Positions 1 to 64,000 of a stretch of DNA of 64,000 nt are shown piece after piece (within the stretch, counting starts at the first letter, position 1; each line of letters starts with the position of its first letter). The position numbers were made by a program, and so were the translations under genes. The DNA is from an uncultured bacterium (lineage in GTDB: Bacteria; Actinomycetota; Acidimicrobiia; Spongiisociales; ZC4RG35): NCBI GenBank assembly GCA_963751005.1, contig CAVVSY010000012.1, forward strand, positions 380,565 through 444,564. The letters run 5' to 3'. Under the pieces are notes generated by a model. The model was given only the letters and a program-made list of their open reading frames with translations, did no database searches and had not been told where the DNA came from.

Positions 1-437
1 CAAGCCAGACGCGACCGAGGAGGAGATGTGGGAGGCGTTGGAGATCGCCCAGGCCAAGGACTTCGTCACCGCCATGCCCGATGGTCTCCAATCGCCTATC
101 GCTCAGGGCGGCACCAACGTGTCCGGGGGCCAGCGGCAACGGCTCCAGATCGCCCGGGCCCTGATCAGGCGTCCGGAGATCTACGTCTTCGACGACTCGT
201 TCTCCGCACTCGACCTGGCCACCGACGCCCGGCTTCGCCGTGCCCTGCGGCCTGTCACGCGGGAGTCGACGGTGGTGATCGTGGCGCAGCGGATCTCGAC
301 GATCATCGACGCCGACCAGATCCTGGTGCTGGAAGATGGGCGCGACGATGGGTCTGGGCAGCCATGACGAACTGCTGGCCAACTGTCCCACCTATGTCGA
401 GATCGTCGAGTCGCAGGCCACGGCGGAGGCGGTGTGA
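1..437 (+). CDS. ABC exporter ATP-binding/permease subunit, C-terminal part (frameshift near 345)
   Basis: SGGQRQRL signature, VFDDSFSALD Walker B/D-loop; stop TGA 435-437 overlaps next ATG. Confidence 0.9.
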
Positions 438-2443
438 TGAGCGGGCGCACCATGAAACAGACGGAGCGCATCGAAGCTCCTCGCGGGCCCGGGATCGGCA
501 TGGGCGGCCAGCTCGGCTCGAAGGCGATGAACTTCGGGCCATCGCTGCGACGCCTCGCCGCCCAGCTCCGACCGCAACGGGTCAAAGTGGCACTGGTGAT
601 CGTGGCCGCCATCGCGGCCGTCGGCGCTGGCCTCCTTCGGCCCACGCGTGCTCGGTCGCGCCACCGACATCGTCTTCGCCGGGGCCGTGGGCGCCCAGTT
701 CCCGGACGACATGACTCGAACCGAGGCCATCGACGGAGCGCGGGCGGCCGGACAGGACCAGATCGCCGACCTGCTCTCGGGTATCGACTTCACGCCTGGT
801 GCCGGGATCGACTTCGAAGCCCTCGCCGCCGTGCTCGGCGTGGCCCTCGCCCTCTATGTCGGCTCGGCCCTGCTCTCGTACCTCCAGGGATGGCTGCTCA
901 ACGATGTGGTGCAGAGCACCATCTACCGACTCCGTTCCAACGTCGAGGACAAGCTCAACCGGCTCCCCCTCGGCTACTTCGACCGTCAGCCTCGCGGCGA
1001 GCTGCTGAGCCGGGTGACCAACGACATCGACAACATCGCCCAGAGCCTGCAGCAGACCATGAGCCAGCTGCTCACCTCCGTCCTCACCATCGTCTTCGTC
1101 GTGGCGATGATGTTCCTGATCTCGCCCTCACTCGCTCTCATCGCCCTGGTGACGATCCCGGTAACGATGGTCGTTGCCGGGCTGATCATGAAGAGGTCCC
1201 AGAAGCAGTTCATCTCACAGTGGCGTTTCACCGGGGCGCTGAATGGCCAGATCGAGGAGGCCTTCACCGGTCACTCCCTGGTCAAGGTGTTCGGGCGTCA
1301 GGAAGAGGTCGGAGCCCGTTTCGCCGAGGAGAACGAGCGGCTCTTCACGGCGAGCTTCGGCGCCCAGTTCCTCTCCGGGCTGATCATGCCGCTGATGATG
1401 TTCATCGGGAACCTCAACTACGTGATCATCGCCGTCGTCGGAGGGCTGCGAGTGGCCAGCGGCACCATGAGCCTCGGTGATGTCCAGGCTTTCATCCAGT
1501 ACTCCCGACAGTTCACCCAGCCGGTGACGCAGGTGGCCTCCATGATCAACCTGCTCCAGTCGGGTGTTGCGTCTGCAGAGCGCGTGTTCGAGCTCCTCGA
1601 CGAGGATGAGGAGCCGGCAGGACGACCACATGGGCACATTGCCGGGCGACGCCCACGGCCAGGTGACCTTCGAGAACGTCTCGTTCCGCTACGACCCGGA
1701 TCGTCCTCTCATCGACGACCTCAGCCTCACGGTCAGCCCCGGGCAGATGGTGGCGATCGTCGGGCCCACCGGGGCGGGCAAGACCACCCTCGTGAACCTG
1801 ATCATGCGGTTCTACGACCTCGACGCCGGTCGGATCACCCTCGACGGTGTCGACATCGCCACGTTGCAGCGTTCAGCCCTTCGCTCCCAGGTGGGAATGG
1901 TGCTCCAAGACACCTGGCTCTTCCACGGCACCATCCGGGACAACATCGCCTACGGCCGCCCCGATGCGAGCGAGGAGGAGATCCTCGCGGCGGCCCGGGC
2001 GACCTTCGTCGACCGCTTCGTGCACAGTCTGCCGGAGGGATACGACACGGTCATCGACGACGAGGGGAGCAACATCAGCGCCGGGGAGAAGCAGCTGATC
2101 ACGATCGCCCGCGCCTTCCTCGCCGGCCCCGCGCTCCTCATCCTCGACGAGGCGACGAGCTCTGTGGACACCAGGACCGAAGTGCTGCTCCAGCACGCCA
2201 TGTCGGCCCTACGCACCGAATCGCACGAGTTTCGTGATCGCACATCGGCTCTCGACCATCCGGGACGCCGACCTCATCCTGATGATGGAGGACGGTCAGA
2301 TCGTCGAGCGGGGAAGCCACGAGGAGCTCATCGAGCGCGGGGGTGCCTATGCCAACCTCTACAACTCCCAATTCGCCGGGCCTGATGTCGATTTCGAGCC
2401 TGCGTCACCCGTTTCCGGGATCCCCCTGTCCCCGATTCAGTAG
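437..2443 (+). CDS. ABC exporter permease/ATP-binding subunit, partner of a heterodimeric multidrug-type exporter (about 3 frameshifts)
   Basis: TM domain (ORF 648-), [33 protein letters not shown] spread over ORFs 434/648/1564/2234. Confidence 0.9.
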
Positions 2444-3003
2444 TCGATGCCCCGTCGGGCCATGACGCCGCGATCGAAGGCGTGTTTGACCTTTCGCATC
2501 TCGGTGACCGTGTCGGCGATCTCGACTATCGGAGCCGGGGCGTCCCGGCCGGTGAGGATGACATTCACCTGGTCGGGTCGATCCCTGAGCGTGGACACGG
2601 CCTCGTCGACATCGATCCAACCCCAGTTGATCGGGTAAGTCACCTCGTCGAGCACTATCAGGTCGTAGTCAGCGCTCGCGATGAGAGATTGGGCGTGCTC
2701 CCACGCCGCCCGGGCGATCGCCTCCGACTCCTCCATGCTCTGCGAGTCCCAGGTGAACCCGTCCCCCAACGCCCACCAATCGATCCCGACCTGACGACCG
2801 ATCTTCTCCTCGCCGACACTCCAGTCGCCCGACTTGAGGAACTGGACGACCGCAACTCTCCATCCCCTCGCTATCGCCCGCATCGCAGTTCCGAAGGCAG
2901 CGGTCGACTTGCCCTTGCCGTCCCCCGTGTTGACCAGCAGGAGCGAGGGCACCCGCATCGTGGCTTTGGGGGGCGCCTCAGTCGGTGGGACTTGGTCTGG
3001 CAT
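2437..3003 (-). CDS. cobO: cob(I)yrinic acid a,c-diamide adenosyltransferase (CobO/BtuR)
   Basis: [36 protein letters not shown] motifs. Confidence 0.95.
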
Positions 3004-3751
3004 CCTTGCTCCTCAACGGGACGACGACCGGCCCGTCGATGTCGTCGATGACCTTGATCCCGGCACCGTAGTGAGCCCGCAACACCTCCTCGGTCAGCAC
3101 CATGGCCGGGCTCCCCTCCGCGACGACGCGGCCCGCAGAGAGCAGGATCAGCCGATCTGCATAGCGTCCGGCGAGGGTGAGGTCGTGGGCCGCCGTCACC
3201 ACGGTGAGCCCCTCTTGGTGACGCAAGTCGTCGAGAACCCCGAGCACGTCGACAGCGTGGCCCACGTCGAGACTCGCCGTCGGCTCGTCGAGGAGCAGAA
3301 CCGGGGCCTCCTGAGCCAGAGCCCTGGCGAGGACCGCGCGTTGCACCTCGCCACCGGAGAGCGTCCCCAGCGGCCGGCGCGCCAAGGTCGTGAGATCCAG
3401 TCTCTCCAGTGCGTCGTGCACCCGCTCCAGGTCGTGACGCCCCTCGGCGGCGAGATAGCCAAGATGGGGCGTCCTCCCCAGCAGCACGTAGTCGGCCACC
3501 CCCATCTCCTCGGGGAGGTGGGGTCGCTGCGGCATCCACGCCACGTCCAGCCCGGGTCGGGGGGTCAACCCAGCAGTCGTGACCGATCCGGAATGGGGAG
3601 CCCCGCCTACCGCGGTGCGGAGCAGGGTGGACTTGCCGGCACCGTTCGGCCCGATGAGGCCGAGCCACTCGCCGTCGCCCACCGAGATCGACACCGGCCC
3701 CAGCACTCGGCGCCCGCCATAGGTCACGCCTACCTCGTCCCAGGAGATCAC
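2978..3751 (-). CDS. cobalamin/iron-chelate ABC transporter ATP-binding protein (BtuD/FecE-like)
   Basis: GPNGAGKST, LSGGEVQR, LLLDEPT; GTG start overlaps permease stop. Confidence 0.9.
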   Translation of the reverse strand: MISWDEVGVTYGGRRVLGPVSISVGDGEWLGLIGPNGAGKSTLLRTAVGGAPHSGSVTTAGLTPRPGLDVAWMPQRPHLPEEMGVADYVLLGRTPHLGYLAAEGRHDLERVHDALERLDLTTLARRPLGTLSGGEVQRAVLARALAQEAPVLLLDEPTASLDVGHAVDVLGVLDDLRHQEGLTVVTAAHDLTLAGRYADRLILLSAGRVVAEGSPAMVLTEEVLRAHYGAGIKVIDDIDGPVVVPLRSKDARPSPTD

Positions 3752-4791
3752 GTCGGGCCCCGCATGGTGCGCAGCACGAGAAGGAAGAACGGCGCGCCGA
3801 AGAACGCGGTGACCACACCGATGGGCAGCTCGGCAGGTGCCATCAGGGTGCGGGCGGCCACGTCGGCCAGCATCAGGAAGGCGGCGCCGAAGAAGGCAGA
3901 CAACGGGATGATCACCCGGTACGACCAGCCGAAGATCAGCCTGACGGTGTGAGGGACGATGATCCCGACGAAACCGATCAGACCGCTGACCGCGACCGCT
4001 GCCGCCGTGGCCAGCGTGGCGGCCACCACCATCACGATCCGGACCCTGCCCACCTTCACCCCGAAGGCGACGGCCTCCTCGTCGCCCAGACTCATCACAT
4101 CGAGGAGACGCCGTCCCCCCCAGAGCACAACGAGGGCGACGATGGCGTAGGGAAGCAGGCTTCGGACCTCGGTCCAGCCGACCGTGACCAGCCGGCCCAG
4201 GAGCCATGAGTAGACCTCGCGGAGCGTCTCGACGTTCTGTTGGAGGATGTAGGTCTGGACCGCGGTGGCGAATGCCGAGACTGCGACTCCCGCCAGGATC
4301 AGTGACGTCGGCGATCGTCCCCCGACCGATCTGCCCAGGCCGTAGGTCACCACGACCGCAGCCATCCCGCCGACGAAGGCGAGGACGGCGACCAATGTCG
4401 AGTCTCCATTCGTCGCGAACGCCACCGTCGCCCCCAGCCCCGCCCCGGCCGCGACACCGAGGAGGAAGGGGTCGGCGAGGGCATTGCGAAACACGCCCTG
4501 ATATGAGGCTCCGGCCACGGCGAGAACGGCACCCACCAATGCGCCGAGCACCACCCGGGGCATCCTGATCTCGAACAGGATGGTGGTCTGCACCTCGGTG
4601 AGGCCGCTGTCGACGGACACACCGGGGATGGCGTCGATCATCGCCCGGATCACATCGACTGGGTCGAGACCCGCCGCCCCGACAACGCAGCCGAGGATGG
4701 CGGCGAACAGGACGGCCACCACGCCGGCGAGCCATGAGGCCCACCCGACCCGAGTCGGGCGAGCCTCGACAGCGGCGGGCTCGGAAGTCAA
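3748..4791 (-). CDS. FecCD/BtuC-family permease
   Basis: RMPRVVLG, FRNALADPFLLG, GLIGFVGIIVPH, ELPIGVVTA. Confidence 0.92.
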   Translation of the reverse strand: MTSEPAAVEARPTRVGWASWLAGVVAVLFAAILGCVVGAAGLDPVDVIRAMIDAIPGVSVDSGLTEVQTTILFEIRMPRVVLGALVGAVLAVAGASYQGVFRNALADPFLLGVAAGAGLGATVAFATNGDSTLVAVLAFVGGMAAVVVTYGLGRSVGGRSPTSLILAGVAVSAFATAVQTYILQQNVETLREVYSWLLGRLVTVGWTEVRSLLPYAIVALVVLWGGRRLLDVMSLGDEEAVAFGVKVGRVRIVMVVAATLATAAAVAVSGLIGFVGIIVPHTVRLIFGWSYRVIIPLSAFFGAAFLMLADVAARTLMAPAELPIGVVTAFFGAPFFLLVLRTMRGPT

Positions 4792-5771
4792 TCCTCGCTC
4801 ACGTATTCCTCGAGCGCGGCCGAGATCGACTGGGCGAACTCGACGATCCTCGGCCCCCATCTCGACGCTATGTCGGAATCGAGACCGAAGATCGAGCCAT
4901 CCTCGACTGCAGAGAGGGATCCCCATCCGGGTCGGGCGGCGACCGTCTCCGCCGTCTCCCCGTACAACGTGTCGGCGAGGAAGATCAGGTCGGGATCGCT
5001 CTCCACGATGTACTCACTGGACAGCTGCGGGTAGCCGAACCCGTCCGGATCCGCCTCGTCTGCGATGTTGGCCAACCCGAACATGGTGTAGATGCTCCCG
5101 AACAATGTCGACGAGGTCAGGGTGTAGAACGTGTTGTCGACCTCGTGGTAGTAGTCGGTTCCCTCGGGGACCTCCGGGGCGTCGGCGACAGCCTTGTCGA
5201 GATCGGTGGCGATCTGCTCGTTGACGATGATGGCGTCGTCACCGTGACCCGTGGCGGCGCCGACCGCCTCGATCTGGCGGTACACGTCGTCGAGTGTCGC
5301 CGCCGCTCCGAAGTTGACGACTGGAACGCCGGCGGCGCTCAGTTGGGCCACCAAGTCGGCCGGGTCGTAGCTGATGAACACGACATCGGGCTCGTAACCG
5401 AGGATCGCCTCGACGTTGGGAGTGAACCCGGAGAGGTCGGTCATCGGCGCCTCCGCCGGGTAGTTCGACTGGTCGTCGACCGCGACGACCTGATCACCAG
5501 CACCAACTGCGAACAGCATCTCCGTGGCCACGCTGGACAGGGAGACGATCCGCTCGGGCTCCTCGTCGATGGTCACCGAGCCGTTGTCGGCCTCGATGGT
5601 GACCGGGAACCCGTCGGACGCGGCTGTGGTGGCCGGCTCGACGGTCGTGGTGGTGACCGCCTGAGCCACGGTGGTCGTGGGCGGCTCGGCGGTCGTGGAC
5701 GTGGCCCCGCCGTCGGCCGGGCCGCAGGCAGCTGCGAACAGCAGCGCCAGGAGCAGGAGACTCCGCTTCAT
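4788..5771 (-). CDS. cobalamin-binding lipoprotein (BtuF-like)
   Basis: Lipobox AAAC, Thr-rich linker, ERIVSLS..TEMLFAVG, PNVEAIL, SRWGPRI; downstream of cobalamin riboswitch. Confidence 0.88.
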   Translation of the reverse strand: MKRSLLLLALLFAAACGPADGGATSTTAEPPTTTVAQAVTTTTVEPATTAASDGFPVTIEADNGSVTIDEEPERIVSLSSVATEMLFAVGAGDQVVAVDDQSNYPAEAPMTDLSGFTPNVEAILGYEPDVVFISYDPADLVAQLSAAGVPVVNFGAAATLDDVYRQIEAVGAATGHGDDAIIVNEQIATDLDKAVADAPEVPEGTDYYHEVDNTFYTLTSSTLFGSIYTMFGLANIADEADPDGFGYPQLSSEYIVESDPDLIFLADTLYGETAETVAARPGWGSLSAVEDGSIFGLDSDIASRWGPRIVEFAQSISAALEEYVSED

Positions 5772-5777
5772 GAAAAA

Positions 5778-5799
5778 CATCCTCCGTTTTCGGAGGATG
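5778..5799 (-). promoter_or_regulatory. RBS-sequestering hairpin (riboswitch expression platform)
   Basis: CATCCTCCG-AAAA-CGGAGGATG, 9-bp perfect stem; its 3' arm is the GGAGG 9 nt before the ATG at 5771. Confidence 0.75.
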
Positions 5800-5844
5800 A
5801 AGAGGTGTGGCTTCCCTGAGCACACGGTTCCGTCTTCATCCGAG

Positions 5845-5985
5845 ACTTTCACGCGGCCCCGATACCAGGCGACCTGGCTCGTCTCTCTCCCGGCATCGGC
5901 CACTCGGCCGGGACGGGAAGGAGCTTCACAGTTGCGGGACAGCGTCGGGTTCGAACCGACTTCGCTGTTCCGGGGCACCCGCAGG
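5845..5985 (-). promoter_or_regulatory. cobalamin riboswitch (ends approximate)
   Basis: Minus strand GCGAAGTCGGTTCGAACCCGACGCTGTCCCGCAACTGTGA...GAGCCAGGTCGCC resembles the B12 element core; precedes a B12 uptake operon. Confidence 0.88.
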
Positions 5986-6128
5986 TTGCAGCGGGCGAGA
6001 CCGAGGCTACCACGACGACACAGGCCTCCCCCGCTCCAACGTTCCGACGCCATCAGCCACAGGCCGTAGAGGGTCGCCCCTTTCAGAATGTCATGCCACG
6101 CCAACCGGCCGAAGGCCGGCGGGGGGTC

Positions 6129-6173
6129 TGAGGGGGGTCGCCCCCCTCAATGTGAGAGCCCCCCTCAATGTGA
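6129..6173. terminator. GC-rich hairpin plus 16-nt tandem duplication after htrA
   Basis: TGAGGGGGG-TCG-CCCCCCTCA (6129-6149); GCCCCCCTCAATGTGA at 6140 and 6158. Confidence 0.45.
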
Positions 6174-6176
6174 CAG

Positions 6177-7250
6177 CTACCCGAGGTCTTCGGTGCGGAC
6201 GTCGAGGGTCACCGAGACCGTCATCTGCTCGCCGTCCCGGATCAAGGTCATGTCGACGGTCTCCCCGGGGCGGTGGGCCCGAACCTGGGCGATGAGATCG
6301 TCCCAACCGAGCACGGCGACATCGTCGAAGGTGATGACCACGTCGTCGACCTGGATCCCGGCGACATCGGCGGCCGAGTCGGAGGTCACCTCGGTGATGA
6401 GGGTCCCCGCCTGGCCTTCGGTGTCGACATCGGCGCCACGCACGCCGAGGAACGCCGTCTCCAGGGGCTCGCCCGAGATGATGCTGTCGGCGTAGGCGAT
6501 GGCGATCGCCGAGGGCACCGCGAACCCGACACCGTCATTGGCTCCCGAATTGCTGAATATCGAGACGTTGATCCCCACCACGTTGCCGTTGCGGTCGACC
6601 AGTGCTCCCCCGGAGTTTCCGGGGTTGATGGCTGCGTCGGTCTGCACCATCGCCGAACAGGTGTCGGCTGAGCAGTTCGTCTGATCCACTGCCGAGATGA
6701 TCCCGGCGGTGACAGTGGATTCCAGGCCCCAGGGGCTCCCGACGGCGACGGCCATCTGGCCGACCCGCGGCTTCTCCGGGTCGAAGGTGGCGGCGGGGAG
6801 ATCCTCACGGTCCACCTGGATGACGGCGATATCGACCTCGGGGGCGGTGCCGAGCACCGTTCCGGTGGTCTGATCGCCATCGGCGAACCGGATCCTCACC
6901 GTGTCGGATCCTTCGACGACGTGGGCCGCGGTGACGATGGTGCCGTCACTGCCGTAGATCACACCTGAACCGAGACCGCTCTCGGTCTCGATGAAGACGA
7001 CGGAGGGAAGGATGACCTCGGCGGCGTCGGCGATGGGCTCATCCCCCGTCAGATACGACGGTGCGCTCACGTCGACGGCCTCGGGGCCGGTGGTGGTCGT
7101 GGTGTCGAGGCCGGCGGACTCCTCACCCGATGTGGTCGGGTAGAGCCACATGATCCCGGCTACGAGCAGCGCCACGCCCCCGAAGAAGAGGAGCGCCGAC
7201 AGCCATCCGGTTGGCTGGCGGGGTCCTGTGGTTGTGGGTTCTTGTGTCAA
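6177..7250 (-). CDS. HtrA/DegP-family serine protease with PDZ domain
   Basis: N-terminal TM, TAAHVV, DIAV, QTDAAINPGNSGG; TTG start with GGAGG. Confidence 0.93.
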   Translation of the reverse strand: MTQEPTTTGPRQPTGWLSALLFFGGVALLVAGIMWLYPTTSGEESAGLDTTTTTGPEAVDVSAPSYLTGDEPIADAAEVILPSVVFIETESGLGSGVIYGSDGTIVTAAHVVEGSDTVRIRFADGDQTTGTVLGTAPEVDIAVIQVDREDLPAATFDPEKPRVGQMAVAVGSPWGLESTVTAGIISAVDQTNCSADTCSAMVQTDAAINPGNSGGALVDRNGNVVGINVSIFSNSGANDGVGFAVPSAIAIAYADSIISGEPLETAFLGVRGADVDTEGQAGTLITEVTSDSAADVAGIQVDDVVITFDDVAVLGWDDLIAQVRAHRPGETVDMTLIRDGEQMTVSVTLDVRTEDLG

Positions 7251-7313
7251 TTCTCGACCTCCTGGTACATCCGACCCTAAGGGCGAGGGATTAAGCACCC
7301 GCTAAACCACTCA

Positions 7314-8467
7314 TTAAGAATCGATGAAGGGCGCCGACGCGGGGACCGGGCCAGGGCTGTCGACCGCGGGGAGCCAGACCACCATGGTGGTGCCTTTGCC
7401 CGTGCTACCGGGAAACGAGGCCAGGCTGCCTCCGTGTGCCTCGGCGACCTGGGTCACGATGGAGAGACCGAGCCCGACGCGATCCGTGCTCGACTTCGGG
7501 GAGCCCCGGTCCCGAGTCTTCGACGAGGAGCCATGCCCAATCGTTGGAGCGCCCGTCACCGACCAGCACCGTCGATCCCGGAGGCGCGGCTCTCACTGCG
7601 TTCTCGATGAGGTTGCTCAAGGCGCGGTCCAGGGCGACTGCGACCCCACTGACCGTCACCGATCGTCGGCCGGCTCTCTACAGACACCGACGATTCCGCG
7701 GCCAGACGCGGTGAAGTCCGCCACCTTGGCCACGACCAGTTCACCCAGATCGACTTCGACGGCGCCGGGCCCGACCGGTCTGCAGTCGGGCAGTTGCCAG
7801 CAGACCCTGGATCATCTCGGACATCTTCTCGGCGTTGCGCTGGATCACCGCCCCTGCCCGACGCCAGTCTTCGACGTCCGCATCAGAGTCGGCGGCGACC
7901 AGCTCGACGTTGGATCGGATCACGGTAAGGGGGGTGCGTAAGTCGTGACTGGTGTCGGCGAGGAACTGCCTCTGGCTCGCGAAGGCGATGTCGAGACGTC
8001 GGAGCATCTCGTCGAACGTGTCGGCGAGACGTTTCAGCTCGTCGTCCGGCCCTTCCAGTGCGATCCTCCTGCTGAGGTCGGACGCTTGGATCTCCCGCGC
8101 CACAGCGGTGATCTCCCCGACCGGCTTGAGCACGCGCCCCGACATGATCCATCCCACGATCAGGCTGAGCAGGAAGAGGAGACCGATCGCGATGAGCGTG
8201 AACCGGGCCACTTCGTCGAGAACGATCTCGTTGTAGATCGACTCGATCGCCCGGACCTCGATCTCCTCGTAGTGGGGCAGGATGACCACCTGACCCGACT
8301 CGAAGGACCACGCGGCGGCCGGTCCACAGCTCGGCCATCATCGTCTGGGAATCGATCTTCCTCTGCACGGCTATGTAGACCAGGCCGAGCAGACCACCCC
8401 CGATCCCGAACACCAGCGCCGAGTACTGCACCGAGAGCCGGAACCGGATCGATTGCCAGCTGGGCAT
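7314..8467 (-). CDS. HAMP sensor histidine kinase (frameshifted)
   Basis: TM, GPDDELKRLADTFD, SHDLRTPL, NLIENA, DSGPG, GLGLSIV. Confidence 0.88.
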
Positions 8468-9145
8468 CAATCCTCCTCCAGCCGGTATCCACGGCCGGCG
8501 ACGGTGGAGATGAGCGGGGGCTCGCCCAGCTTCTTGCGCAGGTTGCTCACGGTGACCCTCACCACGTTGGTCATCGGGTCGGTCATCTCGTCCCAGACAT
8601 GCTCGAGCAGGTGCTCCTGGCCCATCACCACACCGGCGTTGGCCATGAAGTAGTGGAGAAGGGCGAACTCCTTGGCGGTCAGGTCGAGACGTGCCCCGTC
8701 GCGTCCTGGCTACGAACCGCGCCGGATCGAGAACGAGAGGACCCACCGACAGGACCGGGTCGTTGTCGGTGTCCCGCCGGATCAGGGCACGAACCCGAGC
8801 AGACAGCTCGGCGAAGGCGAACGGCTTGACCAGGTAGTCGTCGGCACCCGAGTCCAGCCCGGCGACTCTGTCCTCCACGTCGTCGCGGGCGGTGAGCATC
8901 AGGATGCGGGGACGATCACCTTCCAGAGTCGGCAAGTCACCCGAGACCAGGTCACGGCACAGCTGCAGACCTGATCCGTCGGGAAGGTTCCAGTCGAGGA
9001 TCGCCAGGTCGTAGCCGGCGGATCGCAGCTTTATCTCGGCTTCGGACACCCGGGTCGCCACATCTACGGCGTGGCCATCACGACGTAGCCCGCGGGCGAC
9101 CACATCGGCCAGATCCGGCTCGTCTTCGACAACTAGGAGACGCAC
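8467..9145 (-). CDS. OmpR-family response regulator (frameshift near 8710)
   Basis: LLVVEDE, ILDWNLP, MLTARD, GADDYLVKPF; wHTH continues in another frame. Confidence 0.9.
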
Positions 9146-9277
9146 GAAACACCAAAGATACGAGGCATTGCCTAATCGGTGGATAAACCGGGGTTCTACC
9201 CGATCGCAGGCAAGTATGGACTTCCGACCTATGCACTGGATGCAACCTTTGGCCGAATCTGAGAGTCGGAGATATCG

Positions 9278-9454
9278 ATGGTCGTGACATTCATCACTCA
9301 AGACCGGGACGGGTTCCACACCTACACCGGGCACGTGGTCAGCCGAGGCCCGTCCACGATCGTGGTCCTGCTCACCGAGCCTTTCAGCCTCGCTGGCCGA
9401 TCCGTGCAATTCCGCATCAACGAAGTGGTCGAGGAAAAGGTGGTTTCGGCCTAG
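9278..9454 (+). CDS. small hypothetical protein, 58 aa (not in ORF track)
   Basis: GGAGA then ATG; MVVTFITQDRDGFHTYTGHVVSRGPSTIVVLLTEPFSLAGRSVQFRINEVVEEKVVSA; GC3-biased codons. Confidence 0.65.
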   Translation: MVVTFITQDRDGFHTYTGHVVSRGPSTIVVLLTEPFSLAGRSVQFRINEVVEEKVVSA

Positions 9455-9485
9455 ACCCCCACCAGGTCAGGGATAGGCTGAACCC

Positions 9486-9755
9486 ATGTTGTTGGATGCC
9501 TCGACTTTCGTCACTTTCGCCATCCTCGGCGGGGTAGGGGCACTGGCCGGCTTTATCGGCGGGTTCATCGCCCGGGCCGACAACCTGTTCGGGACGATCC
9601 TGATGGGGGTCATCGGCGGTATCGCCCTGTCGGCGATCTTCCGTGTCGCCGGCGCTCCGGTGATCTATGGCGTAGGTGCCGAGGAGTTCTCGGTCGTCTG
9701 GGCAGCCGTTGGTGGGCTCGTGCTCGGCTACGCGGTGGGCAGCTCCAACGTCTGA
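9486..9755 (+). CDS. small Gly-rich membrane protein (GlsB/YeaQ/YmgE-like)
   Basis: Three hydrophobic Gly-rich segments; TAGGCT 6 nt upstream. Confidence 0.65.
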   Translation: MLLDASTFVTFAILGGVGALAGFIGGFIARADNLFGTILMGVIGGIALSAIFRVAGAPVIYGVGAEEFSVVWAAVGGLVLGYAVGSSNV

Positions 9756-9772
9756 GCCGTCCCCTCGCCGTC

Positions 9773-10582
9773 GTGGTGGCTGCGGGCATCATCTTCGCAG
9801 TCAGCGCCTGCAGTTCGGTCTCGGAGGCGCCCACGTCCAGCGGAGAAACCACCACCTCGCTCGCCTCCACAACGACGGAGCCGACCACCACGTCTACCAC
9901 GACTGTCGCGACCACCACCCCCCCGTCGACCACGACCACAGCCGATCCCGCCACCACCACTTCCAGCAGCGGGGAAGGGACCACTCCAACCCAGGGGACG
10001 ACGCCGACCACCGTGCCTGAGCGCAACGAGAACATCGAGGACGTCGACGCCGCGGCGCTCGCCCACAGCTACACGGCCGACTGCCCGGTGCGTCCCGAGG
10101 ATGTCGTCCTGGTCCGGGTCCGGCATTGGGGTTTCGACGGGCAGGTACACAACGGCGCCATCGTGGTGGCGCGGGCACAGGGCGAGGCGGTCGCCGATAT
10201 CTTCGCCCGCCTCTTCACGGCGCGTTATCCCATCCAGAGCGTCATCCCGATCGGCGACCTGCCGGTGGGCATCGAGGACTCCGACCCCAACTACAACAAC
10301 ACGTCGGCTCTGCACTGTCGTCGCGCCACGGGATCGACCCGCTGGTCCGAGCATGCCAAGGGCCTCGCCATCGACATCAACCCGTTCCAGAACCCATTCA
10401 TCACCCCCAACATCCTGTGGCCGGCCAACTCGGAGCGATATCTCGACCGCACGTTGGGCGAGCCGGGCATGATCGTCGACGACGACGTGGTGGTTCGCGC
10501 CTTCGCCGCCAACGGATGGCTCTGGGGCGGCTACTGGTCCTCCATCAAGGACTACCAACACTTCTCGGTCAGCGGACGCTGA
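9773..10582 (+). CDS. M15-family metallopeptidase lipoprotein
   Basis: Lipobox VSAC, Thr-rich linker, SEHAKGLAIDINP, WGGYW, DYQHF. Confidence 0.88.
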   Translation: MVAAGIIFAVSACSSVSEAPTSSGETTTSLASTTTEPTTTSTTTVATTTPPSTTTTADPATTTSSSGEGTTPTQGTTPTTVPERNENIEDVDAAALAHSYTADCPVRPEDVVLVRVRHWGFDGQVHNGAIVVARAQGEAVADIFARLFTARYPIQSVIPIGDLPVGIEDSDPNYNNTSALHCRRATGSTRWSEHAKGLAIDINPFQNPFITPNILWPANSERYLDRTLGEPGMIVDDDVVVRAFAANGWLWGGYWSSIKDYQHFSVSGR

Positions 10583-10601
10583 CGGATTCGTGACGACACG
10601 T

Positions 10602-10774
10602 CGAACCCGGGGTTGATGGCGTCATATACGGCGGTAAGACGCTCGAGTATCGTCAGGAGTGCCGGCGCATATCTGAAGACTCGAGCGGATAACCGCCGTG
10701 TCCGGCGGCGTGTCGAATGAAATTCGACACGGATACCGCTGCCGCCTCCAGGACAGGCATGAACCCCGGGTTCG
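10602..10774. repeat. composite REP/MITE-like element
   Basis: CGAACCCGGGGTT(G/C)ATG inverted at both ends; internal inverted arm 10679-10699; hairpin 10709-10731. Confidence 0.7.
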
Positions 10775-10796
10775 CTGTTCGCTGGTTGCGCCGGGC

Positions 10797-12209
10797 CTAG
10801 CCGACGGCGCCGGCGGCGGCCATGTTGAGCTCGATGAGGCGGTTCATCTCGACCGCGTACTCCATGGGGAGCTCCTTGATGATGGGCTCGATGAAGCCGG
10901 CGACGATCATCGACGTGGCCTGATCCTCGGTGAGACCACGCGACATCAGGTAGAACAGCTGATCCTCGCCAACCTTGGAAACCGTTGCCTCGTGACCGAT
11001 CTCGGCGTCCGTTTCCTCGATCTCCATGTACGGGTAGGTGTCGGATCGGCTGTTCTCGTCGAGGATCAGTGCGTCGCAACGGACGAAGCTCTTCGAGTTC
11101 TCGGCACCCGGCTCGACCCGGACGAGCCCGCGATAGCCGGCCCGGCCCCCGTCCTTGCAGATCGACTTGGAGACGATCGTCGACGTGGTGTCCGGGGCGA
11201 CGTGGACGATCTTGGCGCCCGCATCCTGATGCTGACCCTCACCGGCGAAGGCGATGGAGAGCACCTCACCGTGGGCACCCGGCTCCATCAGCCAGACCGC
11301 CGGGTACTTCATGGTCAGCCTCGACCCGAGGTTCCCGTCGACCCACTCCATCGTGGCGTTGCGATAGGCGGCGGCACGCTTGGTGACGAGGTTGAAGACG
11401 TTGTTCGACCAGTTCTGGATGGTGGTGTACCGGCAGCGGCCACCTTCCTTGACGATGATCTCGACCACGGCCGAGTGCAGAGAGTCGGTGGTGTAGGTCG
11501 GTGCGGAGCAGCCCTCGACGTAGTGCACGTAGGCACCCTCGTCGACGATGATCAGCGTCCGCTCGAACTGGCCCATGTTCTCCGAGTTGATCCGGAAGTA
11601 CGCCTGGAGCGGCTGGTCGACATGGACCCCGGGGGGCACGTAGATGAACGACCCGCCCGACCACACCGCCGAGTTGAGAGCGGCGAACTTGTTGTCGTTT
11701 GGGCGGGATGATCGTGCCGAAGTGCTCCTTGACGATGTCCGGGTACTCGCGGAAGGCGGTGTCCATGTCGGTGAACAGGACACCGAGCTTCTCGAGATCG
11801 TCACGGTTGCGGTGGTAGACGACTTCGGACTCGTACTGTGCCGTCACCCCGGCGAGGTATTTCCGCTCGGCCTCAGGGATGCCCAGCTTCTCGTAGGTCT
11901 GCTTGATCGACTCGGGGACCATGTCCCAGTCCTTCTGCATGCTCACCCTCCGGCTTGACGTAGTAGTAGATGTCGTCGAAGTCGATGGTGTCGAGGGCGC
12001 CGCCACCACCCCACTGCGGGATCGGCTTGCGCAGGAAACGCTGATAGGCCTTGAGACGGAAGTCGAGCATCCACTCGGGCTCGCGCTTCATGGCCGACAT
12101 GTCGCGGATCACCTGCTCGTCGAGTCCCTTCCGCGGCTCGAAAGCGAGGGCTGACCTCGTCTTTCCAGCCGAGCTGGTAGCCGCCTAGATCGATATCGAC
12201 TGTGGCCAC
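10797..12209 (-). CDS. sufB: Fe-S cluster assembly protein SufB (frameshifted)
   Basis: [40 protein letters not shown]. Confidence 0.93.
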
Positions 12210-12382
12210 GGTCCGATCACCTCGAGAGTCTGTGCTCACGGCCGGTACAACAAGCGAGCAGTCGCCGCCGAATTTCCACTACCGGTATAGGGGAATTGTA
12301 AGGCGAGCGTCCGGGTGCGTAAAACCCGCGATGCGGGCGCGATCCGGACGGCAGCCGGGCGCTTCCAGGGTATGTTGCCGCC

Positions 12383-12843
12383 ATGCCCGTGATCGTCGTC
12401 GGCGCGGACACCGAGGTCGGGACCCGTCTGCTGGACCGATGCACGACCCGACAGACGAGAGGTGAGGGCGTTCGTCTCCGACGAGGAAGTCGGACAGCGT
12501 CTCCGGGAACGGGGCTTCAAGGTGGCGACCGGTGACGTGTCGGACGAGAGTCATGTCGAGGCGGCCTCGACCCGATGTTTCTCTGCCGTCCTGATCGAGC
12601 GAGGCTGCCACCGATGCGCGAGAGAGGTCGTTCGCCGACGACACGCCGACGGACGTGATCCGACTGGATGGGCGGATGCCGTGGGCCCAATCGGGGGTCA
12701 CAACGTGTGATCTGGGTCGCCGAACGGGCGCCACCCGAGACACCGGTGGCCGAGGTCGCCTCGGTGAGCCCGTCACGATCCGGATCGTCGACCGGGCAGG
12801 TGGACGAGCTGGCTCACGCCGCTCTTACTCGATGTTGATGTAG
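12383..12843 (+). CDS. Rossmann-like NAD(P)-binding protein (heavily frameshifted; end uncertain)
   Basis: MPVIVVGADTEVG start, VRAFVSD..KVATGDVSD; TATGTT 6 nt upstream. Confidence 0.55.
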
Positions 12844-12869
12844 GGGAGGCGTGGGCACCCGACGACAGC

Positions 12870-13465
12870 TGGCGACGATCCACTCCTCGTGATCCCGTCG
12901 CGGTCGAACGCCTCCTGAGAAGTCGAATAGGGGTTCATCGGCCGGCCGTCGCTGCGCAGCTCGAAGTGGGTGTGGGGCGTGGTGCCTTCTGCATTGCCGG
13001 AGTCGCCGACCCAGCCGATCAGCTGGCCGGCTTGACCATGCGATCCCAACTCGACGCCAGGGGCGACAGTGAGGGTCCACGGGGCATCCCCGTCGTCGGC
13101 GCCGATGATTGTCATTGTTGAGATGGACGTAGTGACTGGTCCAGCCGTCCTCGTGCTCGATCTTGACAGTTGCGCCCGGAGAGCCTGTTGGTGCCGACGT
13201 GGATGACGATGCCACGAGGCGATGGCGTAGACCTCGGTCATCCGAGGGGCCAGCAGGTCGTTGCCTTTGTGGCTGCGCCCGCCCGAGCGATGGTCGCCGT
13301 AAGTGCGTCGAAGTAGGTCTTCGAGGTGTCTTGGGGAAAGGTGATCTCGAAGGGTGGCTCGGTGTCGGCTGCCACCGCGCACCGCCGGAAGGACATCGTG
13401 ACCACGGTCACCGCGACGACGGCGGGAGCGAACGGAAATAGACGAAAGGGGACTCGGGAATGCAA
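12870..13465 (-). CDS. M23-family peptidase (frameshifted; end approximate)
   Basis: HKGNDL, HYVHL, VGDSGNA..PHTHFE motifs in successive frames. Confidence 0.82.
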
Positions 13466-13597
13466 CAGGTGCTCCTCTGTCAGACGGGGATTGGGGGCGG
13501 ACCTGGTGGGCCCCTATGGAAAGCGACTGCGGGAAGGCTAAGGGCAGCGTTCGCGCTACGCAAACTCGAAGTTGCAGGAGTTGTCGGCCTTGGACCT

Positions 13598-14067
13598 TCA
13601 GACCGTGCCCGGAGAGGTGGTGGTACGCTCCCGAACGCCGAACCTGAGCCGGCTGGACCGGTTGGTCGTCGACCGAGATCACGAACGAGTAGGCGCCCTC
13701 ACGGTCGAAGCGGAGGTTGTTGAAGGTGAACGACCGGATGAGCCCGAAATCGGTGGTGGTCGGCGACGGGGCTCTGCTCGGCGGGGAGACTGAATCCGAT
13801 GGGACAAGGGCCTGCGGCAGAAGGCCCTTGCCGTCCTGATCCTGGAGGTCGACCGAGAGGTCGAGCGTCTCGGACTGCCACGAGATACGGGACCCGGAGC
13901 CGAAGGCCGATCGCCAGGCTGGGGTGTCGGGCCGGGAGACGTGCCACCCAGAGTGTGTCCCAGCCCCCGCCGAGGACGAAGAGCTTCCCCTGCACCGCCT
14001 GCACCGAATCGGCGAGCAGGGCGACGTCGACGGTGGGTCCCAGCGAATCCGAGGGGATATCCAACAT
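13598..14067 (-). CDS. conserved hypothetical protein, DUF6941-like (frameshifted)
   Basis: ALLAD...GKLFVLGGGWD N-terminus; G.YSFVISVD C-terminus. Confidence 0.6.
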
Positions 14068-14137
14068 CGGGCGAGCCTACCGGTGCCGGATTCAGCCCTA
14101 TCAGCCGACCGTCGGTATCGTTCCCGGCCGGAGGATC

Positions 14138-15464
<1,327 letters not shown>

Positions 15465-15468
15465 TCGG

Positions 15469-15549
15469 TCACCTTGCAGATCACGATGGAGTTTCGTTCC
15501 GAAACTCCCGGGCTAGGTATCACCTTGCAGATTCATGAAATGAATCTGC
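15469..15549. repeat. direct repeat with two triloop hairpins between convergent genes
   Basis: TCACCTTGCAGAT at 15469 and 15520; hairpins 15488-15508 and 15527-15549. Confidence 0.65.
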
Positions 15550-15616
15550 GGCACCGGCGGTGGGCCGATCAGCGGTCCGGGCTTCGGGGCCGAAGACTCC
15601 CGGAGTCCGATTACGC

Positions 15617-16959
15617 TCAGCCTCTGGCTGCCCTGAGGATCGCAGTGACGCTCTCTTCGATGTCGTTCTCGGTCGTGGAGTAGCCGGAAACGGAGATGCG
15701 CATCGCCGTCTTTCCTTGCCACACCGTCGGCCCGGCAAACATCACGCCCTCGTCCGACACCGCCTTGACGATCCGACGCGTCTCCTCCGGGTCGCCGAAG
15801 GAGACCAGAACCTGATTGAGGACGACATCGTTGAGCATCTCGTAGCCCTCCGCCTCGAGCCGCGCGGCAAAGTGCTGGGCGAGGTCGATGGTCCGGTCGA
15901 CGAGGTCGGCCAAACCCGAGCGCCCCAGCGACTTCAGCACCGCGTAGGTGGGAACACCACGCGCCCGGCGTGACAGCTCCGGGGTGTACAGACCGGGATC
16001 GTGCCCGATCTCTCCCTCCAGCAGATAGGAGGCGTCGACACTCATCACACGCTCTAGAGACGACGGATCGCGCACCAGGACGAGCCCGGCGTCGTAAGGC
16101 ACGTTGAGGTACTTGTGACAGTCCGTGGCCCAGGAGTCCGCCAGCTCCATCCCCTCGGTCAGGTGACGGTGACGGGGCGACACTGCCGCCCAGAACCCAA
16201 ATGCGGCGTCGACGTGGACCCATGCCCCCGCCTCTTTGGCCATGGGGACGATCTCGCTCATGGGATCGAAAGCGCCGGTGTTGACGTTCCCGGCCTGAAC
16301 ACAGACGATCGTCGGGCCCTCGATTCTCGGCATCTGGTCGGCCCGCATCCGTCCCTGATCGTCGACCGGGACCTTGACCACCCGATTACGGCCGAGCCCG
16401 ACGAAGCCGAGGGCCTTGACCAGGCTCGGGTGCACCTCCTCGCCGACGATGACCGTCACCTCGGGTGCGCCGAACAAGCCGTCGGCGGTGGCATCCCACC
16501 CGACGGCCGCCAGCACAGCGGTGCGGGCGGCGGCGAGACCGGTGGCATTCCCCACCGTGGTGCCGGTCACGAATGCGCCCCATGAACCACTGGGCAGACC
16601 GGCCGCCTCGCGCACCCATCGCAACGCCGTCGCCTCCAGCGCAACCGTCCCCGGGGTGGCGTCGTGGAAGACACTGTTCTGGTCCCACGCCGAGGCGAGC
16701 CAGTCCGCGCCCAACGCAACCGGATAGACACCGCCGATCACCCAGCCGTAGAACCTCGGGTTGGAGAAACCCATCGTCGCGGGGGTCGACCGTCTCATCG
16801 ATGAAGCGGATCACCTCTTCCGGCTCCATCCCCTCTTCGGGGAACGGTTCGTCCAATGCGGTCAGGTCATGTCCGGGCTCGGGTCTGATCGGATCGACCG
16901 CCACAGCCTCACGGTGGGCGATCGCACGGTGAGCGGCATCCAAGCAGGATCTTTTCCAT
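15617..16959 (-). CDS. group II PLP-dependent amino-acid decarboxylase (frameshift near 16790)
   Basis: PRFYGWV, GNVNTGAFD, WVHVDAAFG, DSWATDCHK, PELSRRARG. Confidence 0.9.
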
Positions 16960-17021
16960 GTGGGGAATGTACGCCTACCGGCAGACAACGGCGCAACTCG
17001 GGGTCGGCTTAACGTGATGCC

Positions 17022-17426
17022 ATGGATGGTCTCGTCATCGGGCCGCACACGATCCCCGAACAAGAGCTGGTCGAGATCTTCAGCACGTCGGGCGGGCCGG
17101 GCGGGCAGCACTCCAACCGATCCGAGACGGCGGTGCGTCTCCGCTTCGACATCACGGAATCGACACTCCCCGAGGAAGTTCGGGCGACTCTGCACTCCAA
17201 ACTCGGAGAGGTGGTGGAAGTGGTCTCCTCGGAGTCCCGGTCACAGTTCCGCAATCGTGCCCTGGCCCGGCAGCGACTGCGCGAAAAGCTGGAAGGCGCG
17301 CTGGTGGAGCACCCGAAGCGGAGGAAGACCAGCCCTTCATCGGCCGCCAAGAAGAAGCGGGTCGACGAGAAGAAAGCACGTGGGGAGACCAAGCGTCTTC
17401 GACGAAACCCGTCCCCCGACGACTGA
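17022..17426 (+). CDS. arfB: alternative ribosome rescue factor ArfB
   Basis: SGGPGGQHSN, SRSQFRN, basic C-terminal tail. Confidence 0.93.
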   Translation: MDGLVIGPHTIPEQELVEIFSTSGGPGGQHSNRSETAVRLRFDITESTLPEEVRATLHSKLGEVVEVVSSESRSQFRNRALARQRLREKLEGALVEHPKRRKTSPSSAAKKKRVDEKKARGETKRLRRNPSPDD

Positions 17427-17437
17427 TCTACCCTCCG

Positions 17438-18085
17438 TTGATGGCGATGACCCCGGAGACCTGGAGCTACATAGGCGAATATGCCGACGATGTGTTCGGC
17501 CAGTACGACGATCACCTCGCCGGTCTGATGGGTCGAGCGGTCGAGGCCGGGCTGCCCCGGATCGCCGTCTCCGCCGACGTGGGAAGACTGCTGAAGATCC
17601 TGATCTCGATGACCCCGGGACGACAGGCGATCGAATTGGGAACCCTCGCCGGCTACTCGGCGATATGGATCGCCCGGGGGCTGGCACCCGATGGGAATCT
17701 GATCACCGTCGAGTACAACGAGAAGCACGCCGACTTCGCCCAACGCGAGCTGGAGACTGCAGGTGTCGCCGATCGTGTCGAGATCGTGCGTGGCGCCGCC
17801 CTCGACGTCCTCCCCATGCTCGCCGACCGGCTCGGCGAAGCCAGCGTCGACTTCGCCTTCGTCGACGCGGTCAAGACCGAGTACGTGCAGTACCTCGATC
17901 TCCTCAAGCCGCTGCTCAAGGTGGGAAGCCTCCTCGTCGCCGACAACGTCTACGGCACCGGAGCCGGATGGATCGACCAGGGACACGGGACCGACGACTT
18001 CAACCGCACCATCGCCGCCGACCCGGACTTCGAAGCCGTGGCCACACCGATGCGGGAGGGCGTGCTGATCGCCCGCCGGCAGTGA
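17438..18085 (+). CDS. O-methyltransferase (YrrM/CCoAOMT-like)
   Basis: IELGTLAGYS, FVDAVK, VADNV. Confidence 0.9.
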   Translation: MMAMTPETWSYIGEYADDVFGQYDDHLAGLMGRAVEAGLPRIAVSADVGRLLKILISMTPGRQAIELGTLAGYSAIWIARGLAPDGNLITVEYNEKHADFAQRELETAGVADRVEIVRGAALDVLPMLADRLGEASVDFAFVDAVKTEYVQYLDLLKPLLKVGSLLVADNVYGTGAGWIDQGHGTDDFNRTIAADPDFEAVATPMREGVLIARRQ

Positions 18086-18131
18086 GCGTGTGCAGTTGAA
18101 GTCGCTATAGCGACTTCAACTGCACACGCTC
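18084..18131. repeat. perfect 48-bp palindrome
   Basis: GAGCGTGTGCAGTTGAAGTCGCTA|TAGCGACTTCAACTGCACACGCTC. Confidence 0.95.
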
Positions 18132-18185
18132 GGACAGGCCGAGCCGCCGGAATAGGCGTCCCACACTGGCTGTTCGTCAAAGTCC

Positions 18186-19659
18186 TTGAGCATTCCCGTC
18201 CCTCGCCAGCCCGACACCGACCACGGCCGCAAGTGGTTCGTCATGGCGGCGGTTGCCGCCAGCACGTTGCTGGCCACCATCGACGGGTCGATCGTCAACG
18301 TCGCGTTTCCCACTCTCGTCGACGAGCTCGACTCCTCGTTCAACGTCATCCAATGGGTGGCACTCGCCTACCTGCTCACCATCGCCACGCTCACGATGGG
18401 CATGGGGCGTCTCGGCGACGTGGTCGGCAAGAAGAAGCTGTTCATCGCCGGCATCGTGGTGTTCACCCTCGGATCGGCACTCTGCGGGATCGCACCGGAC
18501 GTCTCCTGGCTGATCGGGTTCCGCGTGGTGCAGGCCATCGGGTCGGTGCTCATCCTCGCCCTCGGCGCCGCCATCCTCGTCGAGGCCTTCCCGGTGAACG
18601 AGCGGGGCAAGGCGCTGGGCTGGATCGGGACCACGGTCTCCGTGGGGATCGTCAGCGGTCCGGTGATCGGCGGGGTCCTGATCTCGTCGCTGGGTTGGCG
18701 GGCCATCTTCTTCGTCAACATCCCCGTGGGCATCGTCGGGATGTACCTGGCCCTGCGTCACGTGCCCAACACCAAGCCGCCCCGAGGCCAGACCTTCGAC
18801 GTGGTCGGCGCTCTCCTGATGAGCGTCGCCCTCTTCTCCCTCTCCCTGGCCCTGACCCTCGGTCAGGAGGCAGGATTCACCTCGCCTCCGATCCTCGCCC
18901 TGTTCGCATTGTCGATCGTGGCGGCGGCGGCGTTCGTGCTCGTCGAGTTGCGGGTCCGGTCACCGATGCTCGAGCTCCGCCTCTTCAAGAGCCCGATGCT
19001 CTCGGTGAGCGTGGTGACCGGGTTCCTGACCTTCTCCTGCCTGTCGGCCACCTTCTTCCTGCTCCCCTTCTATCTGGAGGGAGTCCTCGGGTTCGACGTC
19101 GGGCAGGTCGGGCTCCTCCTCGGGGCAGCCCCGCTGGCGATGGGATTGGTCTCCCCGATCTCGGGCACATCTGTCCGATCGGCTGGGCATCCGTCGTCTC
19201 ACCCTGCTCGGCCTGCTCATCATCGCCGGGGTCTACTACGGGTTCACCACGATCGGGATCGACACCACGCCCGTGCACTACCTCCTGCTCGCCGTGCCGC
19301 TCGGCATCGGCATCGGCATCTTCCAATCGCCCAACAACAGCGCGATCATGGGCTCGGTCCCTCCCGAGTACATGGGAATCGGCGGGGGCCTTCTCACCAT
19401 CACGAGACTGCTCGGCCAGATCTCCGGCATCGCCGTTCTCGGTTCGATCTGGGCCGCCAGCGTCGCCGCGGCCTCGGTCGGCGGCTTGCCCCCGGAAGGG
19501 GCGCCCGCCGCGGACCCGGTCGCCCAGGTCGCCGGGCTCCACACCACTTTCATCATCGCGGGAGCGATCATGACGATCTCGGTGCTGGTGGGCGCCTGGG
19601 GAATGCGAAGGGAGCGCCGCGACATGCGCCACCCGCAACCGGTGGCCGCCGAGGCCTAG
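18186..19659 (+). CDS. DHA2 (EmrB/QacA) MFS transporter (frameshift near 19170)
   Basis: DGSIVNVAFP, GRLGDVVGKK, WRAIFFVNIPVG, FQSPNNS. Confidence 0.9.
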
Positions 19660-20846
19660 TCGGAGCCCGACAATGCCCGACGGTCGGGCTTTCCCATGTC
19701 GGTCCTCGGGATGGACTCGAGCCGGATCCATCGTTTCGGGATCATGAACCCAGCGAGATGCTCCGAGACCCAAGCAGCCAGGTCATCTCCGCTCGGCGAG
19801 CCCACGTAGAAGCACGTCACGATCTCACCCCACTCGGGGTCGGGAGCACCGACAACCACGGCATCGATGACATCGGGGTGACGGCGCAGCTCGATCTCGA
19901 CCCGCTCGGGAGCGACATTCTCACCTCCTGTCACGATCATCGTGTCGGCCCGGCCCAGCACCCGGACCGCTCCGTCAGGGTCGAGGGTGCCGATGTCGTT
20001 GGTCGTGAACCAAGGGTCGGGGCGGTCCGGCTCGCCCAGGTACCCCGGCGAAACCTGATCACCACGCACCGCGATGCGCCCGTCGGGCTCGATCCTCATC
20101 TCGACGCCGGGCAGCGGATGTGCCTTCCTCTCCAGAGGCGCATCGGGGCGGAGAGTCGCCACCTGGCCGAAGGTCTCGGTCATCCCGTAGGTGGGGAGCA
20201 CGGGCAGTCCGGCCTCCAGGGCCGACTCGAGCAGGCCATCGGGGCTGGGGGCTCCGCCCACGAGGACCGCCCGCAGGCCGGGGAATGGGCCGAGGTCGAC
20301 GATCCGGCGCAGCATGGTGGGCACGACCGAGACCATCGACACACTCGCCCTCATCGCGTCGGCGAAATAGGCCGGCTCGAACTCGGCGAGCATCGTCACC
20401 GCCCCACCGGTGTACATCTGGCGCACCAGGATCGAGATCCCGCCGACATGATGCAGCGGCATCGCCAGCAGCCAATCGTCGTCGGGGCCGTGACCGAGAT
20501 GCGCGTGCCGATGCCGATGCCGCGGCCGTCATGTTGTCATTGGTGAGACGAACTCCCTTGGGTGGTCCGGACGTGCCGGAGGTGTAGACGATGAGGTGCA
20601 GCCGCCCGGAGATCGGCATACGTCTCGACGAGCCGGGAGGCGGGCGCGGCGACAGTGGCGCCGCCGCCGGCGAGCCCGGCGATGCAGGTCGAGCACGGAA
20701 TCGGGAGTGAGCGTGGGGTGGAGCAGGCGATGCTCGCGAGCCCGCCGGCTCTCCACCTCGCACAGTGCTTCCCCGTAGGTGAGAACCTGTCCCTGGAACC
20801 GGAGGAAAGGGCGTGCAGGGTCGACGCGGCTCAGCCATTCGATCAC
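19656..20846 (-). CDS. menE: o-succinylbenzoate-CoA ligase (frameshifted)
   Basis: YTSGTSGPPKGV, PLHHVGG, TYGMTET, GGENV; divergent from menB. Confidence 0.8.
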
Positions 20847-20878
20847 GAGGCCGATTCTGCCCCTTATCCTCTCGATTC

Positions 20879-21770
20879 GTGGTTTCTGAGATCTTCGACG
20901 CAGCTGCCTGGGACCAGGTGCCAGGGTTCGACTTCACCGACATCACCTATCACCGCGCCCGGGATGCCGGCGTGGTGAGGGTCGCGTTCGACCGTCCCGA
21001 GGTGAGAAACGCATTCCGGCCCCACACCGTCGACGAGCTCTACATGGCGCTGGACCACGCCCGGCAGACCCCAGACGTCGGTTGTGTCCTCCTCACCGGC
21101 AACGGCCCCTCTCCCAAGGACGGCGGCTGGGCTTTCTGCTCCGGTGGCGACCAGCGAATCCGCGGCAAGGACGGGTACCAGTACGCCGAGGGAGAAGAGA
21201 TCGCGCCAGGTCGCACCGGCCGTCTCCACATCCTCGAGGTGCAGCGGCTCATTCGATTCATGCCCAAGATCGTCATCTGTGTGGTGCCGGGCTGGGCGGT
21301 CGGAGGCGGTCACAGCCTCCACGTCGTATGCGACCTGACCCTGGCCTCCGAGGAGCACGCCATCTTCAAACAGACGGATGCCGACGTCGCCTCGTACGAC
21401 GCCGGCTACGGGTCGGCATATCTGGCCCGCCAGATCGGTCAGAAGCGGGCAAGGGAGGTGTTCTTCCTGGGGCGGGACTACCGCGCCCAGCGACGCCTAC
21501 GAGATGGGGATGGTGAACGCGGTGGTTCCCCACGCCCAGCTCGAAGAGGTGGCCCTGCAGTGGGGCCGGGAGGTCACCGCCAAGAGCCCGATGGCGCAAC
21601 GAATGCTGAAGTTCGCCTTCAACATGATCGACGATGGCCTGGTCGGCCAGCAGATCTTCGCCGGGGAGGCCACCCGACTCGGTTACATGACCGACGAGGC
21701 GCAGGAGGGCCGTGACTCCTTCCTGGAGAAGCGCGACCCCGAGTTCGAGCAGTTCCCCTGGCACTACTGA
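20879..21770 (+). CDS. menB: 1,4-dihydroxy-2-naphthoyl-CoA synthase (frameshift near 21481)
   Basis: RPEVRNAFRP, FCSGGDQR, GGGHSLHVVCD, EGRDSFLEKR. Confidence 0.95.
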
Positions 21771-21783
21771 CCGCGGCCTGGCG

Positions 21784-22669
21784 ATGACCCGTTTCGGCGC
21801 CTGGAAGACGGCGGCACGCCCGCACACGTTCCCTGCAGCGGTCGTTCCCGTCCTGGTGGGCTCTGGTCTCGCCTACGGGGAGGGAGTGTTTCGCTGGGAT
21901 GCGTTCGTCCTGGCTCTCGTCGGGGCGCTTGCCATCCAGGTCGCCGCCAACTTCGCCAACGACGCGTCGGACGCGGCGAGAGGAGCCGACAGCGAAGGGC
22001 GTCTGGGCCCACCGAGAATGGTCGCATCAGGGGTGATCTCGGCTCGACAGATGTGGGTCGCCACCTGGATTCGCTATAGCCGTCGCCGCATTGGCCGGCG
22101 TCCTGCTCACCATCATCGCCGGCTGGGTCATCCTGCTCGTCGGTGTCTCCTCGATCCTGGCGATGCTCGGCTACGTCGGTGGCCCGGCGCCGTATGGCTA
22201 CCGCGGGCTCGGCGAGCTGTTCGTCTTCGTGTTCTTCGGGCTCATCGCCACGGTCGGCGCCCGATATGTGCACGACATGACCGCACCGCTGTCGGCATGG
22301 CTCCTGGCGATCCCGGTCGGGATGCTGGTCACTGCCATCCTCGTGGCGAACAACTTCCGTGACATCGACACCGACCGCGCCGCCGGCAAGCGCACCCTCG
22401 CCGTCGTCATCGGCAGGGAGCGGACCAGGGTCTTGTTCATGGTCCTCGTGTTCGGGGCGTTCGTCGCGATCGCCGTCTTCGCCATGGCCGGCTGGACTCC
22501 TCTGTCGACCCTCTTCTCCTGCTTCCTCCTGCCGTTCGCCGCCCTCCCGGTGAGGATCGTCTCCACCAAGACCGACGGACCGACCCTGATCCGGGCGCTG
22601 AAGAGCACAGCGCAGCTGCACCTCTGGGTCGGGGTGTCACTGGCGGCTGCGTGCGCCTTGGTTCCTTGA
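21784..22669 (+). CDS. menA: DHNA polyprenyltransferase (frameshift near 22075)
   Basis: ARPHT, NFANDASD, GYRGLGE, NNFRDIDTD..AGKRTLAV. Confidence 0.92.
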
Positions 22670-22703
22670 AACCGTGGGCCCGACGGGCACCGTCTAAACC
22701 GCC

Positions 22704-23457
22704 ATGAGGAGATTCGTCGTCATCATTGGCGCTCGCCCTTTCCACGGTCGCCTGTCTCGGGTCCGACTTCGCCGACAGTCTCGAGGGGTCATGGCAGCTG
22801 ACGTCGGGAACGGTTGACGGCGAACCGATCCCGATCCTCGACAGTCACCCAATCACCATCGTGTTCGATGGGGAGCAGGTGAGTGGCACCGCCTCATGCA
22901 ACGGCTACGGCGGGTCCTACGACCTCTCGGGCTCCGCCATCTCGTTCGGCAACCTGGCCATGACCGAGATGGCGTGCGATCCACCCGAGGCCATGGAGGC
23001 GGAGGGACGGTACGCACAGGGGCTGACGGCCGTGACGACGGTCGCCATCGACGGCGACCTCATCCTCACCGGCCCTGACGTCGAGCTCATCTTCACCGCG
23101 CTCGAACCAGTGCCTGACGCCGAGGTCACGAACACCGTGTGGGTCCTCGACGGCCTGGTCGCGAATGACGCAGTCAGCTCGGTTGCTGGGGAAACCGCCA
23201 CGCTGGAGTTCTTCACCGACGGCTCTGTCCTGGGGACCACCGGATGCCGGTCTTTCACCGGCCAATACGTGATGGCCGGGGCCGAGGTGGAGGTCACCGA
23301 CCTCGCCGGCGATGCCACCGAATGCGACCCCACCCTCACCGCACAGGACGATCACGTCCTGACCGCCCTCGGTGACGGCTTCACCGTCGACGTCGAAGGC
23401 AATCGCCTCGTCGTCGACTCCGGTGATCTGGGGTTGACGTATCTGGCCCAGGAATGA
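22704..23457 (+). CDS. lipoprotein with two META domains (frameshift in signal peptide)
   Basis: TVAC lipobox; SGTASCNGYGG..TEMAC and GTTGCRSFTG..C repeats. Confidence 0.8.
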
Positions 23458-23865
23458 AGCACCTGGCGTTGGCCGGGCTGCTCGTGGCCGCCACGGCCTG
23501 TGCCGGTCTCGCCGGGCGACTGTGACCCGGTCGACCCCGACGGTGCGGTGCCGTTCCACCTCTACGTGAGCAATCAGAGCTTCGAGATCGACCCGGTCGA
23601 CATCGTGGTCTGGATCGACGACCGACAAGTGGTGTGTGATCGATTCGACGTCGAGGGGCAACACAACTGGATCCTCTTCGACCTCGGTTTGGAGCCCGGC
23701 TCGCATCTCCTGCGTGCCGTCGGCAATGACGGCAAGACCACGTTCGAGCAGGAGTTCGACCTCCCCGCCGAACGCTGGGCGGTCCTCGACTTCTGGTACT
23801 ACCCCGACGACGAACCGGAGAAGTTCACTTTCTCGATCCACGACGGCCCGGTCGGCTTCGACTGA
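23454..23865 (+). CDS. hypothetical lipoprotein (frameshift near 23510)
   Basis: MKHLALAGLLVAATAC then LYVSNQSFEIDPVDI; ATGA overlap with upstream stop. Confidence 0.6.
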
Positions 23866-23930
23866 CGTCGAGGGTTTCTCGTCCTTGCATCCCGGGTACC
23901 CGGTAGTCGAACCACATCCTGAAAGGACTT

Positions 23931-24155
23931 GTGATGAGAACCACCGGAATCGGAGGAAGTCTGTTCCTGGTAGCCCTGGGAGCCATCTTCTACTGGGCGA
24001 TCTCGGTCGAAGCCGAAGGGTTTTCGATCAACACCATCGGCCTGATCCTGATGATCGTCGGAGGTGTCGGTCTCTTGCTGAGCATCTTCATGAGTGCCAG
24101 CGCCGACCAGGCGCAACGCGAGAGCGGCGGCGTCACGGTCGTCGAACGCGACTGA
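23931..24155 (+). CDS. small two-TM membrane protein (DUF6458-like)
   Basis: GAAAGGA RBS; GIGGSLFLVALGAI..IGLILMIVG. Confidence 0.75.
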   Translation: MMRTTGIGGSLFLVALGAIFYWAISVEAEGFSINTIGLILMIVGGVGLLLSIFMSASADQAQRESGGVTVVERD

Positions 24156-24171
24156 CCCATCGGACGAGTCC

Positions 24172-24217
24172 AACCCGGGGTTGATAGCGCCATATATGGC
24201 GCTATCAACCCCGGGTT
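24172..24217. repeat. perfect 46-bp palindrome (REP-like family member)
   Basis: AACCCGGGGTTGATAGCGCCATA|TATGGCGCTATCAACCCCGGGTT. Confidence 0.95.
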
Positions 24218-24971
24218 CGTTTATGGGCCCCCACCGTCTCCACGAAACGGCGCACCCGATCGGCTACCAATTCCGGGCGCTCCATGGGGAGGAAGTGGCC
24301 CGCATCCGGCACGATGTCGACCCCGGCGCGTGGAAACTCCGATGCCTGGCGGCGGGCGAGATCGGGCGTGATCGTCGCCGACCCCTCCCCCGCCATGATG
24401 AGCACCGGTACCTCGATCTCACCCATGCGCTCCCACGTCTCGTGCGCATGCCGAGCCCCGATAGATGTCGGCTTCGATCTCGGGATCGCATGCCAGCTGC
24501 ACCGGGCCTTCGCCGACGAGCCCACAACGGATGTATCCGGCGAACGCCGCCTCATCCCAGCCGGCGAACGCTCCCCGGCCGCGAAAGCTGTCCGCGGCCT
24601 CGGAACGGTCGGTGAATTCGCGACGTCTGCGCAGCGCCGTCTCGCTCATCGCGTTGTCGCTTCGTTCATACGGTCCGGGAAGGACCACCGGCTCGACCAG
24701 CACCAAGGCGCGGAACCGATCCGGATCGGTCGCCTGCGCCATGATCAGGGCCGCGGCTCCCATCGAGTGGCCGACGCCGATGCCGCCGGCCTCGGTCGAC
24801 CTCGAGCACATGCTCACCGAACGCCGACCATGCGATCGGTGGCGAGATCGGGGGGCCCTGGCCGTGTCCCGGGTGATCCCAGGCCACGGTGTCGAAGTCG
24901 GCGAGGAGGGCGCGGACCGGGTCCCAGACGGCGCCACAGAAGCTGGTGGCGTGGGAGAAGTAGACCGTCAT
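24205..24971 (-). CDS. alpha/beta hydrolase (frameshifted)
   Basis: HATSFC, DHPGHG, GHSMG, GHFLPMERP. Confidence 0.88.
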
Positions 24972-25060
24972 CCCGACCGAGGCTAACCCCAAGATCGGCC
25001 GAACTTACCGGAGACCCATATCGTCGGCATCGACCACAGTTGTTACGTTTTCCCCAACGA

Positions 25061-27664
25061 ATGCCCCATCTCTACGACTTCGCCGACGCCGACGGCTCGG
25101 ACCGGGACCTCCTCGGCGGAAAAGGAGCTGGTCTCGCCGAGATGACCGGGCTCGGTTTGCCGGTGCCTCCCGGATTCGTGATCACTACCGACGTCTGCCG
25201 TCACACGATGGAGACGCGGGAGATGCCCGATGATCTGTGGGATCAGGTCGACGAGGCGATAGGGCGTCTCGAGGGGAAGACGGGGCGGAAGATTCGGTGG
25301 TGGCCCCATCCCGGTGCTCTTGTCGGTTCGGTCGCGGCAGCAAATACTCCATGCCCGGGATGATGGACACCGTCCTCAACATCGGCATCAACGACGAAGT
25401 CGTCGCCCATCTCGAGGAATGGTCGGGGGACGCCCACTTCGCCTGGGACGCCTACCGCCGATTCGTCCAGATGTACGCCGACGTCGTCCTCGGAGTCGAC
25501 GAGCATCTCTTTCAGGAGGTCTTGACCAACCTGCGTCACAAACGAGGGCGTCACCGATGACTCCGAGCTCACGGCCTCCGACCTGGAGCGGGCCACGCAC
25601 ATGTTCAAGGCGATCGTGGAGGAGCGCCGGCCCGGGGAGCTCCCCTCCGACCCGAGGGAGCAGTTGCAGGGGGCGATCGAGGCAGTCTTCCTCTCGTGGG
25701 GAAACCGGCGGGCGATCGACTATCGCCGGCTCCACAAGATCTCCGACGAGCTCGGCACGGCGGCCAACGTCCAGATGATGGTGTTCGGCGACCTGGGCGA
25801 CGACTCCGGGACCGGGGTCTGCTTCACCAGGGACCCCGCGACAGGGGCCAGGGTCTCCTACGGGGACTACCTGCCTCGCGCCCAGGGCGAGGACGTGGTG
25901 GCGGGGATCCGCAACACGATGTCCCTCGACGAGCTTGCCGGGCTCCACGCCCGCTGTCATGCCGAGCTCCTCGAGATCATGGACGGTCTGGAACGGCACT
26001 ACCGGGACATGTGCGATATCGAGTTCACGATCGAGCGCGATCGGCTCTACATCCTCCAGACCCGCGTGGGCAAGCGCACCGCGGAGGCGGCGGTCCGACT
26101 CGCCGTCACCATGGCGTACGAGGGTCTCATCGACCATCGGACCGCGGTGACGAGAGTGCAGCCGGCCGCCCTCGAGCAGCTCCACCGCCGCCGGATCGAC
26201 ACCCGAACCGCCCCCCCACCTGTGATCAGCGGAGTGGCAGCCTCCCCAGGAGCTGCGTCCGGGAAGGTGGTGTTCACCGCCGACCGGGCGGTGGAACAGG
26301 CCCGAGACGGCGCATCCGTGATCCTGGTGAGACCGGAGACCACCCCTGACGACATCCATGGCATGGCGGCGGCCGTTGGGATCCTCACCAGCCAGGGCGG
26401 CAAGACCTCCCATGCGGCGGTGGTGGCTCGGGGCATGGGCAAGCCGGCCGTGACCGGCGCTGCCGACCTGTTCGTCGATCCCGAAGCCGGTGTGGCCCAC
26501 GTCGGTGGCCACGACTTGCGCGAAGGAGACGAGATCACGATCGATGGGACGAGCGGAGCGGTCTATGTGGCGGCGGTCGACCTGATCGAGCCCGAGACCA
26601 TCCCCGAGCTCGAAGAGCTGCTGGGGTGGGCAGACGAAGTGCGCAAGATGGGGGTCCGCGCCAACGCCGATACCAAAGAGGATGCTGCCGAGGCCAGACG
26701 CCGAGGGGCCGAGGGCATCGGATTGGCCAGGACCGAGCACATGTTCCTCGGGGAACGGCTCGGCATCGTCCAGCGGGTCATCCTCGCTCCCGACGCGGAC
26801 CGTCGAAACCAGGCCCTGGAAGAGCTCGAGAAGATGCAGGTGGGTGATTTCGAAGGCCTGCTGGAGGCGATGGATGGGCTCCCGGTGGTGGTCAGGCTGC
26901 TCGACCCGCCACTGCACGAGTTCCTCCCCAGCCGGCTCGAGCTGGAGAAGGAAGCGCTACGCCGTGTGCGCGCCGGGCGGCCGATCGAGGACCTGCAGAG
27001 CATGTCGGAACAGGTGGCGAGATGGGAGGAGGACAACCCGATGCTCGGTCTTCGGGGTGTTCGTCTCGGTCTGATGGTCGACCAGCTCTACAGGATGCAG
27101 GCCCGGGCTGCAGTCACGGCCTATGAGAGGCGTCTCGCCGCCGGCGGAAGGCCGATCCTCGAGATCATGGTGCCGCTGGTGGCCACGGCGGAGGAGCTGC
27201 GCCGGATGCGCGAGGTGATCCTCGAAGAGATCGGGGAACACCACGAGATCCCGGTGGGGACCATGATCGAGCTCCCCCGTGCAGCTCTCACCGCCGGAGA
27301 GATCGCCGGGGTCGCCGACTTCTTCTCATTCGGTACCAACGACCTCACCCAGATGACGTACGGGCTGAGCCGCGACGATGCAGAGGGGCTGTTCCTTCGC
27401 GACTACCTGGAGCAGGGCATTCTCAGCAGCGACCCGTTCCAGACTCTGGACCGGGATGGGGTGGGACGTCTCATCGCAGTCGCCTGCCGGGAGGGTCTTG
27501 CCGCCAACCCGGCCCTGAAGCTCGGGTTGTGCGGCGAGCACGGCGGCGACCCCGATTCGATCGACTTCGTCCACGGTCTCGGCCTCGACTACGTGTCATG
27601 CAGCCCGCCACGCGTGGAGGGGGCGCGTCTCGCTGCCGCTCAGGCCGAGCTAAAGGAGGATTAG
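25061..27664 (+). CDS. ppdK: pyruvate, phosphate dikinase (frameshifted)
   Basis: LGGKGAGLAEM, SMPGMMDTVLN, GGKTSHAAVVARG, EDNPMLGLRG, GLCGEHGG. Confidence 0.95.
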
Positions 27665-28348
27665 CCGGTCGATCTCGGCGAGCACCTCGGCCACGCCCTC
27701 TCCGGTGGTGGCTGTGGTGACCAGGATCCTGGCGTCCCTGGAATCGGCGGTCTCCCGCAGGGCCCGGACGACGTCGCTCACGCCGGGGCGATCCCCCTTG
27801 TTGACCACGTAGACATCGGCGATCTCGACGATGCCGGCCTTGTCCGCCTGCACCTGATCACCCCAGGACGGTCCCACGACCAGGACGACCACATCGGCGA
27901 GATGCATGACCTCGACTTCCGATTGCCCGACACCGACGGTCTCCACCACGAGGCGGTCGAACCCGGCGCTGCCCATCAGTGCGACTGCCGAGTGGGTTGC
28001 CTCGGCGAGCCCACCCAGATGGCCCCGGGTCGCCATCGACCTGATGTAGACGCCGTCGTCGTCGACATGAGCCTGCATCCGTATCCGGTCGCCGAGTAGG
28101 GCACCACCCGTGATCGGGCTCGAGGGATCCACGGCGAGAACGGCGATGGTCTCGCCGCGACTTCGCACCAGCTCGATCATCGCCGCGATCAAGGTCGACT
28201 TGCCCACCCCTGGCGGGCCGGTGATGCCGATCACCCGACCCGGTGGGAGCTCGTCGATTCGATCGCGCCCCTCTTCGACGAGTGTGATCGCCCGGGAGAG
28301 GGCGCGCCGGTCTCCGGAGCGAACGGCATCGAGCAGGGCGGCATCCAT
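27650..28348 (-). CDS. meaB: MeaB/ArgK-family GTPase (short form)
   Basis: GPPGVGKST, DPSSP..GGALLGDRIRM, ETVGVGQSE, NKGD. Confidence 0.88.
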   Translation of the reverse strand: MDAALLDAVRSGDRRALSRAITLVEEGRDRIDELPPGRVIGITGPPGVGKSTLIAAMIELVRSRGETIAVLAVDPSSPITGGALLGDRIRMQAHVDDDGVYIRSMATRGHLGGLAEATHSAVALMGSAGFDRLVVETVGVGQSEVEVMHLADVVVLVVGPSWGDQVQADKAGIVEIADVYVVNKGDRPGVSDVVRALRETADSRDARILVTTATTGEGVAEVLAEIDRLILL

Positions 28349-28368
28349 GACGCGGAGCCTAGGGTCGA

Positions 28369-28710
28369 TCAGAGGGTGGGCAGGGAGATCCCGATGCCGT
28401 CGGTCACCTCGTCGAGGGCCCCGGGGGCGTCGGCGGAGGCGATGACCTCTTTGACGCCGGGGACGCGGTCCTTGAGGATCCGCTCGATACCCGATTTCAG
28501 GGTCATCATCGACAACGGACAGCCCCCACAGGCCCCAACCATCTGCAGGCTCACCTTGCCGTCCTCGGCACCGAGCAGCACCAGGTCACCGCCGTCGGCT
28601 TGCACGGCGGGACGGATGTATTCGAGGGCCTCGTTGAGCTTCTCGGTGTCGATGGGGCCGTCGGCGACTGCGGCCGGGGCAATTGTCACTGGAATCGAAT
28701 TATCCGACAT
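28369..28710 (-). CDS. NifU/Nfu-family Fe-S carrier
   Basis: IRPAVQADGGD, GACGGCP. Confidence 0.9.
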   Translation of the reverse strand: MSDNSIPVTIAPAAVADGPIDTEKLNEALEYIRPAVQADGGDLVLLGAEDGKVSLQMVGACGGCPLSMMTLKSGIERILKDRVPGVKEVIASADAPGALDEVTDGIGISLPTL

Positions 28711-28766
28711 TCTCTTGGGTCAAACCGATCGACGTGAGGGGTTGTTCCCGAGTGTAGGGACCGTCC

Positions 28767-30017
28767 TCAGGTGCGCTCAATCCTCGCCCCGAGCCCACTC
28801 AGCCGCCCGACGAAGTCCTCGTAGCCCCGGTCGATGTGGGACGCATCGCTGATCTCGGTGGTCCCCTCGGCGACCAGGCCGGCGAGGACCAGAGCCGCCC
28901 CCGCACGGATATCGGGCGCGAGGACAGGGCACCCCGACAGACTGCCCACCCCCCGGATGATGGCGTGCTGTGCCTCGATGGAGATGTCGGCACCCATGCG
29001 AAGCAATTCGCCCACATACCGGTAGCGGGCGTCGTAGAGGTTCTCGGTTATCACCGACGTGCCGGTGGCCACGGAGAGCAACGCCACCATCTGTGGCTGC
29101 ATGTCGGTATGGAAACCGGGATAGGGCAGAGTGGCGAAGTCGATCGCATTGGGGCGTTCGGGGCCTTTCACCCGAAGCCACCCGTCTCCCTTCTCGACGT
29201 GGCAACCCGCCGATTCCAGCTTGGTCAGCTCCATGCGCAGATGATCGGGATGGCAGCCGGTGACCGTGACATCACCTCCGGTGATCGCGCCCGCCACCGC
29301 GTAGGTCCCCGCTTCGAGACGGTCGGGGACCACCCTGTGCTCCACGGGCTGGAGACTCTCGACTCCCTCGATGCTGAGCAAGGACGTCCCAGCACCTTCG
29401 ATCCGAGCCCCCATGGCGTTGAGCTGGACGATCAGGTCCTGGATCTCCGGCTCCCGGGCCGCGTTGACGATCACGGTCTCCCCCTCGGCCAGGACACTGG
29501 CGAAGACGAAGTTCTCCGTGGCCCCGACCGAAGGGAACGGAAGCTCGATCTCGGTGCCTTTGAGTCGTCCGTCCACCGTGGCGACCAGCTCGCCATGGAC
29601 CAGGTCGAAACTCGCCCCCATCTGCTCCAGACCGTGCATGTGCCATTCGATGGGCCGCGCCCCCAGGTCGTCACCACCAGGGAGGGCGACACGTGCCTCG
29701 CCGCAACGGGCGAGCAGGGGGCCGAGGACCACTATCGAGGCTCGCATCTGGCGGACGAGCTCGATGGGTGCCTCGGGGCGGGGCTCTTCGGGCACGACGA
29801 TCCACAGCTCATGGTCTCCATGCTCCACCCTGCACCCGGTGTGCTCGAGCACCTGTGCCATCAGCTCCACGTCGAGGATCGCCGGGACGTTGGTGAGGTG
29901 ATGGCGCCCCGGGGCGAGCAGCGTGGCGACGATCTCCTTGAGGACGGCGTTCTTGGCCCCCAGGGTCTGCACCGTCCCGGATAGGCGCGCTCCGCCCTCG
30001 ACGAGGATCTCGGACAT
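28767..30017 (-). CDS. murA: UDP-GlcNAc 1-carboxyvinyltransferase
   Basis: GAKNA, MRAS, SVGATEN, PDRLEAGT, DIRAGA, HIDRGYE. Confidence 0.96.
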   Translation of the reverse strand: MSEILVEGGARLSGTVQTLGAKNAVLKEIVATLLAPGRHHLTNVPAILDVELMAQVLEHTGCRVEHGDHELWIVVPEEPRPEAPIELVRQMRASIVVLGPLLARCGEARVALPGGDDLGARPIEWHMHGLEQMGASFDLVHGELVATVDGRLKGTEIELPFPSVGATENFVFASVLAEGETVIVNAAREPEIQDLIVQLNAMGARIEGAGTSLLSIEGVESLQPVEHRVVPDRLEAGTYAVAGAITGGDVTVTGCHPDHLRMELTKLESAGCHVEKGDGWLRVKGPERPNAIDFATLPYPGFHTDMQPQMVALLSVATGTSVITENLYDARYRYVGELLRMGADISIEAQHAIIRGVGSLSGCPVLAPDIRAGAALVLAGLVAEGTTEISDASHIDRGYEDFVGRLSGLGARIERT

Positions 30018-30097
30018 CAGCGCGAATCTACCTGCGTGCCCCGGAAAGACCCGGAGACCCGGCTGAATCCGGTGTCGGGGCTACCCTGCCTGCGGTC

Positions 30098-30538
30098 ATG
30101 AGAATCGCCGTCGGATCCGATCACGCCGGATACCCCATGAAAGAGCGTCTCGCCTCCTGGCTCGCCGAGTCGGGTCATGCCGTATACGACCTGGGCACGC
30201 ACAACACCGACCCGGTCGACTATCCGGACTATGCGGCGGCCGTCGCTCAGGCAGTCCTCGATGGCAGGGCGGACCGCGGGATCGTCATCTGCGGCTCCGG
30301 CGCTGGTGCCGCCATCGCCGCCAACAAGCTCCAGGGGATCCGGGCAGCGGTCGCCCACGACGGCTACACCGCTCATCAGATGGTGGAGCACGATGACGTC
30401 AACGTCCTCTGTCTCGGGTCTCGCGTCGTCGGCGAGTCGCTCGCCGAGGACCTGGTGACGACATTCATCGCCGCCAAGTTCACCCGGGACGACCGTCACG
30501 TGCGGCGGCTCGACAAGATCCGGGCTCTGGAGGCCTAG
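30098..30538 (+). CDS. rpiB: ribose-5-phosphate isomerase B
   Basis: GSDHAG, VDYPD, CGSGAG, ANK, RHVRR. Confidence 0.92.
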   Translation: MRIAVGSDHAGYPMKERLASWLAESGHAVYDLGTHNTDPVDYPDYAAAVAQAVLDGRADRGIVICGSGAGAAIAANKLQGIRAAVAHDGYTAHQMVEHDDVNVLCLGSRVVGESLAEDLVTTFIAAKFTRDDRHVRRLDKIRALEA

Positions 30539-30543
30539 GGACC

Positions 30544-31203
30544 TCAGCCGGTGATGCTCTGCTCGGCCAGGGCCTTCATCGTGTCGAGACCCGCGACTCC
30601 GACTACACCGGCGAACCGGCCGAGGACCTTGCCCTCACCGTCGAGCACCACGTAGAACGGCGTTCCGCGCATCCCGTAGGCGATCACGGCGCTCGATTCC
30701 TGGTCGTCCATGACCGTGGGGAGGCTCCAACCCTCCTCCTCCAACCAGTCTTGAGGTGGCCAGTTGCCCTGGAGACGATTGGTGAGGACGGTGAGACCGT
30801 ACATGTCGACGTCGCTCCCGAGCCCGCCACCGTCGACCCAGTCGACGATCACAGGCACCTCGGCCTGGCAGTGGGGGCACCAGTGGGCGAGGAAGACCAG
30901 GATCTTGGGCCGGCCGTCGGGACCGATCGTGGTGGGCACGTCGTTCCAGTCGGCGCCGCTGACCACCGGGGCGTCGAGACCCAGCGACGGGTCGGCCAGG
31001 CTGGCGTCGGGGTACACCGGCAGGGGCTCCCCCTCCACGGTGACCTCACCGAACCCGATGGACTCGTCCTGTCCGGGATCCCCGGCGATGGAGAAGGCCA
31101 GCCACACGATCAGGCCGAGACCCACCACCCCGCCGATGATCCACCACAGGGTGTTGCTAGCCGGCTGTTGCTTGTTCTTGTTCGAAGCTGTTTTTGTTGA
31201 CAT
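30544..31203 (-). CDS. membrane-anchored TlpA/ResA-like thioredoxin
   Basis: TM anchor, WCPHC, GTP. Confidence 0.85.
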   Translation of the reverse strand: MSTKTASNKNKQQPASNTLWWIIGGVVGLGLIVWLAFSIAGDPGQDESIGFGEVTVEGEPLPVYPDASLADPSLGLDAPVVSGADWNDVPTTIGPDGRPKILVFLAHWCPHCQAEVPVIVDWVDGGGLGSDVDMYGLTVLTNRLQGNWPPQDWLEEEGWSLPTVMDDQESSAVIAYGMRGTPFYVVLDGEGKVLGRFAGVVGVAGLDTMKALAEQSITG

Positions 31204-31717
31204 AGAGACCAAGTAGGACGGAGATCAGGATAAACGCACATCCAGCCATAAACGGGATGGTGACGAAACCGAAGATGTCGATCTCCGTCGCCGAGCACGG
31301 GTTGGCCGGATCGCAGGCCCCACCTTCGAGGTTGGGGAACCGCTGGATCAGGTAGTGATAGATCGATATGCCCAGACCGAGGATGGATAGCGGTAGCGCG
31401 TAGTACTTGACCTGGAACTCGCGTCTGATCGCACCGACGAGCAGCACGATCGCCATCGGGTACATGGCGATCCGTTGGAACCAGCACAGACGGCATGGGA
31501 CGAAGTGGATCACCTCCGAGTAGACGAGCGAGCCGACGGTGGCCACGAGGGCCACGGCCCACGCCGCCCAGATCGCCTTGCCACCTAGAGCCGTCGCCGC
31601 ATCCGGGCCCTTGACGATGCGGAGGACCACCAGCACCACCGTGGCGGCCAGCGCGACGAAGGCGAGCAGCGCCAGGAGTGTGCTGTAGAAGAGGATGGCG
31701 TCGTTCGACATGATCAC
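31157..31717 (-). CDS. disulfide bond formation protein DsbB/BdbC
   Basis: [10 protein letters not shown], second Cys pair CDPANPC, TM helices. Confidence 0.9.
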
Positions 31718-31901
31718 CGGGAGTGACAGACGTTATCCGTCTGCCGGCCCTGGTGATAATCACGCTCCCTCGCCCGTCACCGTGCGTGGTGGCGGCCTAC
31801 CGTCGAGTCTTCGGCTGGGCGCCCGTTGGTTGGGCGGCCTTGAGGTCCCAAGGGGGAGGCACCTCCACGGACGCCCAGCCCAGAACTCGACTAACGAGAC
31901 C

Positions 31902-32936
31902 TCACAACATCGGCATCACCACCTTGAAGACCGTTATGTCGTCGGGTCGTTCGTAGGTCAACGTCCCGCCCATGAGACGGGCCAGCTCCCTGGCGATCCA
32001 GAGACCGAGACCCACCGAGCCCGGCGCAGGGGACCGGGCATCGGACCCGTCACCGACGATCAGAGCAGCCAGGGAATCGGGGATCCCGGGGCCGTGATCC
32101 CTCACCTCGACGACGGCCATGCCCGACTCCTCCAGGATCGAAATCGACACGGGTGCCTTGCCGTGACGTAGAGCGTTGGTGAGCAGGTTGCGGACGATCT
32201 GGCGGTAGCGAGCCGGGTCGCCGATCGCGTTCACGGCCTGCTCCTCACTGACCCTGATGGCATCGCCCCGCCCACCCATCGACTCGATCACCTGAGCTAC
32301 GTTGGCGCCGACATTGACCCGCACTTTGGCCATCCACAACGCGCCCAGCTCCGCATTGGCCACTGTCAGCAGGTCCTCGACGATGCCCGCCAGGTCCCAT
32401 GCCTGATCGGTCATGTCGCGGACCATCTCCACCCTGGCGTCATCGTCGAGCATCGACCTGGGCTCGGCGAGGAGGCTGGCGTAACCGACCACTGCGGTCA
32501 GGGGAGTTCGCAGCTCATCACTGACCGCGGCGAGGAAGTCGCTGCGATCCCGAACCAGATCGACGATCGTCTGCCCCGCATTGCGAATCCCGGTGATGTT
32601 CTTGAACACCACGAGGACCACCGGGGCCGACACCAGCGGTCGCGCCGTGATTCGGTAGAGGTCCGAGCCCGAGCGGTGCTCGGCGAAGGCCCCGCCGGTC
32701 ATCTCGGCGTTGACGATCATGTCGTGGACCAAGGCGCGGGCCGCCGGGTCGAGCACATCGGCGATCGAGTCTCCCGGGCCGACGACTCTGGTGAACACGG
32801 GCGACTCGGGCCGGTTGACCCTGAGGATCCTTCGCTCCAGGTCGAGCTGGACGATGGTGTCGGGCAAGGAGCCCAACACCTCGTCGAAAGTCGCTTCTAG
32901 CGTCCGATCGGAGAAGTCGGGTGAAGGCTGTGGCAA
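31902..32936 (-). CDS. orphan soluble PAS-like histidine-kinase-family protein
   Basis: VSDELRTPLT, NLLTNA, DHGPG, GLGL; no TM segment; GGAGAG RBS before TTG. Confidence 0.85.
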   Translation of the reverse strand: MPQPSPDFSDRTLEATFDEVLGSLPDTIVQLDLERRILRVNRPESPVFTRVVGPGDSIADVLDPAARALVHDMIVNAEMTGGAFAEHRSGSDLYRITARPLVSAPVVLVVFKNITGIRNAGQTIVDLVRDRSDFLAAVSDELRTPLTAVVGYASLLAEPRSMLDDDARVEMVRDMTDQAWDLAGIVEDLLTVANAELGALWMAKVRVNVGANVAQVIESMGGRGDAIRVSEEQAVNAIGDPARYRQIVRNLLTNALRHGKAPVSISILEESGMAVVEVRDHGPGIPDSLAALIVGDGSDARSPAPGSVGLGLWIARELARLMGGTLTYERPDDITVFKVVMPML

Positions 32937-32955
32937 GTGGCTCTCTCCAACGAGA

Positions 32956-32989
32956 ACGAGCCGGCCCCGGGGAGGAGGAGCCGGCTCGT
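32956..32989 (-). terminator. GC-rich stem-loop after the small peptide gene
   Basis: ACGAGCCGGC...GCCGGCTCGT inverted repeat followed by TCTCGTT on minus strand. Confidence 0.6.
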
Positions 32990-33012
32990 CACTGTGGTTC
33001 CGGGCCTTTGAT

Positions 33013-33105
33013 TCAGCTCATCTCACTTGTGGATGCGAGGGCAGGCGCGGCAACGGCGAGCGCACTGAGAACGACGAGTAGGAGAACGTAGAGACGACGA
33101 CGCAT
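33013..33105 (-). CDS. 30-aa secreted propeptide candidate (signal peptide + STSEMS); not in ORF track
   Basis: GGAGG 7 nt before ATG; MRRRLYVLLLVVLSALAVAAPALA-STSEMS*. Confidence 0.75.
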   Translation of the reverse strand: MRRRLYVLLLVVLSALAVAAPALASTSEMS

Positions 33106-33211
33106 TTGGGGACCTCCATCAGCCGGGGCTTTTGCCTTTACGACCCCCAATATGCGTTATGGCCGTCTTTTCACTGTCTCAACCCCTGGGCCCGCTCGCG
33201 CCAACCTTCCG

Positions 33212-36200
33212 TCACCCGGCGCGACGTTGTCCCCGCGTGTCGATCACGTGACCTTGCGCTCGGAGGAACGCCAAATCGCGCCGAATGGTCGACGGGCTGA
33301 CAGCGAGATGCCTCGGCCAGATTCTCCACAGAAGGCACAGCGCCTCCGCGTAGGGCTTCACCCATGAGACGCAATACCCGGGCCCGCCGTCTGGCGATCT
33401 CGTTCTCGACCCTCTCGTCATCGGGATGCTCCACGGTCCAGATGACCAGCCGACGGTCGTCGCCCTCCAAAGGCCGCCCGGTTGGAGCCCCCGCAGCGGG
33501 GAGACTCACCTCGACCATCCGCGGGGAGACGCTCTGCGCCATCGCCACGATCAGACGGTGCTCGGGAACTCGAGCCACCGCCCTCTCGAACTCCGGATCG
33601 GTGAGACCGGCAAGGGCCTGTCGTAACGCACGATCGGCCAGGATCATCGCCGCACGAGCTTCGTCGGGGACACCGGCGGCGCTGGCGGCCAAGGCATGAC
33701 GATGGTGGAGGAAGATGAGGGCGCTCCACGCCCGGGGACAGGCCTGGAGACCGCCTCACGGGCGAGTTGCAGCGCCGTGGAGTGATCGCCGTCCCCCAGA
33801 GTCGCCTGACTTCGAATCGAGATCAGCTCGACGGCCAGGTCGTCCAGATGTGCCTCGGAGCACACGCGTGCTGCCTCGTCGAGCGCTTCGATGGCTGCCG
33901 CCATGTCTCCGTCCAGGATCTCGAGGAGGGCGACAGAACGTAGCTGCTGCACCTCTAACACCGGGTTTCCCGAGCCTGCCAGGTCGGCCATCCCCGACTT
34001 CAGGAGCTCCCGCGCCTCGCGGAGCCTCCCCCTCCGGGTCTCGACCCCGGCGATGGTCTCCTGACACTGCGCACGGCGGGCCTTGTCGCCGATCGCGGCA
34101 AAGAAGGTCATCGCTGTGGTCGCATCGGTGCGGGCGCGGTCGTCATCACCCAGGAACTCATGGCGAGCTGAGGCAGAGTTGGCAAGGACCATCGCCTCAC
34201 CTCGACGATTGCCCAGCTCGGAGAAGATCCGCGGCGGCTTGGTCATAGCCACCCAAAGCGCCGGCTAACCGAGCCCGAGAGCTTGAAGATGTTCGACAGA
34301 TTCGTCAGGTTGACCCCTTCGCCATGTCTGTAGCCGATCCGCCGACAGAGCTCGATCGCGGTCTCGTAGCGCGCTATCGCCTCGGTCGGTTCGCCATGCC
34401 GGTGCAGGAGGCGTGCCTCGATCCCGGCGACCTCCGCCTGGCCACGGAGATCGCCCAGCTCGGTGAAAATGAGGCTGGCCTCTTCGAGGTGAGCGAGGGC
34501 AGGCTCCACGCGCTGCAACTCCACGAACGTCGAGGCCAGTTCTGTCATCGCATCAGCGCGACGACGCTCGTCGGTGGCGACTTCCACCGCCTCGGAAAGA
34601 GCGGGCACGGCGTCGAGCGGCCGACCCGACCAACGCCGGATCGTTCCCAGAGCCACCAACGCAGAGCCGAGGACGGCGGCGTCGCCGTCGAGACGACCGA
34701 TCGCAACCGAGCGATCCGCGCTCGCCTCCGCTCCTTGGAGATCGCCGGTTTGCGCCAACAGCCAGGCCCGCCGCCGCGCCACATCGGCCTCACCACCGGG
34801 CACACCCCGAGCCATCTCCTCCATGTGGTCGATGACCCCACGTTCCGCGTCGCGATCGCCGAGAACACCGAGGACGTCTTCGAGCAGACCCAGGATCTCG
34901 TATGTCGTCGACTCGGCGAGCCCGGAAACGACGGCACAGTCGCGGGCCGACTCGAGGTGACTCCGAGCCGACGCGTAGGCGTTCATCTCGATCGCCTTGA
35001 GACCGGCCCGACGCAGGTAAGGGGCAGCCTTCGCTGGGTCGCCACCTTCCCGGAAGTGGTATCCGATGGCCTCCACGTTGTCCGGGTCCCCAGACGGAGA
35101 GCGTCGCCCCGACCAGGAGATGGAGGTCGCTGCGACTCTCCTGCGACATTCCGTCGTACACCACCTGCCTGATCTGGTCATGCGTCAGTTGGAACCGCCC
35201 GACCTCCTCGTCGCGCAGCAGACCCCGGTAGAGCAACTCGTCGACCGCATTGAGGACCGTCGTCTTGTCGAGACCGGATGCCGCCTGCAGGAACGGGATG
35301 TCGACCCGATCTCCGGCGACGGCGGCCAATCGATAGACCAACGCGGCCGATTCCCCCAGCAGCGAGAGCCTCGACTCGATCACCCACCTCACCCTCGGGG
35401 CCACGGGAACGTTCCGATCCTGGAGATGACGGTCGAGGACGGAAGCCGGGTCGACACCCGACTCGAAGAGCCCCTGATCCCGGATCGACAGCAGCGTCTC
35501 CAGGGTGAACAGCACGTTCCCGCCCGTCTGGCGATGCAGGCGCGCCGCCACGGTCGAATCGAGCCGGCCCGTCCCGAGGATCCGCCGCACCATCTTGTCG
35601 AGCTCGAAGACGGAGAGGGGCGACAAGATGACCCTTCCCACCCCGGCCACACGGTCGAGCTCGCGGAGAACGTCCCAGACCTCGGCGTCCCCCCTCGCCT
35701 CCTCGCTTCGGTAGAGCACGGCGAAGAGGACCCGCGAGTCGACGAGTCGGGAGCCGACCTGGGTGAGGACCGCCAGGGTGTCCCGATCGGCCCAGTGGAC
35801 GTCGTCGATGATGATCAGGTGAGGTGCGATCCTCCCCAGAGCGACGATGGTGTGGACGAGCGCCTCGATCATGCGAGCCGATTCCTCAGCCGGCCGCGAT
35901 GAGGACTGGGCGACCGGGTCACCGGCGCCGGCGAAGACCGGGGCGAGACGCGCCACCTCCTGCAGCCAAACCGGGGACACCTGCTCCGACACCTGCTCGA
36001 TGCGGAGAGGGCTGAGCGATTCGAGCACCTCGATCAACGGGGCGAAGGGGCGCAGCGCACCGGGCCGACACGATCCCCAGTTGACTTCGAAGCCACGCCA
36101 TCGCGCGTCTTCGGCTGCCTCCAGGGTCGTCCGGGTCTTGCCCACACCTGGCTCGCCCTCGACCAGGACGACTCCCCCGCCCCGGAGAGGACCGCGTTCC

Positions 36201-37055
36201 AGGGCGTCGATCATCTGGCCTCGCTCCAGCTCCCGACCCACGAACGGCGCATCGGTGCGCCGCCCCAACATCACGGCTCGCTCGCCCTCGCGGAGGGGTC
36301 TGACCCCGACCCTGCGCTGGGTCATGATCTTCTCGTAGAGCTCGACCGTGGGAGCGGAAGGCTCCGCCCCCAGCTCCTCCTCGAGCACCGACCGGCACCG
36401 CTCGAACTGGTCGATGGCCTCCGTGGTGCGGCCCAGGAGGAAGCTGAGGCGCATCACTTCCTGATGCGCCTCTTCGCTCAACGGATCGTGGTGGGTGAGA
36501 CGACGGGCGACCGACAGGGCGTCCTCGTATGCGGCGTTGGCCTTGTTGGCGTCGACCAAGCGTCGCAGGGCCGTCAGGTACCGGCGTCGCAGGTGGTCCT
36601 GCTCGATCATGACCCAGTCATCGAAGAAGCCGGCCAGGAAATCGCCGCGGTAGAGGTCGACACAGGAGCGGAGACGGGCCACCTGATCATCGTCGTGACG
36701 GGGATCGGCCGGTCCCGGCTCGAAACTCTCCTCGAACACGGTGACGTCCAGCCAGTGGGGTGCATCCCTGTTGAAGGACAGCGTGTCGGTCGTGGCGTTC
36801 AGGTAGGAGACGTCGTCGGTGTTGACCACATCCTGGATCTGCCACAACGTGTGGCTGAGCCGTCGTCGGGCCCGGCTCTCCGGCAGATCGGGCCAGAAGA
36901 TCCCGGCCAGATGGTCACGCTACTGAGGGCGCTCGGCATGCATCACCAGGTAGGCGAAGAGAGACCTGCCGGCGCGGGAAGCAATGGGGGGAGCGCGACG
37001 GTGCCTCGCTGCAGGAGGAACTCCGCCGAACAGGTGGATACTGGAGCAGCTCCAC
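33212..37055 (-). CDS. large SARP/STAND-like regulator: wHTH-BTAD-AAA ATPase-TPR-C-terminal HTH (several frameshifts, one in-frame TAG at 36920-36922)
   Basis: HLFGG..SLFAYL..FWPD; LYRGDFL, DPLSEEAH; FVGR..GEPGVGKT, IIDDVHWAD, TGGN; helical repeats; LAVSPSTIRRDL. Confidence 0.85.
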
Positions 37056-37135
37056 ACCATGACGCTATCCGGAATGGGCCCACGGATAGGAGGTCCAATC
37101 CCTTGCCGGCGAAAGCCTGCGGGCAAACGATCTTG

Positions 37136-37208
37136 CAGTCCCGACCGGATTCGAACCGGCGTTTCCGGCTTGAAAGGCCGGCGTCCTAGGCCACTGGACG
37201 ACGGGACC
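37136..37208 (-). tRNA. tRNA-Glu (TTC)
   Basis: GGTCCCG acceptor, CT-TTC-AA loop, GGTTCGAATCC; CCA not encoded; follows gltX. Confidence 0.95.
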
Positions 37209-37241
37209 GGGTGCAGGAGAAAGGTTACGCCGAGCCGGAGG

Positions 37242-38668
37242 TCAGCCCAACTCTCTGCGAGCCCGGTCGATTCGCTCCAGGGTCTTGTCCCGGCCCAGGG
37301 CCGTGATCGATTCGAACAAGGGTGGGCTCACCGACGAGCCGGTCACCGCGACCCGAAGCGGTTGAAAGACCTTTCCGGCGCCGATTCCGAGCTCTTCGGG
37401 GAGGGCGCGCAAGGCGCTCTCGATCGTGACGACCTCCCAGGGCTCGGCACCTGCGATCGCGGCGCCGCCCCGCCTCGAGGACCGCCGCCACCTCGTCTCT
37501 CCGCATCACCTTCTCCCAGGACTCGGCGTCGTACTCGGCGAAGTCCTCGAAGAGGAAGACGACCTGGGCCCCGGCCTCGGGAAGGAGCCTGGTCCTCTCC
37601 TGGACCAACGGTGCCATTGAGACGAAAGTGCGCCCACTCGTCCGGCTCCAGGCTGCGGCCGAGCACGTCCTCGACGAACGGCCGAACCATGTCGGCGAAG
37701 GCACCGGCGTCCATGGCCCTGATGTACTCGCCATTCATCCAGGTGAGCTTGTCGGGGTCGAATGCCGCCGGGTTGCGGGAGACGTCGGACGAGGTCGAAC
37801 TTCTCCACGGCCAGCGCCCGATCGAAGATCGTGGTCTCGCCGTCGGGCGACCACCCCAGGATCGCCAGGTAGTTGAAGACGGCGTCGGGAAGGAACCCCG
37901 CCTCCCGATACTCCGACAGCGCCGTCGCCCCGTGCCGTTTCGACAGCTTCTTCCCGTCGGTCCCGAAGAGGAGCGGCAGATGGGCGTAGATCGGGGCCTC
38001 TCCGCCCAGGGCCCGGGTGAGCAGGATGTGCTTCGGGGTGGAGGGGAGGAGGTCCTCACCACGGGCGACGTGGGTGATCTCGTAGTCGATGTCGTCGACC
38101 ATCGACGCCAGGTGATAGGTGGGGGTGCGGTTGCTGCGCAGGATGACGAAGTCGTCGATGTCGGCGGGGGCGAACGAGAGGTCTCCCCTGATGACGTCGT
38201 TGAACTCGACGGGGCCGTCCTGCGGGATCGACAGACGGATGACGCCATCGTCACGTTCGATGTCGGGACGACGGATGTAGTGCCCCGGGTGCCTTCCCTC
38301 GCTCCTGGGCCCGCTGCCGAAGTCCATCGAGCTCTTCGGGAGATCGATCGTCGAAGTAGGCGTGCCCCGACGCCACCAAGGATTCTGCGAGCTCCGCATA
38401 GCGGTCGAGCCGGTCGCTCTGGCGGTAGGTGCCATGCGGCCCCCCGACCTCGATGCCCTCGTCCCAGTCGAGCTCGAGCCAGCGGAACGAACGAGAGGAT
38501 CTCGTCCTCGAACTCCTTCGTGGATCGCTCCAGATCGGTGTCGTCGATGCGGACGATGAATGTGCCGCCGGTGTGCCGTGCGTAGAGCCAGTTGTAGAGG
38601 GCGGCACGGGCCGTGCCGACGTGGAGGAAGCCGGTTGGAGACGGGGCCATTCGCACCCGAACCGTCAT
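37242..38668 (-). CDS. gltX: glutamate-tRNA ligase (frameshifted)
   Basis: [39 protein letters not shown]. Confidence 0.95.
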
Positions 38669-39430
38669 GGCGACACGACAGGGTTGGCGAGGATCCCGAT
38701 CCCGTCGACCTCGACCTCCATCAAGTCCCCGACCTCGACCTTGCCGACGCCAGACGGTGTCCCGGTGAGCACGACGTCGCCGGGGAGGAGGGTGGTGAAG
38801 GCGCGTGATGTACTCGATCAGCTCGCCGACCCCGAAGACCATGTCGGAGGTGAACCCGGCCTGGCGCACCTCGCCGTTGACCCGGCAGATGACAGCGAGC
38901 CGCTCCAACGGATCGAGCTCGGTCTCGATGGCCGGGCCCGAGCGGGCAGAAGGTGTCGAACCCCTTGGCCCTGGTCCACTGGCGATCACTTGCCTGCAGA
39001 TCCCGTGCGGTGACGTCGTTGGCCGCGGTGTATCCGAAGATGTACTGCGAGGCGTCCTCCGCCTTGACGTTGCGGGCCGGTTTGCTGATGACGACCGCCA
39101 GTTCCGCCTCATGGTGGAGCTCGTTGCTGATCGCGGGGTGGACGACGTTGGCGTTGGGGCCGACCACCGAGGTCGCCGGTTTCATGAAGATGAGCGGCTC
39201 GTCGGGGAGTGGCGTTACCCATCTCGTTGGCGTGGTCCTCGTAGTTCCTGCCCAACGCAGAGGACCTTGGTGGGGAACACCGGCGCGAGCAGAGTCACCG
39301 AGGGCCAAGGGACGACGACCTCGGTCGGCTCCCACGCCACGAAAGGAGAGCCCCGATAGACGAGGACACCCTCGGTGTCGGCCACGCCGTAGGCGATGTC
39401 GTCACCGGATTTGATTCGAACGACCTTCAT
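38665..39430 (-). CDS. fumarylacetoacetate hydrolase-family protein (frameshifted)
   Basis: [33 protein letters not shown]. Confidence 0.9.
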
Positions 39431-39460
39431 TGGGAACGAGACGCTACCTAACCCGGCGGC

Positions 39461-39946
39461 TCAGGCCCAGATTCCGAGCCGGGCGGTCAACTCGTCAGGT
39501 TTCAGGACCAGCAATGCCCGATCCACCTCGGCGACTGCAGTCGCACCGGGACGCTGCTCATGGGGCGATGCCTGCAGCCACCGCTCCCGTCGCTCGATCG
39601 ACATCCTCGGAGACGGGGATATCCGTATCCGAGCAGCAGGAGGGCGACTTCGATGTCCTCGGGGACCGGCGCCCTTCCCAACGCCGCAGCTCGGGCCAGG
39701 GTCAGCCCGGCCACGACGGCATGCAGGCCGACGTCGTCACTCGGGAGCTCCGATCTGGGCGAGGAGCTCGCAGACCCCAACCCGGGTCGGGGCCCGGTGG
39801 TGCCGTAGAAGCCACCGCCTGCCGATCGGTCGGGGCGCCTCGGCTATGCCCGGTTTGCCGGATCGCCAGCGGACGGCAGGGCCGGGCTCCAGCAACCGAC
39901 GCGGCTGTTCGCCCTCGGTGATCTCGACATTCGGTTGTTGGGCCAT
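39461..39946 (-). CDS. hypothetical protein (frameshifted)
   Basis: MAQQPNVEI start coupled to ilvE stop; ARAAALGRAPVPEDIEVA segment. Confidence 0.55.
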
Positions 39947-40864
39947 CAGACGAAGGCCAACCAGTGCCCGTAGTCGTCGAGCTTGCCGGCCACGGCTGCC
40001 CCAAACAGCTCCTGGGCCTTCTTCGTCACCGGGCCACGGCTTCCTTCGCCGATGATCCGGCGGTCGACCGAGCGGATCGGGGTCACCTCGGCGGCGGTGC
40101 CGGTCAGGAAGATCTCTTCGGCCGCATACAGGGCGCCACGAGCCAGGTCGGTCTCCCGGACCTCGACCCCCTCGTCGGCGAGCAACTCGATCACCGAGTT
40201 CCTGGTGATGCCCTCGAGGATGCCCGCGGAGATCGGCGGGGTGTAGACCGCGCCCTGGCTGACCACGAAGAGATTCATCCCGCTGCCCTCGGAGACCGAA
40301 CCGGCGTCGTTGAGGAGGATCGCCTCGTCGAAACCGGCAGCAAGCGCCTCCTGCTTGGCCAGAACCGAGTTGAGATACCCGCCGGAGCCCTTGGCGGTGG
40401 GGATCAATGAGGTGTGCGAGATCCGACGCCAGCTGGAGACCATGGTGTCGATGCCCTTCTCTGCCGCGTCGTCGCCCAGGTAGGCGCCCCATGGGAACGC
40501 CGCCATCATCGCCACGACCTCGTTCTTCGCCGGGTTGACGCCGATCGAGCCCCCGCCGTAGAACACCATCGGCCTGATGTAGGCGGACTCGAGACTGGTC
40601 TCGCGGAGCAGGTGGAGGCACGCCTCGTCCCACTCATCCACGCTGTGCCGCATCGGGATCCCGATAGGCACGGGCCGAGGCGTCGAGACGAACCATGTGC
40701 TCACGCAGTCGGAATACGGCGGTTCCCTCCGGGGTGTTGTAGGCCCGGATGCCCTCGAACACACCGGTCCCATAGTGGAGGGCGTGTGAGAGGAAGTGGA
40801 CCTTGGCGCTCTCCCAAGGGACGAGCTCGCCATCGCTCCAGATGTGTGATGCCGTTTCCATCAC
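39946..40864 (-). CDS. ilvE: branched-chain amino acid aminotransferase (frameshift near 40660)
   Basis: LHYGTGVFEG, AYIRP, EGSGMN, LEGITR, GTAAEVTP. Confidence 0.95.
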
Positions 40865-40933
40865 GCAAGGCTATACGCGACCGTTCGCTTGCGAAACCCG
40901 GTTCTAGGCTCGCCCCGATGCGTCGTGGCCCCA

Positions 40934-41393
40934 ATGCATAAGGTCGTTGCCTCCTGGTTCGGCGCGGGCCTCATCCTGGGCAGGCTGCGGGGAAGTCACC
41001 TGGGCTCGGGGACCGTCGGAGCCGCCGTTGCCTTCCCCATGGCCTTGCTCATCGGGGAGTGGTGGGGATGGCAGGCGCAGATCGTGGCCGCCCTGGTCGT
41101 AGTCGGGCTCTCCCTGTGGTCGGCGTGCCCACTTCGTCACCGACGAGGGCGACGCCGGATGGATCTGCGCCGACGAGGCCGCCGGAACCTTCATCGCCGT
41201 GATCGGGCTCCCCTTGTGGCCTTGGGCGGTCGTCGCCTGGGTGGTATTCCGGGCCGCCGACATCTTCAAGGAGTTCGCCCCCGGGGTGGCCCAGGCCGAG
41301 AACCTCCCCGGTGCGGTCGGGATCACCGCCGACGACGTCGTCGCCGGTGTCTACGGGCTCGTCGTCGGCCATACATTGCTGGCATTGCTCTAG
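40934..41393 (+). CDS. pgpA: phosphatidylglycerophosphatase A family (frameshift)
   Basis: GSGTVG, DEAAG, FRAADIFK, GITADDVVAG. Confidence 0.8.
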
Positions 41394-41402
41394 ATTCAGG
41401 CC

Positions 41403-41843
41403 ATGGATTGGACGATTGCAACGGTGGTGGCAGGTGTCGACGGCTCGGAAGGGAGCAAGCGGGCCGCGGCGCATGCCGTGGTGATCGCCCGACGCTGGCA
41501 GGCGAAGTTGAAGCTGGTGACGGTGGTTCGCACCCCCGAAGGGTGGTGGGGGCTGGGCGGCGCACCTCCCAGCCCTGAGGCACTGTCGACCGCACTCGTC
41601 GAAGGCCAGCAGATGATCCTCCGGGAGTTCGAGCAAGAGCTCGAGCTGCACGGGGTCGACTACGAGACGGTCGAAGAGCTGGGTGACCCCGTCGGGCGTC
41701 TCATCGCCGTCTGCGAGGACTCCTCGGCAGACCTACTGGTGATCGGTCGTCGCGGCGCCGGCTTTGCCGAGCGGGTCATCCTCGGCTCGACAGCCGACCG
41801 GCTGACCCATCTCGCCGAGTGCCCGGTGCTGGTCGTTCCCTGA
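41403..41843 (+). CDS. universal stress protein
   Basis: GVDGS, GDP, IGRRG, LGSTA, CPVLVVP. Confidence 0.93.
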   Translation: MDWTIATVVAGVDGSEGSKRAAAHAVVIARRWQAKLKLVTVVRTPEGWWGLGGAPPSPEALSTALVEGQQMILREFEQELELHGVDYETVEELGDPVGRLIAVCEDSSADLLVIGRRGAGFAERVILGSTADRLTHLAECPVLVVP

Positions 41844-41864
41844 CCAGCCCGATGGCCGAGACGT

Positions 41865-42149
41865 TCAGGACTCGACCCGCACCCCGCGCCAGAAGGCGAT
41901 GCGATCTTCGATCTCGGCGGCGGCCGGAGCCGGTGTCGGGTAGTACCACGCCGCGTCCCGGTTGACCTGACCGTCGACCACCACGTCGAAGTAGCTGGCG
42001 GTTCCCTTCCAATAGCACCGGGTGTGGGTCTCGGAATCGGCCAGGTGCTCGGGTTTGACCGCACTGCGGGGGAAATAGTGATTGCCTTCGACCACGACGG
42101 TGTCCTCGCTCTCGGCGATGACGACACCATTCCACGACGCTCTCACCAT
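41865..42149 (-). CDS. DUF427 family protein
   Basis: VIAES..VEGNHYFP, CYWKG.ASY, AAWYYP. Confidence 0.9.
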   Translation of the reverse strand: MVRASWNGVVIAESEDTVVVEGNHYFPRSAVKPEHLADSETHTRCYWKGTASYFDVVVDGQVNRDAAWYYPTPAPAAAEIEDRIAFWRGVRVES

Positions 42150-42200
42150 GTCGCGATGGAACCTGACCGGGATCACGGCTATTCCTCCTACCCTCGCCCC

Positions 42201-42800
42201 GTGCCCCGAACCGGCCTCATAGCCGCCCCGATGATCGCGATCGTGCCGGTCAAGTCGTTCCGGCACGGCAAACAACGGCTGGCCCCTCTGCTGACCCCAG
42301 ATCAACGGCACGACCTGGCTCGCGACCTCGCCACCCATGTGACCTCGACTGCCGAACGCGCCGGGATGTCTCCCATAGTGGTGACAGCCGACGACGAGGT
42401 CGCCGAATGGGCGAAGGCATCGGGACACAGCCTGCTCTCCGACCCGGGCACCGGGCTCGACGACGCCGCCGCCGCAGGCGTGGATCACGTCGTGAGATCG
42501 GAGAGCCCATGGCTGATCCTCCACTCCGACCTCCCCCTACTGGGTGCGGACGACCTGCAGGCTCTGGCTCACGTCTTGTTGGGCGGATCGCCGGTGATCG
42601 CCCCTTCGTCGGACGGGGGCACCTCCGCCATCGGATCGACCGGGCCCTTCCGCTTCTCGTTCGGCCCGGGCAGCTTCCATCGTCATCTCGCCCGTCTCCC
42701 GACACCCGTCGTCGTGACTCGCACCGGGCTGCTCCTCGACGTGGACACTCCCGACGACCTGGTCGCAGCGCGGGCGATCGAGGAGTGGGCCCGCCGATGA
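42201..42800 (+). CDS. cofC: F420 biosynthesis guanylyltransferase CofC/FbiD (alternative start 42231)
   Basis: IVPVK..KQRL, DLP, DGGT, FGPGSF.RH, DVDTPDDL. Confidence 0.9.
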   Translation: MPRTGLIAAPMIAIVPVKSFRHGKQRLAPLLTPDQRHDLARDLATHVTSTAERAGMSPIVVTADDEVAEWAKASGHSLLSDPGTGLDDAAAAGVDHVVRSESPWLILHSDLPLLGADDLQALAHVLLGGSPVIAPSSDGGTSAIGSTGPFRFSFGPGSFHRHLARLPTPVVVTRTGLLLDVDTPDDLVAARAIEEWARR

Positions 42801-43973
42801 CGAAGACTCGGCTGGTCCGAGAATGGCTCCGCTCGGGTGTCGAGGCGGTGGCACCGGAGACGGTGACCCGGCTCGCCCTGGCGTCGCATCGCGGTCCCCT
42901 GCGCCTGATCGCCATCGGCAAGGCGGCGCCGGCGATGTGTCGCGGGGCTCACGAGGCGGTGGGCGAGGTGTCCGGGATCTGTGTCACCGACCATGAGGAG
43001 CCTGTGCCCCCCGGTGTCGACCTTCTCCTGGGCGACCACCCGGTTCCTGGTGATCTGAGTCTCGCTGCCGGTCGGCGCGCCCTCGAGCTCGCGCCCGACG
43101 CCGATCTCGCCCTGATCAGCGGCGGCGGCTCCGCCCTGTGCGAGGTGCCCATCGACGGGGTCGACATCGGCTTTGTCGCCCATGTCACGGAGAGGCTCCT
43201 CGACCTAGGCGCCGACATCGAGGAGGTCAACCTGGTCCGGGGTCACCTGTCGCGTGTCAAGGCGGGCGGGCTCGGCCCGCTCCCCACCTACCTGATCTCC
43301 GACGTCGGGCCCTGGGGCCAGGCGGTGGTGTCATCCGGCCCGACCCTCCCCCACCATCCCGATCCCGAGCGGGCGATCGCGGTGATCCGAAAGGTCGGAG
43401 TCGACGTGCCGGTGGACATCGAGCAGGCGATCCGGGCCCGCCGCGTTCACCACCCGGATACCGGAGACGGTGGTGACACTCGCCGACGGGCGCACTGCCG
43501 CTGCTGCCGTGGCCCGGGCAGCGTCGGGCTATGGGCTCCACTCCCGAGTGAGCGACGGGTGGCTGACGGGAGCCGTGGAGGGTTGTGTCGCCGAATTCAT
43601 CGAAAAGGCCGCCGCTGGCGTCACCGTCGCCGCCGGGGAGCCGGGTGTCACCGTGAGGGGTGACGGCAGGGGCGGTCGCAACACGCATGCCGCTCTGCTG
43701 GCGGCGGAGAGCATCGCCGGCACCGGGTGGGTCTTCGCAGCGCTCGCCACCGACGGCGTCGACGGGCGGTCCGGCTCGGCCGGGGCCGTGGTCGACGGCA
43801 CCACGGTGCATCGGGGCGGCGACCCGTCTCTGGCTTTGGAGACGAGCGACTCCGCCTCCTATCTCGACAGGACCGGTGACCTGATCCCCAATGGCGCCAC
43901 CGGGACCAATGTGGCCGATGTCTGGCTCGTGTGGAAGCCGGACGGGCAGCCAGAACCTATATTGACCTCGTGA
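42797..43973 (+). CDS. glycerate 2-kinase (MOFRL family; frameshift near 43465)
   Basis: GKAA, HPVP, SGGGSAL, SGPT, GGRN, TDGVDG, TGTNVAD. Confidence 0.9.
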
Positions 43974-44674
43974 GCAAAACGGTCCTGATCACTGGCGGCA
44001 CCGGAGGGCTGGGCACTGCCCTGGTCAGACGGCTGATCGACAAGGACTACCGGATCGCCGTCACCTACCTGCTGCCCGACGAGGCACAGGCCTTCGAGTC
44101 GGTGTTCGAGGTCGACGAGGAGCAGATCATGCTCACCCGGGTCGACTGCACCAACGCCGAGGCGGTGAACGGGTTCGTCAAGGATGTGGCCAACCGATGG
44201 GGCGAGATCCACGGGCTCGCCTCGCTGGTCGGGGGCTGGGCCGGAGGCCGAGACATCGAGGAGACCGACGATGTCCGCTTCGAGCGCATGCTCGATCTCA
44301 ACCTGCGCTCGGCGTTCTACGCGGTTCGGGCGACCGTCCCCTACCTCAAGGAGTCCGGGTGGGGCCGCATCGTCCTGGTGGGCAGCCGGGGAGCGGTCGA
44401 CTTCTTCGAAGCACAGGGGGCCTTCAACATCGCCAAGGCCGGCGTCGCCGCATTGGGACGGAGCGTCGCCTCCGAGCTCGACGGCAGCGGGGTGACCGCA
44501 AACGTGCTGATGCCGTCGGTGATCGACACCCCGGCGACGAGAAGGTCTCTCCCCTATGCGGACTACGTCGGCTGGCCGACACCTGACGAGATCGCCGCCG
44601 TGGCCGAGTTCCTGCTCGGGGAGGACTCGGGTGTCATGAATGGGGCCCTGGTCCCCGTCTACGGGCGCGCATAG
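43970..44674 (+). CDS. SDR oxidoreductase
   Basis: TGGTGGLG, FNIAK (Phe where YxxxK Tyr is expected), IDTP. Confidence 0.88.
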   Translation: MSKTVLITGGTGGLGTALVRRLIDKDYRIAVTYLLPDEAQAFESVFEVDEEQIMLTRVDCTNAEAVNGFVKDVANRWGEIHGLASLVGGWAGGRDIEETDDVRFERMLDLNLRSAFYAVRATVPYLKESGWGRIVLVGSRGAVDFFEAQGAFNIAKAGVAALGRSVASELDGSGVTANVLMPSVIDTPATRRSLPYADYVGWPTPDEIAAVAEFLLGEDSGVMNGALVPVYGRA

Positions 44675-45660
44675 AGCTCGATCCAGTCGGCGTGGGGTGC
44701 TGCCATGCCGATCCTCTCCCAACCGGAACCACTGTCGATCTCGACGCCGGCCGCGTCTTCGTCTGCGGTCAGCCACTCCATGGACACCCGATAGACCGGT
44801 CTCCGACTCCCTCAGGTCGGTGAAGACGTCCGCGAGAAGGTCACGGCGTTCCGGCGGCATCTGATTGAGGACGAAGGAGTTGATCACCACGACCGGGTCG
44901 GCGTCTGGCAGCGACCCGACGACACCGGCCAGGGTGTCGATCGCATCGCCGGCGACGAGCCGGGGAGGGTCGGCGGCAGCCAGGGCTAGTGCCGCCTGGA
45001 GCCGCTGTCTGCGGTCGTGGTGCTCGGGCCACACCAACGCCTCCAACCAGAGCCGGTCTTCGGGATCGGTGGCGTCGAGCGGCTCCAAGTCGAGCCCCGT
45101 CCTGGTGAGGGTCGCGACTGGACGCGGGGTGACGGGGCGCCCCACGGCTCTCGGTGGTGAGACGGACGGTGGAGTCAGGACCCCACTCGGTGTCGCCCCA
45201 CTCGTAGTGGTAGCGGAGCATCTGGAGGTTGAGACCGGCGCTGGTCCCGAGGTCCACCAGGTGGAAGCTGTCGACGGGGAGAGCCCAGATCGCCGGGAGC
45301 AGGGCCACACAGCGGCGGCACTCATTGGTCTGGGTTCGGCGATACCGCCCGATCTCGACGAGATCGGAGCGATGCTCCATGACGAAGTGGCGGAACGGTT
45401 CGTCGATGTCATCCGGGTCCCGGGCCGAGGCCGCCAGATTCGGGTAGAACCTGGCCAGGTCCTCTCCGTCTCCCTTCAACAGCAGCAACTGCACCCCGGC
45501 GAGCATGACGTTGGGTCGGGGCGAGCTCTCCATCGCGTTGAGGACGCCCAGCAGATCGGGGTCGGAGGCGATGACTTCGATGAGTCGTCGATACAGGGGC
45601 GAGGCTCCGGCGTATCTCCCCCAGGAACGCGCCTGGTCCGCGGTGAGTGGCGGGGCGTTC
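44659..45660 (-). CDS. DUF2332 family protein (frameshift; start approximate)
   Basis: SPLY, TQTNE.RR, GTSAGLNL, L.ALVWPE. Confidence 0.8.
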
Positions 45661-46318
45661 AGAACACGTCTCTCCGGTACGCCGTCGCCAGCGAGTCGGC
45701 GTACTCGTTCCACCGGTTTCCGCTGTGCGCCTTGATCCATTGGATGTGAGCCGCCGGTCGGGCCCGGGCCAGCTCATAGGCCTCCTTGACCAGCTCCAGG
45801 TTGGCGATGGGCCCGGGAGACTTCTTCTTCCAGCCGTTCGCCTTCCACCCCTGGGCCCACTTGGTGATGATGTCGACGATCAGCTTGGAGTCGGTGTAGA
45901 CGGGGGTCGGAGTGTCGGCCGGGATCATCTTCAACCCGGCGATCATCGCCATCAGCTCCATCCGGTTGTTGGTCGTGTGCGTCTCCGACCCGTAGTCCTC
46001 GTGGATCACCTGACCGTCGACCACCAGCACCGCCCCCCAACCGCCCGGCCCGGGATTGCCCTCGGAGGCGCCATCGGTGAACACCCCTGTCTGCGGCCCG
46101 TCGTGGAACATCGAGAGGACCTCGGCGACGGTGAGGTCCCGGCTCTTGGACACGCTGGGCCGCGACGACGTGGACTGCGCACCGGTCGTGGGAGCGCGTT
46201 TGGTCACTGATGATCCGTCACGACAGTCGAGACATTGCCGGGGCGTCCAACCCGGGTAGCGGTCGAGGACACTCTGCGCCAGCTCGAACTCGGCGCCGCA
46301 GGTCTCACAGGTGAACAT
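45659..46318 (-). CDS. rnhA: ribonuclease HI with N-terminal Cys4 zinc ribbon
   Basis: CETC...CLDC; TDGASEGNPGPGGWG, TTNNRMEL, TDS, WIKAHSG..NEYAD. Confidence 0.9.
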   Translation of the reverse strand: MFTCETCGAEFELAQSVLDRYPGWTPRQCLDCRDGSSVTKRAPTTGAQSTSSRPSVSKSRDLTVAEVLSMFHDGPQTGVFTDGASEGNPGPGGWGAVLVVDGQVIHEDYGSETHTTNNRMELMAMIAGLKMIPADTPTPVYTDSKLIVDIITKWAQGWKANGWKKKSPGPIANLELVKEAYELARARPAAHIQWIKAHSGNRWNEYADSLATAYRRDVF

Positions 46319-46321
46319 CGG

Positions 46322-46921
46322 TCAGGGTGTCTTGGTGAAGACCGAGGAGAACTGGGGAGACTTGATCAGGCTGAACTCATGGGCCGTCTCCTCCAGACCG
46401 AAGGGCTGGGCGAGACGACGCATCTTCGAAGGCCACAGCTTGTGACAATGGACCTGTCTCGCCTTGAACGGCGTGCCGTGGAGGATCACCGACGTGGGGA
46501 TGGCATACAGCCCCATCACCGGCTCGGCGGGATAGACGAATACGGCCTGACCCCCCGGTTTGAGGACCCGGGCGATCTCCGACAGCGCCCCGTCCAGATC
46601 GGGGATGTGCTCGAGGGCGTGGACCGAGATGACGGAGTCGAATGATCCGTCTTCGAACTCGAGCGCCTCGGCCTTCATGTACTTGACCAGGCCGTTGCCG
46701 GCGATCTCCGAGGCGTTGGGGTTGGCGTCGATGCCGATGATGTCGACTCCCTGGTCGGCCAGGGCGCGGGTGAGGTGGCCCTGGCCACAGCCGACCTCGA
46801 GCACCCGGTCGTCCGGGCCGAAATGGGTCAGACGGTTGATCCGTTTGAGATGGGACTCGTCCCAGCGATTCACCAGTGCGTAACGGCGTGAGTCGTAGTC
46901 GGTCACGGTGCCCTCGCTCAC
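46322..46921 (-). CDS. class I SAM-dependent methyltransferase
   Basis: VLEVGCGQG, LEH, RVLKPGG. Confidence 0.88.
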   Translation of the reverse strand: MSEGTVTDYDSRRYALVNRWDESHLKRINRLTHFGPDDRVLEVGCGQGHLTRALADQGVDIIGIDANPNASEIAGNGLVKYMKAEALEFEDGSFDSVISVHALEHIPDLDGALSEIARVLKPGGQAVFVYPAEPVMGLYAIPTSVILHGTPFKARQVHCHKLWPSKMRRLAQPFGLEETAHEFSLIKSPQFSSVFTKTP

Positions 46922-48185
46922 TGGAGCGATTCGAGATGTGTGGCGACGGAGTAGTCGAGGATCTCGGGGCCGCGTTCGCTCAAGGCGACGTGGGTCACCG
47001 AGGTGTTGGCCGGAGTGAAGAAAGACTCGGAGTGAGTGTCGGTGGTCTTGGTCAGCGACGAGATGTACGAGCGGATGGCGCCTCCATGAGCGACGGCGAG
47101 TGTAGGCCCACCCGGCTCGTGCTCCAGGGCCGTCAGGGCGGCCGAGATCCTGACGGTGAGCTGCTCCCAGCTCTCGCCGGTGTTGCCTCGTGGGAGATCC
47201 ACTGCCGTTGACGTAGATCGTCTCCATCACCTCCGGCCACGCCGCCTCGATCTCGGAGGTGGTCATCCCTTCCCACTCCCCCATGTCGATCTCCATGAGC
47301 TCCCTGACCGAGACGACCCCGTTGGCGGCGACACGTTGCGCCGTCGAGGTGGCTCGTTTCAACGGGGAGGTGTAGACAGCGGGGATGACGCCCGTACCAC
47401 TCCCCGAGCAAGTCGGCTTGTCGGACCCCCAGCTCGTCGAGATCCCAGTCACCTTGTCCCTGCCAGCGTCCCTCCACGTTGGCAAGCGTCTGGCCATGGC
47501 GGATCAGGCTCAGCACCGGCTCTCCCTTGGCGACGTGCGCTTCGACCAGGGCCGAGCGCGGGCCGAGATGCCCGGTGTCGTTGAAGCTGGCCAGACGGGG
47601 ACGTCCGAATTGACGAACGATCCTGGTGATGGACGTGTTGGAGCTGAACGCGTGAACCCGGCGGCCGCTTCCTGCCATGTGCCGGTTGAGGACCGGCTGC
47701 ATGAAGCCTCCGTGGGTCACCACCGCCGTGACCTGACCCTCCGACATGGTGTCGAACAGGGCGTCGACGGCTCCGATGGCCCGATTGGCCACCTGGTTCA
47801 GACTCTCACCACGCCGGCCCATGGGCAGGTCTCGGTCGGCGATCGCCCCGGCCAGCTCCTCGCCGTGGCGGGACTCGACCTCGCTGAAGGCCATGCCCTC
47901 CCAGTCGCCGAGGTCGATCTCGGTGAAGGCCTCGTCGACCGTCACCTCCGAGGCGAAGGCGGCGGCCGTCTGGCGGGCACGCGTCAGGGGAGATGAGATC
48001 ACGGCGTCGAAACGCCAGGTGGAGAGTCGCCGCCCCAGGAGGTCGAGGCTGGCCAAACCGGCCTCGCTCAGCTCGCCGTCGGTCCGCCCGTTCCACACCC
48101 CATCGAGGTTCGCCTGCGACTCGGCATGCCGGATGAACACGATCTCCTTACGGGAGTCGTGGACCGGATAGGGCTGATGGGACAT
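46918..48185 (-). CDS. tandem two-domain histidine phosphatase (frameshifted)
   Basis: IRHAES..SSPL.RA..THGG and IRHGQT..TSPLKRA..AHGG. Confidence 0.88.
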
Positions 48186-48232
48186 GGCTTTCGAGCTTAC
48201 GAGCGGTTGCGGAGACTGGCGATTTCGCACCG

Positions 48233-48279
48233 TTCTGTGAGTGGAATCGTCCAGATTCTGGACGATTCCACTCACAGAA
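48233..48279. repeat. 47-bp palindrome (23-bp arms, 1-nt centre)
   Basis: TTCTGTGAGTGGAATCGTCCAGA-T-TCTGGACGATTCCACTCACAGAA. Confidence 0.95.
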
Positions 48280-48285
48280 GGTCGG

Positions 48286-50347
48286 TCAGCCGACGAATGC
48301 CGAGGCGAAGATGAGGGAGACGATGGTCATCACCTTGATGACGATGTTCATCGCCGGGCCTGAAGTGTCCTTGAACGGGTCGCCGACGGTGTCGCCGATC
48401 ACCGCCGCCTTGTGGGCGTCGCTCCCCTTGCCGCCGAAGGCACCGGTCTCGATGAACTTCTTGGCGTTGTCCCAGGCGCCCCCGGCATTGGCCATGAAGA
48501 TGGCGAGCAGGAAGCCGGTCACCAGCGCCCCACCCAAGCAGACCGCCCAGGGCCTCGACGTCGATGAACCCGACGATCAGCGGGAGGGCGATGGCGAGCG
48601 ACCCGGGGATGATCATCTCGCGGAGGGCGCCGGCGGTGGCGATGTCGACACAGGTGGTGTAGTCGGGCTTGGCGTCCGGGAGCCCCTCGCGCAGTCCGGG
48701 GATCTCCCGGAACTGACGCCGCACCTCGTCGATCATCTTGCCCGGCGGCACGACCCACCGCATTCATGGTCAGAGCGGCGAAGAGGAAGGGGAACATCGC
48801 TCCGAGGAAGAGCCCGATGGTCACCGGTGCCGACGAGATGTCGATCGGTCTCGAGACCCACCGCCTCGGTGAAGGCGCTGAACAGGGCCAGAGCGGTGAC
48901 GGCCGCCGAGGCGATGGCGAAGCCCTTGGCCACCGCGGCGGTGGTGTTGCCGAGCGAGTCGAGGGCGTCCGTCGCCTCGCGGACCTCGGCAGGAAGATGC
49001 GCCATCTCGGCGATGCCACCTGCGTTGTCGGCGATCGGGCCATAGGCATCGACCGAGATCGTGATCCCCAGGGTGGCGAGCACGCCGATGGCGGCGATGG
49101 CGACGCCGTAGATGCCCCCACCCTCGCCCATCGCCCAGTCACCGGCCCAGTAGGCGGCACCGATCCCGGCGGCGACGACGATGACCGAGTAGGCGGCCGA
49201 GCGCATGCCCTCGGCGATCCCGGAGATGATCACCGTCGCCGGGCCGGTCTGTGACTGGCGGGCGATCTCCTTGACGGTCTTGTAGTGATCGGAGGTGAAC
49301 CACTCGGAGATCTTCCCGACGAACCAGCCCACGACGAGGCCGGCCACGACGGCGATCCAGATCCCGATCCAGTTCTCGGCGACCTCACCGAACACCCAGT
49401 AGGCGAGCCCGGCCACCCCCAGGGCGGTGACGATCATGGCGAAGTTGGTGCCGCGATGAAGGGCGGCAGCCAGGTGTGACTCGTCCTTGGCCCTGCACCA
49501 GGAACGACCCGATCGATCGAGGCGAACATGCCGAGGGCGGCCACGGCGAGAGGGAAGATGATCGCCGACGCCCGCAGATCGCCGCTGAAGACGAAGATCG
49601 AATAGGCGACCGGGGCCACCAGCGAGCCGACATAGGACTCGAAGAGATCGGCGCCCATCCCGGCGACGTCCCCGACATTGTCACCGACGTTGTCAGCGAT
49701 GACCGCCGGGTTACGCGGGTCGTCTTCGGGGATCCCCGCTTCGACCTTGCCCACGAGGTCGGCGCCGACGTCGGCAGCCTTGGTGAAGATGCCCCCGCCC
49801 ACCCGTGGCGAACAGGGCGATCGACGAGCCGCCCAGCCCCACCGCGGTGACGATGTCGACCCAGTTGTCGTCGGCGAGCGGGCCGTCGACCCCGAAGAGC
49901 CAGAAGGCGAGGGCGACGCCGAGCAGCCCGAGACCGGCGACGGTGAAGCCCATGACCGCTCCCCGCGGAAGGCGACAGGCAGGGCGGCGGGATGCCCCCG
50001 GCCCTCGCCGCCTCGGTGGTGCGGGAGTTGGCAGCCGTGGCGATCCGCATCCCGACGAAGCCGGCGAGACCCGAGAGGAGCGCACCGAAGACGTAGGCGA
50101 CGGCGCCCCATGGACGACCCCAGTCGAGGAGGACCGCGATGAGGACCGCCATCACGACGACGAACACCGAGACCCAGATGTACTCGCGGCGGAGGAATGC
50201 CATCGCCCCCTGTCTGATCGCGGTGGAGAGCTCGATCATGCGCTCGTTGCCCTGGGGGGCGGCCAGCACTGCACGGGTGTAGAAGACGGCCAGGAGAAGG
50301 GCCAGCACACCCGCGACGAGCGCGATGTAGAGAATCGTATCCGTCAT
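48286..50347 (-). CDS. hppA: membrane-bound ion-translocating pyrophosphatase (frameshifted)
   Basis: [49 protein letters not shown]. Confidence 0.95.
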
Positions 50348-51249
50348 TTTGCGTAGTCCTCCGCGGGGCCTGAGAGCGTTCGGGCGGTGCAGGAGTATAG
50401 GGAGGGACTCGGGCTCAAACCGAAACCGAATGTCGGGCGCAGCCTGACATCCCGCAGCTGATTCAGATCGACCGATTTGGCCCGTTCCAGCGCGGAGACC
50501 ATCACCGCGACCGAATAGGGGCCGGCGACGGCCGCCTCGTCGAGGGCCATCTCACCGGCGACGTAGGCCGATGCCAGGTCGGCGACGGCAGTCAATTCCG
50601 CATGTTGGGACCGGACGAAGCTCTCGTCCACCACGTCGCCGTGACCGGGCACGGCCACCGCGGGCATGTCTTCGGCGGCGAGTCGAAGTGTGAGGGGCCA
50701 CAACTCGGGATAGCTGTCGCCGAAGTTCGGTGGCCCCCCGTCTTCGATCATGTCGCCGAAGAAGGCCACCCCCGAGTCGGGGACCCGGATCACGATGTCG
50801 GCGTCGGTGTGGGCCAGCCCGTGATAGGTGAGATCGACGCGGCGCCCGATGGCCAATGAAGCCCGGTCGGAGAACGTGCGGCCCGGCGGCAGGATCTCGA
50901 CCTCGTCGAGATCAGGATGTTGCTCGGGCGGCAGCCACTTCTTCGCGCTGCGTTTCATCTCCTCGCCGAGCTCCTCCAACCCGACCCGGCACAACTCGTG
51001 ACCCCAGATCTCAGCTTCCCGAAATAGTGCGTTGCCGTAGGCGTGATCCCAGTGCCAATGGGTGTTCACCACCCAGCGCACCGGAAGGGCTGAGAAGTTC
51101 GACAGTTCGGAGCGGAGCTCTGCCGCCTCGCGATGAGTGGAGCGGGTGTCGACGATGAGGAGACCGTCTTCGCCGATGACGACTCCGACGTTCAGGTCGA
51201 GCGACTCGTAGCGTCTTCTGAAGACCCCTTCGCCGATCTCCTGGAACAT
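50344..51249 (-). CDS. MBL-fold metallo-hydrolase (true stop may be near 50463)
   Basis: [16 protein letters not shown]. Confidence 0.88.
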
Positions 51250-51255
51250 CTGGCC

Positions 51256-51286
51256 ACGTTAGACCTTCGAGCTCACTTGAAGTCGA
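51256..51286 (-). promoter_or_regulatory. SoxR box inside a 19-bp-spacer promoter
   Basis: -35 TCGACT, 19 nt, -10 TAACGT; CTTCGAGCTCACTTGAAG (51265-51282) matches 13/18 of CCTCAAGTTAACTTGAGG. Confidence 0.8.
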
Positions 51287-51302
51287 GCTCTACAATCGCA
51301 CC

Positions 51303-51764
51303 ATGGACTGGCTGACCATCGGTGAGCTGGCCTCGCGATCGGGGGTGGCGACCTCTGCACTTCGCTTCTACGAGACCAAGGGGCTGATCGCCTCGAGGCG
51401 GACCGACGGCAACCAGCGCCGCTACCCGCGGGCGACGTTGCGCCGGGTTGCCCTGATCCGGGCAGGTCAGGAGGTCGGTCTCTCCCTCGCCGAGCTGGCA
51501 AGTGCGTTGGAGACGCTCCCTCATGACAAGGTCCCGACCAAGACCGACTGGGAACGTCTCTCTCGATCGTGGCGCAACCGGCTCGACGGCCAGATCGCAG
51601 AGCTGGTCGCTCTCAGGGACGAGCTGACCGACTGCATCGGGTGCGGCTGTCTCTCCCTCAAGTCATGCGCCATCTTCAACCCCGACGACGCCGCATCGGA
51701 TCTGGGGACCGGGCCGCGTTATCTGCTGGGCGACAGCCGGGACGCGGTAGCCGTCGACTCCTGA
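51303..51764 (+). CDS. soxR: redox-sensitive transcriptional activator SoxR
   Basis: MerR HTH, GNQRRY, CIGCGCLSLKSC. Confidence 0.96.
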   Translation: MDWLTIGELASRSGVATSALRFYETKGLIASRRTDGNQRRYPRATLRRVALIRAGQEVGLSLAELASALETLPHDKVPTKTDWERLSRSWRNRLDGQIAELVALRDELTDCIGCGCLSLKSCAIFNPDDAASDLGTGPRYLLGDSRDAVAVDS

Positions 51765-52623
51765 AGGGCATCCGCCGAGACCAGGACATAGGCGACCCAG
51801 AGCGCATCGGCGAGCGCCAGATGGACGAGCTGCATCCACACCGGGACGCCGAGAGCGACGTTGGCGAGCCCGGTCAGCATCATGAGGCCGACCAGGATCG
51901 GGATCGCGGTGGACCATCTGGTCTGCGGAGGAGCGGCACGGGAGGCCACCCACCACCCCGACGGCGACCACGACCACGGCGAGCAGCGGGTGGACGATGC
52001 GGAGGTCGGTCAGGAAGTGCTCCTGACCCGTGATGTCGGTCCCGGACGCCTTGGGGAAGAGAGTGTCGGCGAGGGCGGTGATCGCTCCTGTTGCCGCGAG
52101 CAAGAGCAGCGCCACACCCCCGAACACGACTGCTCGCGTCATCGGCCCGATCCCTTCTCGGGTCGAGACGGCCCCCGCCATCGAGCCAGAAGATGGTGAG
52201 CGCCAATGCGGCGAGCAGGAAGAAGGTGTTGAGCAGATGAAGGGGAACCGAGATGGCCCGGGCGGTCGACGTGTCGTCGGCGACCCACTCGGCGAGGACG
52301 ATCATCGCCCCGATCAAGGCTTCGCCGACGATGGCGATCACCGACAGAGCCGCGCCGGTGCGGGCCGGCTCCCCCCGAGGGACGTTCCTCCAGACCAGGA
52401 CGGCGAGAACGCCCACTGCGATCAGAGCGAGGCCGCTCACTGCTCGATGGGTGAACTCGATCGCCGTCGCCCCCTCCAGCGGGGGGACGACCTGGCCGAC
52501 GCATGTAGGCCATGACCGACCGCACCCGGCGCCGCTGCCGGTAGCTCGGACCAAGGCGCCGAGCAGGATCACCACGACGTTGAGGCCGAGCACGAACCAG
52601 GCGTACCTGGTCAGGGTCTTCAC
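51719..52623 (-). CDS. ctaA: COX15/CtaA heme A synthase family (frameshifted)
   Basis: GALVRATGSGAGC..WPTC, EFTHR, further conserved His residues. Confidence 0.82.
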
Positions 52624-52675
52624 CGGGCAAGGTTAGGGATCGGACGAGGGAAGTCGATCTGCCATCATCGCGCCC

Positions 52676-52801
52676 GTGGATCCTGCGACGACACTGGCCC
52701 TGGACGGTGGCTATTGGCTCTCCGGCGTCCTCACCGTCATTGCCGCGGCCATCGTCACGGTGGTGATCCTCGTCTCGTCCCGGTCCGACGACAGCCTTTG
52801 A
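52676..52801 (+). CDS. 41-aa single-TM protein (not in ORF track)
   Basis: MDPATTLALDGGYWLSGVLTVIAAAIVTVVILVSSRSDDSL; stops 4 nt before next ATG. Confidence 0.55.
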   Translation: MDPATTLALDGGYWLSGVLTVIAAAIVTVVILVSSRSDDSL

Positions 52802-52805
52802 CCAG

Positions 52806-53759
52806 ATGACCATTCACGAAAGCATCGTCGACCTCATCGGCGCAACTCCACTCGTCCGACTGTCCCGCCTCCATCCCCCCGGGAACCTGGTGGCCAAGCT
52901 GGAGTTCATCAATCCGGGAGGGTCGGTCAAGGAGCGGATCGCGGTCACCATGATCGAAGACGCCGAGCGTCTCGGGCTCCTCCGCCCGGGTGGCACCATC
53001 ATCGAGCCCACGTCGGGGAACACCGGGGTCGGTCTCGCCATCGTGGGCGCGGTGCGTGGATATCGCGTCATCTGCACGGTCCCCGACAAGGTGTCCAGAG
53101 AGAAGCAGGACCTGTTGCGCGCGTACGGCGTCGAGGTCATCGAGACACCCACCGAGTACGGGCCGGATCATCCTGAGTCGTACTACGGCGTCGCCCGGCG
53201 TCTCGCCACCGAGATCGAGGGCGCCTTCCACCCCAACCAGTACCTCAACGAGGCCAACCCTCGGGCCCACTACGAGAGCACGGGGCCCGAGATCTGGGAA
53301 CAGACCGCCGGTGCCGTCGACGTCTATGTCGCCGGGGTGGGGACGGGTGGGACCATCACCGGGGCCGGGCGGTACCTGAAGGAGCGCAAGCCGGAGGTCG
53401 AGGTGGTGGGGGCCGATCCCGAGGGATCGATCTACACGGCCGGTCCCGATGGGGACATCCACCAATACGACGTGGAGGGGGTCGGCGAGGACTTCTATCC
53501 CGACACCGTCGACCTGGAGATCATCGACAGGTTCATCGAGGTGACCGACGCAGATTCGTTCGCCATGGCCCGACGTCTCGCCCGCGTCGAAGGCGTGCTC
53601 ACCGGGGGCTCCGGAGGATTGGCGGTCGTCGCCGCGCAACAGGTGGCGATGGAGACCCCTGACCGTCTCGTCGTCGTCCTGGTCCCTGATTCGGGAAGGG
53701 GCTATCTCTCCAAGGTCTTCAACGACGACTGGATGAGGGACAGGGGCTTCGCCACCTGA
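52806..53759 (+). CDS. cysteine synthase / cystathionine beta-synthase family
   Basis: NPGGSVKER, EPTSGNTG, GVGTGGT, PDSGRGYLSK. Confidence 0.92.
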   Translation: MTIHESIVDLIGATPLVRLSRLHPPGNLVAKLEFINPGGSVKERIAVTMIEDAERLGLLRPGGTIIEPTSGNTGVGLAIVGAVRGYRVICTVPDKVSREKQDLLRAYGVEVIETPTEYGPDHPESYYGVARRLATEIEGAFHPNQYLNEANPRAHYESTGPEIWEQTAGAVDVYVAGVGTGGTITGAGRYLKERKPEVEVVGADPEGSIYTAGPDGDIHQYDVEGVGEDFYPDTVDLEIIDRFIEVTDADSFAMARRLARVEGVLTGGSGGLAVVAAQQVAMETPDRLVVVLVPDSGRGYLSKVFNDDWMRDRGFAT

Positions 53760-53771
53760 GTCGTGGAACGT

Positions 53772-53800
53772 GAGAGACCCCGCCAGAGGCGGGGTCTCTC
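53772..53800. terminator. 13-bp stem terminator-like hairpin
   Basis: GAGAGACCCCGCC-AGA-GGCGGGGTCTCTC. Confidence 0.75.
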
Positions 53801-54003
53801 GATAGATGGCAGCCCGGACATTTCACTGATGGTGCTGCGGTAGGACTAGATCCGCAGTAGTCGGGGCCGGGTGGTCCAAGTTTGGAGTCGCCACCGGTTC
53901 CGAAGAACGAGCGGCGCATTCAGCGGTCAGCGCCGCTCAGCGCTTGGCCACCTCCAGAGTCCTGAGACATTCATGCAAGTTCGGACCACCTCCTTTCTCT
54001 GGT
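53772..54003 (-). ncRNA. candidate structured RNA (6S/Ms1-like size) with mini-ORF
   Basis: Extended -10 TGGCAGAAT near 54010-54018, multiple stems, closing helix AGGTGGC/GCCATCT, terminal hairpin. Confidence 0.5.
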
Positions 54004-54064
54004 AGCCAGATTCTGCCACAGGCGCAATCGTGGTGGAACGGTTTTTTCCCGGACTCACGCGGTC

Positions 54065-54294
54065 ATGGACACGGGGACGCGGTGCCGGTGGCCCTCACTT
54101 ACCCCGGTGGCTACGACGACATCGTGAGCTTCTCTGACTGGATCGACAGCAGTGGGGCGAGGTGGTCAACAGTGTCGAGTCGTCGAGCCCCAGTCGGTGG
54201 TTGGACCCGTCAGGAGATGGCGGCGGATCCACCATCAACGTCGTGGACCTTGGTGAGTGGCAGGGTGCAGGTGTTGTTGATCACCGACGCCTAG
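54065..54294 (+). CDS. small hypothetical protein (probable frameshift near start)
   Basis: MDTGTRC then VALTYPGGYDDIVSFSDWID...LLITDA. Confidence 0.45.
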
Positions 54295-54935
54295 AGCCGC
54301 AGGTTCCCGAAGAAGGAATCCCACCAGTCATTGAGCGCTCCCAGACCCTCGCCGACGGCCCAGATGAAGGCGACGACCAGGGCGACGATGGCCACCAGTG
54401 TGGCCAGGGAGCGCACCCGGTACATCTGGCGCTGGGACTCGTCCTCCATGTAGGACATGTCGACCATGCTCGGAGTGGGCACCGTCTGCACGAAGGGATC
54501 GGGTGGTGCGACATATGCCGGCCCCGCCGCCACCCCGACCAGTCGTCTCGCCGGCTCGCGTGGCACCGGGGAAGTCTCTGCGGGAGAGCCCGGGTCGTCG
54601 ATCTTCGACTACGGGTCGGCGAGATGGGCCGGTGACTCGCGACTGGGCTCGGGTGGGGCGAGCGTGGCCAGAGCTTGTTCCACGGTGGGGCTGGTCTCCT
54701 CGAACAACAGGGGTCTCGACCTCGGCCTTGTCGAACAGCTGCCGCTCGTCGACCCCGAGGATGGCGGCGAGGGCTTCGAGCACCTTGGGGTCGTTGGGCG
54801 GGACTTGTCCCTCTCCCAGGCGCGCACGGTCGCAGTGGAGCGACCCACCAACTCGGCGAGCTTGGCCTGACTCAGACCCAACTTGGTTCGCCGGTAGCGC
54901 ACGGTGCGACCGAAACTTCTCTCCGGCATATCCAT
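54291..54935 (-). CDS. XRE-family HTH protein with C-terminal TM helix (frameshifted)
   Basis: RRTKLGLSQAKLAELVG.S..TVRAWE; LATLVAIVALVVAFIWAV. Confidence 0.75.
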
Positions 54936-54989
54936 GAGAGCGTATATACCCGCCCGAAGGTTCCCCAAACGATCGACGACCAAAGACCT

Positions 54990-55032
54990 CGAACCCGGGG
55001 TTCATATCGCCATATACGGCGGTTATCCGCTC
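54990..55032. repeat. REP-like family copy
   Basis: 36/43 identical to 10602-10644. Confidence 0.8.
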
Positions 55033-55066
55033 ATCTACGGCCCGTCTAGCCTCGACCGTCCACCTC

Positions 55067-55162
55067 GGAGGCGTACGGACGCCTGGTGGGTCCCCCGGTC
55101 TTCAAAACCGGTGAGAGGCCGATACGGTCTCTGGCGGGTTCGATTCCCGTCCGCCTCCGCCA
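55067..55162 (+). tRNA. selC: tRNA-Sec (TCA)
   Basis: 96 nt, CT-TCA-AA loop, long variable arm GAGAGGCC..GGTCTCT, GGTTCGATTCC, GCCA end. Confidence 0.95.
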
Positions 55163-55876
55163 GCCTGGCCGTAGCGATTAATTCCCGTGACGTCGCTCTC
55201 CGCCGGTGCCTGCGTGCCCGCTCAACATTCGCCTGCAGCCCGATTGGAGGTGAACGACATGCCCAATCGATTCGGTACTTGCGCCCTGTCGGACTCACCT
55301 GAACTGGGCCCTCGGGCCGGAGCGAGAAAGGAACCGGATGGGTGGGCTGAACCCATATCCAGCGCTGCACCGCACCAGAGCAGTCAAGCCGGACGTGCGC
55401 AGACCACCGCCGCAGCATCGGACAAGGAATCGACAGCCCATGTATTACGTCGCCAAGCGGATCGGCCAAGACGATGGAGAAGCCAGCATCGAGCAGGACC
55501 AAGAAGTGGCGACGACTAGACAACTAGACAGCGAGCGAGCAGGACAACGCCCCCGGAGCAGATCGACTGACGGCTCGTCGACATCACCACACGAGGGCCA
55601 TCTGACCAGGCGGTCCTTCCGTAGCCACGTCGGGGTGGTTCATGCGACTGGTTGCAGAGGAGTGAAACGTGGGAAGAACCGCCTACTGCGTCGCATGGCC
55701 TCGGAGTGATCCTCGTGCTCGGGCCTTCTGAGGCTAAGGCTCAAGCAGCGTCAGCCAAGGGCACGAGAGGCAGAAACTACTTCTGCTAGCCGTCTGGATG
55801 TGAAGAAGCTACAGGCCCCCATGGGCGATGTTCAGGGCCTGCATCGTGGCGCCACGAAGGGAGCGATCGCTTCCTT

Positions 55877-56260
55877 CTAGACCGGCTCGAACTCGATGAA
55901 TGGCGAGGCGGCCACCCACTTGTGCAGGCTCGCGTCGACACCTTCCGGAGGAGAGTCCCAGTTCTCGATGAGGGCGCGACGCAGGATGCGGCCCCGCTCC
56001 TCCTCATCCGGCTCCGGTTTGCCGGTGACCGCCACATCGGCGGTGATCCCGCGCTTGAGATGCAGGGTGAACTCGGGGTGGGCGATGATGTTCGCCTCCC
56101 AGTCGCGGCGTCGTGACGAGGGCCGCCCGGTCAGGTAGTACCGGCCGTCGAACTGGTGGAAGTAGATCTCGATCCGTCTCGGGGTGCCCGTCTTGCGACC
56201 GATGGTGGTGATATCGGCGATGCCGCCGGCATCGAGGGCTGCTCTCACATCCTGTTCCAT
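55877..56260 (-). CDS. deazaflavin (F420)-dependent nitroreductase family protein
   Basis: ITTIGRKTG.PR, DWEANI.AHP. Confidence 0.8.
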   Translation of the reverse strand: MEQDVRAALDAGGIADITTIGRKTGTPRRIEIYFHQFDGRYYLTGRPSSRRRDWEANIIAHPEFTLHLKRGITADVAVTGKPEPDEEERGRILRRALIENWDSPPEGVDASLHKWVAASPFIEFEPV

Positions 56261-56315
56261 ACCAGGGTGAACCGGTGACGGGACGTCCCTGTTCCCCGGC
56301 TACCGTCACCGCCCC

Positions 56316-57535
56316 ATGGGCCAACTGATCGCCGTCGCACCGGTCGTCATCGGTGACGTGGCGGTGTTCGATCTCGATCGGTCACTCACCGGACAGGACG
56401 CCAGTGTCTTCCGCGATGTGCCGAGCGGTGCGACACCACCCGAGATCCTGGCGCAGAAGCTTTGGGCGGACGACCCTGAGGTCACCTCGGTCCACGTGCT
56501 CTCGAACACCGTCACCGTGGCCCGGAACACGGGCTGGGCCGACGATCGTCTCGGGGCGACAGCCGAGATCATCGCCAATCTCTTCATTCACTATGACGCC
56601 ACACCGGACGGCGACGCCCACGAGGAACTGCGCCAGGAGTACTACAACGCCACGATCACCTCGATCCGGATCCACAACCCCGAGCTGTGGGTGATCAGGA
56701 TCGATCCCGACGAGCCGGTCGAGCCTTTCGCCGCCGGTCAGTACACGACGCTGGGTCTCGGATACTGGGAGCCGAGGGCGGACGACGCGATCGAGGACTT
56801 CTCCGACACCCCGGAGAAGGAGGACAAGCTGGCGAGACGCTCCTATTCGGTGTCGAGCTCGATGCTCGACCGACGACGGTGAACTGGTCGACCCCAACCC
56901 GCCCCAGGTCGAGTTCTACATAGTGAAGGTGCCACCCCATCTCGAGGAGATCCCGGCGCTGACACCGAGGCTGTTCAAGAAGACGGTGGGCGACCGGCTC
57001 TACATGGGTCACAAGTTCACCGGCCGCTACACGCTCGATGGGGTCGAGAGCCGACGACAGCGTGGTGTTCCTCAGCACCGGGACCGGGGAGGCGCCCCAC
57101 AACAAGATGACAGCCGAGCTGCTGCGCAACGGCCACGAGGGGCGGATCCTGTCGGTGTGCTGCGTGCGCTACCGGCGCGATCTCGCCTACGAGGCCCAGC
57201 ATGCCGAGGTGGAAGCCAGATATCCCACCTATCGATACGTCGCCCTCACCACCCGCGAGCCGGAGAACGAGGGACAGAAGGTGTACATCCAGGACTATCT
57301 CGTCTCGGGTCGGCTGGAATCGGACCTCGAGGCGACACTCGACCCTGCCCGGACCCACGTCTTCCTGTGCGGCAATCCCCTGATGATCGGACTCCCCACC
57401 TGGGACGAGGGGGGAGACCCCCAGTTCCCGGAGACGCTCGGGGTCTGTCAGCTCCTCCACGAACGGGGTTTCACGATCGACCACGGCCGCGAACGCGGGA
57501 ACGTCCACTACGAGGAGTATTGGAAAGAGCGCTAG
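56316..57535 (+). CDS. ferredoxin-NADP+ reductase with N-terminal extra domain (frameshifted)
   Basis: GQYTTLG, RRSYS, TGTGEAP, CGNPLMI, C-terminal EEYW. Confidence 0.82.
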
Positions 57536-57538
57536 CGC

Positions 57539-59808
57539 TCAGCCGCGTCGCTGGGCGTCGGCGACGGCGATGGCGGTCATGTTGACCACGTCGGACACCG
57601 AGGCATCGCGCTGCAGGACATGCACTGCCTTGGAGAGCCCGCTGAGGATCGGCCCGATGACCTCGGCGCCACCGAGCTGGTTGAGCAGCTTGTAGGCGGC
57701 ATTGGCGGCGGTGAGGTTGGGGAAGACCAAGACGTTGGCGGCCTTTCCGAGCGATCCGTCCGGGCTCCGGGACGCCATCAACTCGGCGGCCACCGCCGAG
57801 TCGGCCTGCATCTCACCATCGACCAGGATGTCGGGCCGGAGCAGACGGAGGATCTCCACGGCCTTGCGCACCCGCGCCGGCTCCTCGCCACCGGCCGACC
57901 CGAAGTCGGAGTAGCTGATGAAGGCGACCCGCGGCTTCTGGTCGAACTGCTCCTGCGGCGGTAGTGGCCGCGGCGAGTGCGATCTCGGCGAGCTGTTCGG
58001 CAGCTGGGCTCGATGTTCACCGCGCAGTCGGTGAAGAAGTAGGGGCGCCCTCCGACCACCACGATGTAGACCGAGGAGACGATCGACCGGCCCTCCTCGA
58101 CCTTGAGCACCTGGAGGGCGGGACGGATGGTCTCCGGGTAGAAGGTCGTGAGACCCCCGAGCACGGCGTCTGCGGCTCCCTCACGGACCATGAGACAGGC
58201 GTACATGTTGGGATCGCGAACCGAGCGCTCGCGCCTCGAGCATCGACATCCCCCGATCACGACGAAGCTCCTCGAGGACCGAGGCGTATCGCCTCTGCTC
58301 CGAGTCGGGACCGTCGGGGTCGACGACATCCATGCCGTCCAGCGAGATCCCGGCATTGGCCGCCGCCAGCTCGATCTTGTCGGCCGGGCCGAGCAGCACC
58401 GGACGGGCCGATGCCCTCGTCCTTGACTCGGCGGGCCGCCCGGATGATGCGGAGGTCGTCGGCATGGGGGTAGACCACCTTCTTCGGCTGCTCCATCGCC
58501 TTGGTGGTCACGGCGTTGATGAGCCCGTGGGAAGCGCTGAAACGTGCCTGCAACGCCGACCGGTACTCGTCGAAGTCCTCGATCGGCGCTCCCGCCAGCC
58601 CCTCTTCCACCGCGGCCCGGGCCACCGCCGGAGCGACTGTCCACAGGACTCGAGGATCGAAGGGCTTGGGGATCAGGTAGTCGGGCCCGAAGGCAAGATG
58701 CTCCAGGTCATAGGCCCGGAGCACCGAGTCCGGGACGGGCTCCCGGGCCAGTTGTGCCAGTGCATTGGCCGCCGCGATCTTCATCCCCTCGGAAACGCCC
58801 GCGGCCCGCACATCGAGGGCGCCCCGAAAGATGAACGGGAATCCGAGGACGTTGTTGACCTGGTTCGGGTAGTCGGAGCGCCCCGTGGCCATGATCACGT
58901 CGTCGCGGGCCGCCTTGGCATCGGCATAGCTGATCTCGGGGTCGGGGTTGGCGAGAGCGAACACGATCGGCTGATCGGCCATCGACTGCACCATCTCCTT
59001 GGTGACGATCCCGGCGACGGCGACGCCGATGAAGGCGTCGGCCCCGACCAGAGCGTCGGCCAGGGTGCGGGCGTCGGTCTCGACGGCGAACTCACGCTTG
59101 ATGTCGTTGAGATCGTCGCGACCGCTGTGCACCACCCCGATGGTGTCGGTCATCAGGACGTTGGCCGGGTCGACGCCCAGCTCGATGAAGAAGCGGGCAC
59201 AGGCGACACCGGCGGCACCCGCCCCGCGACCACGACCTTGGTCTTGGTTATGTCCCGCCCGGTGATCTCGAGCGGCATTGATGAAGGCGGCTCCACCGAT
59301 GATCGCCGTGCCGTGCTGGTCGTCGTGGAAGACCGGGATGTCGAGCCGCTCGCGCAGGGTCGGACTCGATGTAGAAGCACTCCGGGGCCTTGATGTCCTC
59401 CAGGTTGATCCCCCCGACGGTCGGGGCGAGCAGCTCACAGAAGCGGATGACGTCGTCGGGGTCGGGAGCGTCGATCTCGAGGTCGAAGACGTCGATATCG
59501 GCGAATCGCTTGAAGAGGACCGCTTTGCCCTCCATCACCGGCTTGCTCGCCAGGGGCCCGATGTTCCCCAGACCAAGCACGGCGGTGCCATTGGAGACGA
59601 CGGCGACGAGGTTGCCGCGATTGGTGAATCGGAACGCGGCATCGGGGTCCCCGGCGATGACTCGACAGGGCTCGGCCACGCCGGGGGTGTACGCCAGGCT
59701 GAGGTCGGACTGGGTGGCGGTCGGTTTGGTCGCCCGAATCTCGACCTTTCCCGGACGTGGCTTCTCGTGGTAATCGAGCGCTTCTGAGAACTTCGGTTGC
59801 GCGGCCAT
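57539..59808 (-). CDS. maeB: NADP-dependent malic enzyme with PTA-like domain (frameshifted)
   Basis: [43 protein letters not shown]. Confidence 0.95.
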
Positions 59809-59918
59809 GGGGAGACCTTATCGGCGCTTCGCGGGCACGCGTCCGCCTCGGCCCCGATCGGGGCACGGGAAAGCGACCCACGGTTTCCGTTCTGGACGGT
59901 TCCTGCGAGAATCGGGGA

Positions 59919-60227
59919 GTGATCGAAACCGAGATTCCCGTCCTGTCGGACAACGGGTACAACGTGATGGGTGGGTGGCGGGTCGGCTCGGCTCCTGAGG
60001 ACACCACCACTCGCTCCGGCCTGCTCGTGCCGGTAGGCACCAAGGACGGCAACGACGCACTGGCACTCGTCGACGTGCAGACGGGGCAGCGATTCTGGGC
60101 TGTCCCCACCGGGGCGTGGCGGTTCATCTGGCCGCCGTCCGGCAAACCGGTCATCGCGGTGCGCGAATCGCAGATCATCGCCGAGGAAGAGCTCGAACAC
60201 GTCGGCGACGAGGGCCAGTACCTCTGA
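59919..60227 (+). CDS. hypothetical protein (~102 aa)
   Basis: Open GC3-biased frame, Trp-rich, predicted beta strands. Confidence 0.6.
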   Translation: MIETEIPVLSDNGYNVMGGWRVGSAPEDTTTRSGLLVPVGTKDGNDALALVDVQTGQRFWAVPTGAWRFIWPPSGKPVIAVRESQIIAEEELEHVGDEGQYL

Positions 60228-60300
60228 GCCTGCCGATTAATCCACCGCAGCCACGAGGCCGAGAGTCCATCATGACTCGTCCCCAACCCGCCACCTCGTC

Positions 60301-61618
60301 ATGACCTCTGAACATCGCTCCCGCTCCGGCAGACGTCTCACTGCCACCGTCACCGACCTCGAAGTCGCGGTCCAGCGAGCCTTCCTGATCGGAGTCCAGC
60401 TTCCCGGGACCACCACGGCGGTCGAGGAGCGCTCGCTCGAAGAGCTGGCCCTCCTCACCGACACGGCCGGCGCCGAGGTGGTCGACCAGGAAGTGGTCAA
60501 ACGCGACCAGATCGACCCGGCGACCTTCATCGGATCGGGCAAGGCCGAGGAGCTGGCCACCCTGACCACGGCGATGGACATCGACGTGGTCGTGTTCGAC
60601 CAGTCACTGAGCCCCGCCCAGCAGCGCAACCTCCAGAAGGTCTTCCACGTCGACGTCGTCGACCGGGAGGCCTTGATCCTCGACATCTTCGCCCAGCACG
60701 CCACCTCGAAGGTCGGCGCCATCCAGGTCGAGCTCGCTTTGCTCCGCTACAACCTCCCCCGTCTCCGGGGAAAGGAATCCGCCCTCGCCCAGCAGCGCGC
60801 CGGGGTGGGCACCACGATGAGAGGGCCCGGCGAGACCAAGCTGGAGACCGATCGGCGCCGGGTCCTGGCCCGGATCTCCAAGCTGGAGCGTCAACTCAAG
60901 GAGTCTGCCGGGCACAGGGAGACCCAGAGGAAGCAGAGGAGACGCACCCAGATCCCGCAGGTGGCGATCGTCGGTTACACCAACGCCGGCAAGTCGACTC
61001 TGCTCAACGCCCTGACCGACGCCGACGCCCTAGTCGAGGACCAGCTGTTCGCCACTCTCGACTCGACGGTGCGCCGGCTCGAGCTCCCGGACAGCCGGCC
61101 GGTCGTCATCGCCGACACTGTCGGGTTCGTCCGACGATTGCCCCACCACCTCGTCGAGGCCTTCCGCTCCACCCTGGCCGAGACCGACCGAGTCCGACCT
61201 GCTGCTGCATCTGGTGGACGGGACCGACGAGGACCCGGCCGGTCAGATCGCCGCCGTCACCGAGGTCCTCGAGGAGATCGACGCCGCCGCGATCCCCCAG
61301 CTCCTCGTGATCAACAAGATCGATGCGCTCGATGCGGTGGAGCTGCGGCGTCTGGAGAACCTGTGGCCCGACGCCGTGATGATCTCGGCTCGTGAGGGCA
61401 TCGGGCTCGACCGTCTCGAGACTGCCATCGGTGAGACGCTGTCACGGTCGCTCATCACCCTTTCGCTGGCTATTCCCTACGACCGTGGCGACATCGTCGC
61501 CGCCGCCCACCGGTTGGGTGAAGTCATCGAGGAGAAACACGACGAGCAGGGGACCATCCTCGACGTGAGGGTGCCGGAACCGGCTGCCGCCCAGTTCAGG
61601 CCGTTTGTGACGAGCTAG
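60301..61618 (+). CDS. hflX: GTPase HflX (frameshift near 61190)
   Basis: [35 protein letters not shown]. Confidence 0.95.
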
Positions 61619-62348
61619 CCACCAGGGCTGCTCCCACCAGACCGGCGCTGTTCCCCATCACCGCGGGGACGACCGGCAAGGAGTTGTCCAGCGTGTGTCG
61701 CCACAGCTCCCAATGTTTCACCAACCCGCCGCCGATCACCATGAGATCCGGGCTGAACACCATCGCGACGTGCAACAGATAGCGGTTGGCCCGGTCGCCC
61801 CACTCGTCCCATTCGAGGTCCTCGTTGCGTCGCGCCTTGGCCGAGAAGTAGCGCTCGGCCGGGACGTGGCCCTCGAGCTCGAGCTGTCCCAGCTCGAGGT
61901 TGGGCACGAGGACTCCATCGACGAGCAGCCCGGAGCCGATACCGGTCCCGAAGGTGATGGTCAGGACCATTCCCGGCACTCCCTGGGCGGCCCCATACCT
62001 GGCCTCGGCCAATGCGGCAGCATCGGCATCGTTCACCACGGCGATCTCCCGGTCGATCGTCCCACCGACCAACTCCCCGATCCGAGTGCCGATACAGGTG
62101 GCATCGATGTTGTTGGCGGTCTCCACGGTGCCGTTCCGGATCACGGCGGGAAACCCCATGCCGACCGGCCCGTGATAGTCGAAGTCGGCGACGAGGTCCT
62201 TGATGGTGCCGGCGATCGCATGCGGCGTCGCCGGTTGTGGAGTGTCGACACGCTCCCTCTCGCTGAGCAACGAGCCGTCGTCGAGGTCGACGAGGGCGGC
62301 CTTGATGCCCGAGCCTCCGACGTCGATGCCCAGATAGATGTTGCTCAC
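61596..62348 (-). CDS. ppgK: ROK-family polyphosphate glucokinase
   Basis: [35 protein letters not shown]. Confidence 0.88.
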
Positions 62349-62396
62349 GGGGGCTGAAGGCTAAGCGCTCGGATCGAGTAGTAATAGCCTCGCCTC

Positions 62397-63806
62397 GTGA
62401 GCAATCAATCCGACATCGCTGTGGTGGGCCTGGCCGTGATGGGCGCCAACCTCGCCCTCAACCTCGCCGACTCGGGGAATCGGGTCACGGTGTACAACCG
62501 CACCACCTCAGTCACCGACGAGTTCATGACCGGCGAGGCCGGCGAGAAGGACATGGTCCCGGCGCACACCCTCGAGGAGATGGTCGCCTCTCTGGCCTCA
62601 CCCCGGGTGATCTTGCTGATGGTCAAGGCCGGGCCGCCCGTCGACGCGGTGCTCGACGATCTGGTCCCTCTCCTCGATCCCGGCGACGTCGTCATCGACG
62701 GTGGCAACTCCCTGTACACCGACACCGCTCGTCGCTACCAGAACTTGAAGCAGGCCGGGATCCGCTTCGTCGGCGCCGGGGTCTCCGGTGGGGAGGAAGG
62801 AGCGCGCCACGGCCCGTCGATCATGCCGGGCGGGGACCCGGAGGCATGGCCCGTGGTGCGGGAGATCCTCCAGGGGATCGCGGCGAAGGCACCCGACGGC
62901 GCACCGTGCTGTGAATGGATCGGCGAGGGCGGTGCCGGTCACTTCGTCAAGATGGTCCACAACGGCATCGAGTACGGCGACATGCAGGTCATCGCCGAGG
63001 CCTACGACCTGATGCGACGTGGTCTGGGGATGGCACCGGCGGAGATCGGCGAGGTGTTCGCCCGGTGGGACCAGGGCCGGCTCCGCTCCTATCTGGTGGA
63101 GATCACGGCCGACATCCTGAGCGCCACCGAGAACGGCAAACCGATGATCGACGGCATCCTCGACGCCGCCGGTCAGAAAGGCACCGGTAAGTGGACCGTG
63201 GTTGCCTCGATGGAGGCCGGTGAGCCCACGACTCTCGTGGCCGAGGCCGTCTACGCCCGGATCGTCAGCTCGGACCCTGACCGGCGTCGACGGGCCGCCG
63301 GGGTGTTCGACACACCGGTCGGTGACCTCACCGGGGTAACAGAGAGTGATATCGAAGCAGCCCTCTATGCCTCGAAGATCATCTCGTACGCCCAGGGCTT
63401 CCGTCTCATGAAGACGGCGTCGGACGAGAACGGGTGGGATCTCGACATGGGGGGCCTCGCCTCGATCTGGCGGGCGGGGTGCATCATCCGCGCCGTCTTC
63501 CTCGAAGACATCACGGCCGCCTATGAGGCCAAACCGGACCTGCCCGACCTCACCGAGGCCGCCTTCTTCGCATCGGCCTTGACGGATGCCGAGCCGGCGT
63601 GGCGCAAGGTGGTCGCCGCAGCTGCCCTGGCGGGGATCCCGTCACCTGCGTACTCGAGTGCCCTGGCCTATTTCGACGGGATGCGCTCATATCGGCTCCC
63701 CGCCGATCTCATCCAGGCGCAACGGGACTACTTCGGCGCCCACACCTTCGAGCGCGTCGACCGGCCGCGCGGCGAGTTCTTCCACCACGATTGGATACCG
63801 GGTTGA
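62397..63806 (+). CDS. gnd: 6-phosphogluconate dehydrogenase (decarboxylating)
   Basis: GLAVMG, VSGGEEGA, KMVHNGIEY, QKGTGKW, QRDYFGAH. Confidence 0.97.
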   Translation: MSNQSDIAVVGLAVMGANLALNLADSGNRVTVYNRTTSVTDEFMTGEAGEKDMVPAHTLEEMVASLASPRVILLMVKAGPPVDAVLDDLVPLLDPGDVVIDGGNSLYTDTARRYQNLKQAGIRFVGAGVSGGEEGARHGPSIMPGGDPEAWPVVREILQGIAAKAPDGAPCCEWIGEGGAGHFVKMVHNGIEYGDMQVIAEAYDLMRRGLGMAPAEIGEVFARWDQGRLRSYLVEITADILSATENGKPMIDGILDAAGQKGTGKWTVVASMEAGEPTTLVAEAVYARIVSSDPDRRRRAAGVFDTPVGDLTGVTESDIEAALYASKIISYAQGFRLMKTASDENGWDLDMGGLASIWRAGCIIRAVFLEDITAAYEAKPDLPDLTEAAFFASALTDAEPAWRKVVAAAALAGIPSPAYSSALAYFDGMRSYRLPADLIQAQRDYFGAHTFERVDRPRGEFFHHDWIPG

Positions 63807-63814
63807 CCCTCACC

Positions 63815-64000
63815 GTGAGCGAGGCCGACATCCAGACCATGAGCGATGACGAGCTCATCCCGCTCCTGCACATGATGAACCGCCTCGATCGGGAGTCATA
63901 TCCCCGTCATACCGACATGACGATCGAAGACATGCGCATGTTCGACCACAGCCCCGGCATAGCCCAGCAACGTCTGTTGATCCACGACGGAGCCGACCTC
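63815..64000 (+). CDS. N-terminal part of a protein running off the window (possibly GNAT-like)
   Basis: Open frame MSEADIQTMSDDELIPLL... to window end; family assignment is a guess. Confidence 0.45.
   Translation, partial: MSEADIQTMSDDELIPLLHMMNRLDRESYPRHTDMTIEDMRMFDHSPGIAQQRLLIHDGADL

What the first reader, a model, noticed from the sequence alone, without database searches (positions are those of the whole stretch)
31902..37055. Candidate peptide-signalling cassette: TPR/STAND regulator, secreted hexapeptide precursor, soluble kinase
Seen: a hidden 93-nt ORF (33105-33013) with GGAGG RBS encodes MRRR (n-region), LYVLLLVVLSALAV (h-region), AAPALA (A-x-A signal peptidase I site), then only STSEMS and a stop. 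It starts ~107 nt after a giant TPR-bearing regulator. It is followed by a stem-loop and, 76 nt after its stop, a co-oriented orphan kinase-family gene. The 76-nt gap leaves no room for a longer secreted protein, so an indel is unlikely to explain the short length. Known: in Bacillota RRNPP systems (Rap-Phr, PlcR-PapR, NprR-NprX, AimR-AimP) a TPR receptor gene is followed by a small gene for a signal peptide plus a 5-10 aa pheromone that is exported and reimported. Inference: this is an analogous quorum-sensing-like system in an actinobacterium, read by the TPR region of a SARP/STAND activator or by the kinase-like protein. I know of no description of this pairing.
Basis: partly seen in the sequence, partly recalled or inferred. 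Interest (0 to 1): 0.9.

Follow-up and report, generated by a model that had tools for sequence, protein, structure and literature searches.

The report
Regulator-linked secreted mini-peptide gene cassette
A 30-codon gene for a signal peptide plus a six-residue tail sits behind a giant AfsR-like regulator in many uncultured actinobacteria, with its own regulator-type promoter, and looks like a peptide signalling system not yet described.

Summary
The 30-codon ORF (33105..33013, minus strand) is a real, conserved gene.

- **Distribution:** I found it at 62 distinct places in Acidimicrobiia and Nitriliruptoria assemblies. It always lies 65-291 nt behind a ~1280-aa regulator (SARP DNA-binding domain, STAND ATPase, TPR, C-terminal HTH).
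- **Selection:** pN/pS is 0.40.
- **Conserved residues:** the start Met, an Arg, and Pro(-4), Ala(-3) and Ala(-1) before a 5-8 residue tail. This is a signal-peptidase-I site.
- **Tails:** they differ between regulator clades.
- **Promoter:** it is a textbook SARP box. Direct repeats lie 11 bp apart in 48 of 62 places. A -10-like hexamer lies exactly 8 bp after the 3' repeat in 41 of 62. Controls gave 0.
- **Kinase:** a histidine-kinase or PAS gene follows on the same strand in 34 of 57 places. The kinase link is frequent but not obligatory.
- **Regulator frame breaks:** they coincide with 1-nt indels that other runs' contigs lack, so they are probably assembly errors.

Best reading: an autoinducing-peptide cassette with an AfsR-like receptor/activator. 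It is analogous to RRNPP systems but not homologous to them.

Export, cleavage, re-sensing and expression are all untested. Six literature searches found no description of such a pairing.

The parts
33212..37054 (-). Large SARP/STAND regulator gene, about 1278 aa in intact relatives. Domains: OmpR-type winged helix + BTAD, AAA_16 P-loop NTPase, TPR region, a conserved C-terminal domain ending in a DeoR-type HTH. In the window it is split over five frame segments and carries one in-frame stop.
   Evidence: Pfam on window pieces. Pfam on intact orthologues: BTAD 7e-25, AAA_16 5e-23, TPR_12 8e-14, HTH_DeoR 1e-8. Frame map against the G016 orthologue. N-terminus. Contigs of runs X1-X4 lack the 1-nt indels at 33743, 34233, 34267, 35096, 36173/36192 and 36985/37022.
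33204..33214 (-). Conserved box made of the regulator's stop codon plus 8 nt (TGACGGAAGGT). It forms the 5' side of a hairpin in relatives. Its function is unexplained.
   Evidence: Intergenic alignment of 23 places. A related box (TGAGCGCAAGGT) lies at the regulator stop in other clades.
33163..33180 (-). SARP box: two heptamer direct repeats (33180..33174 and 33169..33163), start to start 11 bp.
   Evidence: The 19-nt pattern has one exact match in the 3.08-Mb genome, and it is this one.
33149..33154 (-). -10-like hexamer (CATATT), exactly 8 bp after the 3' repeat.
   Evidence: a nAnnnT hexamer at this exact offset in 41 of 62 places. Controls gave 0 of 62, and the mean over shuffles was 0.03. 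The rule is quoted from PMC10936776.
33113..33117 (-). Ribosome-binding site GGAGG, 7 nt before the ATG.
   Evidence: an AGGAGGTCC-like site is conserved in the clade.
33013..33105 (-). Small ORF of 30 codons plus TGA. Codons 1-24 (33105..33034) form a signal-peptide-like part. Codons 25-30 (33033..33016) form the six-residue tail.
32956..32989 (-). Stem-loop (13-bp stem) after the small ORF. It is terminator-like but has no T run.
   Evidence: z < -2 in 23 of 62 places, against 2 of 62 for a control window 300 nt further on. Stem sequences differ between relatives.
31902..32936 (-). Histidine kinase of 344 aa, TTG start, N-terminal PAS-like part. I saw no hydrophobic segment in its translation. 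No transmembrane scan was run on it, though three orthologues scanned had none.
   Evidence: Orthologues at 39-66% identity. A kinase or PAS gene lies on the same strand behind the small ORF in 34 of 57 places.

Best explanation
This is an autoinducing-peptide cassette built on an AfsR-like regulator.

1. The regulator binds, through its N-terminal SARP domain, the two 11-bp-spaced repeats in the intergenic region. It thereby activates a promoter that drives the 30-codon gene. In many lineages the same promoter probably also drives the histidine kinase behind it.
2. The 30-aa product is a bare Sec-type signal peptide with a 5-8 residue tail (six here).
3. It is inserted into the membrane and cut by signal peptidase I after the Ala-x-Ala site. 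This releases the short tail outside the cell.
4. The tail accumulates with cell density and is sensed again by the cassette. The most likely route is import by an oligopeptide transporter followed by binding to the regulator's TPR sensor region. That would switch the STAND ATPase on and close a positive feedback loop.

What is shown by comparison of sequences:
- the gene is real, constrained and tied to the regulator;
- the cleavage-site residues are the best conserved;
- the promoter has SARP-box geometry;
- the tails differ between regulator clades.

What is inferred: binding of the regulator to the box, export, cleavage, import, and binding of the tail to the TPR region.
For: **Linkage**
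- The small ORF was found upstream of 12 of 14 kinase-orthologue loci.
- A peptide-profile search of 301 genomes of the order returned 30 loci, and all have the regulator's C-terminus just upstream. One search tested 22 of the 30, and 22 of 22 were positive. The other eight are places already seen.
- Starting from the regulator, 104 of 117 loci that hold its C-terminus have the ORF. Ten lack it. Three have too little downstream sequence.

**Coding**
- 62 distinct places. Lengths: 30 aa in 46, 31 in 9, 32 in 5, 29 in 1, 34 in 1. All three stop codons are used.
- pN/pS over 23 members of the window's type is 0.40. By part it is 0.18 at the cleavage region, 0.35 in the tail and 0.50 in the n+h region.
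- Mean ungapped identity is 0.67 in the ORF, against 0.31-0.33 in the flanks.
- A profile search of 1.84 billion representative proteins gave 74 hits. 64 of them are 29-34 aa long.

**Signal-peptidase site**
- Across the 62 peptides the only columns conserved at 90% or more are Met1, Arg3, Pro(-4), Ala(-3) and Ala(-1).

**Promoter**
- AGAY-N7-AGAY lies in the 130 nt before the ORF in 48 of 62 places.
- A nAnnnT hexamer lies exactly 8 nt after the 3' heptamer in 41 of 62.
- Controls: 0 of 62 for a region inside the regulator gene, and a mean of 0.3 and 0.03 over 200 shuffles.
- This is the geometry quoted for SARP targets and for AfsR at afsS in PMC10936776 (passages read).
- The box is nearly unique in each genome.

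**Receptor**
- The N-terminus matches solved AfsR (8k60, E 9e-14). The TPR part matches peptide-binding LGN/Pins TPRs.

**Diversification**
- Regulator clades coincide with tail types. One MAG carries two cassettes from different clades with different tails (L105 and L107).
- Tail distance tracks TPR distance best: rho 0.40, partial 0.25. The partial values for the NOD and SARP domains are -0.07 and -0.03. This is weak, and no significance test was run.

**Import**
- The genome has at least five strong SBP_bac_5 (oligopeptide-binding protein) loci.
Against: - No direct evidence exists for transcription, translation, export, cleavage or binding.
- No signal-peptide predictor was available.
- A 30-aa product ends while still inside the ribosome tunnel, so it must be targeted after translation.
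- The hydrophobic stretch plus cleavage region is about 20 residues. It could equally stay in the membrane as an anchor.
- The signal-peptide part correlates with TPR distance about as well as the tail does (rho 0.39 against 0.40). That correlation is therefore not specific, and it is confounded by phylogeny.
- A kinase follows in 60% of places. In three Nitriliruptoria loci the kinase ORF starts 4 nt before the small ORF's stop. This points to the kinase as a possible receptor instead.
- 14 of 62 places lack the repeat box.
- Relatives of the regulator in Chloroflexota-labelled MAGs carry a different, non-secreted small gene at the same position. The position may therefore simply be 'the regulator's target', as afsS is for AfsR.
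- In the window itself the regulator reads as broken.
Confidence: 0.5

Rival explanations
1. The secreted tail (or the membrane-embedded peptide) is sensed by the co-encoded histidine kinase, in two-component style as in Agr or Com systems. The STAND regulator only drives the operon.
For: - A histidine-kinase or PAS gene lies on the same strand within 2.2 kb behind the small ORF in 34 of 57 places, and it is of at least three unrelated types.
- Several are membrane kinases: six predicted segments in L064 and L065, four in L074, and two or more predicted segments in 9 of 11 loci of the Nitriliruptoria and neighbouring clades. The scale used is crude and some ORF starts are over-extended.
- Three of those 11 kinase ORFs start 4 nt before the small ORF's stop.
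- The only other box-like site in the window's genome lies upstream of another membrane kinase.
Against: - 23 of 57 places have no such gene downstream.
- The kinase of the window's own clade has no membrane segment, so it could only see an imported peptide.
- Kinase orthologues exist without the cassette (L009 and L010).
- No response-regulator gene was noticed as a constant neighbour, but this was not searched for systematically.
Confidence: 0.2
2. The 30-aa product is not cleaved. It stays in the membrane as a small single-pass protein (N-in, tail out) that modulates a membrane partner such as the kinase, in the manner of small proteins like MgrB (recalled).
For: - The hydrophobic stretch plus cleavage region is about 20 residues.
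- Membrane kinases are frequent neighbours.
- The product is very short.
Against: - The best conserved residues are Pro(-4), Ala(-3) and Ala(-1), which an anchor does not need.
- The hydrophobic core is the least constrained part, with pN/pS 0.50.
- The window-clade kinase is soluble.
Confidence: 0.15
3. The peptide is only an output of the regulator (an afsS-like target gene). It might be a secreted effector or an interspecies signal, with no feedback on the cassette.
For: - AfsR activates the small gene afsS immediately downstream through the same box geometry (PMC10936776, passages read).
- Chloroflexota-labelled relatives have a different small gene at this position.
Against: - Tail types follow regulator clades, and two cassettes with different tails coexist in one MAG. 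This is what ligand-receptor pairs are expected to show.
- A 5-8 residue unmodified peptide is an unlikely effector.
- No modification or export genes are conserved beside it.
Confidence: 0.1
4. The small ORF is a cis-acting leader peptide. Its translation controls read-through of the following stem-loop into the kinase gene.
For: The ORF is followed by a stable stem-loop and then the kinase.
Against: - The downstream gene is not conserved. Opposite-strand genes follow in several loci.
- Only 23 of 62 places have a hairpin with z < -2.
- The conserved residues form a secretion and cleavage motif, not a codon run or an arrest motif.
Confidence: 0.03
5. It is a chance ORF or an assembly artefact, for example a frame-shifted N-terminal anchor of the kinase.
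For: - The assembly is indel-prone.
- G+C-rich DNA gives many Ala/Leu/Val-rich frames.
Against: - 62 distinct places in independent assemblies keep the same length, start, ribosome-binding site and stop.
- Kinase orthologues align from their first residues and have no N-terminal extension.
- Contigs of four runs cover 32788-33595 (table 8). No indel inside the ORF appears in the part of the indel table that was shown; 18 rows were not shown.
Confidence: 0.01

Closest known systems
AfsK-AfsR-AfsS of Streptomyces coelicolor (large SARP / NLR-related STAND regulator with a small target gene just downstream)
   Same: - The same regulator build: SARP domain, P-loop NOD, TPR. The N-terminus matches solved AfsR.
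- A small gene lies immediately downstream.
- The target promoter has two direct repeats 11 bp apart, with the 3' repeat 8 bp from the -10 element (rule and afsS facts from passages of PMC10936776).
- A kinase gene lies in the neighbourhood.
   Different: - The small gene here encodes a signal peptide plus a 5-8 residue tail. AfsS is a cytoplasmic 63-aa protein (recalled, not tested).
- The regulator carries an extra ~150-aa C-terminal domain with a DeoR-type HTH.
- The kinase is a histidine kinase, not a Ser/Thr kinase.
- The host lineages are Acidimicrobiia and Nitriliruptoria, not Streptomyces.
RRNPP(A) quorum-sensing systems of Bacillota (Rap-Phr, NprR-NprX, PlcR-PapR, PrgX, Rgg-SHP, AimR-AimP)
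   Same: - A two-gene cassette: a cytoplasmic TPR-bearing regulator plus an adjacent small gene.
- The small gene's product carries an export signal and a C-terminal 5-10 residue active part.
- Tails diversify with receptor clades.
- The small gene is probably activated by its own receptor, as PlcR activates papR (recalled).
   Different: - The receptor is not homologous. No RRNPP family appears in the Pfam scan. None of the 18 hits among solved structures is an RRNPP receptor.
- The receptor is about 1280 aa, with a STAND ATPase and a SARP output domain.
- Signal-peptidase cleavage alone would give the mature peptide, so no second protease step is needed.
- The phylum is Actinomycetota. The RRNPP_detector paper describes signals in that phylum as typically small molecules (passage of PMC10075063).
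Rgg-SHP / ComR-ComS short hydrophobic peptides of streptococci
   Same: Very short precursors (about 20-35 aa; recalled) with a basic N-terminus, a hydrophobic body and an active C-terminal end, encoded beside their receptor.
   Different: SHPs lack a signal-peptidase site. They are exported by PptAB and processed by Eep (PMC7564271 was seen as an abstract in a search listing only; the rest is recalled). Here the Ala-x-Ala site is the most conserved feature.
Agr/Com-type peptide-sensing two-component systems
   Same: A small peptide gene next to a multi-pass membrane histidine kinase in part of the loci.
   Different: - No dedicated processing or export gene was seen.
- No adjacent response regulator was noticed.
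- The kinases are HisKA-type.
- The kinase is absent from 23 of 57 places and is soluble in the window's clade.

Membership tests
Large SARP / AfsR-like STAND regulators | N-terminal OmpR-type DNA-binding domain followed by a BTAD | tested here: met
   BTAD E 1.5e-25 on the window piece and 7e-25 on the intact orthologue. Profile positions 4-323 match AfsR chains 8k60 and 8jke.
Large SARP / AfsR-like STAND regulators | Central P-loop NTPase (NOD) and C-terminal TPR repeats | tested here: met
   AAA_16 E 5e-23 and TPR_12 E 8e-14. A conserved Walker-A-like Gly-rich/Lys-Thr stretch and an acidic Asp-Asp stretch are visible in alignment A2.
Large SARP / AfsR-like STAND regulators | Target promoter with direct repeats 11 or 22 bp apart, the 3' repeat 8 bp from the -10 element | tested here: met
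   48 of 62 places have the repeats and 41 of 62 the hexamer at exactly that offset. Controls gave 0. Binding itself was not tested.
Large SARP / AfsR-like STAND regulators | Downstream small gene homologous to afsS | not tested
   No AfsS sequence was fetched. The product here is signal-peptide-like, which AfsS is not (recalled).
RRNPP(A) receptors | Receptor homologous to Rap, NprR, PlcR, PrgX, Rgg or AimR | tested here: not met
   Pfam lists only BTAD, AAA families, generic TPR families (including SNAP), HTH_DeoR/HTH_11, DUF1670 and GntR. None of the 18 PDB hits is an RRNPP receptor.
RRNPP(A) systems | Adjacent small gene for an exported propeptide with a short C-terminal active part | tested here: met
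   Anatomy only: 62 places, same strand, 65-291 nt after the receptor gene.
RRNPP(A) systems | Mature peptide re-imported by an oligopeptide permease and bound by the TPR domain | not testable with these tools
   SBP_bac_5 genes are present in the genome. This shows only that such importers exist.
Sec signal peptides cut by signal peptidase I | Basic n-region, hydrophobic h-region, small uncharged residues at -1 and -3, helix breaker around -4 to -6 | tested here: met
   Arg3, Pro(-4), Ala(-3) and Ala(-1) are each conserved in at least 90% of the 62 peptides. All pass a filter of two or more Arg/Lys in the first six residues and a 12-residue hydropathy window above 1.8. That filter was also used to find them.
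Sec signal peptides cut by signal peptidase I | Call by a trained predictor, or experimental cleavage | not testable with these tools
   No SignalP-type tool was on hand. NCBIfam and the ESM Atlas gave nothing usable.
Agr/Com-type peptide two-component systems | Adjacent membrane histidine kinase with its response regulator | tested here: inconclusive
   A kinase or PAS gene follows in 34 of 57 places. Some are multi-pass. A response regulator was not searched for systematically.

The most novel reading that the evidence does not exclude
Acidimicrobiia and Nitriliruptoria may use a class of peptide cell-cell signalling not described before. In it a ribosomally made hexa- to octapeptide, released by signal peptidase alone, is the natural activating ligand of an NLR-like STAND transcription factor of the AfsR type. 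The factor in turn drives the peptide gene from a SARP box. This would be the first genetically encoded ligand for a large SARP regulator, and the first RRNPP-style autoinducer loop in Actinomycetota.
Probability: 0.4. Interest if true: 0.9.

Novelty: new variant of a known kind. Interest (0 to 1): 0.8.

Why it matters
**Signalling in Actinomycetota.** Peptide autoinducers with cytoplasmic receptors are treated as a hallmark of Bacillota. Signals in Actinomycetota are described as small molecules (passage of PMC10075063).

**The ligand of AfsR-type regulators.** AfsR-type regulators are central switches of antibiotic production. [quoted passage not shown] I read this to mean that the signal is still unidentified.

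**A directly testable hypothesis.** A conserved cassette puts a candidate ligand gene under the regulator's own promoter box. The test needs a synthetic 6-mer, a purified sensor domain and a 22-bp box.

**Gene calling.** A 30-codon gene at the lower limit of gene callers can be recovered by synteny in uncultured lineages. It comes with dozens of natural tail variants for specificity studies.

Tried and rejected
**Steps that led nowhere**

- Complex prediction: residues 640-1278 of the G016 regulator (alignment A4) against the 30-aa precursor (alignment A5). The result was 'no answer' (scores 0.01 and 0.08, mark 0.32, controls not run). It is not evidence either way.
- The look-up of sequencing runs: no RNA holder is listed, so nothing can be said on expression. 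Four runs of one study hold about a quarter of the sampled words.
- NCBIfam on the peptide: only a sub-threshold LptM hit (E 0.39).
- Rfam on 30000-40000: only the tRNA at 37136-37208.
- ESM Atlas: no usable hit.
- Simple promoter/terminator scan of 32800-33400: nothing. This is expected for a SARP-dependent promoter with a poor -35 and for a hairpin without a T run.

**Readings considered and rejected**

- Twin-arginine export: the n-region is too short and no Tat-like consensus is visible. This is my judgement, not a test.
- Lipoprotein: no Cys in the window's peptide.
- RiPP precursor: no modification genes are conserved beside the ORF.

**Weak results**

- The domain-distance correlation is weak. 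It is unprotected against phylogeny and no significance test was run.
- The tree is the quick tree, because the careful search did not finish. It has 51 of the 62 rows. The other 11 had less than 440 aa of unbroken regulator frame in the locus held.

**Supplements.** Supplementary files of the papers were not opened. They may hold SARP-box lists or small-ORF tables that bear on novelty.

Full report
**What is in the window**

On the minus strand, one search shows an ATG at 33105, 30 codons and a TGA at 33015..33013. GGAGG lies 7 nt before the ATG. It starts with a Met and three Arg. A hydrophobic stretch follows, then a Pro-Ala-x-Ala site, then six more residues.

Upstream, a frame ending at 33214..33212 belongs to a large regulator. 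Downstream there is a 13-bp stem-loop (32989..32956). After a 76-nt gap comes a 344-aa histidine kinase with HisKA and HATPase_c domains. I saw no hydrophobic segment in its translation, and no transmembrane scan was run on it. Three orthologues scanned had none. The next genes on the same strand are a DsbB-like and a redoxin-like gene.

**State of the assembly**

The regulator is split over five frame segments in the window. Near its N-terminus it has a garbled stretch and an in-frame stop. The glutamyl-tRNA synthetase gene next door is also split. The genome scores only 60.5% complete although it has just 18 contigs.

I laid contigs from four public runs of one study on 31000-38000. They are about 90-99% identical to the window. 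They lack single bases at 33743, 34233, 34267, 35096, 36192 and 37022. They have extra bases behind 36173 and 36985. In the synthetase gene they lack bases at 37464, 37632 and 37790. The regulator positions coincide with the frame changes.

The breaks are therefore most likely assembly errors, not decay of the gene. The contigs come from a related population, not demonstrably from the same strain. The last frame change, near 33308, does not appear in the rows shown.

**The small ORF is a conserved gene**

A search with the kinase in 60 relatives gave 13 full-length orthologues at 39-66% identity. In 12 of the 14 loci, the window's included, a 30-codon ORF of the same build lies upstream. It has a conserved AGGAGG-type ribosome-binding site and a stop. 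The two loci without it (L009, L010) also lack the regulator.

I built a profile from these 12 peptides and searched 301 genomes of the order. It gave 78 genomes with a match at E of 0.01 or better. Many weak matches lie in long frames and are ordinary signal peptides. The 30 best places were returned as loci.

All 22 that I had not seen before hold a short frame of the same build. All 22 also have the regulator's C-terminal domain ending about 80-160 nt upstream. Only 3 of the 22 have the kinase orthologue.

**Search from the regulator side**

A scan of the named genome collection with the regulator gave 98 relatives, of which 80 were kept. They are MAGs labelled Acidimicrobiia, Nitriliruptorales or Nitriliruptoraceae, and Chloroflexota classes.

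The results were:
- 117 loci hold the regulator's C-terminus.
- 104 of them have the small ORF within 420 nt downstream.
- 10 do not, although at least 330 nt are available. Nine of these are Chloroflexota-labelled, and the tenth is L146.
- 3 have too little sequence downstream.

The 104 loci collapse to 62 distinct places.

A profile of the 62 peptides, searched against 1.84 billion representative proteins, found 74 at E of 0.001 or better. 64 of them are 29-34 aa long. In six longer ones the match is at the C-terminal end, which indicates an upstream start call. In four the match is at the N-terminus and is followed by more residues.

**Constraint on the ORF**

Lengths are 30 aa in 46 places, 31 in 9, 32 in 5, 29 in 1 and 34 in 1. 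Among 23 members of the window's type, synonymous sites are near saturation (pS 0.62) while pN is 0.25. The ratio is 0.40 overall. By part it is 0.18 in the six codons before the cleavage site, 0.35 in the tail and 0.50 in the basic and hydrophobic part.

Across all 62 peptides, the only columns conserved at 90% or more are the start Met, one Arg, and the Pro, Ala and Ala at -4, -3 and -1 before the tail. This is the signature of a signal-peptidase-I substrate, not of a membrane anchor.

The tail is 5-8 residues long. It is similar within a regulator clade and different between clades. Most tails share an Asp, Asn, Tyr or His at the fourth position and a Met, Trp, Phe, Leu, Ile or Val at the fifth.

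**The promoter**

I aligned the intergenic regions of the window's clade. Two heptamer repeats start 11 bp apart (window 33180..33174 and 33169..33163). Exactly 8 nt after them comes a -10-like hexamer (33154..33149).

Over all 62 places, the repeat pair occurs in 48 and the hexamer at exactly that offset in 41. A control region inside the regulator gene gave 0 for both. The means over 200 shuffles were 0.3 and 0.03.

A passage of PMC10936776 states the rule for SARP targets. They have direct repeats 11 or 22 bp apart, with the 3' repeat 8 bp from the -10 element. The paper describes AfsR acting in this way on afsS, the small gene beside afsR.

The 19-nt pattern has a single exact match in the 3.08-Mb genome, at this promoter. 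A longer degenerate pattern hits one or two places in three of five genomes searched, and the small ORF's promoter is always among them. The other hit in the window's genome lies upstream of a membrane histidine kinase.

I infer that the regulator activates the small ORF through its SARP domain.

**The regulator**

Intact relatives are about 1260-1290 aa long. They carry BTAD, AAA_16, TPR_12 and a C-terminal HTH_DeoR (alignment). Among solved structures, the N-terminal 320 residues match AfsR. The TPR part matches LGN/Pins, which bind extended peptides (recalled). No RRNPP receptor appears among the 18 hits.

The regulator is therefore AfsR-like with an added C-terminal domain, and it is not an RRNPP member.

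**The kinase link**

In 34 of the 57 places with at least 1 kb downstream, a histidine-kinase or PAS gene follows on the same strand. The types differ:
- soluble PAS kinases in the window's clade;
- multi-pass HisKA kinases with four to six predicted segments in L064, L065 and L074;
- a PAS protein in family f12;
- mostly membrane kinases in the 11 loci of the Nitriliruptoria and neighbouring clades that I examined.

In three of those 11 loci the kinase ORF starts 4 nt before the small ORF's stop. The kinase is a frequent third member but not an obligatory one.

**Co-diversification**

On a quick tree of the last 440 residues of the regulator (51 of 62 rows), clades coincide with tail types. 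One MAG holds two cassettes from different clades with different tails.

Tail distance correlates best with distance in the TPR region: rho 0.40, partial 0.25. The partial values for the NOD and SARP domains are about zero. The signal-peptide part correlates equally well, and the pairs are not independent. I treat this as a weak hint.

**Reading**

Together these results describe a cassette that joins two known designs. It has the regulator, box and small downstream gene of AfsR-afsS. It also has the receptor-plus-propeptide layout of RRNPP systems.

The most economical mechanism has four steps:
1. The regulator switches on the peptide gene.
2. The peptide is exported and cut to its tail.
3. 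The tail is sensed again, by the TPR sensor after import or by the kinase. The genome has several oligopeptide-binding protein genes.
4. The loop closes.

Steps 2 to 4 are inferred.

The main rivals are sensing by the kinase, an uncleaved membrane mini-protein, and a pure output gene. In Chloroflexota-labelled relatives a different, non-secreted small ORF of roughly 70-110 aa occupies the same position. This shows that 'the small gene behind the regulator' is the regulator's target in general. It leaves open what the target does.

**Novelty**

I ran six full-text searches. I also read passages of PMC10075063, PMC10936776 and the preprint 10.64898/2026.09.02.748808.

None describes a secreted-peptide gene paired with a SARP/STAND regulator, or peptide autoinducers in Acidimicrobiia or Nitriliruptoria. 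The library misses most subscription journals, and supplements were closed.

**Verdict**

It is unproven in function.

Noticed in passing
window 33212-39112: The assembly carries many single-base indels. The regulator and the glutamyl-tRNA synthetase gene (37343-39112) are split over several frames. The pyruvate phosphate dikinase gene (about 24284-27664) also seems split, judging by eye from the ORF list. Contigs of four public runs lack the indels at 33743, 34233, 34267, 35096, 36192, 37022, 37464, 37632 and 37790.
   Followed up: partly
L101, L128, L140, L142, L147, L148, L158 (downstream of the regulator stop): In Chloroflexota-labelled MAGs the regulator's relative is followed by a different conserved small ORF. 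Its open frame is roughly 70-110 aa. It has no signal peptide and a Trp-rich conserved core. Its function is unknown. It may be an afsS-like target.
   Followed up: no
window 33204-33214 and the same position in relatives: A box is conserved at and right after the regulator's stop codon. It reads TGACGGAAGGT in the window's clade and TGAGCGCAAGGT in several others. A hairpin of variable sequence follows it. It could be a site for the C-terminal HTH, or a terminator with a conserved arm. It remains unexplained.
   Followed up: no
G000 contig C4:865202-865233 (locus L160): This is the only other match to the degenerate box-plus-hexamer pattern in the window's genome. It lies about 170 nt upstream of a membrane histidine kinase gene. 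It is a possible second target of the regulator.
   Followed up: partly
L120, L110, L098 (Nitriliruptoria-clade loci): The membrane histidine kinase ORF starts 4 nt before the small ORF's stop codon. This suggests co-transcription and translational coupling.
   Followed up: partly
L105 and L107 (contigs of one MAG, CAXMOO01): One MAG labelled Gammaproteobacteria holds two cassettes of different clades with different tails. The label is probably a binning or naming error, since every other carrier is Actinomycetota.
   Followed up: no
P0004 (59 aa), also P0051, P0057, P0073: A few database proteins begin like the small ORF but run on past the usual stop position. They may be read-through or stop-loss variants, or unrelated secreted proteins.
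   Followed up: no
window 37136-37208 (-): A tRNA gene (Rfam 65 bits) lies directly upstream of the regulator's start.
   Followed up: no
window 30544-31717 (-): A DsbB-like membrane protein and a membrane-anchored redoxin/TlpA-like protein follow the kinase on the same strand. This neighbourhood is not conserved in the relatives examined.
   Followed up: partly
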